A stretch of 63,581 bases of DNA, the filler included, from Hyphochytrium catenoides (taxonomy: Eukaryota > Protista > Hyphochytriomycota): the NCBI GenBank assembly GCA_900088475.1. It is 11 parts of 11 records of this genome, joined end to end, with 100 filler letters (N's around TTAATTAATTAA, not from the genome) between each part and the next. Parts side by side here need not be neighbours in the genome. Positions count along the whole stretch, not along the records: positions 24,204 to 47,457 come from FLMG01001993.1; 10 more parts are not named here. One strand, given 5' to 3'. Numbering within the stretch: the stretch's first letter is position 1; each line of letters begins with the position of its first letter. Under the pieces are notes generated by a model, which saw only the letters and a list, made by a program, of their open reading frames with translations, had not been told where the DNA came from and searched no databases. A program made the position numbers and the translations under genes. Of the stretch, positions 1-63,581 are shown piece by piece.

Positions 1-140
1 AGCAACTGTTCCATGTGCTCGTCAGGCTAAAGGAGCAGAGACAAAGATGGGCGTGGCACGCATGGCAAGGTCAGTCGGTCTATCCTCAACCTAATGGGCC
101 TCTCTCTATCGTTAGTCTTCCTTTGTTCGCTCTCTCCTTC

Positions 141-173
<33 letters not shown>

Positions 174-3100
174 CTCACTTCTACCCATGCGATCTCTAAT
201 AAATTGGTGCATGTAGCTCTTGCAGGAAAGAGCAGCCGAGAGTTGCTGCGGATGAAACTTCGGGCAGCCCGACACAGGCAGAGGAGCACCGAACAAACGG
301 TCAGAGGACTTAGGAAAGCGCTTACCGACCTCATTGAACCGGGTAACAAGGATTTCTCTCCTTCTCACTGCTTTCCTAGCCCTTTCTCTCTCTCCACCAC
401 CATGTCCGTCTCTCTCTCTCCCTCTCTCTGTCTCTCTCTCTTTCATCCATATCATCTCTCTCTGCCGTCTTTTGCCTGACCTTAGCCTCTGGACTTCGCC
501 TGCGTTACCTTCTGTGCCGATACCTCAAGCCGTGAATCTCAGTCAAAAGTGGCTTTCTCTCTAACTTTCCATCTGGTGGAGTCTCGTCTCTCATCTTTAG
601 TCCTGTCAGAGTCTTCTGACACCCTTCTTTTGCTTTCAGGAGCTAGGGTGGAGCGTTCACTCTCCGTCTTCGAGCGCCTGCAAATGTCAAGAGAAGACCT
701 TCTTTCGCTTCAGCTCAGACAACAGAACCAGCTGGAAGTTACGGTGCGTAAAGAGGTTTGTGGAATATCTTGTCTTAAGTCCGAAGCCCGTTCTGGTCCT
801 TGCTTTAAAGAGACAAGGGGCCTCGTGTCTCTCTCTCTCTCTGCCTCTCTCTCTCTCTCTCTTCCCCCCTTCCTAATAGCACATCTGCGTCTCTAGCTAT
901 CCGCCATGGCCTGCTTCTCTCTACTTCATCCATGGCCTCTGTTCTGCTTGCTCTAACTGAGAGCTGTCGTGCTAAAGCGGGCTGCTTCAGCTTGCTCAAC
1001 TCGCAGGCTTCTCTCTTTCGCCTGCACTCTCCTTGCCATCCTTTCTTCTCCCCTTTCTTTCCTCTATTTGGAACTCTAATGCTCTCTGCTCGCGCTTTCC
1101 TTCCCGGGGACATTGGTTTACTCTCTCTCCCTCTCTCTTACGCGTGCACCCCGGCCCTTTGTCTCTTTCGTTGGACACTTTTATACATAGAGAGAAAAGT
1201 TGACGGCATCGATGGAGACTTGCTCCCTGTACCTCCATGCAGCGAGGCTCTGCTTTGCACAGACAGCAGCTGAGATCCTGAATCCCGGCTGGAGGGTACA
1301 AGGCTCTCTTCCACCTACAACTTCTATGGATCCCTCTCCGCTCTCTCTCCCCTATACGACGGACTATGCCTCTCTCTTCCCTGTCTTGCCGCCAGAGAAG
1401 GTACTTCCAGGCCGAATTATCTGGCCCGTCTCTCTCTCTGAAGAGAGAAATAAGGCACCTGTGGATGAGGTCTTTGTCTCCAAGCCTGTGCATGACAGGT
1501 TTGCAGTGGCTTCAAAGATGAAGGTAGAGTCTAGAGACTGCTATGATTCCTCCTCACTTCTTCTCTCCTACCACGACGCTAGCTGCAGCACGGAAAAAGG
1601 AGAAATAAGAGAGAATGAAAATAGCTCTTTATCCTCTGCTTTCTCTTCACCTTCGGACTCTCTCTCTTTGGAGGATCTCTGTGAGATTCTGCAGCGACTG
1701 CATGGGCTTCTCCCTTCTGCTTGGTCGGAAGAGTGGGAGTCCACCCTTGTGCTGGTGCAGGCTGCCTGCGAAGGAGCGCGCGGGTGCGAGATGAAAGAGA
1801 CAAGGAAAGAGAGAAAGGACCACTCAAGAGAGAAAGAGCAGGACGTCCTCTTCCCTTCTGTTCCTTCGCATAGAATAGTGAGAGGAAGCTTAAGAACAAG
1901 AACGGAGGCTATCAACTTCAATGCTCTCTCCGCTCTCTTTGGTTCTCGCTTCAACTCATCTTCCTCCTCGTCTTCTTCCCACTGCAAAGCAATTTCTACT
2001 GTGTGGAAAGAGGGCACAGTCTATCGCATTCCCTCTTTCATGAGCGGTCACTTTGATCACAGATGGCCGAGACAAAGAAGGGAAAGGACGACAAAGGACG
2101 AGAGAGAGGAAGAATGGAAGAGCCTAGCCAAACAAGAAGTCGGAGATGTACAACAGCGTGTGGAGAGAGAGAAGAAAGAGGACAATGAAGAGGAAGAGAG
2201 AGAGAGCATCATCATCATCGATCAAGGCTCTTCATATCTTTCCGTCGCAGGGATTTCTCCCGAAGGAGACATTCTCCTGCCACAAGTATGGTGCACGAAG
2301 GAACCAGGAGAAAGAGAGGGACCAGAGAGAAGAGATACGGGAGATAGGGGCGCACAGACTGTGGAAGAGAAGACTGAAATATTTCACGATGGGCATAGCA
2401 GAACAGCCGCAGAAGAAAGGAAAAACCGAGGAAAAGCGAGACAGAGGGCGAAGAAGACAGTGGCCTCAGAAGGAAAGAGGAGGAGAAAGCCTAGAGGTGC
2501 TCCAGCGCAAACGAGAGACAGAAGGAGCAAGGAATGTACAGCAGTCTCTACTCTTCCATCCTCAGAAGGAACTCCCAGGCAGCTAGAGAGCAGTGATGGA
2601 GAAAGGAGAAGAGGAGCTCACAGCGGATGTTTAGATAATGGCAGAGGGAAAGAGAGAGAGGCCCCATCTCCTATGCAGAGAGGAAGAGTGGTTGACTTCT
2701 CGCTCTTAATGTTTCTGTGGAAGGAGCATGTTAGGCCTATCACACTCGCAATCGGGAAGAGGACAGAGAAGATGAAGGTGTGCTGCCTCTCTGCGCCGAC
2801 TCTTTCACTCACACACTCTCTTTTTTCTCTCTCTTTTTCTTTCCCGCGAACGAGTTTCTCTCTCTGTAGCCCCTGCGAAGGATGGGTTCTTTGTCTTTCA
2901 GTTGTTGACGCCATAGCGCTGCGTGAGCACCTCCCTCGTCTCTTTTGCTTGCTCTCTGTAGTGTCTCTGTCTGTCTGTCTGTCTTCTCGCTATCTCTCTA
3001 GCTGTCTCCTTTTCTTCCCTTGCTTTCTTCTCTCTTGCTTTCTCTTTCTCTGATCGCCGCTATCTTTTCATCGGTCCGAGACATCTCAAGAGGTGCTTTC

Positions 3101-5250
3101 GTGGCCGTTGTTTCGGTCTGCCTGCCTCTCTCTTTCGATCTTACTCTCTTCTCCACAGGCGATCGTTGTCATCAACTCGGAGTCACCCTTCTGGGAGAGA
3201 GAGCGGCTAGCCGAGATCCTCTTTGACACCTTCAGCGTCTCTTCTGTAATGTTGGCAGATCGGTCTCTGCTCTCTCACTCTTTCTATGCCCGAAGCTCTC
3301 TGGGCACTTCCTCTTCAAAGAGTGGTAGGACTGCCTCGTACTGCTCTCTCTCTCATATCTTGGTCCCTTATCCCCTAGTCCTCTGATCGCAGGCTTTTAT
3401 CTTGAATTTCTCTTTCTCTCTCCCTCTGTCCTCCACTTCTTTCTCTTCTACTATCTCTACTCACCTAATGTCTCTCAATCCCCTGTGATCGTTACTCAGC
3501 ACTGTTCTCCTCTTGTCCCTTTCATGTCCCTCAGCTTTAAAGGCTCAGGACCTTACATCTAAGGAAGCTGTGGAGTCTGTCCTTCGCGCCAGTGGCAGCC
3601 TGTCGTCAGGCCTGTTTGTGGACTCAGGCCAAGGAGAGACGCGGATAGTACCATTCGTCTCGGGCAAAGTAGAGAGAGAAAAGATTCTTCTTCTACCGCA
3701 TATCTCTGGAGAGAACTTAACAGCGTCTCTTCAGCGCATCTTGGACGGGGACAACGATCGAGAGAACGTTCAGGGCGAAGGAGAAGAAGGCGGGGACCTC
3801 AATGCAGACTTCTTGAGGACTTTCAGGCGGCGATGTGAGAGAGAGAGATGGAGAATTGCGGAAGATATCAAGATCACGTGCTGCGTTGTCTCTCCTCTGC
3901 GTTCAGCTCCTTCTACCTCTTTCTCCAGCGATGAGAGGGACGCCGATGGAAAAGCGAGGGAAGAGAAAGACAAGCGTGTGCAAGAAAGAGTGGATGCGAA
4001 GAACGTAGAGACAGAGAAGGTTGTAGTCTATGAGTTGGACTTAGGAGAGAGAGAGGGCAAGGTGGCCACTCGCATTCCCGAAGGTCTAGTGCGTGTACCG
4101 GGAGACTTATTCTTTGGAGAGGAAGGTCGAAGAACGGAGCCTTCTCTCCAGAGGTAATGAGACAGCAATTGCTTTCTGCGTGTTCTGCTACCCTTTCTCT
4201 CTCTCCATACTTGTCTGCTTCGTTATCCTATGCCTAGAAGTTCCTAAATCATTCTCATTCGTGTGCCGTTGCAGGAGGCAAGCTTCCTAGCATCATCCCT
4301 GCAATCGCTTGATAGCTTGAATCGCTCTGACGTCTTCCCGTTTTGCAATGGCCCACTTCGTCTCTCTCTGTCTCTCTCTCTCTCTGTCTTTCTTCTTCTT
4401 TCCCTTCTTCCCGCTCGCCCTAAATTCTCATATAGGGCCATTGCTGACTGTCTGTCGGGGTTCACTTCTCACCAACGCCAGCTGATGGTCAGAAATATTA
4501 TCCTGCACGGGGGCAATTGCCAGCTACCAGGTCAGTATCACGTTTCATGTCCTTCTCTCTCCCTTTTGGTCTTCTCTCTTTCTCTTTCGTGGTTGTTTCT
4601 TCTTCATGCCTCTCTTTCTTGCCATGCCCTCCTGCACTGTCCGCTATGGAGCTTCCATGGGGTGGTAGGTTCTTCACCCTGTCTGTCCTCACGTCTTTAA
4701 TTCTCTCTTCTTTTCTGCTTTCCATTTCAATCTCCATCGCTGGTTATAGTCCACTGCCGCTCTTCTTGCTCTTCCGCAGTTGATTCTATGACCTTCTGCG
4801 TGTGTCTCTCTCCTTCTCTCTTCCTCGTTCTTGCGGCTCTCTCTCTCTCACTCGCCCTCATATATAAATATATGTATTTAGGCTTCAAAGACCGTCTAAG
4901 AGACGAGCTTCAGAGGGTAACTGGGATGGAGCCAAGGTAGGTTTGGGCTTCTTTCTGTATGTCTTCTGGTGGTCTCTCTACTCTTCCTTCTTCCCTTTCG
5001 TGAGCTGGCTCCTTATCTCCCTTTCTATCTCTCGGTCTGTCTCTCTGTCCCCTAGCCCATCCAGTCTCTCTTCCATGTAAACGGTTTGATCCGTCGATCT
5101 GACGCATCTTTTGACCTTAGAATCTATGGTCCTGCAGCAGAGGAGAGAGAGTTTACCCTCGCCGCGGTGCTGCAGCAACTGCACCAGGGAACAGGAAAGA
5201 GTCAGCTAGATAGAAACCTCGAGACATGGCTGAAGAGTCCGTGGGGCTGA
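1..5250 (+). CDS. Highly divergent actin-related protein with long N-terminal extension; 5'-partial, spliced (exons approx. 1-69, 226-342, 640-743, 1263-2777, 3159-3324, 3535-4153, 4436-4530, 4882-4936, 5121-5250)
   Basis: Actin motifs occur in the right order across frame-consistent GT-AG introns: IIIDQGSSYLSVAG (phosphate-1), SPMQRGRVVDFSLLMFLW, ERERLAEILFDTFSV, GLFVDSGQGETRIVPFVSG (phosphate-2), RIAEDIK, RNIILHGGNCQLPG/FKDRLRDEL (adenosine motif), then PRIYGPAAEEREF and TGA at 5248-5250. Confidence 0.85.
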
Positions 5251-5987
5251 CAAGCTGACAACACCAGGAGAGGCGAGGAAGGACGTCCTCCAAGAGCTCG
5301 TTCATGAAGAAGAACGTTTATAGAGATGAAAGCACTCTCAACCTGAAGAGCAGAGAAAATCTAGAAACGGAAGGGAAACAAGAAGCGCTCAGGAGAGGCC
5401 CAGCGAGGCAAAGAGCTGAGGCCAAACGGAGGACGGCGCAACGTTGAAAATCTTGGCTATCACAACGAGGTCGACAGGGAAGAAATGGAGAAAGTAAGAG
5501 AAGGGAGACCTTATGAAGAGGTTGTATTGGGGGAGGAAGAGATCTACAGGTCACCTGACAGAGCGTCACTTCTCATTACTATTTCTTCGTCTTCCCTCGC
5601 GCGTCCTCCCTCGCGTGGGCAGATATATTATACAAGGCCAACAGATGGAGAAGAGTGAAAGGTAGGGAAGAAAAGAGAGCGGGGAGCAAAGAAGAGAGTT
5701 GGGCAGCAGAGTGCAGAGGAGACACAGACAGAGAAAGAGATCGAGAGAGAGGGAGGTGAAAGATACGAAGACACAGAGAGATAACAGAGAGAGAAGACAG
5801 AGAATCGGCGAGAGAAGACAGAGAATCGGCAAGAGAGAGAGAGAGAGAGAGAGAAGAGAGATTGACGGGAAAAGAGAGAGAGAGACAGAGACAGAGAGAG
5901 AAAGAGACGGAGACGGTAATGGAAAACCGCACAGCACATCCTTTATTTATGAACATTTATAAAACACCAAGAACGGATCAGGTCTTT

Positions 5988-7580
5988 TCATACATTCTTC
6001 TTTATAAACATGCAGCAGACAGAGATGTCGTCTTTCTTCCCACAGTGGGCCTGTGAGACCTCTGAGAGCTGCTGGAGAGAGTAATACTCGCTGTTCTTAG
6101 ACAGCATCACCTCCTTATCCATGCATTTTCTCCTTGTACTCCTCAGGGACATCAGCTTTACCGCCTGCCGAAGATGAAAGTCAAGAGAGACGGAAGAATT
6201 CAGCGACGAGGAAGAGAGAGAGGAGCATCTCCTGTCCTGGGAGAGACGTGTGACCAGCTTGTGATAGGCCCGTGTGCCTGAGACGGCGAAGGGACGACGG
6301 TCTTTGCCGCTGTTAGCGCAGGCCTTAGAAAGCTCCGCGACAGCTTGAGCTACCTTCTCCGCGTTTTGACTAGAGATTAAGAGGCAGAGAAATGGAAGAG
6401 AGACGTCAGTTTCCTGGAAGTAGAACCAAGAAAGGAAGAGTCCTCAAGAGTGGGGAGACGAGAGAGAGAGCGAGACCAAGAGAGAGAAGGGGTAAAGAAG
6501 GGATAGACCACCGAGCGATCGAAAGAGCTTCATAGAGAGTAATGCAGGATAAAAAGAGATAAAAAAACAGGCGTGAGAGAGAGAGAGAAAGAGAGAGAGA
6601 GAAAGAAAGAACAGCGGGAGGATAGGCGTAATCTTCTCCTTTCGTGGCTTATCTTACCCTCTATGCTGTGCCACACAGTCCAGCAGCTCATCCTCAAAGA
6701 GATTATCAGACACACCGTCAGAGAACGTGAGAAGAATGTCCTCCTCTTGGAGAGAGAAACTCTCCCAGTTGATAAACGCAACGCAGTCCCTTAGCATTGT
6801 CCCAACGACTGCAGGCACATTCCAGCTCTGTGTGACACTGATTGTCTCAAACACGACTCTTCCGTCTCTTATCACCACTGTCTTGCTGTCTCCGAGCGTG
6901 AGCGTATGGAGAGAGAGAGAGGGAAGGTCCACGTACGCAACGCTCATTGTTGTCCCCACGACGGTTCCCTTACACTGGGCTTTTGCCTTGGCAATGGCGC
7001 GAAGAGCAAGAGCATGCATCGTGTTCTTGTCCACTAGGGAAGAAGAGAGGGAAGGAGAAGAAGAGGAGGAGAGAAAGGAAGAAGAAGAGCCCTTTCTCTC
7101 TCTGCTTCTCTTCTCTAGTGCCCTGGTAGAGCGGGAGTACAAGGCAAAGAGCTCAGAAGAGAGAAAGTTGGCGAGGGAACGCGCGAGCAGAGCAGAAGAC
7201 TCTTTGCTTCCTCCTACACCGTCCGCCACGATCTGAAAGTTAGGCCCACAGGCGGCTGCATCCTCTCCATGGCCAGGCGCTGGCTTCTCTACGCAAGCGC
7301 AAGAGAGAGAGACTTCCCGCCAAGAGAGAGAGTAGCCGCAGCCACTCTCTCTCTTCTCGTACCGCGAAGTACTATCTATGGCTTTAGCGGTCGTCTCTCT
7401 CGGGAGAAAGAGCTCTTTTCCTCTCTGTGACCCGCCGTAGCGCTTCAAACTGTTGGGTGCAGCGTTCTCTTTCTCTGAAGACCCGGAGCGGCTCCGATTG
7501 AAGAGTAAATCCCATAGAAAGTCCAGCGTAGATCCCTGCGGAGAGAGCTCCGATGCTTCGGGGCTGGCCACTTCAAACAT
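5988..7580 (-). CDS. PP2C-family protein phosphatase, PTC7-like (exons 7580-6658, 6369-5988; true start may lie further upstream)
   Basis: Motifs GEDA, VADGVGG, GTT, LGDS, FSDGVSDNL and terminal GKKDDISV. The phase-2 GT-AG intron joins in frame; stop is TGA at 5988-5990. Confidence 0.88.
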
Positions 7581-8054
7581 TATGATAAACGGGATGGATG
7601 GAGGGGGAGAGAGAAAGAGAGAGAGAGAGAGACGAAGAGAGAGGGGACGTTTCTTGTCCCGCGTCAAGTGGGAGGATAGACTCTGTCGGCAGAGATTGCC
7701 ATCGCCATGAGGATCATCTCGCCCTCTCTAATGTCATCCAAACTGTCGCGCGGAAAGAAAGGCGCAGACAGCGCCGGAGAAAAGAGAGAGAGAGAGAGAC
7801 GGAAGAAACAGACAGTGCAACGCTTGCAAACAAATAAGAAGAAGAAAAGTGCTTGAAAGGAGGCGCCGATGGGGAGGCTTTCTCTCTCTCAGTTGCTGCC
7901 TTTGCCGATGAAGCTTTTGCGCCACTTCCAGAGCTGAGGACGGCCCAGTCCTGAACTGCCGCTGATGTAAGAGAACTAGTAACTCATTCAAGACCATGAA
8001 GGCAAGAACGTAGGCAGTATGCAGCATGGAGCGAGACAACATGGGATAGATGAC

Positions 8055-8085
<31 letters not shown>

Positions 8086-8550
8086 NNNNNNNNNNNNNNN
8101 NNNNNNNNNNNNNNNNNNNNNNNNNNNNNNNNAGAGAAAGAACGCTGTGGACGAGTCATGATGCGGACGCAGTCCTACCTCCTGAGGTGTCTGGCAATAC
8201 AGGTCCAAAGAGATACAAATGACAATCAGACAGATTGAAACCGAGACATCACACAACTATCACTACAGGGCATATGGCTACAGACAGAGTCTAAAGATAG
8301 ACGAAGGTGACAAAGAAAGAGTCCAGAAAGGACACGGAGCCATGGAGAGAGAGAGAACTCTGAAAACGGCTCTTGCTCTGTTTGCAGAACATCAAAGCGG
8401 TTAATTACTAGGTAGGAAAGCTGCCTGGAGTGTATTTATAGCTGAGAAAGCGGTTTAATATCAGGTAGTTGAACTTCAGAAAGTACATGCTGGCCCCATT
8501 GCCCAGCTGCAGCTGACAATGGCACCTGCTCTCTCTCTCTCTCTCTCCCT

Positions 8551-8650
8551 NNNNNNNNNNNNNNNNNNNNNNNNNNNNNNNNNNNNNNNNNNNNTTAATT
8601 AATTAANNNNNNNNNNNNNNNNNNNNNNNNNNNNNNNNNNNNNNNNNNNN
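8551..8650. other. Artificial scaffold-joining spacer (44N-TTAATTAATTAA-44N). Identical spacers at 12996-13095, 18066-18165, 24104-24203, 47458-47557, 52625-52724, 55103-55202, 57191-57290, 59811-59910, 61762-61861
   Basis: The same 12-mer, which gives stops in all six frames, is flanked by fixed-length N runs 10 times. Genes are cut at these points. Confidence 0.97.
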
Positions 8651-9610
8651 ATCTTCTTGCTTCTTCCTGTCTTCCAAGACTGCTATCTCAGTATATTGAT
8701 GACTGCTGGCAGCACCACCAGCTGCTAATCGATCAAGCAGGTGGATGATAAAAGTTCGTAGGCAGCGGCTACCCTGAAGAAGTTATTGGTTGGCGGCCAA
8801 GTCTGGGCCAGTTCCCCTGCTGCCTATAGAGAAAAAAAGGCTCAGGCATCCCCGGCCTGGCTCTCCGACAACTGCCTATTAAAGGTAGAACAAGGCTGGA
8901 GGACTCAGCGCGAGGACCGTGCTCGCCAGGCTGCCTTCCTAAGGAAAGCCCAGAGGATCTGTCCGTGATGCCCTGCTGCCCTTTATAATAGAGTGGGGAA
9001 GAGGACATGGACCTTGCTTCAAGTTGGACGGCTGGGCATTGGGCCACTTCCCAGTGTTAATATCTCACCGCCATCTGCCATCATATGAAAACATCAGCGT
9101 TTGACCCAAACAAACCCTAAGAGATGGACATATCGCCATGCTTTTTCATGTCTTGTCGCTCCAGTTCAAGGCTGCTTTCCTGATAACCGCACTTGGCAGA
9201 AGTCTTCTAATAGGTCATCAGGGCAGAGAGAGAGAGAAAGAAAGAGAGACGAAACAAGAGCACGACGATGGAGTAGAATGAGATCGGACGAAGAGACAGA
9301 TATGTATATATTTACTATATGCCCATGCTCTGTACGAGAGAGAAGAACAATACCGCCAGGCTTAACTCAATGCATTTGTTCCTCACCAGTGAGAAGAGAT
9401 TCATTAGCATCAACAGCTCTTCCTATTATCCTATTATATACCTCTCTGGACACCAGGCACGAAGAGGGAAAGATTTGTACAGAGGAAGGAGCCGAAAGGA
9501 GAGATCACAATGGCAGAGCTGCCAGGAGATCCCAAGATAGAGCAGCCTGCCAAGGACGGAGTAGCCACGAACAGGACGGACAACCTTTAGCTGTCCGCCA
9601 ACACCTTTCT

Positions 9611-11596
9611 CTACATCGCGGGGCTACTCTTTGCAGAGGCAAACGAGGGAGAGCGAGAAGATGACGAGAGAAACGCAGGAGAGGAGGGAGAAGAAGAGAA
9701 GAGAAGTACTACCGGCCTCTCGGAAGTCGCGATGAGAGAGACGACCTCCGCCAGCTCCAGGCCTTGAACCTCAATGTTATTCACGGACAACAAGGTATCG
9801 TTCAGCCGAGCGAGGTCTTTCCCTCTGTGGACGCCGGGGAAGAGATCCGGGAGGATCTTTGAGATGTAGACTCTCGAAGTGACGAAGTCTTGTTTGAGAG
9901 AGATCGCAAGCTTGTACCTGTCGCACCAGAGGACGTGGTAGACGCTAGGTCTCTTTTCTTCTTCTTCCTGCTGCCCTGCCTGTTCCCCTAATACGTCTCT
10001 CCTCTCTCCCCTATGTTCGCAGAGCTGCTCGTTCACAAGCAGCATCTGCTGCGCCGCAATCTGTGCCTGTCTCTCTTCTTCATAGGGAAGAGGAGGTGCG
10101 GAGAGGGTAAGAGTTCTTCGTCCCGCTTCTCCTCCTCCATGACTCTTTCTTCCTATGTCTGGATGGCTGTCAAACGCAGCGAGAGACGAGGCGGAAGGGA
10201 AAGAAGTGGAAGATGGACGTGGAGAAGAACTGTCACCAGCCACTAGTGGAGTGACAACCGGTAGAAGCTCTCTTCTGGGATCATAAGAGAGAGATGGCAG
10301 AGCAGCACCAGAAGAGAGAGAGGAGTGCGAAGGAGGGCTTCGGACTGGGGAGTCTCGACCGGGAACGACCGTGAAGACAGAGGGATGAGGAGGATGCGCT
10401 TCTCTCTCTTGTTCTTTGCTAGAGGCTTTCAGTTGGCGGAGTGGGGAGAGCACCGCAGTGTTCTTTCCTGGTGACTTGGTCCCTTCTCTGCCTCCCTGTT
10501 CCTCAATGGTACCCTCTTCTTGCCGCTGCAGCTTGTGAGGATAGTAAGGGGAGAAGGTGTAGGAGGAGGCGATCGAGGAGTTCTTGTCTCTCTCTTCAGG
10601 AGAAGGAGTCCTAAGAACTATTCTCTCAGCAGCATAGTCTTTCGTCATCTCCTGTGTCTCCCAGCCTGTCGGAGCTTCTTCCATTCCATCCTCTTCTCCT
10701 TTCTTGTTCTGCTCCTCGAGCACTACTACCTCTTGCATCTGAAGGCTCTTTCTCTCTTTTCTCTCGCTCGCAGTCACGTCGTCTTCTCTCTCTCTCTCTT
10801 GCTCTTGCTCATTTGTAGTAGGTGACTGTAGCTGCCCGACGCTCGAACAACCAATCTTCTTTTCTAGCTCCTCGCCTGAGGCTCGTCGCGGCCGTCTACA
10901 ATGAACTTTGTTCACAGGTAACGACGAAGTAAGGAGAGAAGAAGACCCGCCAGTAGAGGAAGAACGGGAAGCATTGGGAGGTGGAGGAAGCTCGATGCTT
11001 GTGACGGAAGAGGTAGAAACAGAGTTGATCCGTGCCACTCGGCCCGCAACGTTCCTCTCCACCATCGTAGGCCGGACAAAGGTCAGCGTGATCGGGAACG
11101 GCTGAGACGTAAGCAGCTCTATCACGGCCTCAATGCCGACATAGGACGTCCCAATGTCATTAGCAGCCACCAGGACGTCCCCTGGCGTGACCTTCCCATA
11201 GAAATCAGGGCAGGCGTCCGGTCCAAATGTGGACTTCAAAGAGCCGATGATCGGCCATCCGTCCTGCATCTTTAAGAAGAAGCCCGTGGTTCCTCGGGAC
11301 CACGTGACGGCGAAGGTCGTTCCCTCGGGAGGCTCGTGCAGCTCGGAAGAGTAGAAGGAAGAAGAGTATTGTGGAGAACAGGGAAGAAGAGAGACATGTG
11401 GCGGCAGAGGAGAGGGAGAAGGATGAGCCGGCGGAGAGAAAGAAGGTCCTCCGAGATGGACAGGGAGAGAACAGAAAGGTGGGGGAGGAGGAGGAGGAGG
11501 AGCCGCGTAGGCAAACTGCGGAGGCGTCAGCAAGGCCTCGCCGTGAGAATAAGAGAGGTGCCATCCTCCTCCTTCGCTTCCCCTATTGTTCCTTGC

Positions 11597-11628
<32 letters not shown>

Positions 11629-12991
11629 GTCTTTCTCCTGCTTCCCATGTCTTGCTGGACGGATCTGGTGATGAGAGAGGAGAGAGAGTCCTTCTCTCCC
11701 ACTCTCCTCTGTCTCTTGACATGCCCCGAAGAGGTTGGGGATGATGGGGATCTTGCCTGCTAGGAGAAGAGAGAGATTGAGGAGGATAGTGAGCGGAAGG
11801 GAGAGGCTGACCGAGGATGTGGCTCTCTTCCTCCTTCTCTTTCTGCACTCTTTCGCTTCTCTCTTCCTCTCTTTCCACGGTTGGTCCAGCTGTGTTCCAC
11901 GCAGAAAAAGAAGAAGAAAGGGTGCTCTCTTCTCTCTGCTGCGCCGCTCTTGTCTCTTCTCTTCTGTCCTGGCCTTCCTGAGACTCCCCTGCCTGCTGCT
12001 CTCTCTGATGAGGGACAGGCGGAGAACGGGCAGCGGAAGAGAAAGCAGCAGGAGAGAGAGAAGAGACGTTGCGCTCTCCTTCTCTTTCTCCTCCCATTTT
12101 GTCAGCACTCCGTCGTCTCTCCTCTCTGCTGCCGATATAGGGGTGGGACGAGGCCACCGGAGGAGAGAGGGAGGAAGCCGGAGGAGAGACGTATTTCTGA
12201 GGGAGAGTAGACTGAGGAGGGGAGAGATAAGCAGGAGAGAGCGAGGGATCTTCCCTCCTTGTCCTGTCTCTCTCTTTCTCTCTTCTAGGAGGAGTCTCAG
12301 GGTAGAAGAAAGGCACTTGAGGCTGGACACCATCGTAGCTGTGTCTCCCTCCAAAGTCTCTCTCTCCCTCTCTTTCTCCTCTTGCCCTTGCTATCTGCCC
12401 AACGTCATAACTCTGTCTCAGACCTTCATGGTCGTCTCTCTCTCCTCCTCTCCAATAGGTTAGACCGCTATCGTAGCTGTGTCGCCCTCCTTCCTCTCTT
12501 TCTCTCCCTCTTCTTCTTCTTCCCATCCCTCTTTCTCCTCTCTTCTCTCCTCCTCTCTCTCGAATACCATCTCCCCTGCTCTCCCTAAAGTGCCTAGATC
12601 CTGGTCTCTCCGGCGTGAAGGTTCGAGAGAGGCGACGGTTAGAAGAAGAGAGAATAGGAGAAGAGACACCTAGTTCTTCTCCCTCTTCTTCTCTCTCTCC
12701 TAGTCCGCGCATCCATCTTCGGAGTCTTTCTGCTTTTTGCCTCTGTTTCTCAAAGTCCACGTCCTCTCTCCCTGGAGGAGGAGGAAGAGGAGCACGAGCA
12801 GCAGGAGGTGGAGGCGGAGGAGGAGAGAAAGGAGAGACAACTTCTTCTTCTTCCGCTGCCACTTTGCCTCCTCTCTCTTCTTCTTGTTGCTCAACCTGTT
12901 CTGTCTCCTGCTGCTGCGAAGCGGAAGGTTTCCGATCGTTGTTCTTCCTCCATGGGAAGCTGGAGACAGAGCGACGCATTAGCGCAGCCAT
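9611..12991 (-). CDS. Intronless 1126-aa low-complexity protein with two PDZ-like domains (start abuts scaffold end, possibly partial)
   Basis: TFAVTWSRGTTGFFL...GKVTPGDVLVAANDIG...VIELLTSQPFPITLTFVRP and YHVLWCDRYKLAISL...LNDTLLSVNNIEVQGLELAEVVSLIATSERPVVLLF both fit the PDZ pattern (GD.L..VN...V..L.....P+.L.F). The rest is Pro/Ser/Glu/Arg-rich. Confidence 0.8.
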
Positions 12992-13392
12992 TGCANNNNN
13001 NNNNNNNNNNNNNNNNNNNNNNNNNNNNNNNNNNNNNNNTTAATTAATTAANNNNNNNNNNNNNNNNNNNNNNNNNNNNNNNNNNNNNNNNNNNNGAGAG
13101 AGAGAGAGAGAGGGGAAGAGAGAGAGAGAGAACGAGAGAGAGAGAGAACGAGAGAGAGAGAGAACGAGAGAGAGAAGAGGAAAGAAGGGAAGGAGATAGA
13201 GTATCAGGGAGACACAGAGAAAGAGAGAAAAAACGTTAGCGATGAAGGAGAGACAAGAGAGGGACAGGGATGAGTGGAACCAAGAGAAAGGCGGACAAAG
13301 AGAGAAGAAAAGTAGGAGAGAGAAGAAGAACAAAGAACAAAGAAGAGAGAGACAAAGAGACAAGAGGAAAGAGAGAAAGCAGTGAGACAGAC

Positions 13393-13719
13393 CTGAGAGA
13401 GGCAGACGTGGCCTCTGCTCTCTCTTCTATTTCGCGGCGGAGCTCCTCATGATTCCAAAGAGAACTGCGGTCCAAACCGCCATTCTGTGTGTTAGAAGGA
13501 GAGAGAGAGATTGCAGATGAGAAGGAGAAAGAGAGAAACGCTAAGGTGGAGAAAGCGACAGAAAAACAAGACAAAAGTAGGGAGAGAGGGGCACAGAGAG
13601 AGAGAGAGAAGACAGAGAGAGGAAGATAGACAGAGAAAGAGAGAAAGAGAGAGAATTAGAGAACGGAGGGAGCAAAAAAGAGAGAGAGAGAAAGTCAGAG
13701 AGAGAAGAGACAGACAGTC

Positions 13720-13753
<34 letters not shown>

Positions 13754-14182
13754 ATTGAGAGGGAAAGAGAGAGAGAAAATTGAGAGAGAAAGAAAGAGAC
13801 AGGCACTTGCCTTGATGGCTTTGCTATGCTGGTCAATGATCCCGTCCAGCTGGGTCCGAATCGCTTTGAACTTGCCCAGCGCTTCTTCTCTCTCTCTTGC
13901 GCAGTGCTCCATCACCTCTGCAGTGCGAAGGAGATGAAGCTCCTCAAAGAGAGTTTTCGTCTCTCTCTCCCTCTTCTCTCTCGTCTCTCTGTCTTTTTCT
14001 TCTCTTGACTGGTCACTGTCTTCCCTTGTCTCTCCTTGTATCTGTTTCTCTCCCCCGCGTTTCTCTCTTTGGCGGGGCACTTCTGCCTTTTCTGGACTCG
14101 CCAAGGGAACACCTTTCACACTCTTCCCACTCGCGAGACGGCGGAGCGACTGGAACGTCCATGTGTGAGGGAGCAAGAAAGA

Positions 14183-14244
<62 letters not shown>

Positions 14245-15343
14245 AAAGAAAGTGAGGGAGAGTGAGATGATAGACAGGACACTAATCGAGAGGGCACAGA
14301 GAGAAAGACAGGAAAGAACAAGAAAGAACGAAAGAGAGAAAAAGAGAGAGAAAGGAGGGGAGAGATACTTCTAACCTTTGGTCTCTCCAGCTCTGGCTTT
14401 CCCTTTTTCTCTTCCTCCTCTGGCTCTATCTCAGCACTACCAGGAAAGAGACGGTTGGGCAGGAGAGGGAGAGAAGAGAGAGAAGGCGTCTCTCCTCCGC
14501 TATGTGCTTGCGACGGGTAAGGGAGAGGAGAACTTGTGGCGGGAGAGGCAGGAGAGACAGACTTTCTCTCTTTCTCTCCTCCTTTCAGTTCAAAGATAAC
14601 AAGCGACCCATCTGCCGTCATCGCGTACACTTTCTCTCCTTCCTCGTCAGTTCTAAGCCCATAGATAGGAGACTCCGATACGCGAAGAGAGAGAACCTAG
14701 GAAGCAAGAGAGAGAGAGAGAGAACGGAAATAAAGTTAGGCGTTTGTCTCTCTCTTTTTCTCTCTCTCTTCTCTCTTGGTGCCTGTCTTACCTTTTGGAG
14801 AGACTCTGCAACCTTCTCTCTAGTCTCCAGAGTCCATAAGCTAATGGTCCCGTCGATCTCTCCTGTCAAGAAGAGAACAGATTTCTCTCTCTCTCTCTTT
14901 CCGCCTCTTTCTAAAGGTACAGCGCTCCGGTTTTCTCTCTCTCTTTCTCTCTCTCTCCTCATACGCTTTGCAATAGCAGAGAAGCCTCCAGAGGAAGGGA
15001 GAGAGGTCACACTCTTTATCTTGGTGGCAATATTGCTCTTAGCCTCCGTGGAAGAAGAAGAGAAAGAGAGAGAGAAGAGCACGAGTTCCTCAGAAAAGAG
15101 AAGAGCGACAATATTGTCTTTGGAAGAAAGGACAGAGAGAGACGAAGGACCAGAGGAGGAAAGACAAGAGAGAGAGAGGAGATCCTGCGNNNNNNNNNNN
15201 NNNNNNNNNNNNNNNNNNNNNNNNNNNNNNNNNNNNNNNNNNNNNNNNNNNNNNNNNNNNNNTGAGATGTGAGAGCGAAAGAGAGAAACGGATATAGAGG
15301 GGAAAAGAACTAAAGTAGACACAAATATGACAGACGGAGCAAT

Positions 15344-15385
<42 letters not shown>

Positions 15386-15859
15386 GAGACACAAATAGTC
15401 TGGAGCGACAAAAACTTAGAGAGAGCGAAAAAGAGAGAGAGACACTAAGAGAAGGAGAAAGGGAGCAGGAAGAGAGAATGACCTAGAGAAGCGAGCAGGA
15501 GACAAGATACCGACCTCTCCTCCGAGCTGGCCGGCCATTGCCTTAGGATCCGCCACCAGAGCGGCAGAGAGAGAACCAGAAGCTTTCTCTCTCTCTCTCT
15601 CGTCTTCTGCCGTCTCCCCCTGTTGGGACGGAGGGAGACTATGGCAAGGAAGGAGATAGAAGACCCCTCCCAGGAAGACGAGTAGCGTGGATTCTTGATA
15701 CCAAGAGAGAGAGAGAGAGGAAGAACGGGAGAGGAGTGACGAGTGAGAAGAGAGAGCTCGCTCTTTCTCTCCAAATTGTTTGCATGTGAGGACCTGGAGA
15801 GAAACCAAGAAGAGAGAGAAGTCAGGGAAAAAGTAAGCATAAACAAGGAGCGATGCCAA

Positions 15860-15892
<33 letters not shown>

Positions 15893-16150
15893 GAGAGAGA
15901 GAGAGAAGGAGTGGTCTGCCTCCCGCCTTCTCTCTCTCTCTTCTCTCCCTTCTCTTCCTCCCTCTTTCTCTCTCTGGTTTCCCTCTCTCTGCGCACCTGC
16001 ATAGGTTTCCCTGGCGCTGCTTCTACAATGTAGAGAACGCGTTCAGCGCTGCTGGCCACCGCGTACAGAGGAAGTGTTGGGTGAGGCAATAGAAGGTCCG
16101 GTGCAGAACGGAAGAGGGGATACTAGGGGGAAGAGACAGAGAGAGAGAGG

Positions 16151-16191
<41 letters not shown>

Positions 16192-17536
16192 GAAGAGAAA
16201 GAGAGAGAGAGAAAGGGAGAGAGAGAGAGAGGGAGAGATAGGAGGGGAGGACGGGGCAGTGAGTAAGGAAGAGAATTGCGGAGACAGCGGAAACGTAGAG
16301 AGGGAGAGGGAGAGAGAGAGAGAGAAGAGAAAGAGTAAATGGGAGCGGACACAAAGAGACAAAGACAGAGCCGAAACGTTTGGAAAGGGAGAGAGCGAGA
16401 AAAAAAAAGATATAAAAGGAGAAGCTAAGTCTTTGTTCCTCTCTCTCTCTCTCTTTCTTCCCGTGTGTACCTTTCGCAGCATAGAGAGCTTGAGAGGGGG
16501 AGAACAAGGAGTCTTCTTCTCTCCTTCAGAGGCATCTTCTGCTCCCTCAGCCGTGGGAGAGAGCCAAGTGGATGAAGAGAGAGGATCTTCTTCTGTCTCT
16601 TTCTTCCCTTTTTCTATTTCGAGGGAGAGAAGATAGAGATAGCCGTCTCTCCCTCCTGCAAGAAGAAGAGGAGACGTCCGACTGCAGGCAAGGCTAACAA
16701 AGAAAGAAGAGAGGGGAGAGAGAGAGGTTGAAGACGAGGAAGAAGGAAAAGAGAGAGAGAACTCTCCGGCCTTTCTTAGAGTTTCTTCCTCTCTCAGAGA
16801 GAGAGTGCCTGACAATTCTGCGGTCGCAAGCAACCTTTGCGCTCCAAACGAGAGATTGAGGAAAGATGTGAGAAGACTGCTCTGGAAAGAAGAAACTGGA
16901 GATGTCATCTGGGAAACCTAAAGAAAGAGAGAGAGACAGAGAGAGAGAGAGAGACAGAAAGAGAGAGAGAGACAGAGAGACAGAGACAGAGAGAGAGAGA
17001 GGAGAAAGAGAGAGAGAGAGACAGAGAGAGAGACAGAGAGAGAGGGAGGGAGAGAGAGAGAGACAGAGAGAGAGAAAGAGAGATAGAAAGAGAAGGAGAG
17101 AGAGAGAGAAGGAGAGAGAGAGAGAAAGAGGAGAGAGAGAAAAAGAGAGAGAGAGTCAGAATAGGGGTAAGCTGGAGAGAAAGAGCGAAAGAAAGACAGG
17201 TAAAGCGAGAAGTGCGCCAGGGAGAGAGAGGGACAGGGAGAGACGGCGAGAGAGAGGTGCACCTAGAGAAAGAGACAGAGATAAATGAAGGAGAATGACA
17301 CTAGAAACAGGTAGGCGTGAGAGGGAGGAATAGAAAGAAGAGGAGAATAGAAGAAGAGAAGAGAGGGACCGACTAACGGAGACGAGGAAGAGTAAGATGG
17401 GGCCAGAAAGTAAGATGTAAATTTTGTATAGAGAGAGGAGAGAGAGATAGGCCGAGAAAAAGGAGAGAGACACAGGATTGACCACACACACACACACACA
17501 GAGGGGGAGGGCGAGAGAGAGAGAGAGAGGGGGAGA

Positions 17537-17592
<56 letters not shown>

Positions 17593-17945
17593 GAGAGAGA
17601 GCCTACCTGCTCTTCGGGCTCAAGCCCTAGATCCACCGTGTAAGTCGGGACCGTGACAACTCGAGAGAGAGAGGTTCCGACTGCTATGAGATGACAAGAG
17701 GGAGAGACAGCGACGCTGATGGCTCTCTCTTTCTTTTCTCTCTCTTCTGGCATTTCTTCACCTCCTTCCTCCTCCCCTCTCACTCTTTTCTCATTCTCTC
17801 CTTCCTCTTCTCTCTCTCCTGTTTCGTCTCTCTTCTCTCTTAAGTCAACAGCGTGTAGTTGTCGAGGAAGAACCTCCCTGGATATCCAGCGGACTACCGC
17901 GTCACTTCCCACCACGATTATGGTGGAAAGAGTGTAGATGATGCC
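13393..17945 (-). CDS. Internal fragment of a WD40 + coiled-coil protein, probably ciliary CFAP43/CFAP44 family (multi-exon, both ends missing, N gap inside)
   Basis: WD-like blades (VAVSPSCHLIAVGT, LLLAGGRDGYLYLL, HPTLPLYAVASS, FLTGEIDGTISLWTL, YAMTADGSLVIFEL) are followed by helical EREEALGKFKAIRTQLDGIIDQH...LDRSSLWNHEELRREIEE, which resembles the CFAP43 post-propeller region from memory. The family call is tentative. Confidence 0.6.
16920..17160. repeat. Representative long (GA)n/(CT)n compound microsatellite; many similar tracts occur in introns and intergenic DNA throughout the window
   Basis: Directly visible. Such tracts produce the RERE/SLSL ORFs and flank most assembly gaps. Confidence 0.97.
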
Positions 17946-18565
17946 CTGAGGAGAGAAAGGAGAGAGAGGAGAGAGAGGCAGAGGGATAGAAAGAGACCAG
18001 ATATGTGAGAGAAGAGAGAGAGAGAGAGAGAAAAGGACAGAAAAAAGAGAGTATGAAAGAGGAACNNNNNNNNNNNNNNNNNNNNNNNNNNNNNNNNNNN
18101 NNNNNNNNNTTAATTAATTAANNNNNNNNNNNNNNNNNNNNNNNNNNNNNNNNNNNNNNNNNNNNCCTATCACTCTCTCCCCCTCTCTCTATCACTCTCT
18201 CCCGCTCTCTCTATCACTCTCTCCTCTCTCTCTCCCTCTCTTCCCAGCATCATGTCGGTCGCACCGTCTTCTCTCTCTCTCTCTCTCTTGTTCCTAAAAA
18301 GAGTGGACATGGTTCCTCTTTGTATTTTCCATCGTGACCTAAGCTTTCCAAAGTTACTATCATCTCTCTTGTCGCCGTGGGTCTCTCCGCCTCTTTCGAC
18401 CTGTCTGTCTGTCGGTCTGTCTCTCTCTTCTTCTTTCACTCTGCTCTCTGCCTCTTCTCATTTTCTTCTCCATTCAAGAGCTTTCCATCTCTCCTTTGGC
18501 GTGTATGCCCGCCGCCCCATTGCCTCATGCTCTCTCTTTCTCTCTCTCTCCCTCTCTTCTCTCAG

Positions 18566-21500
18566 GTCTGCCCTGACCGCTTGGATCTCCTTCACGCGCC
18601 TTTTAGAAAGCTTTGCCATCTTCTGGCAGATCTGGACGAGTGGGGCCAGATCGCGCTTCTCAACCTCTTCATGAGATACTGCCGAGCCTTTTTTGCCGAT
18701 CCTGTTCGAGGAGACGAAAGCGAGGACGAGGGAGAGAGCGGAAGCAGGCATCAAAAGTACGAAGACTTCATCTCAGGAGGAGGAAAGAAGAAGAAGAAGA
18801 AACCGCTCTTCTACGAAGATGGAGATGAAGATGAAGAGGAGGAGGAAGAAGAAGAGAGGCAAGGGAAGCGCCATCGGGAAAAGACGGAGAGAAAGCAGAA
18901 AGGAGGCAAAGGAGAAGCAGTCTTTCATCTCCCAGGAGACAGTTCCGTGACAGAGAACCTTGACCCCGATCACCGTCTCCTGCTCAAGACGTCTCTCCCT
19001 CTTCTCAAGAGCAGAAACAGCGCTGTCGTTCTCTCTGTGGCCACTCTCCACTGGTACTGCGGGACCCACACGCCAGCCACCACCGCTCTTATTGGCAAAT
19101 CTCTGGTCCGCATCCTCCGGAATCGCAAAGAAATCCAATACGTTGTGCTCTCCGTAATCTCCGGAATATCTAGCAGCCGGCCTGACATCTTTCGGCCTTT
19201 TCTGGCAGATTTCTTCGTCAAGGCGACAGATCCGCAGTATCTTCGGACCATGAAGATTGAGATCCTGACCCATCTGGCCACTGAGGAGACGGTCACCATC
19301 ATCCTGAAGGAGTTCGAGACCTATGTCTGCCATGGAGACAAGAACTTCGTCCGCTCTACTGTCGTAGCAGTCGGAAAGCTAGCAGAACTCTTTCCTGAGT
19401 TCTCTGACCGCTGTCTCTTCGGACTAATGCAACTGGTAGGCAGCAGTAGCGAGCAGGTGGCGGCAGAGAGCGTTGTGGTTATCAGGCATCTTCTGCAGCA
19501 AAATCCAGAGAGAGAGAGAGCGGGAGAACTGATAGAGAGACTCTGTTCGCTCTTGAGAACACTTAAGAGTCCCCAAGCAAGGGCTTCGGTGGTTTGGATC
19601 CTTGGGGAGTTCAGAGAACTCATTCCAAAGCTCTCTCCTGATGCTCTGAGAGAGCTTGCACGCGGATTCCCAGACGAGAAGGAGGAGGTGAAGATGCAGA
19701 TCATCAACTTTGCGGTCAAGCTAGCGTTAGGGGAAGAAGAATGGAGGGAGAAAGGAGAAAAGAGAGACACAAGCGCCGTGCAGATTCTCCTGCAATATAT
19801 CTTTGACCTGGCAAGCTTCGACCTGGACTATGACATCAGAGATAGAGCCCGATTCTTGCGCCTTCTGATGGCAGAGAACCCTTCTTCTTCCTCTTCAATA
19901 GTGAAGAGAGTGTTGTTGAAGAAGAAAACAGCACCGCTGGTGAGTGCGGGAGAGAACAAGATGAGTTTCTCTCTCTCTTCTCTCTCTTCTATCGTCAACC
20001 ACCCTTGCGCTGGCTATAGAGAGCTCCCCGACTGGGCCGAGGAGACATACAACCCCGAGGTTCGAAACGCGTCTTCCTACACAGAGGCTGCGCAGAAGCA
20101 AAAGGAGAGAGACCGGAAAGAGGAGAGAGGGAAAGAGCGGGGCGGAATCACAAAGGGTCCCAAGTGGCAGCCAAGTAAGGCAACAGTGGCGGCCGCCAAC
20201 AAAGGATTTTATAGCGATAGTGAAGGGGAAGATGAAGATGAAGATGAAGACGAGGAAGAGACTGAAGAGGAAGAAGTAGAAGAAGATGAGGAGGCAAGCA
20301 GCTCGAACTCCGAGAGCGAAGAGGAAGAGAGTGAAAGTGAGGAAGAATCTGAAATGGATGCACCAACAGAGAGCAGAACAAGAAGAACAAGAGAGACAGA
20401 AAGGGAAAAGAAACAGATCGACCACGGTGGACGAAGAAGAAAGAAGAAGAGAGAGGAAGAGAGCAGCGACGAAGCGTCATCTTCTCTCCCTTCCGAAAGC
20501 GAGGAAGATAGCGAGGAAGAGGACCATCCACGCCCAAAAGGCTCCAGAAAGGCAAAGAGCAGCAGAGAGCCCAAGCCAGAAGGGAGAGGCACGTCCTCTG
20601 GTCAGCTTCTCTCTCCTTTCTTTGGCTCGTCCTCCACACAGAATGGAAATGACGTAGGGGCCGTCCTTCTCCCTCCTGCCGCCCCTTCAGACCCGTTCGA
20701 CTTTCTCTCAGGTGGTCCTTCCTCCTCCTCTTCCTCACTCTCTGGGCCGACATCTGCTCTCTCTCTCATGAAAGACTTGGGCAGTCTTCAGCTGGACGCA
20801 CCCGCTCTTCCTTCTTCTTCTTCTTCAACTCTCGGAGCACTTGTCTCTCTCTCTCCTCCGAGTCCACCCGCGAAGCAGCTCTTCGCGGACAGTGATTGGA
20901 AGGTGAGTAAACAAGCTTTTCACACGTGTTTTAAGTGGAGGGAGAGAGGAGAGAGAGATAGTAGGGGAGTAGAGAGCAAGAGAGACAAGGCGGGGAGGAG
21001 AGAGGGAGAGGAGAGAGAGAAGAAGAAAGGAGAAAGAGAAAGAAAAGTCGAACAAGGAGTAGAAACGGAGGACAGGAATGGGGGAAAGTGAGATCAGGGA
21101 GGAGAAAGCCGGGTTGACGAAATGGACGGAGACTGAGAGGAGAAAGAGAGAAAGTAAACAGGTTCGAGACCTTAGTTTTCGTGTGATTACCTTCTCTTCT
21201 ATGGCAAGACGTATGCGTCCGCCGTTGACAACTAACCATGATCTCTCTCTCTGTCTCTGTTTCTCTCTTTCTGTCTCTCTCTCCTTTTCCCTGCGTGTGG
21301 TTTTTCAGGTTGCTTACTCTTTCCTCCGCTCAAGCTCCCTCTCTGCGGACAACACTGTCAAGATCCAGCTGCACCTGACAAATGTCAGCTCTGCGCCACT
21401 CTTCTCTCTCTCGTGTGAGGCACCGAAGGAGTGTCCGTCTACCTTCTCCTCTTTCCCTCCTCTTCTCTCTCTCTCTCCGTCGTCCACCTCCATCCAGACG

Positions 21501-22034
21501 GTTGCCATAGACTTGCAGGGTGTATCGAAGGTGATAGACCTTACCCTACGGGCAGAAAGGGAGAGAGACCATGGGGAGAGAGAGGAAAAAAGCACGTCTC
21601 TCTCTCTTCTTGTGCCAGCAGGAGAGCTAATCCTTCCTCTGCCTCTTACTCTCCCCGAGTTCAGTGCAAAGCTGGCAAAGATAGAGGAATCACGCTTCAA
21701 AAGAGTGGCAGAGTTTCTTCTCCCCTCTCTCTCCCCGCAAAAGTACGAAGAGATTCCGTCTCTACTTTCTTCACTCTGCAATGCCTTCGCAGTGGCAGAT
21801 AACAGTCGGACGGGCATCTACTCAGCCAGCGGCCGTCTCCGTCTCTCTTCTCTTTCTCTCTCTTCCTCTTCTTCATCCAGTCTAACCGATGGAGCAGCAG
21901 GAAGAGAAGTGGTGTTAGTGACTGTTGAAGTCTCTCGCACTGGCTCAGTCCGGGTCCAGGTGAACAGCAAGAACACTTCTCTAGCAGAGCAGCTGGCTGT
22001 GGATATCAAGCAAGGCATGATGGAAGGATTATAG
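18566..22034 (+). CDS. AP3B: AP-3 adaptor complex beta subunit, 5'-partial (exons 18566-20902, 21309-22034)
   Basis: VCPDRLDLLHAPFRKLCHLLADLDEWGQ, LDPDHRLLLKTSLPLLKSRNSAVV, ARASVVWILGEF and DYDIRDRARF match the AP3B trunk. An acidic Ser/Glu hinge and an ear domain follow; stop is TAG. Confidence 0.95.
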
Positions 22035-22526
22035 GAAGCGCGAGGAGAGAGAGAGAGAGGAGAGAGACAGAGACAGACAGAGTAAGGGGAACTCTCGATC
22101 TCCTCAAACTCTGTGCAAGCTTAAGGACTACGACTGTCTTCATCCCACTGCTTACGGCTTGGAAGTGCCGGAAAGGGGAAGGAATTTGGAGAGAAGAGGA
22201 GCAAAAGCTTTTTCTTAGAATGATTTGCTAGAGGAATCTTGACTGGGGAAAGAGAGGGAGAGAGAGAGAGAGAGAGAGAGAGGCCGTTCTTGCCTTGGCC
22301 TAACATAACACTTAGCAAAACGAGATGAAAAAGAGTTTCTCAGTCTTTATTCTCGACAGCAAAAAGACCTGTGCAGTCCTAACGTATTAAGGGCTCTTGA
22401 TATACTGGAAAAAGACAGGAGAGAGAGAGAGAGACACTGCTCGAATGGAAAAGTAAGGGTACAGCAGTGAGACGGTCCTTGCTCCCACACTTCTCTCTCT
22501 CATCTTTCCTATGGCCTTGCTTGCTC

Positions 22527-23787
22527 CTAGTGGAGAAATTGGTTCTCAGAGCGGCCGAAGAAGAATCTGTCAAAGAATCTGTCCGTTAAGGAAGAAGAAG
22601 AAGAGAAATTGGCTCTGCCCACGGCATCTGCGATGTCTTCCTCTCCGTCGACAAGCTTCTTTTCCTTCTTGTCTCTCACCGATAACCTCATTCTCTCCTT
22701 CTCTTCGTTCATTCTCCGCGTAGCCGCGGCGGTGCTGCTTCTCTTGCAATGAGAGGCGAGGCCCAGAGCAACGCAAAAGTCAATGAAGAGCTTCGTAGGG
22801 TTCCATTGTCCAGATAAGAAGCCAAACTCTCCAGCTGCGTAGTCTGAAGGATACTTGTGACTGTAGGAGAGAGAAAGAGAGACAAGGAGAAGGATAAAAG
22901 AGAGAGCAAGAGCATGACAGATAGAGTCAGAGACAAAATGGAAAAAAGAAGGCAATGAGCCGAGAAATGTCTTTCATGGACAAGACCACAGCTCTTTCTC
23001 TCCGCCCATTTCTCCTCTCCTCCCACCTATCCCTCCGAAGAGACAACCTCACTCCTTCAGGTACTCTCGTCCTCTCTCTGTTGGTGATGTTATTCCTTAT
23101 CCTTCCTTTCTTTGATGCCCTTTGGCCATGCTATGCCCATCAAAGTACCTCTTGCTTTCATTCTCCCTCTTTTCTCATCCTCTCTCTCCTCTTCTCCATC
23201 TGTGTGTTGCCCACTTACTGGAAGTTATGCCATCCTTCTCCTATGGCCGCCACGACGACGAGCCAGTTCTCTGCTGGGTTTATCTCTGGCGCATAAGGTC
23301 TGTCGCCCCAGAGATGCGCCGCGCTATTGACCAACCAGGTCATGTGCAGGACCCAGACGTGACGGAACACGCCGCCAATCCAGAAGCCATTCCACGCCGA
23401 GGAGAAGAGGAAATGCCTGAAAAAAAGAGAAAGAGAGGAATAGAGGGCAAAGGAGAGAGACCAATATACATGAAGAAGGGTTAGAGATAAAGCGTTGATC
23501 AACAACAGGAAGAAAGCTAGTGGACAGAATTGAAGAGTAAAATTCTGGACTCGAGAGAACTGGATGACCAAGAGGAAAAGAGATTTATGAAAGAAATGAC
23601 AAGAAAGAAAGAGAGAGAGAGGGCGAGGGGGAGAGAGAGAGAGAGAGGGGGATGAGGCGTACCCCATAAGTGTGGGGAGGCCGTAGCACATGAGAAGGAC
23701 TGTCACGAGGTATGTCTTCGTTTGGAATGCCACCACAGGGTCTTCCAGGAGATCATTGCAGTTGATCTTACGCCCCTCCTCGCGAAC
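22527..23787 (-). CDS. SCD: Delta-9 acyl-CoA desaturase (stearoyl-CoA desaturase), 3' part (exons 23787-23663, 23416-23219, 22860-22527)
   Basis: DLLEDPVVAFQ, TWLVNSAAHLWGDRPY, GEGWHNFHHKYPSDY (third His box rebuilt across an intron) and NPTKLFID. Confidence 0.93.
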
Positions 23788-24046
23788 CTGAGAGATTATT
23801 GGAAGCAGAGAGAGAAAGAAAAGAGAGAGAGTCAGATGTAAGAGACAGAGAGGCAATGGCGAGAGGGCACCTGGAAGCGATACGGAAAGATGGAAGAGGC
23901 AAAGCAGAAGGAGATCTAAAAAAAGAGACAGAAAAGAAAGAAGAGAAGGGGAGGGGAGTGAGATCAGATCCAGACGCCCAAGAAAGGGAAGAGTTCCATA
24001 CTCGAGGAAGCGCAGAGAGAAGCTCCTAGACGAGGAGAGAGGCAAC

Positions 24047-24093
<47 letters not shown>

Positions 24094-27000
24094 TCCACTG
24101 CTTNNNNNNNNNNNNNNNNNNNNNNNNNNNNNNNNNNNNNNNNNNNNTTAATTAATTAANNNNNNNNNNNNNNNNNNNNNNNNNNNNNNNNNNNNNNNNN
24201 NNNATATCATGGTTTTCGGGGCTCCTCGGCTGAATCCAGACGCGCCCTAAGAAGTTTTAGAACTAGAACCTTTTTCCTGCTAGTGAAAGCTGAGAAGCAG
24301 GGCGGTGCTTCTCCTAAATAATCGATAGGAGCAGGTGCTAAAGAGTTCTTTCTTTACACAGGAGGCCAGTCCCTAGACGGAGAATGTGCTTGATGATTGA
24401 CCAATCAGAACGTAAACTGCTCTCATGCGTGGCCAATAGGATGGATGGGATTCTGTTTAGAACCACATCAACTGCAACAACGCGTACGGATAGGAAAAGC
24501 CGCAGGCAAGTCGGCTACAAACAAGCCTGTTAGAAGTTGCCAGCACTTTCTTTTATAAGAGCCAAGACAGCTTGCTTTGGAGACAGAGTTTTCACTCCCC
24601 GTTTGATTATTAGCGTTATTGTTGTCTGCAGGCAGCAAGCTGCGTCCTTCGGTAGTAAATAACCAAGAGTAGGGATATCGTCCTGGCTCCAGGTTGATCT
24701 TCTTTACTTGAAAAAAGGCTTTTTCAGCGTCGAAGACCTTCGGTGGAGCTACTGATGATGACGGCCATGGGGGCCTGGAGGACAGATGCACAGACACAGT
24801 TATATCTTCTTTCTCTTTTGCCTTCCCTTCTTCAAATTGGCTCTCCGGTCAATTTCTAACCACTGCCTTGAGATTTCATCAAGGGCAATGGTGACATCAA
24901 GAATAACTTTGCTTACTTAGTAGCATGCTCGTTTGACTGCTCAGCGAGGACAGCCACCACGCGCGGTCCTTGGCGGAGGGATCATATCATCTTTGGAAAT
25001 TGCAAATATGATAGGCGTTCGTTGCGTCTTTCTTGCTTGTGTCCCACAGAAGAGCTAATAGCACTAGTACAAATGAGGATTCTTGACATGTTACTTAACC
25101 TAACTTTGCGAAAAAGGATAACGGCGATAGATTAGTGCGACGGTGGTGGGGTGATGGAGAGCAAGAGGAGGGTAGAGGACAGGAAGGGGAAGTTATGGTG
25201 AAGGAGTGTGCTTGGTGCGACGAGTACGAGAGTAGTTGAGGATGGGACGATATATGGTGATGAGGAGGAGAGATGTCATCTAATGGAGGGCTATGATGTT
25301 ATACCTGATATGATGATGGCACTGACCAATAAATGTACAGAATGGGTGAAAAGTCCTCATTGCAGCTCATGCCCCGACTCTTCTAGGAGGACGAGCAGCT
25401 AGCAGCCACGCAAGAAGAAGCAGCAGCACGATGATCTTTGACCCAGCGCAAAGTTGTTCTAGAGTCACTATATACTCATCACCACTTACAGTGGTGGGCC
25501 GGCGAGAAGGCAGCGTAAGAGAGAAATCTGGGCGAAGCTGCCACAAGTACCATCACCATTACTATTTGCTGCCTAGTTGTGACAGTGACAGGAGCGATAG
25601 ACCAAAAGACGATCCGAGCGGGACCTGGGATCGGGACACGAACGCTTCTTCCAAGTCAGCGGCCGGCAAAGAGGAGGACGAGAGTAGAAAACAAAGTTAC
25701 TCTAAAAAAAAAGCTACTCTAGAAGCAACAAAGTGAACGTAACATTCCCTTTGTTGCCTTTTATCGTTTCTCTTTATGGAGAAGCCAGCTGGAGTCACAC
25801 GTAAAATATAGTACTACTGCTTTACTAGAAATATCCCAAAATGCTTCTAAGCGGAACACAAGCAAGCAGACGAACCCCGCAGCTATCTTTCCTATTCCCA
25901 AGGGTACGTAAACTTTTAAAGTAGAAGAGGACCATCGTGACTCGCTGTTGTTGGTGGTGCTGAAGAATGCCAGTAGCAAGTGATGACTATAATAAGTAGC
26001 TACCGGTACTACGTAAAGGACCCTACTACTATTAATGTTGGAGGAGATGAGAAGAAAAGACGACTACAATTATCTTCACAGGCATACAACGTCCCCAGAC
26101 CTAATGCTAGGGAAGAATGAGTAAGAATGTATTCGGCCGAGAAGGCTACTTATCACTCATCAGACCCTCCGCCACATCATTCAACGATAGTCCAGCTGCT
26201 GTTTCCTACCTAGAAGAATATTTCTTCCGTCTCCAAGAGAAGGACGCCACCCAAAACCAACAACAAAAGTAGGTTGTCATCATTATGGCAAGCAATGACC
26301 CAAACTAAGGCTGCTAAAGACGAAGCAACCAACCGAGAGTAGTAGCCTACTAGAGAGAGAGAGGACAGACAAAGATCCAAGCTTTTCTGATTGTTGAGAT
26401 AAAAGGATGCAGAATGGAGACGGAAGTACGAGATCTTCTACACCCAGCTTATCACCTGCGATATAATCTCCCAGCTCTGTGAGGAGCAGGACAAACCACC
26501 GTTGATGACGTGAGAGAGATGCTACGCAGGACCAAAGCGGCCCCCACAAAAAAAGAGAAGCTTTCTTGTATGTGGTGGTGCACTGATGACGCCAATGGTT
26601 GGCCCGCTTGTTGCTTCCACTCCTTCCTTCTATGTCGAGCTCACACTATCTCGTACCTTACATCCTTTTGCCTCTCGAAGGGACGGGCTTCCTTCCTCCC
26701 CCTCCTCCTTCTTTCCCCTCTCTCTCTCTCTCTCTNNNNNNNNNNNNNNNNNNCTGTCTCTCTGTCTCTCTCTCTGTCTCTCTGTCTCTCTGTCTCTCTC
26801 TCTGTCTCTCTGTCTCTCTCGTCTCTCTCTGTTTTTCTCTTTCTCTCTTCTGGTTGTCGCCATCCCTGGACATGATGGCATATCTTTTGTGTGGGGACCG
26901 GACAGGGGGAAAAGAAGCGAAAGAGACACCCCCCATCCAAAGCGTATTTTGCAGTTTCAGGTGGGGATGCTGAAGTGTCACAGGTGCAACTCAAAGGCAG

Positions 27001-28229
27001 AATCTACAGTTTGAAAGTGGAAAAAGGAGTCTGGGTTGTTGCCCTTTTTGGCGTTACATCTTTGGACTCACAGCCCGTTGGATTTCAGGTGGGAAGCTTT
27101 CATCTCCCAGAAAGATTCATTCTTTGTTCTTTGATGGCTTAGATACATGAAGAATTCAAGTATCTTTCCAATATTCCTCTTATGAAGAACAAAGCGGGTG
27201 ATGGCTGGATAGTGACGACTTACACAGCGTGAGCGAGGGGAGGACACAGAGACAGAGAGGGGAGTAGAGAAACAGAGAGGGGAGTTGAGAGACAGAGTAA
27301 GGAACGAAAGACGAACTGAGTGTAGAAAGAATTGGAGAGAGGAGAAGGAATTGAGAGAGAGGGGCTAGGGAGACAAGAGATATGTAGAGAGGAGTAAGCA
27401 GATAGAGAGATGGAAGGAGGACCAAACGCCGGAGAGAAACAGAAAGAGAGAGAAGGAGAGAGAAGAGAGAGACACACAGAGAGAGAGACGACAGAGAAAA
27501 AGAGAGAGGGAGAGAGGGAGAGAGAGGGAAAACTAAAGAAAGAAAGAATGAGAACGAGACAGAGAACGAGACAGAGAAAGAAAGAAAGAAAGAGGGAGTG
27601 AGAGAAAGAAAGAGAGAGAGAGATGGGGAGAGAGAGGGGGAGAGAGACAGNNNNNNNNNNNNNNNNNNNNNNNNNNNNNNNNNNNNNNNNNNNNNNNNNN
27701 NNNNNNNNNNNNNNNNNNNNNNNNNNNNNNNNNNNNNNNGCTCTGGAGGGAAGAAAGTTGGGGCCTGCAACAGCGCGGACGGAGGGGGAACAGAGACAGG
27801 ATGTAGCACACGAGAGGAGAGAGAGAGAGAGAGAAAGAGAGAGAGATGGCCAAGAGCGCAGTAGCACCGGATAAGGAAGAGAGAAAGGAGTTCAAGGCAT
27901 GCAAGTCTCTCTCTTTCCCTCAAAAAATAAGGAAGCGGCCAGCCGTCATCGCTCCTGTTAAAGCTAGCTGCCGTTCAAAGAGACCGAGAGAAAGCCTTGT
28001 AGAGCTTCGCCAAAGACATTAAGATAGCAGCGTTGAACGCGGTCACTCTGTCAACGAGTGAAAGCGAGCCTAATCAATTCTAATAAGTGACGAATGCTCT
28101 GACGTTCTAGATGCGCGGGAAGAAGCAGAAAGAGAAAGTGCTCCAGGAAGAGAGAGGATAGTTCTAGAAGAGTTTAGATCTCTCTCTCTTTCTCTCTCTC
28201 TCTCTGTGTGGTCTCTGGCTATCGACGTG

Positions 28230-29725
28230 ATGGCAGACTCAAAAGCAGACTTTGAGACAGCCTTTGAGCTGGTAGTGGAGCGAAGGGAAGCCCCGCTACC
28301 GCCTCTAGAGCCTAAACAAGTAACTGTCCGAGAGACAGAGCCAAGCCAAACCTTTACCAGGCCCAGAGTGAACCTTGGAGGCTCACGATGGCGCCGTCTA
28401 CAGCCATTTGCTCGTCCTGTGGCTTGGGATCTGGAGGGCGGTGGACATAGAGAGACAATGAGTGGTAGTAGGGTGGTGGACAGGGAAAGCTCTTTCTCTG
28501 GTGGGTTCCTGGTGAAAGAAGAAGTGCGAGAGGCGATTATGAAAGAGTATCAGGTAGAGCATGCTTCCCTCTCTTGCTATCACTCTTCCCTTCTTCTTTA
28601 TTATTGCCGCCGCCATTTCTACATATATATGACCGTCTTTCTCCCGTGTTTCCCTGCGACTCCCTGGCAGCTCCCTTCTCCTCTCTTATTCCTGGGCCAG
28701 TCTTGTCCTGCTCTTCTCTCGTTCTCCCATTAAGCCCGTCTTTTTCTTCTCTAGCTCTCTCTTAATGGACGGCCGCTCTAAACGCCCCTAACCCTCTCGC
28801 GCTCCCATAGACGCTAAAAACGCATTGGTTGACCTTGAGGTTCTTGGATCCAAAGGAAGAAGCAAAGTACCAGCGGCAGAGCAACCAGAACCTCTTCCAG
28901 CCCTTAATAACTCACATCCTTCTGGCAGTGGTGACAGTCGTGCACATCGCCTTCGTAGAGCTCAGGCAGCTTCTTGGCGGCGATCACTGGCATGTCGCCT
29001 ATGCCGTCGCTTTTCCATTAGTTATCCCGATGATTATCTTCCTTCCAGACTTCCGGCAGTATTGGAAGCTCTCTTTTGCGCTTCTTACGGCTTGCCAGGT
29101 AAGATAGATCAATATAAAGGGCTTGCCGGGAGACAGAGCGAGAGAGGCACTAAGAAGGAAAGACAGTACTGGACCTCCAACCCTTGCTTGCACCTTCATC
29201 TTTTTCCCATCAAGTGATTGCAAGTGAGGGAGCTCTCTTACTTTGGCTTGAGAGTAGCCCTCCCTTTTCTCGTCCACCCTTTCCTCCTCCTGTCAGTGCC
29301 CACTCCGTCGTTCTCTTCACCCTCTCCCACGTTCATATCTCTTATACTCCCGTTATTCCTCCTACTTTTAGCGGTGCTCCTCGGTCCCGAGTACAGAAGT
29401 CAAACCTTTTTTAGCTGCGCTAGGGGGCTACATGTCTAGGCTAACACATTCGGCTTTGCTCTTGCTCTTTCTACAGATCGGCTTCTTAGGTGCTGGTATG
29501 AGAGAGTCACAAGCTGTCATTTTGACAGGCTTGCAGGGTATCTGCCAGTACTCCATCCAGACCTTCGATAACATCTGCAGGATAGCCAACCCGGACCCTG
29601 TGCTCAGGCAGTCAGCACTCATGCTTGGGATTTGTGTGCTGGCGATGTTTACTATCATTGATATCTCGATAGGGACAGCAGGTGATTCTTCAATAGTCAT
29701 CCTTCTTAGCTCTGTATATATCTTT

Positions 29726-29773
<48 letters not shown>

Positions 29774-31989
29774 TTCTCACTCTCTTTTTCTCCCGTATGC
29801 CTTCGCGGCACAGAATATAGTGTTTTGGATCCCTTTCCGTCATGTTAGACTGTTCCTCCCTCTTATCTCTTCATCTACTTCTATCAGCTCGTTATGGACT
29901 GCGCTTTTAGCTTCATCTTTGCCGTCAAAAGCTCCTATCTCCCAGTGATTGTTTATCTCCCCGTTCGTTATCCTCTCTGAAGGCTTGCGTGGCACTGTCG
30001 TCAGAAAGCTCCTGACCTATCCTTGCTTTCATACTTCTTCCTCTCTTGGACACTCTCTCTTTTTCTAGGAGGAGTGGACTTCATATATCTCGTCGCCGTC
30101 TTCCTCGTGTGTGGAGCCTTCAACTTAGTGCTGGTAGAGATGTATCAGGTGACGCCCGAGCCCTACACGTTCGCCATCATCTTCATCGGTCTAGTGATTA
30201 CACTGGGTCCCAGCCGGCTCTCAGAGACAAGATCCAGGCTGAACTATAACATTCAGCAAATTCTCTATAAGAGGCACAAAGAAGAGCAGAAAAAAAGAGA
30301 AGAGAGTCAGAAAGAGCAGGAGAAGCTTATCAAGCGGTTAAGAGGCTATGAGAACCCTAACGAAGAAGAGAAAGACGCCGTAGATAGGATCCTAGGGCAG
30401 AACCCCTCTCTGAATGCGTCACAAATTATGTTCAAGGACTTAGATTTTGAAAAGATCATCGGGGCGGGGAGCTTTGGAGAGGTCCTACTAGGCAACTATA
30501 CTGGGACCAAAGTGGCAGTAAAAAGGTTGCTGAGGCATAGAATCAACGAAGAATATCTTAGCAGTTTCGTGCAGGAGTTGATGCTTATCAACAAGCTAAG
30601 GCACCCCAACATTGTGCAGTAAGTGGAAGTAAGCGGCTGAAATGTAGAGAGAGAAAGGGCGGCGAAGAGAGAGAAGCGAAGAGAGATAGCCAAGAAAAGG
30701 GATGGACCTGACTGTTTGAGAAAATAGCTGCGTAGAAGCGGAAGCTAGCTTCCTCCGTGGAGACGACAGGAAGAAGTGAGGGACAGTAACAGTACCTCGA
30801 TTCCCTAGCATTCAAAGCTTCAAGGCCATGAGTCTTTCCCCGCGGTGGTGCTGATCCTCTTGCCTCTGTTTGTTTTCTCTCGCTTGTGCAGGTTTATTGG
30901 GGCTAGTTGGGACTCTATCTCTAACATCTGCATCGTCTTTGAGTACATGGAGAGAGGAAGCCTTAGAGAAGTTCTTTCAGTCTACGGCTCTGAAGCCGCT
31001 TTCTCCTGGGAAGACCCCTGTCTGCGGATGGCGATAGATATTACCAGGGGCTTAGCATATTTGCATTCACGGCACCCACCAGTCATTCATAGGTAAGCAG
31101 CCAATAATCAGTAGGTAGCTAAGTTTGAGCAACCTGGAGTCAGAGGAGCAGTGGCTAAGTGCAGTCAGCCTCTATGACGTCCCTAGCCAATAGCTACATT
31201 TGAACATTCTTATACTGACTGCAATGGTAGCCTGTGGCTTGCTCCCGAAGTTCACATAGCTCATATTCTTTGTCCCTGACGTCGCCTCCTTCCTCCCTTG
31301 CTTTAGAGATCTAAAGTCCGGCAATGTGCTCGTGAGCTCCACATTTGGGTGCAAAATAGCCGACTTTGGGCTGAGTAGGCACTGGACTGAAGAGGACACG
31401 ATGACTATCACGGGCAGTCCTCTGTGGTTTCCTCCTGGTAAGGCCCTTCCTTGATTTGCCACTGGTCAACTTTTCGCTCTGCTCTCTTAGTTCCCCCGCT
31501 TGCTTAGGGAATTCATTCTCACCTCTCCTCATTGCTGTGATGCCTCTCTACTATTTGAATCCCTCTTCGCTTTCTTCCGTCCTGCCTTGGTCCTGCCCTG
31601 GCTCTGTCTGAACGCGGCCCATACCTCGCCCTTTTTTCACAATAGAGATGATCCGGAGCGAGCGGTACACAGAGAAGGCAGATATGTACTCTTTCGGCGT
31701 CTTGCTCACTGAGCTGGACTCCAAGAAACTCCCCTATCACGACTTGATGAAGATCAATGGCACTAACCTCACCACCACGAAGTTGATGCACTTGGTGGCT
31801 TACTCGGGTCTGCGCCCGTCTCTGACTTCCTCGTGTCCGCTGGAGGTGAGGGAGCTCGTGGAAAGCTGCTTGGAGAGTGATCCCAGCGACAGGCCTTCCT
31901 CTCTAGAAGTGTTAAGCTCACTTCTTGAGATGATGCAGCAGAATGCCCTCAGGGTGGGAGAGTCTTTCACTTCCTCCTCTTCGGGGTAA
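28230..31989 (+). CDS. TKL (Raf-like) protein kinase with an N-terminal six-TM module and coiled coil (exons 28230-28553, 28811-29098, 29477-29681, 30069-30618, 30892-31092, 31307-31437, 31646-31989)
   Basis: All junctions are GT-AG and frame-consistent. Kinase motifs: IGAGSFGEV, VAVK, LRHPNIVQFIG, IHRDLKSGNVL, DFG, GSPLWFPPE, KADMYSFGVLLTELD. Six hydrophobic segments lie upstream. Confidence 0.93.
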
Positions 31990-33050
31990 GACAAGCGCTG
32001 GCAAGAGCGTCTGACCTTGAGCGTCCTTGTGGTAGCACACGGCTACACTGACATGATGAGGAGTATAGCTGTTGAAGCTTTCCACCCAGCTATATTCCCT
32101 ATAGAGTTAGTTATTTTTTGTTTATGGCTTCCGCGGAAAGCAGGAGCTACACGCGGCCCAGCGGTTCGTCTCTTAGTCTCTAATGTCGAAGGCTCATGGA
32201 GTCCCTAGGACAATTTGTTAAGCGAGGCGGACTCTTTGAGAGCTGTTTGAGTGTATCGTCCCGGTGCATGTACAACGTCATTAGATTTGGCTTGTCAGCG
32301 ACTGACAACAGTAGCCGTGGCTAATATCAGAGGTCCCGGAATCTATGGCCCTGGGAAGCCTTCTCTATGGAGTGAAGGAGGCTGGCTTATGCCTCTGAGC
32401 TATTCCTCTCGGCTAGCAGCAACAGAAACGGATAATATTTGGGCAGACCCACCGGCAACGTTATGCGTAGAGGACAGATCGAGCGTATGTCTCGGAGAAC
32501 ACAATAGAAGACTAGTTATGTAGCACTATCCTCTGATCAAGAGCGAGACCGTGCTCCCGCCATAGCCGATTCCTTCCTCTCCCGGAGAGTGACACCTGAC
32601 AGAGGAGACTTTGCGTGTGCAGAGGAGAGTCTATTTTGAAAAGGGTTATAAGGTCCCTAAAGCTAGATAATAGGAGAACTAGGGAAAGAGGAACACTGGC
32701 GGCTAAGCCCGTCCATTCCCTGGATAAATAAAAAGGCTAAGTAAGGTTTGAGCTAGTAACGACTCAGAAGGGCAAAACAGGATGGACATGCTAGCCAAGT
32801 AAAAGAAGGAAGAAAGATGAGAGAAAGATTGCCCTAGGGAGGAGGAGGATTCGCCAATGAGTTAAGAGTCGAACTTTCACGGCGAAGGAAACGTCTTGGG
32901 GTGAGAGAGAGCTAGAGACGAGCTATCGAGATCTCGTTCTACCAGCCGTGTAGATCTTGTGAGTCTGCAAAGGTTCCCTTGACCCGGGGCAAGGCCATCA
33001 CTGCTCTTCTTCTCTCTCTTTCTTCAGACCTTGTACAAACGTAAGATGGC

Positions 33051-34901
33051 TTAACCTGGTTCTCTCTTTGTCTCTGCTTGTTGCGTGCCGGCGGAGGAGA
33101 AAGAGGATGCCGACGGACCAGGCGAAAGATCAAGAGGGTTTGTGCTGTTTAGATGGCTATACTGAAGGCAAGAAGCGAGCTTGCTGAGCTCTTGCTGGAG
33201 CTGTTGTCTTTCCTTCTTTAGCTCGTCTCTCTCCCTTCTCAGAGCCTAACAACAGCGGTGGCATCACGTGAGCACTTGACGACAGCTCAAAAGGACACAG
33301 ATATTGCTCCGCAGGGCTAGAAAAGTGCTCGAAGGAGGATAATAGGTAGTTGCTAGTACAACTGAGAGATTTTGAAAGAGAGGCGTTGCTATCCGACACT
33401 AACAGACGATCCCCCTCGATCATGCACGAGAAGGGAGGATCGATTCACAGCAGGGTAGTGGCATCTTAATGACCCGGAGAACACGAAAAAAGATTATAGC
33501 AGGAATAAGGAGCTTACTTTGATTGTACTGACGGCTTCAGCTAGAATCTGACCCTTCCTGGACTTGTCGCTCAGGCCTAATAAACTAACAATCTCGTCGA
33601 ACTAAGAACAGAGCAAGTAAGAAAGGAGAAGTCTTACCTCAAGACCATAGGACAACGTATCGGTGCACAGACAAAGTGACATAAATAGACGCAACCGTAC
33701 ACGAACACAAGGAAAGGAGAGATAGAAAGAGATGCTGATGCTCAGTCTTACCTTGACATTCACTTCAAGTCTTCTCATTTTCTCTCTATTCTTCTTTCTC
33801 TCGCTTCTCTCAGTAGACATACCTCCGTAGTGTCGCGATGTTCCCACTTCATCGTCATCTACCAAACTCAAAGGCCTAAGCAAGACACCGACGCATTCTA
33901 TCAGTGACAACATGAGAGGATAAAGACCCCAGATTCTGAGAAAGGCTATCCAAGAAGATGAGTCTTGCGTGCTCTAGCAGGCGCAAGCAGGAAGGGGCAT
34001 GGCAGTAGGCACGGTCAACGACGCAAATGCATTAAGACACCAGAATCAGAAGCATAGAATGAGCTGAGACACCAGATCAGAAGCATAGGATAAGCAGAGA
34101 GCATTGGCTTTACCGTTTCGTCCTAAGAACGCTGCATGAATGGCAAGGAGTCCGAAGGTAGGAGGGCAGTAAACAGTTACAGCGCAAGCAGAGGCCAAGA
34201 AGGAAGAGATATTAGCTCCGATGATGGGTCGGATCGATAAGGATGAGAGAAGATAGGGGTGCCATGGTTCAAAAGCAGAGAGCTGCGCCGAACAGGGAGC
34301 TAAACAGAGAAGACATGTGTATTCGAAAACCGGACATGAGGCACCAATGACCGAGGAGGAATAGTCAGACTAGCAAGACAACGAGGACTAAGAGTGATGC
34401 CAGGGAGCCACGAGAGAGAAGGATCATCCACCTCTGCGCACTATCGTCCTGAGGTGCAGAGAAAGTCGGCACTGAAAGAGCTCCAGTGGGTGCAGCTGCA
34501 AAGGTCAGCCCTCCATACGCAGTAGGTCCTGAGACCCCCGGAGCAGCTGATGCCGCGGACGCGGGAGTGGCTCTGCCCAGCAATGCACTCACATTAGTGG
34601 CTGTGTTGAATGCTGGTCCTGGATGCATTCCTCCGGACGTTATACCACTGGGTCTAACGCTCCCAACGAGCCCCATCGGGTCCGTCACTCCAGCACTCCG
34701 TGTCGGTACCTGAGCTGCCGCTATCCCTGATATATCTAAGTCTCCCAGAGAGGAGTTCAGGATAATATCGTCCTTATCGTCCATGTAGGATAGAAAGTTG
34801 CCGTGCCATGTATGGTCGTCAATGGGAAGACGGAGAATGTCCACCATATCCTCGATGGGCATATCTTCCAAAGAGAGCTCTCGCCGATGTCTGTTTGCCA
34901 T
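33051..34901 (-). CDS. bHLH-leucine-zipper transcription factor (exons 34901-34432, 34122-34114 micro-exon, 33875-33752, 33601-33518, 33245-33051; possible alternative last exon ending 32537)
   Basis: The spliced product reads ERSERKKNREKMRRLEVNVK|FDEIVSLLGLSDKSRKGQILAEAVSTIK|ALRRERDELKKERQQLQQELSKLASCLQY: basic region with E-x-x-R-R, helix-loop-helix, K..IL..A...I and a zipper. The ORF track shows only disconnected pieces. Confidence 0.88.
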
Positions 34902-36737
34902 TTTGGTTTGCTTTTCTCTTACCCTTGCCAATCTCTCCCCGGGGGAAACCTAAAGAAGTGCTCGAGGTTGACGACGAAAGGGGTGAAAGAGCCCCTTTTA
35001 TTCGCTGTAGACCCGTCTCCCTCACTATGCGCAAGCACGTTAGTGCGGCGCGGAAGCCAGCTGCACACACACCCCGAGTTCAGGCAAAAGGGCCTATGTG
35101 TGGACGTTCATCCTATTAGAAGCCCTTCTTTGACTCCTTACGAGTTGCCTAGACCAATGGAAGAAGTGTTGCAACCTCGACGGTGAATGAAAGTTCTCAC
35201 ACACTGAATAGAGCTCCTCGACAGCAGTACTCAGCAAACTCAAATGATTTCGACGTCAAACTCTTGGCCTTTCAATACTCAAAATCCGCAATGACGGATC
35301 TCTATCCCGCTCAAACAGTCTGCCCAGATGAAGATCCGAAGGTGGTTGACATCCAGCACCTCCATGGAGACTCTGCGTGTGGTCAAAGCCCATACATTTC
35401 GCCAATAAAAATCTGTCTGAGAAGCTTCATATTGCACTTCAGACCGCATTTCTTCTCAAGAATGACACGAGCCGGCTGCCCCTTTCGATTAAGTACGCGC
35501 GGTTTGGGAGGGCATGTTGACAGGTAAATTCTTAGCCCATGTCACTCTTTGTACTAAAAGGCTAGACAACCAGCCCGTCTTTGAACCTTAGACGACAGCT
35601 CTTCGCTCGTATAAGTACGCATGTGTCCAGTTGGGGGTTTGTCAAAAATAAAACTGATTCTGCATGACGTCATTGAATTACTGCACATCCTGTAGCCTAT
35701 ATGCTTTCATTAAGAATGCAAAACATTCTCATTCCTAATAGAGTGAGCTGTTGCAGCAGTTGCCCTTTTTTGGGTACGTCGTTGTAGTTGCTGCTGTCTG
35801 TGCAACTAGTAGCAGGTGCCGAAACCGTGGCTGTGTATTTTATAGTGTTTGTGAACTGTTACAGAATCTAATTTTTGGCAATACTGTAGGACTATAGGCT
35901 CTCTGGCTCGATACTCTATCTACCTGTCGCTGATGCCGTTTGAAGTCTAAGGCTTAGTGTTCATTGGGACAAAGACATATCCCTTGCTCTCTCTGTCTGG
36001 AAAGTCAGTTAGCTCAACTTGGCTCTGCCAGACATCAGTTCGTCTAATCATGGCCCATCGCTATGCTTTATCCCTCAGGGTAGTGCTACTCTGTCTCACA
36101 GACTCTGGACAGTTGATGTACACCTGATGAAGCCACAGACGTTGCAACAACGCAACAGCTGAGTCTCCAAACTTCTGCCCTCTTTCTTCTTCCTCGTCGG
36201 TCGCCCTCAGCCAGGCTTCTTCCACCGGCCAACCAGAGCTAACCCAGAGCAAGGAGGATGTGAGTCTTAGCCTACCACGGTCTTAGAGCAAACTGCCTCT
36301 TCACGGTTCGTTGCTAACGGTCTCTCTTTGTTTTGGAGTCTTGGTGTGCGGTTGTGTCGGGTCCTATCATCATCTCAAGCCCACATGCCGCAGTGAAGCA
36401 CTCACCTCTTGCCAAAGTGATGAAGGCTGAAAGCTCCCCTCCTCCTATGCTCTACTCGTCTCTCTCTCTCTTTTCTTTCTACTTGCTTTAGTTCCACCAC
36501 CCTGGCCTTGCATGCTCTATTCCGTTCGTTTGATGAAACGCCGCTACCTTACAACTGGGCCTTTGCTTTACCGTTCGTTGACTTACCCTTTACTTGGTGC
36601 TGGCGATCGACAAGTTCTAAAATCTCTTGGAGGTTTTTGGAACTTCCGTCAAGGGGGAGGCGGCAGAATGCCGTGCGCCCATCATTCAAGATGCTGCGGC
36701 TTCCTTACTCTGACAACTGTACACTCGTATTTCAGTC

Positions 36738-37230
36738 TGTCTCTGCTGTTGGTTATCTGTTGGGTGTGCTCCGTCTGTGTTTTGCCTTTTATTTAGGTAC
36801 CGTTGTTCTCCTGTCTTCTCTCCACCGCGACCGTCATCATCCACCATTAATGGGCTTGTTTCAGTGCATCTTTGTGGCCTATTCGTGCTGACCACTACTT
36901 GTCTGCCTCCACTCACGCTGACACTTTGGAGTCTGTCGAGTCTATCATCCACCACATCGCTCCTTTTAGTAGCTCCTGGAGGTCTGTCGTCTCTGCTGTT
37001 GGTTACCTGTTTGGTGTGCTTCGTCTGTGTTTTGCCTTTATTTAGAGTACCCTTCTTCTGTCTTCTCTCCACCGCGACCGTCATCATCCACCATCAATGG
37101 ACTTGTTTTGGTGCATCTTGTGGCCTATTGATGCTGATCACCACTTGTCTGCGTCCACGCTGACACTTTGGAGGATTCTGTCGAGACTATCATCATCCAC
37201 ATCATCGCTCCTCCTAGTAGCTCCTGGAGG
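36738..37230. repeat. Diverged tandem duplication, two units of about 245 bp (approx. 36738-36982 and 36988-37230)
   Basis: Both units start GTCTCTGCTGTTGGTTA, share TCTTCTCTCCACCGCGACCGTCATCATCCACCAT and end TAGTAGCTCCTGGAGG, with scattered substitutions and indels. Confidence 0.9.
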
Positions 37231-38376
37231 TGTGGAGTCGAGCTTTGACTGCCTGCTTTTGGGCATTGACATCAATCATTATGTCACGACAGTCTGCCTT
37301 CGACCTCTAATAATATTTGAAAAGAAGGGCGCACTCTTCTCTCAGATCGTGTACGTTGATTCGGTCGTTAGATGACGACAATAATATTCAGGGGAAGGTT
37401 AGCAAGGCTACCGATGAAGATGATAATGTCTTACAATATAAATAGCTAGGGAAGACTAATAAGATAAGCCATACAAAACAATAGAAATACAATCATAACC
37501 TACAATAATATATTAATAACGAAGAGTGGAAGAAAAGGTTCTCTCTCCTGTGCCTGTGCCTCCCTCGTCCTACATTCAAAACTCCCTTCCTTCCTTCTTA
37601 CGTTGTTCTCATAATAGTACTCTTGACTAAAATCTTCGTTATACGCTGTAGCAGGCAATGGGTACTATAGGATGAAAGGATAATGATCACTCAGTGATGA
37701 TTCCTCTATAGAAGAAGGCTTATTATATTCCGATGCAGAGATCGATGATGATGAAGATTGAGCAGACTGAAGGGAGGTTTCTGAAGCTTTCCGTTAACAG
37801 CTTTCTTCTGTTTCACCCTTACTCTGTCTCGACGACCACACTCCGCAGTTTAGGACCGCTGCACATATCTTCGCTCCTCTGTCTTACAGAACCAACCGCT
37901 GGCCTGCTTTTGTGCCTCTGGCTTTCTGGCTTCTGGGGTTGAAGTTCTGATGGAGTACTCAACCGTATCAGTGAGAGGGGCCCACTTCTCTCTCACCCCT
38001 CTGGCTCGGTCCTTTATTCTATAGAACCGCCTCTGTCTCAATTTGCTGTCTACCATTTCTCCTCTTTTGGTTTCTTTCTTCCCGCTCTGTCTTAGCCATC
38101 TTGTCTATTTTGGTTTTCTCTGTCTCTCGCTCTAAGAAGCCTCTTCACGATTTCTCTTTGTCTCTTTCTGTCTCTCTTTCTTGCTCTCTCTCTCTCTCTC
38201 TCTGCCTCTTTGAGATCTATCTTCACCCACAGAGATCCTAGCTAGCGCCACACCGCGAGCTCCGCCGAAAGGGAAGGTCTGGCGTCTGTCGCAAGCTCTC
38301 AACTGTTCGCAGAGCCTCTTTTGCCATCACCTGGTAGCCGGAGCCCTATCTCTTCAGTTCTAAGCCCTTCTCAAAG

Positions 38377-41300
38377 ATGCTCTCAAGCGTATCCCGAAGG
38401 CTTGTTAACGCTCTTACTGGGCCTGCCATCAGGAGACCGCTGCTAAGGGCCTCCAACCCTGCTTTCGTCTCTTCTATCAAGCCATTTAACCAGGTAAAGC
38501 CTCCTAACCCCTTCCTTCCTAAGCGCCAGAAGAAGGCATAGTACATAGCGCCTCTACGTCAATCTGCCTGAGACTTCCGCTCTCTTGTGCTTCTCTCTCT
38601 TTCTCCTTGTCTCGGTCCCTCTCACTTTGGCTATTTGTTGCTCAATACTCATGTTTCCCGGGCGCTAGGCTTCGCAAAGGTGGCTAAGCGTGGCTCATCG
38701 CGACGAGAAGACGGCTGTTCTTATTGAGACGGAAGACGAGTCAGGTGGGACCATTTATGTTGACCTTCTCCTATTTTTCTCTCCTTCGTTTGTCTCCTGT
38801 GGTCTCTTCTTTCTGTGTGTGCTTGAATGGAAGCACTAGTCGGTCACCATAAGTCACTGGCCTTCAAGTTCCTTGCAGTTCCCTTGGCAGATCATGGTTG
38901 CTTACCTCGGCCTTTGCTGCTCGCCTTCCGTGTGGTCTCCCATCTCCCCCTGTTTTGGTCAGGAGCTTTGCAAGAAGCGCTTAAGTTCTTCTGGAAGCAC
39001 AATGTCAACATGACGCACATCGAGTCTCGTCCAGGAAGAGGAGATACCTACGCTTTCTATATAGATTTTGAGGGCAATACTCGCGATGAGAGAGTCAAGG
39101 CACTTCTAAAGGACCTTAAGGCTAACTGCCAGAACCTTATGATCATGGGAGAGAGACAGGGTAAGCATAGGACAGATGAAGGAGAGTGAAGCGCCAGAGT
39201 GCTTGAGGGTGATAACGAGGAGGGAGAGATGTGACTCCTATAGACTGGAAGAAAGAATGACAAGGTCTTTCTGATCCTGAATCGAACTTACGGTTCTGCC
39301 GTACGGCCCCGAGGCTGTCTCCATCTCGTCCAACTACACTTATTCACTCAGAGTTTCTGCTTCTGGAAGGTGCTAATCTGCTCTTTCATTTGTAAACAGT
39401 GCCATGGTTTCCGAGGAGAAAGGCGGACTTGGACACAGTTGCTGGACAGGTAATTATTGGATACGTTGCCCTGCTTTCCTTGCCGCTTTGGCTTTATTTG
39501 CTATCCACTTTTCCCGCTACCCACATATGACGCTGATCTCTTCGTTTTCTTTACAATTGGTGTCCTCTGCTCGACTCGATGTGTCTCGGTAGACCATGGA
39601 CGCAGGTGGAGAGCTATCTTCAGACCATCCAGGATTCAAGGTAAGACCAGCGTATATGCGGCCGCAAACGAAGTGAGATCTTGTTACCTCATGCATGTAC
39701 CGCCTAACATTCTCCTTATTCAACTAGGACCAAGAGTATCGCAAGCGTAGAGAAGAGCTGGCTGCCATTTCCAATACCTTTGAGATGGGGAAGCCGATCC
39801 CTCGGGTTACCTATACTGAAAGAGAGGTAATAACCCACAGCGAAAGAGAGATCATTAGTTATGGACAGAAAGCCCCAAGAAGAGTTGAATCCCTCGCGGG
39901 TCAGGGTTGTCCTTCTCCCTGCGCTATAACCTCAATCTGCGCTGACGATCTCGTCTTTGACTTCACCGGCTACCGTGCCCAGATTGCGACATGGCGTACA
40001 GTGTGGGAGAAGCTTATGCCCCTCATGGATCAGTACGCATGCAAGGAGTACAAGTACATTCTCCCGCTTATGAAGAGCGAGTGCGGGTATGCGCCGGATA
40101 ACATCCCCCAGGTCAAGACAATCATCAGCCTTGCACATTTCTCTTGCTAACTCTCTTGTCTTCTGTAGGCCGAAGATATCTCCAGATTCTTAAATGAATG
40201 CACAGGTAAGAGAGAGATACAGGTAGAGATAGCCGATGCCCGTCGTAAGAAGCTGGCGGTAGAGGAGTAACAGAAGAATTCACGGGAGTACAGTGAGAAT
40301 CACCAGGCTTCGGATCTGCTTCTCTTCCGCCCGACACACGGCTAGAGGCTTTTTGCGGGTGCCCTTGGTCTATTCTGCCCTTTCGTTCTTGTGAGGCATA
40401 CTGCTTCCCATTTTTTCTGTCTTCTTGCGCAATTCTTCTCTCTTTTCCTTATATGTTGGCTCAATGGCGACTCTCCTCTCCTTACAGGCTTCACTCTTCG
40501 CCCTGTGGGTGGGCTGCTATCGTCCCGTGACTTTCTAAATGGTCTGGCATTCCGCGTGTTCTTCTCCACGCAATACATCCGCCACCACTCGGTGCCGCTC
40601 TACACGCCAGAGCCCGATATCTGCCATGAACTTCTTGGACATGCTCCAATGTTTGCGGTGAGACAAGATGGCGCAGTTGTCTTGTCTCCATTTCCATTAG
40701 TTGTTATCCATGTGGCCGAGTCTGCTAGTGAACAATTATTACGCTTGCCGTCTAATTTTGTTATCTTGCCGCCTGGCTTGGTCGCGCCTTGCTGACCTTT
40801 GGAGTACAGGACCCGGACTTCGCGGACTTCTCGCATGAAATCGGGCTTGCATCCTTGGGGGCTTCAGATGAGGATATCCAGAAGCTGGCTACGGTGAGCA
40901 TATGAGGCCGTTAGAGAGAAGGTTTATCCAGTGGGAAAATGAAGCCAGGAGCGCGGCTTGAATATTGCCAAAGACAAATAGGCGTTTACCTTATAATCCG
41001 TCAGATAGGCTGAAGGAACAGAAGGCGTGACATAGCACCACTTTCCACGAGAAGGGAGAGACCAGAAAGAGAGAGAAGGGTAGAATACGGGGACACCTTG
41101 ACTGGACGCTTTCTGATCCCGCTCCAATATTCTCAGTGCTACTGGTTCTCGGTGGAGTTCGGACTCTGCCGTCAGGATGGTGCCCTGAAGGTGAGACTTA
41201 CGTTATAATTTTGACCTTATAGGCAAGGCTTGGGCCCCTCGAAATATTTGGAACTCACTTTGTACATACATCTCACCTTACGTCCCTTGCAGGCCTACGG

Positions 41301-42063
41301 TGCTGGCCTTCTCTCTTCGTTTGGAGAACTAGAGTACGCTTGCTCCCCCACTCGTCCTGCAGGCGACAGGGATGNNNNNNNNNNNNNNNNNNNNNNNNNN
41401 NNNNNNNNNNNNNNNNNNNNNNNNNNNNNNNGTATCAGCCAAAGTACTTTGTAGCGGAGAGCTTGGTAAGCTAGTCCCCTCTCTATCGCCCCCTTTGTGA
41501 GGAAGGTCTCCCACCTTCTACATTGGGCCCAACCCTCTTATCGCAGTTCAGAGTATATAAACGTACCCTTGTGCTTGTACCCCGTACTTTCTCTGGCCTC
41601 CTCAAGCGCACTTTGTTTTCCTTGTCTTTTTCTTGACTCTTTTTCGCGGCACTGTCTTGACTCTGCTCTTTCTTCTCACTGCGGTTGCAGGCTGATGCCA
41701 AGGACAGAATGCGAGATTTCTGCGAGAAGCTTAAGAAGCCCTTCCACGCAAGGTGAGCGATGTGACGTCGTTGCACTTACACGCATCCTCTGGCTGGCCA
41801 GCTTCTCTGTCGCACAGGTCCTAACCCCTGATATAGATCTCTTTTGTTGGGGTTGTCCCATAGCCTCTGCTTTTAGGGCTCCAAGATGATTCTTTACGAT
41901 GTCTCTAATCCTCCTTCCCAGGTATAACCCGTACACGCAGACAGTCTGGGTGGATCGCGCAGTGAAGGTTGTAGACACCGAGGAACAGAAAAAGAAGAAG
42001 GAGAAACTGGCACAGAAAGCAGCATCTCAGAAGAGTACTGCATCCTCTTCCGCAGTTGCATAA
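38377..42063 (+). CDS. PAH: Phenylalanine-4-hydroxylase with ACT regulatory domain and N-terminal presequence; about 14-15 exons, N gap 41375-41431 within the coding region
   Basis: ACT: [24 protein letters not shown]. Catalytic domain: [70 protein letters not shown] and VEFGL (Fe ligands His/His/Glu), [19 protein letters not shown]. Stop is TAA. Confidence 0.95.
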
Positions 42064-42858
42064 TCGCGCACACAACAGAGCTTTTTATGCGTGCCTGTTT
42101 CCTCTATCTGCTGTTCTTCTCCTTCTGTTTCCTTTCATTCGCTTCACCGAGCTCCCACAGAGTCTGGTTTGTCCTTAGTACCTGTCCAGAGCAAAAGAGA
42201 ATGGCCTCGAATCATTCACTTGTACCTCTAATAGAGTAATAAGCAGACTGAGTGGCACCAAGGAACAGCATTGTGTCTGTCACCTCAAAAATACTGGATA
42301 TGGTCTACCCTTCACTGAGAACCTTATTGGCAGGGGGCCATTACATCTCCCACTCCCTTCAAGCTCTAAGAAACTATCTCACAGCTCTCAATCGCCGCTT
42401 TGCACTTCTTCAGCTGGCGGTGGCGCATTCTCCCCAATAGCGTGCATCTATTTTGTGAGAGAGTAGACCTCAAAGAAGAGAAAAGCGGCCAAGGTGGGGC
42501 CTTACAGGCTGGAATGAGTTATTTATGAGTTAGCAAAAGATTGAAACTTCTTTCCTTGCAAGGCTGTGTTCTGCGTGCTTTCCCATAGATAACTTATAGA
42601 GAAAAGACAACGAAAAGCAGTGCAGAGTCACAGACGGGAAATAGCAATGGAGAGTGAGAATATGAGAGAGATATAGGGACAGGCATCCCCGCATCAATGG
42701 TACAAGAGAGCATAAAATACAAAGTCAAAGGGCATAGAAGAAGAGCTCTTCGGTGTCCGATATAGCATTGAAGACAACGAAGGAAGTGTTCCCAGAAGAG
42801 GAGAGAAGTTCTTCTTGGGCCATGGGCTCCCTTTCAACAGGATGAAGCAGGAAGGAGA

Positions 42859-45800
42859 TTAACCCTCAGACGTGTCGCCGGCCATAGGGTGGGTCTCTTC
42901 ATTCCCTTCGTTGAGCTCATGAACGAAGCCTTCCCCAATAATCTCGCTGCAGTTGAGACTATCTCTATAGTCCTCTATGAAGGAGAAGCGCTTGAATGTG
43001 TCCTCAGTTATCTGAGGGTTTGAGCGAGACGAGGGAGTGGCAAGCAAAAAGAAGGAGCGCTCCGATGGAGATGTAAACGCCTCTTTGGGATCCAAAGAGA
43101 GAAGTCGCGGGTCAAAGTACTGAGAATCCTCCCAATTCTGCGAGACAACGAAAGGCAGAAAGTCAGGAGAGATAGAAATCTGAGCTGGGATGTGTTGTTC
43201 CTTTCTTTTCTCTTCTTAGTTAAGTTTCCTCGATCTCTTTCCCGCCTCGCCCCTGCTATTTGCAACGTTTTCTCGCTAGTTCACCGCCATGTCCCGCTTC
43301 GCGATCGCAATTCATAAGAGGTTGCTGCAGTCTCCCCTTACCTGATCGGGCAGCCAGGGGGGTGGTAACTGCTTTCTTGATAGCTTCTCCCAGTTTATCA
43401 GAGAAAAGTAAGGCTGAGAAGTAATGGCAGAGAGGGAAGATCCCAAGCGCCGCTCTGGGTCCTTCACAAGGAACTTCTGCTCCCAGATAGCAGGACGCGA
43501 GGAAGATCATAGAGGAGAAGTCAAAGAGAAAGGAAATTGAGCGGGAAGGTACAGAGGAGCCAAAGGAAAGCAATATGAGTAAGGACGTGATAGTGCGTAA
43601 CGTTAACCTGCCATGATGATGACGAAGAGATGCTGGAAGATAACGTGCGGCACCTAAAAGTCCATGCACAGATGGGCCGATGACATAACGCTCATGCGAA
43701 GATCACTCATTAAAAGGGGAAAGTAGGCTGTGGCCCGAGCATGGTAGGAAGTAAATAGTACAAGGTGGAGAAACCAGAACTTCTACTCGCTTCCCAGGTC
43801 ATCTAAAGTATCCCTCTCTCCTCCCCTGCTCTTCCTCCAAACCATCTTCTCCGCGGACGATACCTTGATAATATCTCTTGTTAGGGAGTCAAGCTTGGGG
43901 TGAGCGGGGAAGGCTACGTCTTCTCTTTCTATCATCCGGTACATCACTTCCAAGTTCTTGTGGTGGAAGGGTCGTCGACCGAGGGACATTTCATAGATCA
44001 TGACACCTGAGGCATCGTGCAAGTCACCGAAAAGCGTGAGTGACAGGAATAATAGATTGAGCAGGATATAGAGGATAAGAGTCTAGAGACCTTGGGCATA
44101 GAAGATGCAATAATCTCCACTAGGGCGATTAGGTCATTGCCTGCCCTAGGCTGCCCGTCTACATCTAGAGGCGCGATAAGCCTTCAACCCTCATGTGTCC
44201 TAAACCTATATGCCGTTGCTTCAGGGAACACCTACCTAAACACCACCAGTCCACTGCGCTGCCATAACTTCTCTCTTTCTTTGGTTTCAATAGCTCGGGA
44301 GCCGTGTAAGCCGGTGAGCCTGCCAAAGTTCGTCCGCCCTCCTTGGCTGTACAATGGAGTTTAGCAAGACCAAAGTCCACCAGAGCGATATGACCCTCGG
44401 CATCAATCATGACGTTATCCGGTTTGAGATCCCTAAGAATGGAAGTCAGAACAACCAAGGGCTCGTCACTATGCCTAATGAAGACTTCGTATGCCTTATG
44501 ACAAGAGGTAAATGCGAAGAATAGTCGAAATGGAGAGGAAAAAGCTAGGCGTGATAACAGAGACCTCAAACAGAAGGTTAACAATCTCCAATTATTGCCC
44601 TGCATAGGTAGAATAAAGCCCGATGCTCATGCCGAGGAATTTGGCGCTACCTATAGCAGACTCCAAGCTGATGCAGGTGGTCGAGCGCCAATACTATCTC
44701 TGATGCATAGAACCGTACTCTCTCGCCATCCAGCGGCCTAGGTCCTTTCTCGGGGTGTAGGTGGCTGTAAAGGCTGCCACCGATGTAGAAATCCATTCCT
44801 AAGTACAGCTTGTTCGTTGTCTGGAAGGAGAAACTGCAGCCAAATAGCAGTCAGAGAAGCGAACTAGACTTATGGACGGGTAATCTGATGGATGTGCGAA
44901 GTGAAACAACTATCTTCACGTATCGGACTCCAACAATGAGGCGGTGCAAAGAAGAGAAAGGGTGAAGTGAAGCCGAGAGCGCGACCCTACCGCAGACTGG
45001 CTATAAAGGGGTGATTGACATCCCTAAGAATCTGCATCTCGGTCAGTGTGCCGCTTATATCATGCTTCGTCATCGAGGGTTTATCTAATATCTTGATGGC
45101 AAACATCTCTTTACTCTCAAGCTTGCGAGCCATTACGACCTAAGGTGTAGGAGGAACGGAAATTTACAACATGAACTAAGTAGCCAGTGGGCTAACTGGA
45201 GCCAGACCAGATGGCGAAGGTAAAGGCCAACCACTAACAACGTCCGAGATCCAGCAATGCCACATCAGGACGCAGGGCAAAGAGATGTTCGTATAACCCA
45301 GGGTGCAAAACGAAATCTTAGCTTTTCACTGCCGGAAACCCTTTATGTCTTAGAGGGAAAAAAGGAAAAGCATGTCACTACCCGGGACAGCATCAAATAG
45401 GCTACTGACTTAGTGCCGCAGAGCTAAGAGAAACAGAGAAAGAAGCTACTCGCACCGTTCCAAAGCCTCCTCTTCCCAGTACCCTGAAGATCTCGAAGTC
45501 ATGGATGGATAGGGCTTGGACTCTCTTCGTTCTGCAGGCGTAAGGGTCTACCTCATCATAGTCTTTATAGTACAAAGTCCTCAGATACTTCTCTTCGGTC
45601 AACATATTGAGACTCTCCACCCGTCCACCAGGGGTCAGAGACAGTTGGAATTCCATTCCCGACCGGAGACATACGGAGCGGCGAGGAAGACAGAGGCGGA
45701 GAGAAAGATGTGCGACACAGGCGTTTCCTGCTGCCTGTAAATGTCTGCAGTCCATACCGATGACCTCTATGTTCCGAAAGAAAGCGTTAAGGAGGAAGAA

Positions 45801-47262
45801 GAACCCCTCTTTCCCATGGTACTCTCCTCCAGTGAGATATCCCCAGTGGACGTTGGTCACAATAACGATATCACTACATACAACTGCACAATCAAAGAAA
45901 TGAAGCCTTTTAGCAGGCGAAGAAAGAGGATGAAGAATAAAGGAGGAAAGGCAGCCCTAACGGACTCAGAAAGTGCTTGAGACTGTGGGACAGGAAGATT
46001 GGACGGAGCTGGAGCTAGGGGAACAACCGGCCGCTCAACGCAATCCCGGAGCTAGGTTTGATTCTCAGACAAAAAAATAGAACGGGCGAGAAATCCCTTG
46101 TGCACGCGGGAAGAGTACGCGAGTAATGGGGGGAGAACAGAGACCAATGAAAGCAGAGAAGGGCAAACACACTAATGATATTGAACGACAAGTAGGCAAG
46201 CAAGATACACTCGTAGCATGACACGGAGGGTAAAGCGGAAAATATTGTGAGACAATCTCCAGAGAAAGACCCAAACGCGAGAGGTGGCCGTGCCGACCTT
46301 GAAACATATTGAGAACTTCTTCAATGGCCTGGGTGGTGCCCCAAGACGAGAGACAGAGCCTCTCAAACCTCTTGATAAATTCCTCTGCAGCCGCTCTAGT
46401 CCTAGCCGTTATGTCTTCTAGTTTACGAGTTGGCATAAGACTCCTGGAAGGAGCGCGAGGATGCACCGGCGCCATCTTATGCTTCTAAAACACCGATTGG
46501 ACTTAGACGTCAGGTATATAGACAGAACGAGAAGGCTGGAGAGATGTAAAGCCGCGTAGAGCGTGAGGCCAACCATGAGCAGCAGAGAAAGGTGAATGCG
46601 ACTATGGCAGTGAATGGGACACTGCTAGCTAGATGGAAGTGAAGACGTTCATACAAGAAGGTCGATCAAAAAGTCGAGGGCACACACTCTTCAGGACCAG
46701 TGCAGTCTTCAAGGATCACCTTTCGTATATCCTCGAAAGCGAGCCCTCTCCTGATCATTCTGACCCACATCATCTTGTCCATGTCGTACGCGGCTTTGAC
46801 ATGAAATTTGTCCCCATCCTGAGTTTCGATATCAAAGCACTCGTCTGTTTCCTCCCTCTCTAAGACTCTTCTTATAATAAACCCGCCTCGTGCTTGTCTT
46901 CGCTTTGCCTTCTCCTTAGAAAGATAGTCTGTGGCAACGTCATAAGACACCTAAAGAAAGTGGCGCCGAAGAAGAGGAAGGATTCTTGCCGCAGACAAAG
47001 ACAGGCAAGCTCAAACAATGGGGAGAAGAAAGATGGAGCTAGTAGCGAAAGCCTGGTGCAATGAGAGCTGGAGGCCAGAACCGAGGAAGTTGGGCAGAAG
47101 GGAGTACCTACAGGTCATCATGTTGCCCTTCAACAGGCAGTATCGTGGCCGCCAGGACTTGAAGAAGTTTCCCCTCTTCCATAGAGAGCCTTCCCACTCA
47201 ACGATGCGGGTATAACCCCCGTGGGAGCCTCGAAATAGACCATGAGTCTCAAGGCTGCGGGT
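42859..47262 (-). CDS. AGC-family (Akt/SGK-like) kinase with PH domain and SnoaL/NTF2-like domain; 5'-partial, multi-exon
   Basis: PH: [30 protein letters not shown]...DKMMWVRMI. Kinase: [61 protein letters not shown]-tail has the hydrophobic motif FKRFSF; stop is TAA. Confidence 0.93.
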
Positions 47263-47557
47263 CTACAGTGAGGGCAGAGAAGAGGACGGATGAGGGAATA
47301 GAAAGCCTAGGCAAGTGTGGGCCGCAAGGGGCGGCCTAGAATGGTGAAGAAGAAGAATACCAACAGAACCGGACTGAAGAGGAGGCAGAAGCAGCTCATA
47401 TGAAGACCCGATATCAGGGTATCAGCATTGCAACAGAAGAACAGCCAACGCGTGACANNNNNNNNNNNNNNNNNNNNNNNNNNNNNNNNNNNNNNNNNNN
47501 NTTAATTAATTAANNNNNNNNNNNNNNNNNNNNNNNNNNNNNNNNNNNNNNNNNNNN

Positions 47558-48248
47558 GTCCGAAAATAGTTGAAGGCGCCGATGGCCCCGTAGTTATTGA
47601 TAATTCCTCAGCCTTCCGCTATGATCCTGAGGTGCCGCTCGTCATTCCCGAGATTAACGGCTATAAAGTGAAAAATGCGCGCTTGATAGCGAATCCGAAC
47701 TGCACAACGGCGGTGGCGGCGATGGCGCTGTGGCCCATTCATTGCCGGTTTGGACTGAAGAAGGTCATTATCTCGACCTATCAGGCTGCCAGCGGGGCAG
47801 GGGCAGAGGTAAGAGAGGAGTTGAAAGAGGAGTGTTGGCAAAGATGGGGGAGAGCGAGACAGGAACCAAGAGCGATGGAGAAGTAGCGTCAGAAAGAGAG
47901 AGCTAAAGAGAGGAGCTTGTGTTACTATATTGTGGGGCGAGAGTCAAGGAAGAGAGAGAGAGAGAGAGAATTCAGTGGAGCGCAGGAGAGAGTTAAGAAG
48001 GGGACAGACAGAGAGGGAGAGGACATGCGGTAGTTTATGGCCTATTGCTAAAGCTTTGAGCTTCAGGGAATGGAGGAGCTGCTGAATGAGACGAAGGCAG
48101 TCATCAATGGACAAAAAGCAGGTAAGCCCTTTCAAAGAGCCAGAAGATTGTAGATGAAGGGCAGAAGCGTGCACCTAGACAGTGATGCAGAGTACCCGGA
48201 GATAGTTGTGAAGAGAGAAAAAGAGAGAGAGAGGGAGAGAGAGTAACA

Positions 48249-48301
<53 letters not shown>

Positions 48302-49575
48302 GAAGATAAAGGTTTTGGGACCTTAAAGCGAGAGTAGCAATAGGGTTGCACGCATATGTTTTCCCGTTCTCCCCATGTCAGGTCTCTCACGTCGTCCCCC
48401 GCCCTCTCTCCTCTCTCTTTTCCCTCGCTCTGTCCCTGTCTTTCACAGGCAATAAGATCTTCGCACATCCTCTGCCTTTCAACGTTGTGCCACACATTGA
48501 CTCCTTCCAGCAAAACGGTTATACAAAGGAAGAGATGAAAGTTTTGTGGGAGACGAGAAAGATCTTCGATCTTCCTTCTCTCGCTGTCTCCTGCACGGCA
48601 GTCCGAGTCCCAACTCTAAGAGCACATGCTGAGGCTTTGACCATAGAGACAATGCTGCCTATAACTCCTGAGGGCGCAAGGTAAGGCCATGAGGGAGACC
48701 AAGAAATAAGAGAGCAGAGGGAGAGAGGAGAGAGAGAGATAGAAGAGAGAGATAGGAAGAGAGAGATAGAGAGCATGTGGGCTTGGGAGAGCGTCTTCTC
48801 TGTTTTCTTGTTTCTTCTCTCTGCTACTGTCTCCCATCCTTACTCCTATGTGGCGTTCCTCTGTTATTCTTTCCGCTATTTTCCTGGAAGCAGACTCCTA
48901 TCCTTCCATATCTTCTCGGTCTATGATATTGGTGCTTACTGTGACTCCTCGTTGGCCTCTCTCTCTCTCTTCTTTGTTCTCCCTCCCTGCTCTTTATGAT
49001 GCTATTTCTGTCTCTCTCTCTCTCTCCTTTCCTCTCTCTCTCACGCACACCTTCCCGCGGTCTCCTTCTCTTCCCTGACCACTCTCTCTTGGTCGCACTT
49101 TCTTCCTTTCTCCTCTCCCTATCTTCTGTCCATAACTGGATGCTCTCTCTCTCTTTCCTTCTCTCTCCTGTCTTCCACCAGAGATGTACTCAGGGTTGCC
49201 ACCGGTGTCCAGCTGCAAGACTCTCCTGAAGAGAAAGTGTACCCGATGCCTCTCTCTGCCTCGGAGAAATATGACGTCGAAGTGGGGAGGATCCGGCAGT
49301 CCACTGTATATAATAACTATGGACTAGACCTCTTTGTCTGCGGTGACCAACTGCTGAGAGGAGCAGCGCTTAACGCTGTGTTAATAGCAGAGTGCCTAGA
49401 GACACCTCCTCTCTCTGCCTCTCTCCAAGGAGAGAGAAAGAAGTTCCGTCCCCCTGTGAGAGAGAGTCTAACACATTCTCTCTCTTCTTCTCCTGTCTTC
49501 CTCCCACTGGTGGTGGGGACAACGGCACTGGTGACCTTAGGACTGAGCTCTGTTTGGCGACGCTATGGATATTAA
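47558..49575 (+). CDS. asd: Aspartate-semialdehyde dehydrogenase, 5'-partial, with C-terminal hydrophobic extension (exons 47558-47808, 48067-48121, 48449-48680, 49182-49575)
   Basis: [26 protein letters not shown] (catalytic Cys), [32 protein letters not shown] (catalytic His), [18 protein letters not shown]. Confidence 0.96.
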
Positions 49576-49853
49576 CTTAGACAAATAGTAGATCTCTTCC
49601 GGATCTCTTTTCACCACTTCTCGGTCTCTCTCTCTCTCGCTCTTTTTTTGCTTTCCTTCAATCTTTCTCTCTGTACCTGTCAAGGCGTTATGAAAACGAA
49701 GAGAGAGAGAGAGAAACAGAAAGAGACCTGGAGCTGGAGCTTGACAATAAATAAAAGCAGTCCACCTTTGAGCCGAAGAGTGCAAGAGAGAAGAGAGACA
49801 CGGAAAAGAGACCCTACTCTACTCAGTTACTTACCGATGAGAATGGGTCGTGG

Positions 49854-49924
49854 CAGTCAGCTGGTCCCTTTCCCTCTTCTCTCTCTTGACAGTCAGCTGG
49901 TCCCTTTCCCTCTTCTCTCTCTTG
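49854..49924. repeat. Perfect two-unit tandem duplication, period 36 bp
   Basis: CAGTCAGCTGGTCCCTTTCCCTCTTCTCTCTCTTG occurs at 49854 and again at 49890. Confidence 0.9.
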
Positions 49925-49959
49925 TTCTCTCTCTCGTTCCCTCTCTCTCTCTCTCCTCT

Positions 49960-50689
49960 TTATTCAGCCCCGGTACTGCCGGGGAGACAGTGGCTAAGGC
50001 TCATCCCTGCCACTCCAAGTTCTTTGGCAGAAGGTCCCCTGTTTAGCTTCCTGCTCCCTCTGCTGCTGACGCTACTACCAGACCCAGCGCGCTGAGAAGA
50101 TGGGAGAGAGAGAGAGAGAGAGACAGGATAAGTTAAAGGGAAAGGAAAGAGACAGATAAACGGGAAGTGTGAGCAGAGGAAGAGAGACAGGGAGGAAGAG
50201 AGAAAGAAAGACGGAAGGTTGAGGGGAGAAGGACAAACGTACCATCGAGGCATAAAAGCAAAAAGGTCACGCTGAAGGACAAAGGAGACAGAGGAATGGC
50301 AACGAGGAAAGGAGGAGAGAGAGATTCAACAGAGAGAGAGTAAGAAAGACAACAAGTAGACAGGAAAGAGGGCGATGGAGATGAGGCGCAAAGGAGAGAG
50401 AGACACACATACAAGAGACATTTTTAGAGGTGAAAGAAAGGATGGCGGTAGACAACGTTGGAGACAGGAAGAGAGAAAGAGTGTTTTGTCTGCGGGAGAG
50501 GAAAGAGAGAAAATGGGAGAGCGAGAGAGAGAAGGACAGCTTACAAGAGGGAGAGGAAGAGAGAGGCACATACTGGCAGAGAGAGGAAACGTGAGAAGGG
50601 GGGCTAAGACGGAGACGCAGACGGAGAGGCTGACGGATCACCAGAAAGAGACAGGCAGACAGAGCGAGAGAGGGAGACTGACGGAGAGG

Positions 50690-50728
<39 letters not shown>

Positions 50729-52012
50729 AAGAAGTGGTAACAAGTCACCTTTACTGCCCCGGGCATTCTGCTCTGCTGCACCTTCTCCTCTTCGCTTCCC
50801 GCGGAACGCATGCTTTCCCCGTCATTGTGCTTCTTTCTATACAAGAGAGGGAGAGAAGAGAAAGAGGGAGATACAGAGAGAGAGAGAGAGAGAGAGATTG
50901 AGATTGGAGGGCCCCAAACCGTGAGTGAGAGAGGGCCAGCCGAGTTGTACGTGAAAAGAGATACGCAGAGAGGGGCTTAGCTCAATTAAGAGGGAAAGAA
51001 GACAAGAAAATACGACCTTGATAAGAGGGACAGGGAGAGAGACAAAGAGAGAAGAAACGGAGATAAAGCGAGAGCGGAGAGAGGGAAAAGAAGGACAGGA
51101 AAAAGAAAGAGAAGGGCAATGAGTACGTTAGCAGCCAGAGAGACAGAGACAGAGTCAGAGACCGAGAGAGAGAGAGAGAGAGAGANNNNNNNNNNNNNNN
51201 CTGGGGCAAAGGGAGAGAGTTTAGGGGACGAAACCCGTTTGTGTCTAATGTATTCATCCTTGAGCCCGAGAGACTGAGAGAGAGAACCATGAGAAAGAGA
51301 GAAAAAGGAGAGAGGGCAGCAAATAGTACCTGATAGAGCTCTTATGCTGGGCAAGCCTCTGCATCATCGCTCGTTGCTTTGAATCGATCTCCCTCCCGTC
51401 AAACATTGCTGACCAAGGGCGAAAGAGAAGTTTAGGAGACAATCTAAGAAAGAAGCGGAGAGAGAGATGCAGAGGAGAAAGACAGCAACAACAAAAAAGA
51501 GAGTAGATTGAACTCAGCTTCTTCTTCCTAGTATACTTGCCCTCTTATCACATCTTTCGTTCTCTCTCGCTCTTTCCCTTCCCTCACTATTCTCTCTCTC
51601 TCTCTTTTTCTCTCTCTTTCTCACTCTCTCTCTATATCTCTTCTCTCTCTCGTCTCTCTCTCTCTTCTCTCTCTCTTCTCTTCTCTCTTCCTCTCCCTCT
51701 CCCCCACACTCTCTCTCTTTCTCTTTCTCTCTCATCTCTTTCTCTCTCTCTCTCTCTCTCTCATCTCTCTCCTCTCTCTCTCTCTCTCTCCCACTCTCTC
51801 TCTCTTTCTCTCCCATCTCTTTCTTTGTCCCTCTCGCTTGCACTCACCAAGACTGTCTCTCGAGCTCGTTATCATTCTTTCTCTGTACCGCTCCGTTTCC
51901 GTCACGGGATTTTCTCTGGTGTCAAGCTCTCGAAGTTTGGGAAGAGAGGAGAGAAGAAGCAAAAGTTCCTAAATGGGAAAGAAGAGAGGTAAGAGACTGC
52001 TCACACAAATTA

Positions 52013-52046
<34 letters not shown>

Positions 52047-52380
52047 GTCGGATTTGAGGGTGAGGGACCTGGACATAAAGCCAAAGAAACGCATTGTAAA
52101 AGAGAGCAGGAAGAGAGAAAGAGAAGGCAGAAGAGAGACAGAGAGAGAGACGAGAGCAGGAAGAGAGAAAGAGAAGGATGGAAGAGAGTTGCAAAGGAGG
52201 GAGGCAAATGAAGGAAGAAAAGAGAGAGATGGATAGAGAGATTAATGGAGAGAAATGCCGCACCTCATCATCCTCGAGCTTGTTCTTGGAGATATCTAGG
52301 AGAGAGAGAGAGGTGAGGAGGCAGAGGTCCCGCAGGCTTCCCAAGCCAACCTTTGAAAGGTTGAGCACAGAGAGACTTCC
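49960..52380 (-). CDS. SDS22-type LRR protein with LRRcap, PPP1R42/LRRC67-like; 3' part only
   Basis: Spliced: GSLSVLNLSKVGLGSLRDLCLLTSLSLLDISKNKLEDDE|ELLLLLSSLPKLRELDTRENPVTETERYRERMITSSRDSL|AMFDGREIDSKQR, i.e. LRRs plus the cap NP...YR...L..LDG..I. Ortholog assignment is from recalled similarity. Confidence 0.75.
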
Positions 52381-52724
52381 CTGATAAAGAGAGAATTGAT
52401 AGCACAAACGGCAGAAGAAACGAGAGAGACAGCCGCGAAATGTGAGAGGAAAGAGAGAGGGAGTCAGACAGAGGAAAGAGGAGAAAAGAGAGAGAGAAGG
52501 ACGGAGAGAGAAGGTGGAGAGAGTGAGAGAGAGAGAGAGAGAGAAGAGAGAGAGGGAGAGAGGAGAAAAGAGAGAGAGAAGGATGGATAGAGAAGGGGGA
52601 GAGAGGGAGAGAGAGAGAGAGAGANNNNNNNNNNNNNNNNNNNNNNNNNNNNNNNNNNNNNNNNNNNNTTAATTAATTAANNNNNNNNNNNNNNNNNNNN
52701 NNNNNNNNNNNNNNNNNNNNNNNN

Positions 52725-52832
52725 CAGACAGACAGACAGACAGACAGACGCGGACGAACAAATCGGAAAAAAATTATGCACCGCCTGACGCAAAAACCTA
52801 AACAAAAAAGCTTCGCCCTTCGGGCTCGCCAA
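52725..52832 (-). mobile_element. End of a probable DINE-1/Helentron-like non-autonomous element inserted in the 3' LTR
   Basis: Minus strand reads TTGGCGAGCCCGAAGGGCGAAGC (hairpin), about 60 nt, then (GTCT)n. It begins exactly where LTR similarity stops. Confidence 0.5.
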
Positions 52833-54357
52833 CAATCTAGAGCTATTCTGACTATGCCAACTATTCCGAACAAAGTCTAAGATATGGAGTTATAGAGATA
52901 TCCCGGTCTAGAATAGTCAGTCTTGAAGGTATTCTGGGGTTCTGACCATAAGCCATAGATATAAATAGGGACATTTCGTTTGCTTCATATCCCGGCTTCT
53001 ACTGGGAGTTTAGAGCTGAAACTTGGGTAGTTAGGCTTGCCAGCTTGTAGTCCACATAGCTGTGCCCCCAGACTCCAACACCTCCCCGCAGCTCAAACTC
53101 GCTATTATGAAGGGTCGAAGCTGAACATTCAACACCTCCCCACATGCCGTAGACCCGATAGAAAGAGATTACTTGGTTCTTGGGTTTCCATTGCACACAT
53201 TTTTCGATGTACGATGAACAGCGAGGGGGCGAGATGTTGTTTCCTTAGCTTCTTTGATAAAGGCGTCGAGATCTCCAGAAAATTCCACATTGTCTGTTTG
53301 CTTCAGTGCTAGGTAGAAAGTGTGGAGAATATTGTTATCAGCGTCAAGCTTTTCTTGATTCGACGCCTGCGTAATGATCAATTGTCCTTCATTTGGATCC
53401 TTGGGACCTTTATGTTGGTTGACTCCTCTCCATGGTTCCTCTTCGGAAAGAGATAGTTTAGCTGGTTGTTGAGATGTTTCTTAGTGATTGGCTGGTTGTG
53501 TTCTTCAATTCTTCTCAGTATTGCCTTGACTGCTTCACGATAAGAAGTCTTCGTTATTGCTGATGAAATTTACAGAGCTGGGTGGCAATGCCTGAAGCTT
53601 CTGTATGAGCACAATCTAGATGCAATGATAACAAAGGGACTAGGTATTGATGTGTGTGGAGATTTCTTTGAATGATCACTCAGTCCTGAGAGCCTGGTCT
53701 GGACTCGAGATCTTTTGCTCGGCCCAGCTTCCCTCATCATCTCTCTCTCCTCTGCTGCTCCTGTGTTCTTCTGGAAATTCTTCTCACATCCCTCTTTCCC
53801 ATAACACAGGTGTACCCGTAACGTCTATGTCCGTGAGAGCTAGGTGTGTATAGAGAGTGACTACTGTACTACTGACAACGAACATAGTAGCACTCAACAA
53901 TTGCACAGTGGAGCTCGTTGGCTGCTCCAGGGGCCGACTTGATCTTGGTCTCGGTCGGGATTGCAATGGTCCAATGGTTGGCTCAGAGGCCTCAGAACAA
54001 GTTTCCGAGTCCTGGGGGACGCGTGGGTCCATAACCTGTTGGTTTTGTATGGGATGATTGGACACTGTCATTAGATCAGAGTGCTCTACTTATAAGCCCA
54101 ACTAGGGTCCCACAATCTAAAGCTATTCTGACTATGCCAACTATTCCGAATAAGTCTAAGATATGGAGTTATAGAGATATCCCTGTCTAGAATAGTCAGT
54201 CCTGAATTATTCCGGGGTACTGACCATAAGCCCTAGATGTAAACAGGGACAGTCGTTTGCTTCATATCTCGGCTTCTACTGGGAGTTTAGAGCTGAAACT
54301 TGGGTAGTTAAGCTTGCCAGCTTGTAGTCCACATAGCTGTGTCCTCAAACTCCAACA
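52832..54357 (-). mobile_element. Small non-autonomous Copia-type LTR retroelement (5' LTR 54357-54037, PBS, degenerate 956-bp interior, PPT, interrupted 3' LTR 53080-52832)
   Basis: Direct repeats of about 250 bp are shared. The full LTR is 321 bp with TGTTGG...CCAACA termini. On the minus strand CCAACA|GGTTATGGACCCA matches the half-tRNA-iMet primer site typical of copia, and GCGGGGAGG|TGTTGG is a polypurine tract. No RT or integrase motifs seen. Confidence 0.88.
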
Positions 54358-54829
54358 GTAAAAGCGCCTTTAGGAGCTCAAATCGAATTTGTAACGCGAG
54401 ACGTATTACTGTAGAACCGGGACACATCGCATGCGTCCTGCGATCTTAACACAGGTTCAGGACAAAAACTTTTTTGTTGGTTCTAAAATCATAATAGCTG
54501 AGACGCGTCAACCTAGCCTTCGGTATTAGGCTTTATGGAGCTGACGACCGAGGTGACCGGTTACGCAAAACCTCAAATAGTCGAGTAAGTCCCGGCTCAT
54601 TCACTCGCTAACGTAGGAAGGGCGAATGAGTGGAGATACTAGATACTGTGCCTAGTTAGAATGATCGAAGAAATTCTTTTATAAAGAACAGGCGTCAGTG
54701 ATCTTACCATCTTCCAATAATGATGCAGCCGAAGGCTGGATTACGCACTATTAACTTCGGGCAAAGCCCTAGGCGAGACCTAATGCTATTGGTAGAGAAT
54801 AGAACTCGCTTGTTCAGCCTAACATAGTA

Positions 54830-54930
54830 ATTGCTGCGAGCCCGAAGGGCGAGCCTCAATTTCAACCCACAGGGGCTTCAGCACAAATGGACTTTTTCGT
54901 GTTGTCTGTGTGTCTGTGTGTGTGTATTTC
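54830..54930 (+). mobile_element. Second DINE/Helentron-like terminus
   Basis: Same GCGAGCCCGAAGGGCGA hairpin followed after about 50 nt by a GTCT/GT microsatellite. Confidence 0.45.
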
Positions 54931-55036
54931 CGAAAGTTTCAATGGAACAGGACCGTTAGCAGCTATATGACTGTACCGGTAGCCGGTACTGGCTAGTTGT
55001 TTTGGAAGCCGACGGGACCCGGTAGCCGGTATTGGC

Positions 55037-55102
55037 CAGTGGAGCTCGTTGGCTGTTATAATGTATGGGATTTGAAGACACTCTTAGTTAGGTTATGTGG
55101 TC
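55037..55102 (-). mobile_element. Fragment of a related LTR element, cut by the scaffold end
   Basis: CAGTGGAGCTCGTTGGCTG is identical to 53906-53924. The following TGTTATAATGTATGGGATTTGAAGACACT resembles the LTR terminus TGTTGGTTTTGTATGGGATGATTGGACACT at 54037. Confidence 0.6.
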
Positions 55103-55218
55103 NNNNNNNNNNNNNNNNNNNNNNNNNNNNNNNNNNNNNNNNNNNNTTAATTAATTAANNNNNNNNNNNNNNNNNNNNNNNNNNNNNNNNNNNNNNNNNN
55201 NNAACAAGGCGGAGAAGT

Positions 55219-55263
<45 letters not shown>

Positions 55264-55504
55264 AGAGAGAAGGTGTAGGTCGCTCTCTCTCCTATCAGAG
55301 GAAGTGAGGAAGACAAGGAGGAAGACGAAACATGGCCAAAGCCCCAACTCCTCGGGAGTTTTCTCCTTCTCAACTGCTAGAGGAGCATTTACAGGTAAGC
55401 TCCGGCCAGGATAGGTTATATAACTCTTTATAGCGGCGAATTATCAGGGTCGTACGCCACACTTGCAGTATGCTCCGTTCATTGACCTTTTGTGCCTTGG
55501 AGCT

Positions 55505-55554
<50 letters not shown>

Positions 55555-57377
55555 CCTCTTTCTCTCTCCCTCTCTCTCTCTCTTTCCTTGCTCTCTGTTC
55601 TCTCTCCCTCTCTCCTTTTCTCTCTGTTCTCTCTTTTGCTCTCTTTTTCTCGCTCCTCGTGTCTCAATCTTTGTCTTTCCTTCCCTATCAAGCTTTCCGT
55701 ATCCTACCACACTTTCTTGTGCGTGTAGCCCTCTCTCTCGTCACGGAAGAGAACGTGACACACGATGGAGGTTGTCAACCAAAGTCACCCTCTGTCCAAT
55801 GCAGGGAGGGTGGTCCGTCGTACGACCTTATGGAGGACGCCATCCTCTTCTCTCTCTCTTCTCCCTTTCGTGTTCTCTCTCTCCCTTCATGATGCACAAG
55901 AAGAGTATCCTAGACAGGATTGTTGGGAGGTCTAAGCTCAGGCCTTCGCAGCTTCAACTCCAGTACACCCATCAGATCTGCATGCTTGCAGGGACTGGCA
56001 GAGAGACAGAGAAAGAGAAAAGAGAGAGAGAAACATACATGAATAGGAGAGAGAGAGAGACAAGAAAAGATGTTCTCTCTTTCTACTGCCCATCATGCTC
56101 CACTGTCTTTCGACCCAGAAGAGGTAGGCCATAAGATGCTGATGATGCAGGAAGCATCAGTGGATGCGCCTCTCTCTCGTGTCCCATCATCTTGCCTTGC
56201 GGCGCAGCACCGAAGATGTTGGCGGATGGTGAACGCGGGGAAAGGACGAAGAAAGAGAGGAAAAGACACGGAGCTTTCTATAGTAAAATAAAGAAGGAAG
56301 GCAGGAGTATCTTTGATGATTATCAATCGTGTCTATTCTTCTCTCTTCTCTTCTCCACTCCAAGATGTTTATCAGCCTATTAGTTCTATCTGGCTTATAG
56401 TTTTGTCTCTATTCACTTCCTCTCTCTCTCTCTCCCTCTTTCTCCTTTCTATTCCTCTCTCTCAATGCAAAGCTCTTTCTGGCAGTTAAAGAAGCAGCCG
56501 ACGGCTTATCATTATGAAGAGCACGATTCCCTTCTGGAAGAGACGATGAACACGGGCGAGCGCGTCGCCTTTCACTTGTCTTCCTCTTTCCCTGGTCTTT
56601 ACTTCTTATGCAGCTGTCTTACAGTGCATGTGGTCAACCGGTGTCTCTCTTTGGTCTTCTTCCTGTCGGGACGAAGGGTTAGCCAGTCTCCGGCTCTTCT
56701 CATCTGTCCGTGTTTCCCGCTCTTCGTCGCTTTGGTCTCTTTCCTCTCTTGTTCTCTCTCGGTTTGACTGAGAAGAAGAGAAGTAGTAGAATCATGTAAG
56801 AGAAGAGGAAGAAATAAGAGAAATCAAGCCATTAGTACTCCGATGATGCTCTCTTTCTGATGATGATGGTGCTGATAATGAAGCTGACAAGCATCAAGAG
56901 AGAAGAAAGAGAGATCACATCCTGGAGGGTGGATATAGGATAAACATGATCTACTTGGGTGATGATGAGCAGGAGAGGGAGGAAAGGGAAGAGATGGGGC
57001 GGAGGAAAGGAACAAAAGACAGAGAACGAGAGAGAGAGAGATCAAGAAGAAGACTGATGATAGCGTGCCTTTTCGTTTTCCTCGTCAGCAGTCCTCACTT
57101 CCCTGCCCTAAGCCCAAGTTTGATGTCCTCCGTCAACCATCACGGATGTGACTGCGCAGTCCACACTTTGGACAAGGTTCTAGATAGCAANNNNNNNNNN
57201 NNNNNNNNNNNNNNNNNNNNNNNNNNNNNNNNNNTTAATTAATTAANNNNNNNNNNNNNNNNNNNNNNNNNNNNNNNNNNNNNNNNNNNNTACGATCCTT
57301 CATCGAGCGATGGGAGAAGAGAGAGAGAGAGAGAGCGGAAGAGAGATGGAGATATTAAGGATCAAAGAATGCGAGAA

Positions 57378-57408
<31 letters not shown>

Positions 57409-57494
57409 CGAATGGTGATACGAGAAAGAGAGGAAGAGAAAGAGAGAGCAAAAATAGGAGTTAAGGCATTTTAGAGCTGAAGTGAAAACCCTAC

Positions 57495-57628
57495 CGAAAA
57501 CTGGACGAGGTGACCGCTCGAGTCAAAGATCTGCTCAAGAAAGCGAAGGTTGCCGTTAGTCCTGATTGTTTCCACGATAAAATAGAAAGGCGGAGGGAGA
57601 GAGAGCGCACAACGGAGAGAGAGAGAGA

Positions 57629-57673
<45 letters not shown>

Positions 57674-58235
57674 CGGGAAGAGGAGAGAGAGAAAAGAAAG
57701 AGAGATTCCTGACTACTTACATCGACCCCCATCAGACCCACTGCAGGCAATTTTAGAGAAAAGAGAAGAGGCAAAGAGTGTTAGCTCGAGAGAAAAGGGA
57801 GAAGGAGAAGGGCGAGGACTATTATTGTTACAGAGATAGAGCGATAAGGAGGAGAGGAAACGACAAACGAAGTGAGGAGAGAAGAGGGAGAGAGAAGCAG
57901 GAAAGAGGGAGAGAGATGAAGTTATAATCTTGGTGGTGACTAGGAGTCTATCCACTTGCCATAGTACGGATCGCCCCTGAGTTTAGTGAGACAGAAAGGG
58001 CGTCAGTATTCAGTTAAGAAAGAGAGAGAGCCAAAGACAACGATAGAGGCAAGAGAGAGAGAGGAAGATGACAGAGAGAGAGAAAAAGAGAGACAAACAG
58101 GCAGAACCGACGACAAAGGAGAATCAGGAAGAAGAGAGGACGAAAGAACGATAGTGCTGTGCGTGTGAGATGGGAGAAAGAGACGTGAGATGGTAGAGCA
58201 AAGGACAAAGGCACAATGTGAAAGTGGACGGGAAG

Positions 58236-58289
<54 letters not shown>

Positions 58290-58985
58290 CAAGAGGACGG
58301 ACCACGTAGAGAAGATCTCGATTGTCAGTTTTCTTCCTTTGGGTAGCTCAGGAGTGATAAACTCGCTCGCCTCGTCCACAGAGTACTGCTGACGGACAGA
58401 TGGACGCTGAGAGACCGGGAGAGACTGGTCTCCAGGCACTAAGAAGAGAGAGGGAAAGAGAGAGAGGGTGAGACAGGAGAGACGGCAGGCACATATTGAA
58501 AGAAAGAGAAGAGAAGAGAGAGAGATGAAGAGAGAGAAAGAGAGGGAGAGCTTGTAAGGCGGCAGGGGAACAACAAACAGCTTTTGGCGCGGAGAAGAAC
58601 ACCAGACCAGATGAAAAATATAGAGACAGAAACAGAGAGAGAGGGAGACAGAGAGAGAGACAGAGAGAGAGAAAAACATGAGAAGAAATCAGAAGAGAGA
58701 GAGAGCAGGAGAGACAGGAGGGGTGTGCATGACAGTGAAGACTGTGCGAGTTAAAAGACGGAGAAGGAGGGAGAGCAAGAGAGATGGAGCACCAGCACCG
58801 GGGCGCTGGCGCGCAGCTCGGCTGTCAGGCCTGAAGTTCTCCAAGGACCTTAAATTGCGCTCTTCCAGCCTATAATAGAGGAAGCCACGGCTGTGTCAGC
58901 CTCCACCTCTCTCTCTCCTCCTCTGTCTCTGTCTCTGTCTCGACCTCCCTCTTTTGATATCTCTCTCCCTCTCTCTTCTGTCTCC

Positions 58986-59036
<51 letters not shown>

Positions 59037-59486
59037 TCGTCCCTCTCTGACACGCACTCTTCGTCCCCTGCCCCCCTATCTATCTCACGTACGCGCGATC
59101 TCTCTCTCTCTCTCTCTCTCTCTCCCTCTCTCTCTACGCTCTCTCACACACAGAGACTCTCTCTCTCTCACACAAAGCCACTCCCTCTCCCTCCTCCTTG
59201 TTTGCTGTCTTTCCTCATTCGCCTGTGACAGGGACATACCGACTCGACTCTCTGCCATGGCTGCGGCCGCTGGATGGCCTCTCGGGCTGCGGATGGCTCC
59301 CACCGTGCATCTCACTGGTGCTGAATGAAGGCTCTCTCCCGCTGTGGCTCGCGTACTCTCTCTTTCTCTCTCTGTCTCTCTTTCTCTCTCTCCTTTTCCT
59401 TCTACCGTCTATTGATACCTTGCTTCCGTATGCGATAGCCTTCCGATCCTTTGCTGCTGCTCGCTATAATGAAGCTCCAGGCGGAT
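57495..59486 (-). CDS. KATNIP: Internal fragment of KATNIP/KIAA0556 (DUF4457 repeat) ciliary protein, with micro-exons 57976-57960, 57740-57721 and 57530-57495
   Basis: Splicing gives FITPELPKGRKLTIEIFSTW|GDPYY|VGLMGVD|IFDSSGHLVQFS, matching the DUF4457 signature STWGD..YVGL.G+E+FD. Upstream exon limits are less certain. Confidence 0.85.
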
Positions 59487-61997
59487 CAACTAGATAACGT
59501 TGCATATAAGCATATCCTAGAAGGAGAGATGAAGAAGATAGCGAAACAGGCATCTCTCTTCGTCTCTCGCCTCCTCTCTCCTTCTCCTGCGACCCAGAGA
59601 GTGCTACGTCTTCTTCCTTTTCATGTCTTTGCCCTTCTTCTGTCGCGCTCTCTCTCTCTCTCTCTCCCTGTCTCCTTTGCTCACTCACTCTTTCTTTCTC
59701 TCTCTCTCTCTCTCTCTAGGCTCTCTCCCTAGCGCCTCTCTTATCTAGCCTCTCTCTTTCTCTAGCCTCTCTCTCTCTCTCCTCTCTCTCTCTCTTCTTT
59801 CTCTCTCTCTNNNNNNNNNNNNNNNNNNNNNNNNNNNNNNNNNNNNNNNNNNNNTTAATTAATTAANNNNNNNNNNNNNNNNNNNNNNNNNNNNNNNNNN
59901 NNNNNNNNNNAGAGAGAGAGAGAGAAAGAGAGGTCCAAGGAGCGAAAGGACACACTTCCCTCTCTCCATGTTTGCCCAGGTCACTGGGCATAACTCGCTG
60001 CGGCATATTATTGGGTAATAACAAGGTTAAACGGCCTTCAGGGCTGCTTTCAGTGGCTTATGTTCGGACAAGAACACACAAACAGTGTGTCAACCTCCAC
60101 TGGTGATTACTACTATCTGAGGCAGTATACTTCAAACTGCATAGCTACTAACTGGCCAGGTATTACTACTCCGCCTTCTTCAGGAGTTTGACTCGAAGAA
60201 AAGAATCTCCAATGGTCACTTCTGAGTCACTGACATTTCGAACCGGGCCCGCTATATTCTTGATAGTAGGCTTTAAGTGTCCATAGATGCAGAATTCTCA
60301 CACAAAAAGGTTGGTCCTCTTCCATGCTTCTGCTTTCTTTTCTCCCTTTTCTTCTTGTCCTCGTCTTCTACACTGTTGGCTGATAAATATTACTCATGCT
60401 GTCACCGGCGGCAGTGATGATCTCACCATAATCCAATACTTCTTGCCCATCATCATCCTCGTTATAGAATCTTGATACAGAGAAGAAGATGGCCTCAAAT
60501 ATCGCGCAGCATGGTGCGCTTCGACGATCATCACCATCAACTTTTCACGAGTGATAATAATAGCAGGAGATGATTCTGTTGCCAACGGCCGCCGTGCATT
60601 CGTCGTTTCTCCTATAAAGCCATTATAAATGCCAGTTGCAGCGGCCTATTGTGGTCTGTCTGCCCAGCCAGCAGACGGTAAGAACACCTTCTCGTCTATC
60701 GGCCTGCCTACTCTAAAAATCCGCTGCTATAATTTTGTCTACAAGGTTACTCTTTCTTTGTAAGGCAACAATAAGAAGTATTAGAAGCTTTCCTAATTCA
60801 AAAAAGCTTAAAACAAGCTACCTGGGCCCGTTCATCGCACCCCATCTTTGCGTATTTATTGTGTGGCAACGAGAGAGTCAGTAGCGGCTAGTGTAGTTAG
60901 TAGTCCATAGAATGCTCCCCCTTCGAAGGAGATCGAGCAAGAAAAACTCAGACACCACCTAAGGTTCAGCTTTCTCTAGTACGCACAATTGGTGGTCGGC
61001 AGACCAGCTGCACCGGCAGAGAAGAGAAGATGGTGAATCTTGAAAAAGTAAGAGGTGACAATAATGATGATGATGCATGCCGAAGAAGAACAGCTCTAAG
61101 TAGTAGTAGTATCAGGCCTTACTTGGGATGACAGCAAAGTAATAGTGGAGGACGTAAACAAGGAAGAAGATAATGAAGAAAGAAGAAGAAGACGGCGGAA
61201 GATATGTGGCGATGTGGGAAGAAGGGAGAATGAAGGGGAAAAGAAGGCACAACCAATGCAAGGAGGAGGAAGAAGAAGAGCAGGGAAGAGAACCTTTGGT
61301 AGAATCAACAGCAGTCAGTAATCAAATCACTATGGAGATCAAACCGCTGTCCTATCAGTTATCGAAACTTAACAGCTTTTTATTCTGACACTTTTCGAGC
61401 GGTTGACCCTCGATGAAGATTAATGTTCCAAGCACAATGCACCCACCTAAACGTGTGTCAGTGTGGTGAGAGAGGCAGAGAGGCCCTTCAGACAGCGGCT
61501 CACAGCACTTTTTGGGTGTGAACAGTAGGGTGGCAGCAGCTGCAAGACAGAGTCAGGACATGAGAGACAGAGCAGTAGTGAGATGTAGGCGTGGCAGTGT
61601 TCAGCCCCTATAGAGTGACAGACAGAGCAATGCAGTGTGTACAATGGTAAGCTAGAAGAGGCAGCCCAGAGAATGAGCAGGCAGACAAAGTAAAGGTAAA
61701 GCCCTTCTTGAGCTTTCTAAGGCTAGACACACACACAGAGAGAGAAAGAGAGAGAGAGAGANNNNNNNNNNNNNNNNNNNNNNNNNNNNNNNNNNNNNNN
61801 NNNNNTTAATTAATTAANNNNNNNNNNNNNNNNNNNNNNNNNNNNNNNNNNNNNNNNNNNNGGTTCTTTTTATTAACTTCAGTGTTTCTATTGTATGATA
61901 TAGTGATTTATGTTTTCTTTTAATTTCTGGTATTCTTTCAATTTTGGTTTTCTAATTTTTGGGGTTTCAAAAGCCCCTACCGTTTGGAGTGACAAAC

Positions 61998-62090
61998 ACT
62001 GAGCTTAAAAAGCTCAGCGAATAGACAGACAGACAGACAGACTCGTGGCCTCCCCGTTGGGAAGGCGTGGAACCGCTTCGCTTGGTTCGA
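61998..62090 (-). mobile_element. Third DINE/Helentron-like terminus
   Basis: Minus strand: GAACC-AAGCGAAGC-GGTTC hairpin, a second hairpin CCTTCCCAACGGGGAGG, then (GTCT)n and the inverted repeat CTGAGCTTTTTAAGCTCAG. Confidence 0.4.
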
Positions 62091-63581
62091 TGTCCTTTGG
62101 GTCATTCATTCCCTGTCCCTCCTCGCTCCTTATTTTGGCCCCTTCTTCTCTCCTCTCCCTTCCTCCCTACTCCGTTATGTTTCTCTGTCCTGCTTTTTTT
62201 GCCCCTCTGTTCAGTCTCTATTTTACGTCTTCTTTCAGTTTCCGACCTTCTCTCACTATGTCATCCGCTGCCTTTGTATCTCCTTCTTCCGAGGGGTTTT
62301 CCCCTCTGTCCTGTCTCTTTTGGTGCTGTATTTTTGCTACAGTCCATTCCCATCATTGCCTTCACCCTTTTTCCCCCTCTCTCTCTCTCTCTCTCTTTCT
62401 TCCTTTCCTCCACTTTCGTATCTCAGTCTCCGTCTCTGTCTCTGTCTCTCTCTCTCCCCTCTCGCTGCTGCTTTCTCTCCATTTCTTTCCTTCCTCCTGT
62501 TGCTCTATCCCTCCTTCTACTGCTGAAGCTCAGCATCCATTTTCTGGCGTTGGGCACTTCCCGATGGTACTGTCTGGCGGTAGCCACGAGTTAGCTGTGT
62601 AGCAATAGACCCAGTCTCATGTTGATTTCGATGAACAGATAGACTTCCCCTCCTGATCTGAGCGATTGTTTATAAGTCCTTATTTGTCCAGATGATGGGA
62701 TTTGAGGCAGAGGTGGATCTTATGCAGCAAAAGAAGAGGTGCGACAATCTGGACGTGTTCTGGGATGGAGACTAAGCTCGACTGATATGCGGAGCGAGGG
62801 GATGATTGCACGAGTTCACGATCAACATTTTTCCTGGCGCAGCACTAACATCACCACTGGGAGGGACGGCCTCACTCAATTTTGGCGAGGGCGATAGTCC
62901 TGGTGGGTACTCTCTTCCCTTGTTATTAATGGACTTATGCGTCGTGCCTTATTGTGGTGGCCTCTGCAGTTGGTGCTTCTTACTTTATTGTTAACCTCTG
63001 TAAGCAACTGGGCCTAGCCGGCCTGACAACGTAGAATGCAGAACGTTGCCTCTGGTGGCCTGTATGATAACCAACTACTGAAGGAAGCAGAATGACCTGA
63101 AGTGTGGACTATATCAACAAGGCATCTCCTAATATCATGGCAATGAATTTGTGACTTAGCTCGTAGGATTTGTCTCTATTTCCAGTTTTTCTATCTGTCC
63201 TCTCCCTTTATCTCAAGTGCCTTCATCTTCCCAGCCCCATGTTACTGCGTGCGCTGGTACGCGCTGGTACTGACGCCTAACGAGCACGCATGGGCATACC
63301 AAGGGTGCTTGCGGACATGCTCCTTGTACGCCGTCATCCACTGCCTCCCTTCCTAGCGCATTTGGTCATGATGTACTAACTATCCGTCGTCCGACTTCCG
63401 TTTCAGTAGTTTTTTGTAGCTTGGTACAGTCGTCGTTGCATTTTTCTCCCTTTAACACCGATAAATTTTTTCCTCATGCGTTCTGCGGCGGCAGATGAGG
63501 AAGTGGGTCGCCCTTCTTTGCCCCTCCTTTTGTTGTCCCCGGGCTCTTGCTCTTCCTTTTCTTCTGCCCTTGGCTGCTCTG

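Follow-up and report, generated by a model that had tools for sequence, protein, structure and literature searches.

A TKL kinase gene of Hyphochytrium catenoides encodes a six-helix membrane module whose predicted fold resembles that of adenylyl cyclase anchors

What kind of membrane module precedes the protein kinase encoded at positions 28230..31989 (+ strand, as are all features described here) of the 63,581-nucleotide stretch of Hyphochytrium catenoides DNA analysed in this work (the window)? An initial annotation had proposed that the membrane part of an adenylyl cyclase is joined to a Raf-like kinase, forming a candidate undescribed class of receptor kinase. Splicing of the window DNA yields a gene of 7 exons with GT-AG borders at every intron, encoding a 680-aa product (CDS 2043 nt, in frame throughout). 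All peptides quoted by the annotation were found in this product, and the start it had given, 28811, is the first base of exon 2. Assignment of the whole locus to a single gene, a six-TM module plus a TKL kinase, draws on the in-frame GT-AG joins and on intronless homologues of equal architecture. Exon 1 (28230..28553) encodes a putative soluble N-terminal region of 108 aa, with a putative start codon at the first ATG of the ORF and a phase-0 GT donor; no homologue among the family matches covers this region. Hydropathy and alignment to the family HMM place TM1, TM2 and the start of TM3 in exon 2 (28811..29098), while exon 3 (29477..29681) holds the remainder of TM3, a loop with two Cys and TM4. 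Exon 4 (30069..30618) runs unbroken through an (l)DF motif, TM5, TM6, the post-TM6 motif, a charged helix, the EEEKDAVDRIL motif and the kinase N-lobe, as seen from the reading frame, the family HMM and homologue alignments. The rest of the kinase occupies exon 5 (30892..31092, subdomains IV-VIa, ending VIHR), exon 6 (31307..31437, catalytic loop HRDLKSGN, DFG and activation segment) and exon 7 (31646..31989, C-lobe, short tail and TAA stop). An Rfam search of the DNA piece matched no RNA family.

Hydropathy of the spliced protein reveals six hydrophobic segments: TM1 (28901-28960, residues 139-158), TM2 (28988-29047, residues 168-187), TM3 (29066-29098 in exon 2 and exon 3 to 29500, residues 194-212), TM4 (29609-29674, residues 249-270), TM5 (30077-30139, residues 276-296) and TM6 (30161-30214, residues 304-321). 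The inter-TM loops comprise 5-9 residues, except for the 36-residue TM3-TM4 loop (29501-29608, residues 213-248), which contains the two Cys and is probably extracellular. The segments and the loop are thus as the annotation had described them. Both termini are presumably cytosolic (N-in/C-in); there are 14 K/R after TM6 versus 5 before TM1. Ahead of TM1 lies the motif HWLTLRFLDPKEEAKYQ (28823..28873; family consensus F..p.lE.eY), and a conserved W-K precedes TM3 in the family HMM alignment. The motif SETRSRLNY (30221-30247, residues 324-332) adjoins TM6 directly, and behind it a charged helix extends to about 30349, followed by EEEKDAVDRIL (30362-30394, family HMM alignment) and an intact kinase, with everything from TM5 to the N-lobe inside exon 4. 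The post-TM6 helix is rich in E/K/R, its heptad periodicity is weak and no clear coiled-coil register was found in it by a simple heptad count. Hence the sequence does not indicate a coiled-coil dimer, and the proposal of a dimerising coiled coil ending E+LL is not borne out. When Pfam was searched with every exon, the membrane exons gave no family match, GPCR families included.

The kinase N-lobe starts at about 30437 within exon 4, and Pfam Pkinase / PK_Tyr_Ser-Thr match exons 4-7. The kinase motifs are intact, with the GxGxxG loop as GAGSFGEV at residue 404, VAVK at 421, HRDLKSGN at 522, DFG at 542 and PPE at 565. By its sequence the kinase belongs to the TKL group; the narrower label 'Raf-like' is not established, the nearest matches of a close homologue outside its own family being MLK-type MAP3Ks. 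Neither the window protein nor its close family contains a Guanylate_cyc or related domain, and no cyclase-transducer element was found downstream of the window's membrane module. As only Pkinase / PK_Tyr_Ser-Thr lie downstream, the protein is not a cyclase, and any sharing with cyclases is confined to the membrane module.

Sequence searches place the gene in a large family of 6TM-TKL proteins centred on oomycetes. Relatives include a Saprolegnia protein named "TKL/DRK protein kinase" at NCBI, proteins of Achlya and Aphanomyces and many metagenome proteins, with the whole architecture and its motifs common to Saprolegnia, Achlya and Aphanomyces. A search of 1.8 billion representatives returned full-length homologues collinear with the window protein, at 28-35% identity from TM5 to the N-lobe. 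Against a family HMM from which all window sequence had been left out, the window's membrane module scored 65.4 bits (E 5e-19), whereas none of 2000 shuffles exceeded 8.4 bits; the match is beyond chance. The collinear order found family-wide, to which the window conforms, is pre-TM1 motif, 6TM, (l)DF motif, sDr..R.nF, EK.aV...L and TKL kinase; alignments and the HMM show the pre-TM1 and post-TM6 motifs to be kept throughout, and within the module the (l)DF motif, the W-K before TM3 and one loop Cys are conserved. A word-indexed search with the membrane module of one member (P0061) alone retrieved a single relative. A shape search with the homologue model described below identified an ESM Atlas cluster of 398 members, the majority Oomycota, at TM-score 0.79. 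The claim of an undescribed class is therefore only partly sustained: members exist in databases, and multi-pass TM TKLs have been counted in the Phytophthora infestans kinome (PMC3019232), but the cyclase-like module is unremarked in the papers found.

The fold of the membrane module was examined on a homologue, P0019 (residues 39-354), which shares only 8-19% identity with the pieces of the window's module and for which an AF2 model (pLDDT 86.4, pTM 0.80) shows six TM helices. In a full-length model, a 50-residue helix continues TM6, and a second helix comes between it and the kinase. With Foldseek candidates aligned by VIA-align, for which arrangement alone can lift helical bundles to Z of about 13, the top natural PDB match to the P0019 module was ImcA (8wcn; Z 15.4, rmsd 3.0 over 211 residues), a six-TM diguanylate cyclase of Pseudomonas aeruginosa. 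The class III adenylyl cyclase anchors compared, taken as the TM1 half with the helical domain, were human AC5 (8sl3/8sl4; Z 12.5, rmsd 3.6 over 213 residues), AC9 (6r3q/7pd4; Z 12.0), AC8 (8buz; Z 11.4) and Mycobacterium tuberculosis Rv1625c/Cya (7yzi/7yzk; Z 9.7-10.2). Their matches cover 127-226 residues in collinear order, with the pre-TM1 helix at one end and the post-TM6 helix at the other. Every solved membrane adenylyl cyclase outranks all other natural proteins bar ImcA, the next being ZnT8 at Z about 7.8-7.9, and a Foldseek-free scan of 48,161 PDB representatives gave an equal order among natural membrane proteins (ImcA, AC5, AC9, Rv1625c). In the ESM Atlas, bacterial 6TM Guanylate_cyc clusters matched at TM 0.62-0.63 (rmsd 2.8-3.0) and chordate AC9 at TM 0.62. 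The model of the homologue, rather than of the window protein itself, hence indicates a cyclase-type fold.

The flanking motifs point in the same direction. Those described by the annotation before TM1 and after TM6 proved to be family-wide and in register with both halves of human AC5 (SKKFPSDKLERLYQRYFF, TFREPDLEKKYSKQV and ESTARLDFLW); the pre-TM1 motif of the window protein aligns with AC5 SKKFPSDKLERLYQ and TFREPDLEKKY. When the family profile was searched against the PDB, hits 2-4 were AC5 (E 0.11), ImcA and AC8 (E 0.42), with E-values of 0.11-0.42 that lie below significance. Profile position 7 corresponds to AC5 residue 218 and model residue 8 to AC5 residue 215, such that sequence and structure alignments share one register, and the profile also aligns E..E..F before TM1 and D...R..F after TM6 of ImcA. 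The explanation we judge best, and consider reasonably probable, is that the gene product is a receptor-like, multi-pass Ser/Thr (TKL) kinase whose hexahelical module shares its fold, and probably its ancestry, with the 6TM modules of class III adenylyl cyclases and ImcA. We infer homology rather than analogy between the module and the cyclase anchors.

The strongest competitor, which we regard as unlikely though still to be reckoned with, is that the six helices are a mere membrane anchor, their packing convergent, with neither common ancestry nor a receptor function, and the kinase controlled from the cytosol. Similarity in sequence to the cyclase anchors is indeed below significance not only in the profile search: Foldseek E-values of the P0019 module against the PDB were all above 0.2, and Pfam applied to 24 family modules with E up to 10 gave no match to AC_N, MASE (MASE2/6/7/8/11), 6TM_PilS or GPCR families. 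The anticipated similarity to cyclase anchors is found in structure (Z 9.7-12.5); in the sequence profiles it stays below significance, with the motifs in register, and Pfam AC_N gives no match. The two kinase-linked subfamilies A1 and A2, the latter with tandem kinases, can themselves be aligned only at TM6 and the post-TM6 motif, and the A2 profile had zero matches in the PDB. Against the homologue model, helical bundles designed de novo score Z 10-11, but do so at rmsd 6.5-7 or by covering ~100 residues, and ZnT-like 6TM folds attain only Z about 7.8, whereas the solved cyclases and ImcA are the top natural membrane proteins in two independent searches, at rmsd 3.0-3.7 over >200 residues. 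The residues conserved inside the module also speak against a passive anchor, and the shared cytosolic motifs are in register yet lie outside the bundle, so that helix packing does not explain them.

A cyclase-type module is nevertheless not a cyclase-specific one, and the idea of a cyclase membrane module placed on a kinase is to this extent weakened: the homologue model matches the fold, but the hexahelical module is not specific to cyclases and its best match is ImcA. AFDB clusters matching the module include adenylate cyclases, GGDEF proteins and one PDE; like folds occur on bacterial GGDEF/EAL, HD-GYP and PilS-type proteins and on phosphodiesterases of Plasmodium and Allomyces. Clusters containing 6TM_PilS and MASE8 are shape or feature neighbours of the module, and the language-model neighbours of the family include AC_N clusters. 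When the cyclase domain of P0004 served as a query for 6TM cyclases of the same lineages, the only matches were Cyr1-type enzymes of fungi and soluble cyclases of bacteria.

Membership of the GPCR-TKL 'bigram' class described from oomycetes and amoebozoans, in which a 7TM GPCR domain precedes a C-terminal TKL kinase (PMC5784254, PMC6033456), is very improbable. Such bigrams likewise couple an N-terminal multi-pass sensor to a C-terminal kinase of the TKL group and occur in overlapping taxa. Their signature is that of a 7TM GPCR, and a DEP domain is often present, whereas the window protein has six hydrophobic segments and the homologue model shows six TM helices; neither the window exons nor the family match a GPCR family in Pfam, and the window protein lacks a DEP domain. 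GPCR structures matched the P0019 module poorly (Foldseek TM about 0.2; Z <= 7.2, rmsd 7-10). The annotation had likewise set the protein apart from 7TM GPCR-kinase fusions.

The exon joins were predicted from the window DNA, the sequencing runs listed for the organism being DNA runs only, and find several counterparts in homologues. Joins 4/5, 5/6 and 6/7 recreate kinase motifs conserved in intronless homologues (HPNIVQ|FIGAS, PPVIHR|DLKS and PLWFPPE|MIRSE, respectively). The exon 3/4 join is spanned collinearly by P0051, a 102-aa fragment from soil that is 90% identical to the window protein over 40 search-aligned residues and near-identical by eye over the remainder. Two soil metatranscriptome contigs are 90-95% alike to exon 4; no splice joints are present in these two contigs. 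A donor at 29713/29714 was weighed as another possible end of exon 3 and discarded, since splicing from there puts exon 4 out of frame and conflicts with P0051. That two separate genes, one for a membrane protein and one for a kinase, were wrongly joined is scarcely credible, even with joins read from DNA alone and an exon 1 lacking homologue support, since exon 4 runs in a single reading frame from TM5 through TM6 and the helix into the kinase N-lobe, P0051 covers exons 3 and 4, and intronless homologues of 614-764 aa hold the entire architecture within one ORF. The architecture is thus confirmed as real.

Comparison with known systems delineates what the receptor-like kinase shares with each. 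As in the adenylyl cyclase anchors, its six TM helices are joined by short loops, a cytosolic helix with an F..D..LE..Y-type motif precedes TM1, and TM6 extends as a long cytosolic helix with an E...R..F motif at its start. The window protein differs in its output, a TKL protein kinase without a cyclase homology domain, in possessing one 6TM unit where animal adenylyl cyclases form a 2x6TM pseudoheterodimer, and in a longer, Cys-containing TM3-TM4 loop. ImcA is homodimeric, requires its TM domain for activity and is controlled via a partner protein, IsmP (PMC10904736); unlike the window protein, it is bacterial, has a GGDEF output and contains no kinase. Histidine kinases of the CqsS/LqsS and PilS types and MASE modules also present a hexahelical sensor, helix-coupled to a cytosolic signalling enzyme, and CqsS is able to functionally substitute for a cyclase anchor (PMC4821796); these systems are prokaryotic, with histidine-kinase or nucleotide-cyclase outputs, unlike the window protein. 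The oomycete multi-pass TM TKL kinases, including the Saprolegnia parasitica 'TKL/DRK protein kinase', belong to the same family as the window protein, whose gene differs in being intron-rich. In the P. infestans kinome, 99 TKLs are counted that contain TM helices, from one to nine each (PMC3019232); that survey tallies the helices, leaving the membrane module undescribed and without a tie to cyclase anchors.

A mechanism can be envisaged from these parallels. In the module, an amphipathic pre-TM1 helix (F..D..lE..Y) would precede a tight bundle of six helices, the last of which, TM6, would lead into the long cytosolic helix. This helix would begin with (D/E)...R..F/Y and be followed by a second short helix (the EK.AV...L motif) and then the kinase in place of a cyclase. 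By analogy with the homodimeric ImcA and Rv1625c, two protomers might pair via their membrane bundles and post-TM6 helices. A ligand, embedded in the membrane or at the extracellular loop, could shift the TM6 helix, as suggested by the view of cyclase anchors as lipid or ligand receptors, and such a shift may alter both how the two kinase domains sit relative to each other and how they trans-autophosphorylate. A bolder proposal, which we put forward tentatively and hold to be possible, is that of a protist class of hexahelical receptor kinases, with a sensor truly homologous to cyclase anchors, to the 6TM parts of apicomplexan PDEs and to bacterial GGDEF/cyclase sensors, that binds a lipid or other small ligand in its bundle and passes the signal down the TM6 helix to a Ser/Thr kinase dimer. 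Such a class would be widespread, covering oomycetes, H. catenoides and eukaryotes known from metagenomes, and relatives may exist among haptophytes and amoebozoans.

Members of the family were already in databases and multi-pass TM TKLs in a kinome survey; the cyclase-type nature of the membrane part seems to be what is new, and our literature search found no published paper noting a cyclase-like membrane module in these kinases. Whether the hexahelical domains of adenylyl cyclases act as receptors or as anchors is a live question (PMC4821796, PMC11606603). The same fold and flanking motifs on the kinase of a large eukaryotic family would, if true, constitute evolutionary evidence for a portable sensor/transmitter module. 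Should the bolder proposal of a receptor-kinase class be correct, the cyclase 'anchor' would be an ancient portable receptor module, and its long-debated receptor function would gain an independent and easily assayed kinase read-out. The assignment keeps 6TM-TKL kinases distinct from the GPCR-TKL bigrams with their 7TM domain, two groups that could be mistaken for each other. It also gives a structural class name to hundreds of multi-pass TKL kinases, uncharacterised and so far only counted in kinome surveys, of the oomycetes, a group of organisms that includes plant and fish pathogens.

The 6TM-TKL gene (28230-31989, + strand) is eukaryotic and intron-rich. Seven exons (28230-28553, 28811-29098, 29477-29681, 30069-30618, 30892-31092, 31307-31437 and 31646-31989), bounded by GT-AG introns in all cases, were read and joined from the sequence to give a CDS of 2043 nt that encodes 680 aa, with exon 1 and its start codon considered putative. 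The initial annotation began its finding at 28811, the first base of exon 2, and all the peptides it quoted were found in the joined product, as were its six hydrophobic segments (residues 139-158, 168-187, 194-212, 249-270, 276-296 and 304-321) and the 36-residue TM3-TM4 loop with two Cys. A pre-TM1 motif, HWLTLRFLDPKEEAKYQ, occupies residues 113-129. SETRSRLNY (residues 324-332) is followed by an E/K/R-rich helix and then EEEKDAVDRIL, and the set of kinase catalytic motifs (GAGSFGEV, VAVK, HRDLKSGN, DFG and PPE) is complete. The charge distribution (14 K/R among the 45 residues C-terminal to TM6, 5 among the 30 N-terminal to TM1) fits a predicted N-in/C-in topology.

A single open frame in exon 4 encodes TM5, TM6, the following helix and the N-lobe of the kinase, so that membrane part and kinase are linked independently of splicing. 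The proposed run of SETRSRLNY and its helix into the kinase, as far as the N-lobe, lies within this same frame. Later exon junctions (marked by a slash) restore HPNIVQ/FIGAS, PPVIHR/DLKS and PLWFPPE/MIRSE, motifs that run unbroken in homologues without introns; the coding sequence of one of these, P0019, is one uninterrupted 2001-nt ORF of a metagenome contig. Soil data yielded P0051, a 102-aa fragment that is collinear across the exon 3/4 junction (90% identity to the window over 40 search-aligned residues, the remainder near-identical by eye). Over exon 4, two contigs from a soil metatranscriptome were 90-95% alike, with no splice joints in them. Contigs resembling exons 4 and 5 (30031-30364 and 30730-31031) were seen in soil metagenomes and one soil metatranscriptome, mostly at 90-98% with a few lower, pointing to a close relative of the organism, or of the gene, in soil.

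The introns of this gene are pyrimidine-rich on the sense strand, and GC and AT skew are negative along the gene. Upstream, at 26757-27846, lie long repeats, TC/GA dinucleotides and related types, with N runs (assembly gaps), and the same type of repeat with N runs recurs in intron 3 (29721-29792); this is similar to what is given for Physarum in its genome paper. Stretches of introns 5 and 6 (31146-31201 and 31456-31550) occur in two versions, each at about half depth, in one same-organism DNA run (X2). These differ by several substitutions and small indels, with the exons almost identical, suggesting heterozygosity or two strains. Elsewhere in the window are exons for an aromatic amino acid hydroxylase, biopterin-dependent and with an ACT domain at its N-terminus (38827-40795, + strand; Pfam ACT and Biopterin_H), and for another, AGC-like looking protein kinase outside the 6TM family (44165-45860, - strand; Pkinase match).

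A search with exon 4 against 1.84 billion representatives returned many proteins of 600-880 aa, matching collinearly from TM5 to the kinase N-lobe. These share a pre-TM1 F..p.lE.eY motif, six TM helices with W-K preceding TM3, a Cys-containing TM3-TM4 loop often rich in N-x-S/T, and a (l)DF motif between TM4 and TM5. Beyond TM6 follow sDr..R.nF, an EN..L...L helix, an EK.aV...L motif and the TKL kinase. Named members are a Saprolegnia parasitica 'TKL/DRK protein kinase', an Achlya hypogyna protein kinase and an Aphanomyces stellatus protein; most of the remainder are of metagenome origin. In the ESM Atlas, the module model was matched at TM-score 0.79 by a cluster of 398 kinase proteins, most of them from Oomycota. 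Against an HMM of 20 family modules from which the window sequence was left out, the window's module scored 65.4 bits, compared to 8.4 bits for the best of 2000 shuffles; its family membership is therefore secure.

The sequence likeness of the module to cyclase anchors is suggestive and below significance. Among all PDB sequences, the family profile matched Zinc transporter 8 best (E 0.027), followed by AC5 (E 0.11), ImcA (E 0.25) and AC8 (E 0.42). In these alignments SKKFPSDKLERLYQRYFF and TFREPDLEKKYSKQV, one in each AC5 half, were paired with the pre-TM1 motif, and ESTARLDFLW of AC5 with the post-TM6 one. The Pfam AC_N and MASE models matched none of 24 family members; AC_N clusters were among the language-model neighbours (scores 0.86-0.91), which is a lead only.

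The structural evidence, drawn from a homologue model, is much clearer. The module modelled was P0019:39-354, from a full-length homologue in the subgroup that looked closest and not from the window protein, using a 24-row family alignment with the window's exons among the rows (pLDDT 86.4, pTM 0.80). Foldseek against the PDB gave poor E-values, with AC8 and ImcA prominent by TM-score and probability. VIA-align on the Foldseek candidates, for which the aligner cautions that Z up to about 13 is reachable by unrelated helical bundles, ranked ImcA highest (Z 15.4, rmsd 3.0 over 211 aligned residues), then AC5 (Z 12.5 and 12.3; 3.6 over 213 for the first), AC9 (12.0 and 11.0), AC8 (11.4) and Rv1625c (9.7), with ZnT8 the next natural protein (Z 7.9, rmsd 5.5). 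GPCRs reached Z <= 7.2 at rmsd 7-10. A Foldseek-independent scan of 48,161 PDB representatives placed ImcA, AC5, AC9 and Rv1625c above all other natural membrane proteins, the interposed matches being only de novo designed bundles with high rmsd or short coverage. The AC5 alignment (model 8-290 to AC5 215-433) runs from the pre-TM1 helix through the whole six-helix bundle into the first part of the helical domain, and its register agrees with that of the sequence profile (position 7 to AC5 218). Given the aligner's caveat and the non-significant sequence statistics, we consider common ancestry of the kinase-linked module and the cyclase anchors probable.

Among solved structures a diguanylate cyclase matches best, and GGDEF/EAL, HD-GYP, PilS-type and PDE proteins carry the fold too. 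Among predicted structures, bacterial 6TM Guanylate_cyc clusters (TM 0.62-0.63, rmsd 2.8-3.0) and a chordate AC9 cluster (TM 0.62) were matched, and AFDB matches comprised adenylate cyclases including Stigmatella adenylate cyclase 1, GGDEF proteins, an Allomyces PDE and Plasmodium PDE beta and gamma. The 6TM parts of the PDEs (Q8I6Z7, A0A077YBL0, A0A0L0SI35; probability 1.0, TM 0.42-0.53) suggest that the same hexahelical module also precedes eukaryotic PDEs. The reading as a cyclase-style module on a TKL kinase, unlike single-pass or 7TM receptor kinases, is supported for fold and flanking motifs and is too narrow as cyclase-specific; the module is described better as a hexahelical signalling unit of wide occurrence whose output in this case is a eukaryotic protein kinase. 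Downstream of the module, neither a cyclase-transducer element nor a cyclase domain was found in the window or close family, and the connection to the kinase is family-specific. In a full-length homologue model (pLDDT 77.7), TM6 leads through a 50-residue helix and a second helix with EK.aV...L into kinase strand 1. The window's post-TM6 helix is strongly charged and lacks a clear heptad register, its sequence giving no indication of the suggested dimerising coiled coil, and the 'Raf-like' kinase can be retained as TKL, with nothing more specific.

Variant architectures were also observed. A tandem-kinase subfamily (alignment A2: P0037, P0043, P0054, P0040 and P0045) carries two TKL kinase domains and a shorter 6TM module, whose motif pair LSLQFLDANLEKEY ... 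SRMDFLLTKRLEDE (flanking consensus F.D/s..lE.eY; R.dFLL..RL..EN) looks still more cyclase-like than that of the main family; hhalign aligned the two only across TM6 and the post-TM6 motif (probability 95.8). P0004, a 1244-aa metagenome (Logan) protein, has a 6TM module with FSLRFRNAKLEREY and RRDRMAFLMIRRLRKEN, then kinase, Guanylate_cyc and kinase domains, its cyclase being nearest to fungal Cyr1-type enzymes. This kinase-cyclase-kinase core is reminiscent of an amplified amoebozoan family (Acanthamoeba, Physarum), in P0004 placed on a hexahelical module; the Acanthamoeba members reportedly have one TM helix. The family member P0062 (876 aa) adds a C-terminal cyclic-nucleotide-binding domain to the 6TM-kinase (PF00027, E 2e-19), a further tie of the module to cyclic-nucleotide signalling.

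Public database entries for family members are annotated merely as 'protein kinase'. The P. infestans kinome lists 99 TKLs that contain TM helices, from one to nine each (PMC3019232), and the topology list of a cross-kingdom TM-kinase survey contains no 6TM-cyclase-type kinase class. The GPCR-TKL bigram papers concern 7TM proteins (PMC5784254, PMC6033456), and the 6TM modules gathered in the cyclase-anchor literature all lie, CqsS apart, upstream of cyclase domains (PMC4821796). In the full-text literature searched, the coverage of which was not exhaustive, a Ser/Thr kinase bearing a 6TM module of cyclase or ImcA type was not found described. As to the undescribed class first proposed, its members and its fold are already known, and it is their combination that is previously unrecognised in that literature.

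Rv1625c is a bacterial class III 6TM cyclase with a single unit. The class III cyclases of bacteria are described as monomers that must homodimerise to be active, and the 6TM receptor CqsS, when swapped in, is able to regulate a cyclase (PMC4821796). ImcA is a homodimer whose activity requires the TM domain (PMC10904736), and a lipid receptor role has been reported for mammalian AC membrane domains (PMC11606603). The main rival reading is that the six-helix module is a passive anchor. By analogy with ImcA, Rv1625c, CqsS and the mammalian membrane domains, the window's protein would most likely be a homodimeric receptor kinase, a ligand-gated mechanism that, taken as a whole, we propose tentatively and at somewhat below an even chance. 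A ligand bound inside the bundle, or to the extracellular loop with its Cys residues, would alter TM6 and the post-TM6 helices, whose shift may in turn change how the two kinase domains are placed relative to each other and how they trans-phosphorylate.

Follow-up and report, generated by a model that had tools for sequence, protein, structure and literature searches.

An Akt-like AGC kinase gene of Hyphochytrium catenoides with a predicted NTF2-like domain between its PH and kinase domains

Kinases of the AGC/Akt type are among the best-studied signalling enzymes. The linker that joins their PH and kinase domains is usually regarded as a short flexible tether, and that of Akt itself is short and unstructured. 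Domains with an NTF2-like fold are known from other proteins. The SnoaL_2, ketosteroid isomerase (KSI) and limonene epoxide hydrolase proteins are mostly stand-alone bacterial enzymes or binders, and many NTF2-like and SnoaL-type proteins are dimeric. The association domain of CaMKII also has an NTF2-like fold, and it forms a hub of 12-14-mers. Among sigma factors, the SnoaL_2 extension of the ECF41 type sets autoinhibition.

The gene described here is on the minus strand of the window (the whole stretch of 63,581 nucleotides of Hyphochytrium catenoides DNA that was analysed) and was read from the genomic DNA of piece FLMG01001993.1. We consider it very probable that this locus is one gene of at least ten exons, encoding an Akt-like AGC protein kinase with an NTF2-like domain of the SnoaL_2 structural type between its PH and kinase domains, a degree of confidence that applies to identity and architecture and not to mechanism. 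The product shares with Akt/PKB (the RAC kinases) an N-terminal PH domain carrying KRG...WRPRY, an AGC core, an activation-loop Thr and a C-terminal F-x-x-F-S-F motif. However, whereas the PH-kinase linker of Akt/PKB is short, this gene and its relatives have about 200 residues there, including the NTF2-like domain.

The ten exons comprise 686 codons without an internal stop, and all nine introns have GT-AG boundaries and consistent phases. The exon edges were recovered by tblastn with the proteins of relatives. The 5' end is less well delimited. Exon 1 (47112-47262) has no in-frame ATG, and before it is a pyrimidine-rich tract that ends in AG. A putative first coding exon at 47361-47399, composed of an ATG, 13 codons and a GT donor, has no homology support, and the true start of the gene may be located past position 47457, where the piece ends. 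A neighbouring gene encodes an aromatic amino acid hydroxylase, and the DNA contains TC/GA repeats.

Exon 1 encodes the N-terminal half of the PH domain (Pfam PH, E 0.0015). Its best PDB sequence matches are the PH domains of Akt1/2/3, and it retains KRG...WRPRY in alignment with residues 8-31 of Akt1. Exon 2 (46720-46928) encodes the C-terminal half, including the C-terminal helix, and matches Pfam PH at E 0.002 over profile positions 58-103. Thus, the basic phosphoinositide-binding residues of beta1-beta2 that characterize an Akt-type PH domain are recognizable by sequence, in the KRG and WRPRY segments of a domain that Pfam places on exons 1 and 2.

The kinase domain begins at the end of exon 4 and continues through exon 9. 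Exon 5 (44991-45139) carries subdomains I-III with the AIK lysine and the alphaC glutamate (Pfam Pkinase, E 7.7e-6; 56-59% identity to relatives by tblastn), and exon 6 (44651-44833) carries subdomains IV-VIa (Pkinase, E 3e-6; also found by tblastn). Exon 7 (44236-44432), the last of the three exons on which Pfam places Pkinase, encodes the catalytic loop (R)DLKPDN, DFG, the activation-loop Thr within GGRTLAGSP, and APE, with a Pkinase E value of 4.5e-16 and about 70% identity to oomycete relatives. Subdomains IX-X on exon 8 (43864-44006), and the end of the kinase domain (KDPERRLG) with the start of the AGC tail on exon 9 (43342-43476), were both found by tblastn with relatives. Exon 10 (42859-43137), read from the sequence, encodes the C-terminal AGC tail, which carries the hydrophobic motif FKRFSF, and ends in a TAA stop codon at 42861-42859. 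As read from exons 5-10, the catalytic core is intact, with DLKPDN, DFG, APE, the activation-loop Thr and an F-x-x-F-S-F tail, and the family consensus has F-x-x-F-S-Y at the position equivalent to FKRFSF.

The middle domain is about 125 residues long (approximately 46400-45603) and is split by a 414-nt GT-AG intron of phase 1 (45884-46297), placed between alpha2 and beta1. Exon 3 (46298-46484) encodes a post-PH linker followed by alpha1 and alpha2 (approximately 46400-46299), which align with helices 1-2 of the family. Exon 4 (45883-45456) opens with V-VCSDIVIV. Its first part (45603-45883) encodes beta1, a YHGKEG loop, alpha3 and four long strands, ending in GGRVESLNM, and was assigned by hhalign and a weak match to Pfam SnoaL_2. 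Its second part (45456-45602), assigned by alignment to relatives, encodes a linker with the motif DVDP...R-[ST]-K-R...L-S and the start of the kinase domain, GRGGFGT. An earlier note, made from the sequence alone, had quoted a peptide for a SnoaL/NTF2-like segment at 45590-46420. That peptide is present on the minus strand, spread over exons 3 and 4, and the span agrees with the extent of the domain. The Pfam PH and Pkinase matches, the PDB matches to Akt PH domains and the exon reading likewise bear out its placement of the segment after a PH domain of Akt type and before an AGC kinase.

It is very improbable that the PH, middle and kinase exons belong to separate genes, or that the middle open reading frames are chance or pseudogenic sequence. 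The lack of a defined start codon inside the piece would suit such a reading, but nine introns with consistent phases and GT-AG sites and no internal stop speak against it. So does exon 4, which runs uninterrupted from the NTF2-like domain into the kinase glycine loop GRGGFGT and joins the two in a single open reading frame. In addition, both relative L001 and many annotated oomycete proteins have PH, middle and kinase domains in this order within one open reading frame, which lends indirect support to co-transcription.

The family of relatives consists of a single metagenomic protein, P0001, together with oomycete 'AGC/AKT protein kinases' that form several paralogue groups. Whole-length relatives cover 94-99% of P0001 and come from Aphanomyces, Saprolegnia, Pythium, Phytophthora, Peronospora, Albugo and others, and a family HMM recovers the middle domain in additional oomycete paralogue groups. 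In P0001, the middle domain and kinase lie in one uninterrupted open reading frame, and the PH exon (P0001/L001) is set apart by a 56-nt intron at a codon and phase identical to those of the exon 1 donor (T|GT) here. There were no further relatives found in scans of metagenome DNA. The oomycete proteins (for example those of Aphanomyces invadans, Saprolegnia diclina and Pythium oligandrum; P0003-P0024, the P0088/P0099 group, P0089 and P0048) have the same architecture of PH domain, middle domain, kinase and tail. Their kinase portions are 46-70% identical to the kinase exons of this gene, and their middle domains can be aligned with the one encoded here and have the G-R-E-G and G-G-R motifs in common with it. 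In contrast to them, the present gene is interrupted by nine or more introns. Its middle domain shares only about 20-40% identity with theirs and falls into no obvious oomycete paralogue group, and proteins of this genome are missing from the collections searched.

Several lines of sequence evidence connect the middle domain to this family. The hhalign alignment of exon 4 with the family profile spans 93 columns and profile positions 44-138, at a probability of 95.9% and E 6.4e-9. A search of 1.84 billion proteins with exon 4 retrieved P0001 at E 2e-4 and gave no close relative. The helices of exon 3 align where expected in the family alignment, and exon 3 on its own does not reach significance. 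From these alignments, the middle domain is a member of a conserved family that comprises the oomycete 'AGC/AKT' kinases, one metagenomic protist and the gene described here.

Sequence databases give little indication of what this family is. The match of exon 4 to Pfam SnoaL_2 (PF12680) is weak (15.8 bits, E 0.022/0.012) and falls below the curated gathering threshold of 27 bits, and there is no SnoaL_2 match at E <= 1 in any of 28 relatives. There was no match in NCBIfam. Neither exon 4 nor the family profile had a significant sequence match in the PDB, and a word-index protein search with exon 4, a method limited by query length, returned nothing. Feature searches of the ESM Atlas were likewise unproductive. 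On the relatives, Pfam marks only PH and Pkinase and leaves the roughly 200 residues between them blank in all cases. The earlier note had mentioned unannotated oomycete sequences of this kind; such relatives do exist, both as whole-length and as family-HMM matches with the region blank in Pfam. No searchable paper, nor Pfam, nor the source protein names record an NTF2-like domain in Akt-type kinases, and because all three omit the domain, about 140 residues of these kinases are left unannotated. PsYPK1 (PMC7010300) was considered as a literature precedent and rejected, as it has no PH domain and its kinase occupies residues 542-861 of 870.

An AlphaFold2 model was built for the homologous region P0001:31-166 with the family alignment, and the fold of the domain encoded here is reached through alignment to P0001. 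The model (pLDDT 94.2, pTM 0.87) has the topology H-H-E-(E)-H-E-E-E-E, with three helices on a strongly curved antiparallel sheet as in NTF2-like proteins. A Foldseek comparison of this model with the PDB matched limonene epoxide hydrolase and NTF2-like proteins at probability 1.0 and TM 0.63-0.77, and among the matches listed by VIA-align, KSI-like, SnoaL and NTF2 proteins had Z 16.5-13. In the Atlas, the model matched SnoaL_2 clusters at TM 0.77-0.84 and an oomycete AGC/AKT cluster at TM 0.84. Along its entire length the modelled domain has the fold of the SnoaL_2/KSI/limonene-epoxide-hydrolase proteins, with Z 14-16.5, TM up to 0.84 and an rmsd of about 2-2.7 A across 110-127 residues, at a sequence identity of only 7-20%. 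As modelled, the middle-domain family has an NTF2-like fold of the SnoaL_2/ketosteroid-isomerase type, and its alignment to P0001 indicates that the domain of this gene would share that fold. The NTF2-like/SnoaL assignment of the earlier note is thus upheld by structure prediction and Foldseek, run on the homologue P0001, together with the weak SnoaL_2 match of exon 4.

A PAS/LOV-like sensor was also considered and is refuted at the level of the family, which leaves it next to no probability. The top PDB sequence match of exon 4 is 7wa4_B, the LOV protein Adagio 2 (exon 4 residues 32-83), and the exon encodes a GMDCRHLQ peptide that we take to resemble the LOV flavin-cysteine motif. However, the E value of 0.23 is insignificant, and the motif is kept in no relative, P0001 and the oomycete sequences having other residues at these columns. 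The topology of the family model is that of NTF2 and not that of PAS. Moreover, Foldseek gave 500 or more matches with E <= 0.001 and VIA about 180 with Z >= 8, and among the matches listed (50 from each) none is a PAS protein; those listed are NTF2-like proteins or structural-genomics entries labelled as having a cystatin-like fold.

There is little sequence conservation across the family. Only G58-R59-E60-G61 (R/K at 59) is invariant or nearly so, and the further near-invariant positions are D/E40, R/K124 and some hydrophobic positions. The polar positions R82 and N102 fail in P0001 or in this gene, and the family alignment reveals no conserved candidate catalytic residues. Because conservation across the family is limited to G-[RK]-E-G and a few structural positions, the NTF2-like domain is probably not an enzyme. 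Similarly, no potential pocket-lining polar residue is conserved in all subfamilies, which argues against one specific ligand common to the family.

What, then, might the domain do? Recruitment and activation are probably Akt-like, in that the PH domain would bind a phosphoinositide, and the activation loop and hydrophobic motif would be phosphorylated. The NTF2-like cone would be an added regulatory module, held on flexible linkers between the PH and kinase domains. The mechanism that we prefer, tentatively, has the cone binding either a small hydrophobic molecule or a peptide or partner. Perhaps such binding would shift the ability of the PH domain to fold back onto the kinase, thereby supplying a second input besides the phosphoinositide signal.

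Another possibility, which we regard as rather unlikely, is a regulatory or structural role confined to the molecule itself, in which the domain would dock on the PH domain or the kinase lobe for autoinhibition, with no external ligand. This is in keeping with the distribution of conserved positions, since those that are universal form loop motifs (G-R/K-E-G before alpha3 and G-G-R in the last hairpin) and are not candidate pocket residues. The linker motif DVDP...R-[ST]-K-R...L-S beside the kinase is also conserved together with the domain. There is an analogy in the ECF41/ECF56-type sigma factors, where a C-terminal SnoaL_2 domain is likewise a non-enzymatic regulatory module fused to a signalling protein; however, these are bacterial transcription factors, and their homology with the present family is limited to the fold. 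Against docking, the full-length AlphaFold model of P0001 (pTM 0.63) has no confident inter-domain geometry or packing, and its linker to the kinase (residues 165-185) has pLDDT < 50, which weighs little in either direction given that only 31 sequences were available. The low pLDDT values are consistent with a predicted flexible linker between the NTF2-like domain and the kinase.

It is unlikely, and slightly more so than docking, that the domain is a self-association module that would form dimers or higher assemblies and gather kinases for trans-autophosphorylation, by analogy to the CaMKII hub. That hub is likewise an NTF2-like fold attached to a Ser/Thr kinase, and the P0001 model can be aligned both to it (5ig0, Z 13.4) and to NTF2 (1ar0, Z 13.4). 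However, at rank 41 the hub is more distant than about 40 bacterial SnoaL/KSI-type chains (Z 14-16.5), and Pfam CaMKII_AD (PF08332) has no match. The CaMKII hub is C-terminal and belongs to a kinase of the CAMK group, whereas the domain here is N-terminal to an AGC kinase and is nearer to the SnoaL/KSI types. In addition, the outer sheet face is polar and variable on all four long strands (K/R/Q/S/E/T) and has no conserved hydrophobic patch, unlike the hydrophobic face that is expected of a sheet-mediated oligomer.

Within the preferred reading, in which the cone binds a ligand or partner, a more specific version can be proposed, although we consider it speculative and rather improbable. The cone might be a sensor for a lipid-, sterol- or metabolite-like small molecule, acting in series with the PH domain and its phosphoinositide input. 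The kinases would in that case detect the coincidence of two inputs, with the various oomycete paralogue groups perhaps reading different ligands. If this were true, coincidence detection by a PH domain and a small-molecule cone would be a signalling principle that is undescribed for AGC kinases.

A modest reading still yields a precise annotation, comprising the domain boundaries, the G-R/K-E-G and G-G-R loops and the basic linker motif. The family is predicted to place a well-folded NTF2-like domain in the position usually given to a tether. It has several paralogues and is conserved across the oomycetes, a group with major pathogens of crops and animals among its members, and it also occurs in two or more further eukaryotic lineages. 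Should the cone bind a ligand or partner, it would provide a second regulatory input to the kinase, an oomycete-enriched feature that is absent from classical Akt.

The PH–kinase gene on the minus strand was read from 47457-42600 together with the location of splice motifs, and the resulting model comprises ten exons. E1 (47262-47112, minus, as are all of the following) and E2 (46928-46720) encode the N-terminal and C-terminal halves of the PH domain, E3 (46484-46298) encodes a linker and helices alpha1-alpha2 of the middle domain, and E4 (45883-45456) carries the remainder of the middle domain, a linker and the kinase glycine loop. The kinase continues through E5 (45139-44991), E6 (44833-44651), E7 (44432-44236), which holds the catalytic and activation loops, and E8 (44006-43864). 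E9 (43476-43342) contains the end of the kinase and the start of the AGC tail, and E10 (43137-42859) contains the tail, its hydrophobic motif and the stop. All nine introns (157-414 nt) have GT-AG ends, the phases sum to 2061 nt, corresponding to 686 codons plus a TAA stop (42861-42859), and the exon boundaries are reproduced by tblastn of relatives. The gene is intron-rich, which is not known to be typical of oomycete genes. There is no in-frame ATG in E1; a short upstream exon at 47399-47361 is no more than possible, and the start may lie outside the edge of this sequence piece.

The 3' end of E3 leaves one extra base, and after a 414-nt intron E4 completes a Val codon and then reads VCSDIVIV...GRVESLNM. 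The spliced peptide that the earlier note had placed between the PH and kinase domains matches this arrangement of E3, intron and E4 exactly. E4 runs unbroken from the middle domain via the linker to the glycine loop GRGGFGT, and because one exon holds both, the middle region is physically continuous with the kinase. The PH, middle and kinase exons might instead belong to separate genes. This is unlikely because the splice sites are phase-consistent across the gene, E4 continues into the kinase, and the identical domain order is found within one ORF in a metagenomic scaffold and in oomycete proteins.

Pfam places PH on E1 and E2 and Pkinase on E5-E7. The architecture proposed in the earlier note, PH, SnoaL-like domain and kinase, is correct. 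E1 finds its best PDB sequence matches in the PH domains of Akt1, Akt2 and Akt3, and the matching stretch aligns to Akt1 residues 8-31. The lysine of KRG and both arginines of WRPRY correspond to the Akt contacts with 3-phosphoinositides. Present in the kinase are the AIK lysine, DLKPDN, DFG and an activation-loop threonine (GGRTLAGSP...APE), and its tail has the AGC hydrophobic motif FKRFSF. Judged by sequence, it is an intact, Akt-like AGC kinase.

Other features were noted in the window. A further multi-exon protein kinase gene, Ser/Thr-Tyr-like, lies at 30023-31989 (+), with a Pkinase match at each end (E 8e-10 and 1e-11) and membrane-span-like hydrophobic segments ahead of the kinase start in its first ORF. 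Several exons at 38827-40795 (+), probably of a gene that extends further, encode a biopterin-dependent aromatic amino acid hydroxylase; their ORF pieces match ACT (E 8e-5) and, with the iron-site stretch covered, Biopterin_H (E 4.5e-15 and 9.5e-35). Long imperfect (TC)n/(GA)n microsatellites at 26757-27647, 29721-29792 and 38153-38203, together with N runs that mark assembly gaps, give rise to spurious LSLSLS/ERERER ORFs.

There is only one match to E4 in an exhaustive HMMER search of 1.84 billion representative proteins, namely P0001, a 557 aa protein from metagenome scaffold L001 (E 2e-4, 32% identity). A word-index protein search with E4, which sees only proteins of similar length, gave no match, and metagenome DNA scans revealed no relative; proteins of the source genome itself are missing from the collections searched. 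P0001 is a single unbroken ORF that encodes the middle domain, kinase and tail, preceded by the final PH helix. Its missing PH exon is found just upstream in L001 at 5672-5780 (MRGDDEIEWEGYIFKQG...). The 56-nt intron that follows it (...FT|YY...) shares codon position and phase with the intron between E1 and E2. The relative as a whole (L001 5672-7674) sits in a eukaryotic scaffold of ~42% GC that is dense in genes and poor in introns; the next gene downstream (7863-9980) encodes another protein kinase, of 705 aa, and CEP104-like, PALP and ribosomal L24e genes lie close by.

With all of P0001 as query, the matches are oomycete proteins labelled 'AGC/AKT protein kinase' or 'hypothetical protein', from Aphanomyces, Saprolegnia, Pythium, Globisporangium, Lagenidium, Phytophthora, Peronospora, Plasmopara, Bremia and Albugo. 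Their length is 780-920 aa, and they align to 94-99% of P0001 with ~44% identity. The full-length and domain alignments retain the middle domain in every oomycete relative, and when E3 and E4 are each given a row of their own, they land in the correct order. The family HMM also finds the domain in P0089, P0048, P0103 and P0026, which represent paralogue groups outside its training set. Against a family profile built without the window sequence, E4 scores an hhalign probability of 95.9% (E 6.4e-9, 93 columns); the 34-residue helical piece of E3, tested by itself, is not significant. In representatives of four groups, Pfam annotates PH at ~60-225 and Pkinase from ~380-470 and leaves the ~200 residues between them blank, and the isolated middle domain of relatives has zero Pfam matches. 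E4 itself has a sub-threshold SnoaL_2 match (residues 12-62, profile 25-74 of 102, 15.8 bits, E 0.022).

For structure prediction, residues 31-166 of P0001, the closest relative, were folded with the domain alignment in place of the joined exons 3 and 4. The model has a mean pLDDT of 94.2 and a pTM of 0.87, and all five models reach at least 93. It consists of helices at 2-22 and 27-34, strands at 37-46 and (short) 54-57, a helix at 58-72 and then four long strands, a predicted topology that is that of an NTF2-like cone. With Foldseek, at least 500 PDB entries match at E <= 0.001; limonene-1,2-epoxide hydrolase (LEH), NTF2-like structural-genomics proteins and putative isomerases head the 50 listed, with probability 1.0, TM 0.63-0.77 and 7-20% identity. 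VIA-align against 48,161 representative chains gave the ketosteroid-isomerase-like 3d9r at Z 16.5, many SnoaL, polyketide-cyclase and LEH proteins at Z 14-16, and both NTF2 (1ar0) and a likewise NTF2-like CaMKII hub (5ig0, rank 41) at Z 13.4. The best ESM Atlas match is an oomycete AGC/AKT kinase cluster (TM 0.84 by query), so that public predicted models already include the fold, followed by bacterial SnoaL_2 clusters (TM 0.77-0.84). The NTF2-like, SnoaL-type fold suggested in the earlier note is therefore firmly predicted for the family and, via alignment, very likely for the window's own domain. The family does not attain the curated SnoaL_2 threshold at the sequence level and is best regarded as an unannotated family of its own inside the NTF2-like clan.

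A PAS/LOV sensor domain was also considered for E4, as its top PDB sequence match is a LOV protein (E 0.23) and the peptide GMDCRHLQ (45733-45756, minus) resembles the LOV flavin-cysteine motif. We reject this reading because the model is NTF2-like and the motif is conserved in no relative, for which reason its likeness is taken as chance.

The public proteins of the relatives are annotated as PH plus kinase only. The Phytophthora infestans kinome paper assigns 20 kinases to the AKT subfamily, six of which carry PH or PX domains, and does not mention an NTF2 or SnoaL domain (PMC3019232). The architecture of PH, NTF2-like/SnoaL domain and AGC kinase is undescribed in the full-text literature searched, and InterPro, Gene3D or AlphaFold DB may hold a superfamily-level NTF2 call. 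The P. sojae AGC kinase PsYPK1, whose N-terminal region is of 'unknown function', lacks a PH domain and has its kinase at 542-861 of 870 (PMC7010300), and is a different protein.

Conservation in the middle domain is mostly structural. In the numbering of the folded segment, G58-R59-E60-G61 is invariant among relatives (GKEG in the window); near-invariant are an acidic residue where beta1 begins, a basic one in the final hairpin (G-G-R) and positions of the hydrophobic core. R82 and N102 are polar positions conserved within oomycetes and not retained in P0001 or the window. The family alignment gives no indication of conserved catalytic residues, and we therefore read the domain as probably non-enzymatic. 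The kinase-side linker carries DVDP and then R-[ST]-K-R-x-x-[AS]-L-S-x-x-x-F (45500-45560, minus; P0001 175-192), and the R, L, S and F do not vary among 31 full-length relatives. This motif is a candidate basophilic phosphorylation or docking site.

A full-length P0001 model (pLDDT 69, pTM 0.63) holds no usable information on inter-domain packing; low-confidence linkers flank the domain (19-29, 165-185), and the tail is likewise of low confidence. The domain might serve for intramolecular docking only, which we consider rather unlikely. Self-association is considered slightly less probable again: each of the four long strands has one hydrophobic face and an opposite face that is polar and variable. 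This suits an outer sheet face exposed to solvent and does not match the conserved hydrophobic face that a dimer or hub built through the sheet would be expected to have. The possibility that we tentatively prefer is a binding cone. Perhaps a hydrophobic ligand or a partner peptide would occupy the cone, and this binding would modulate the autoinhibitory arrangement of the PH and kinase domains.
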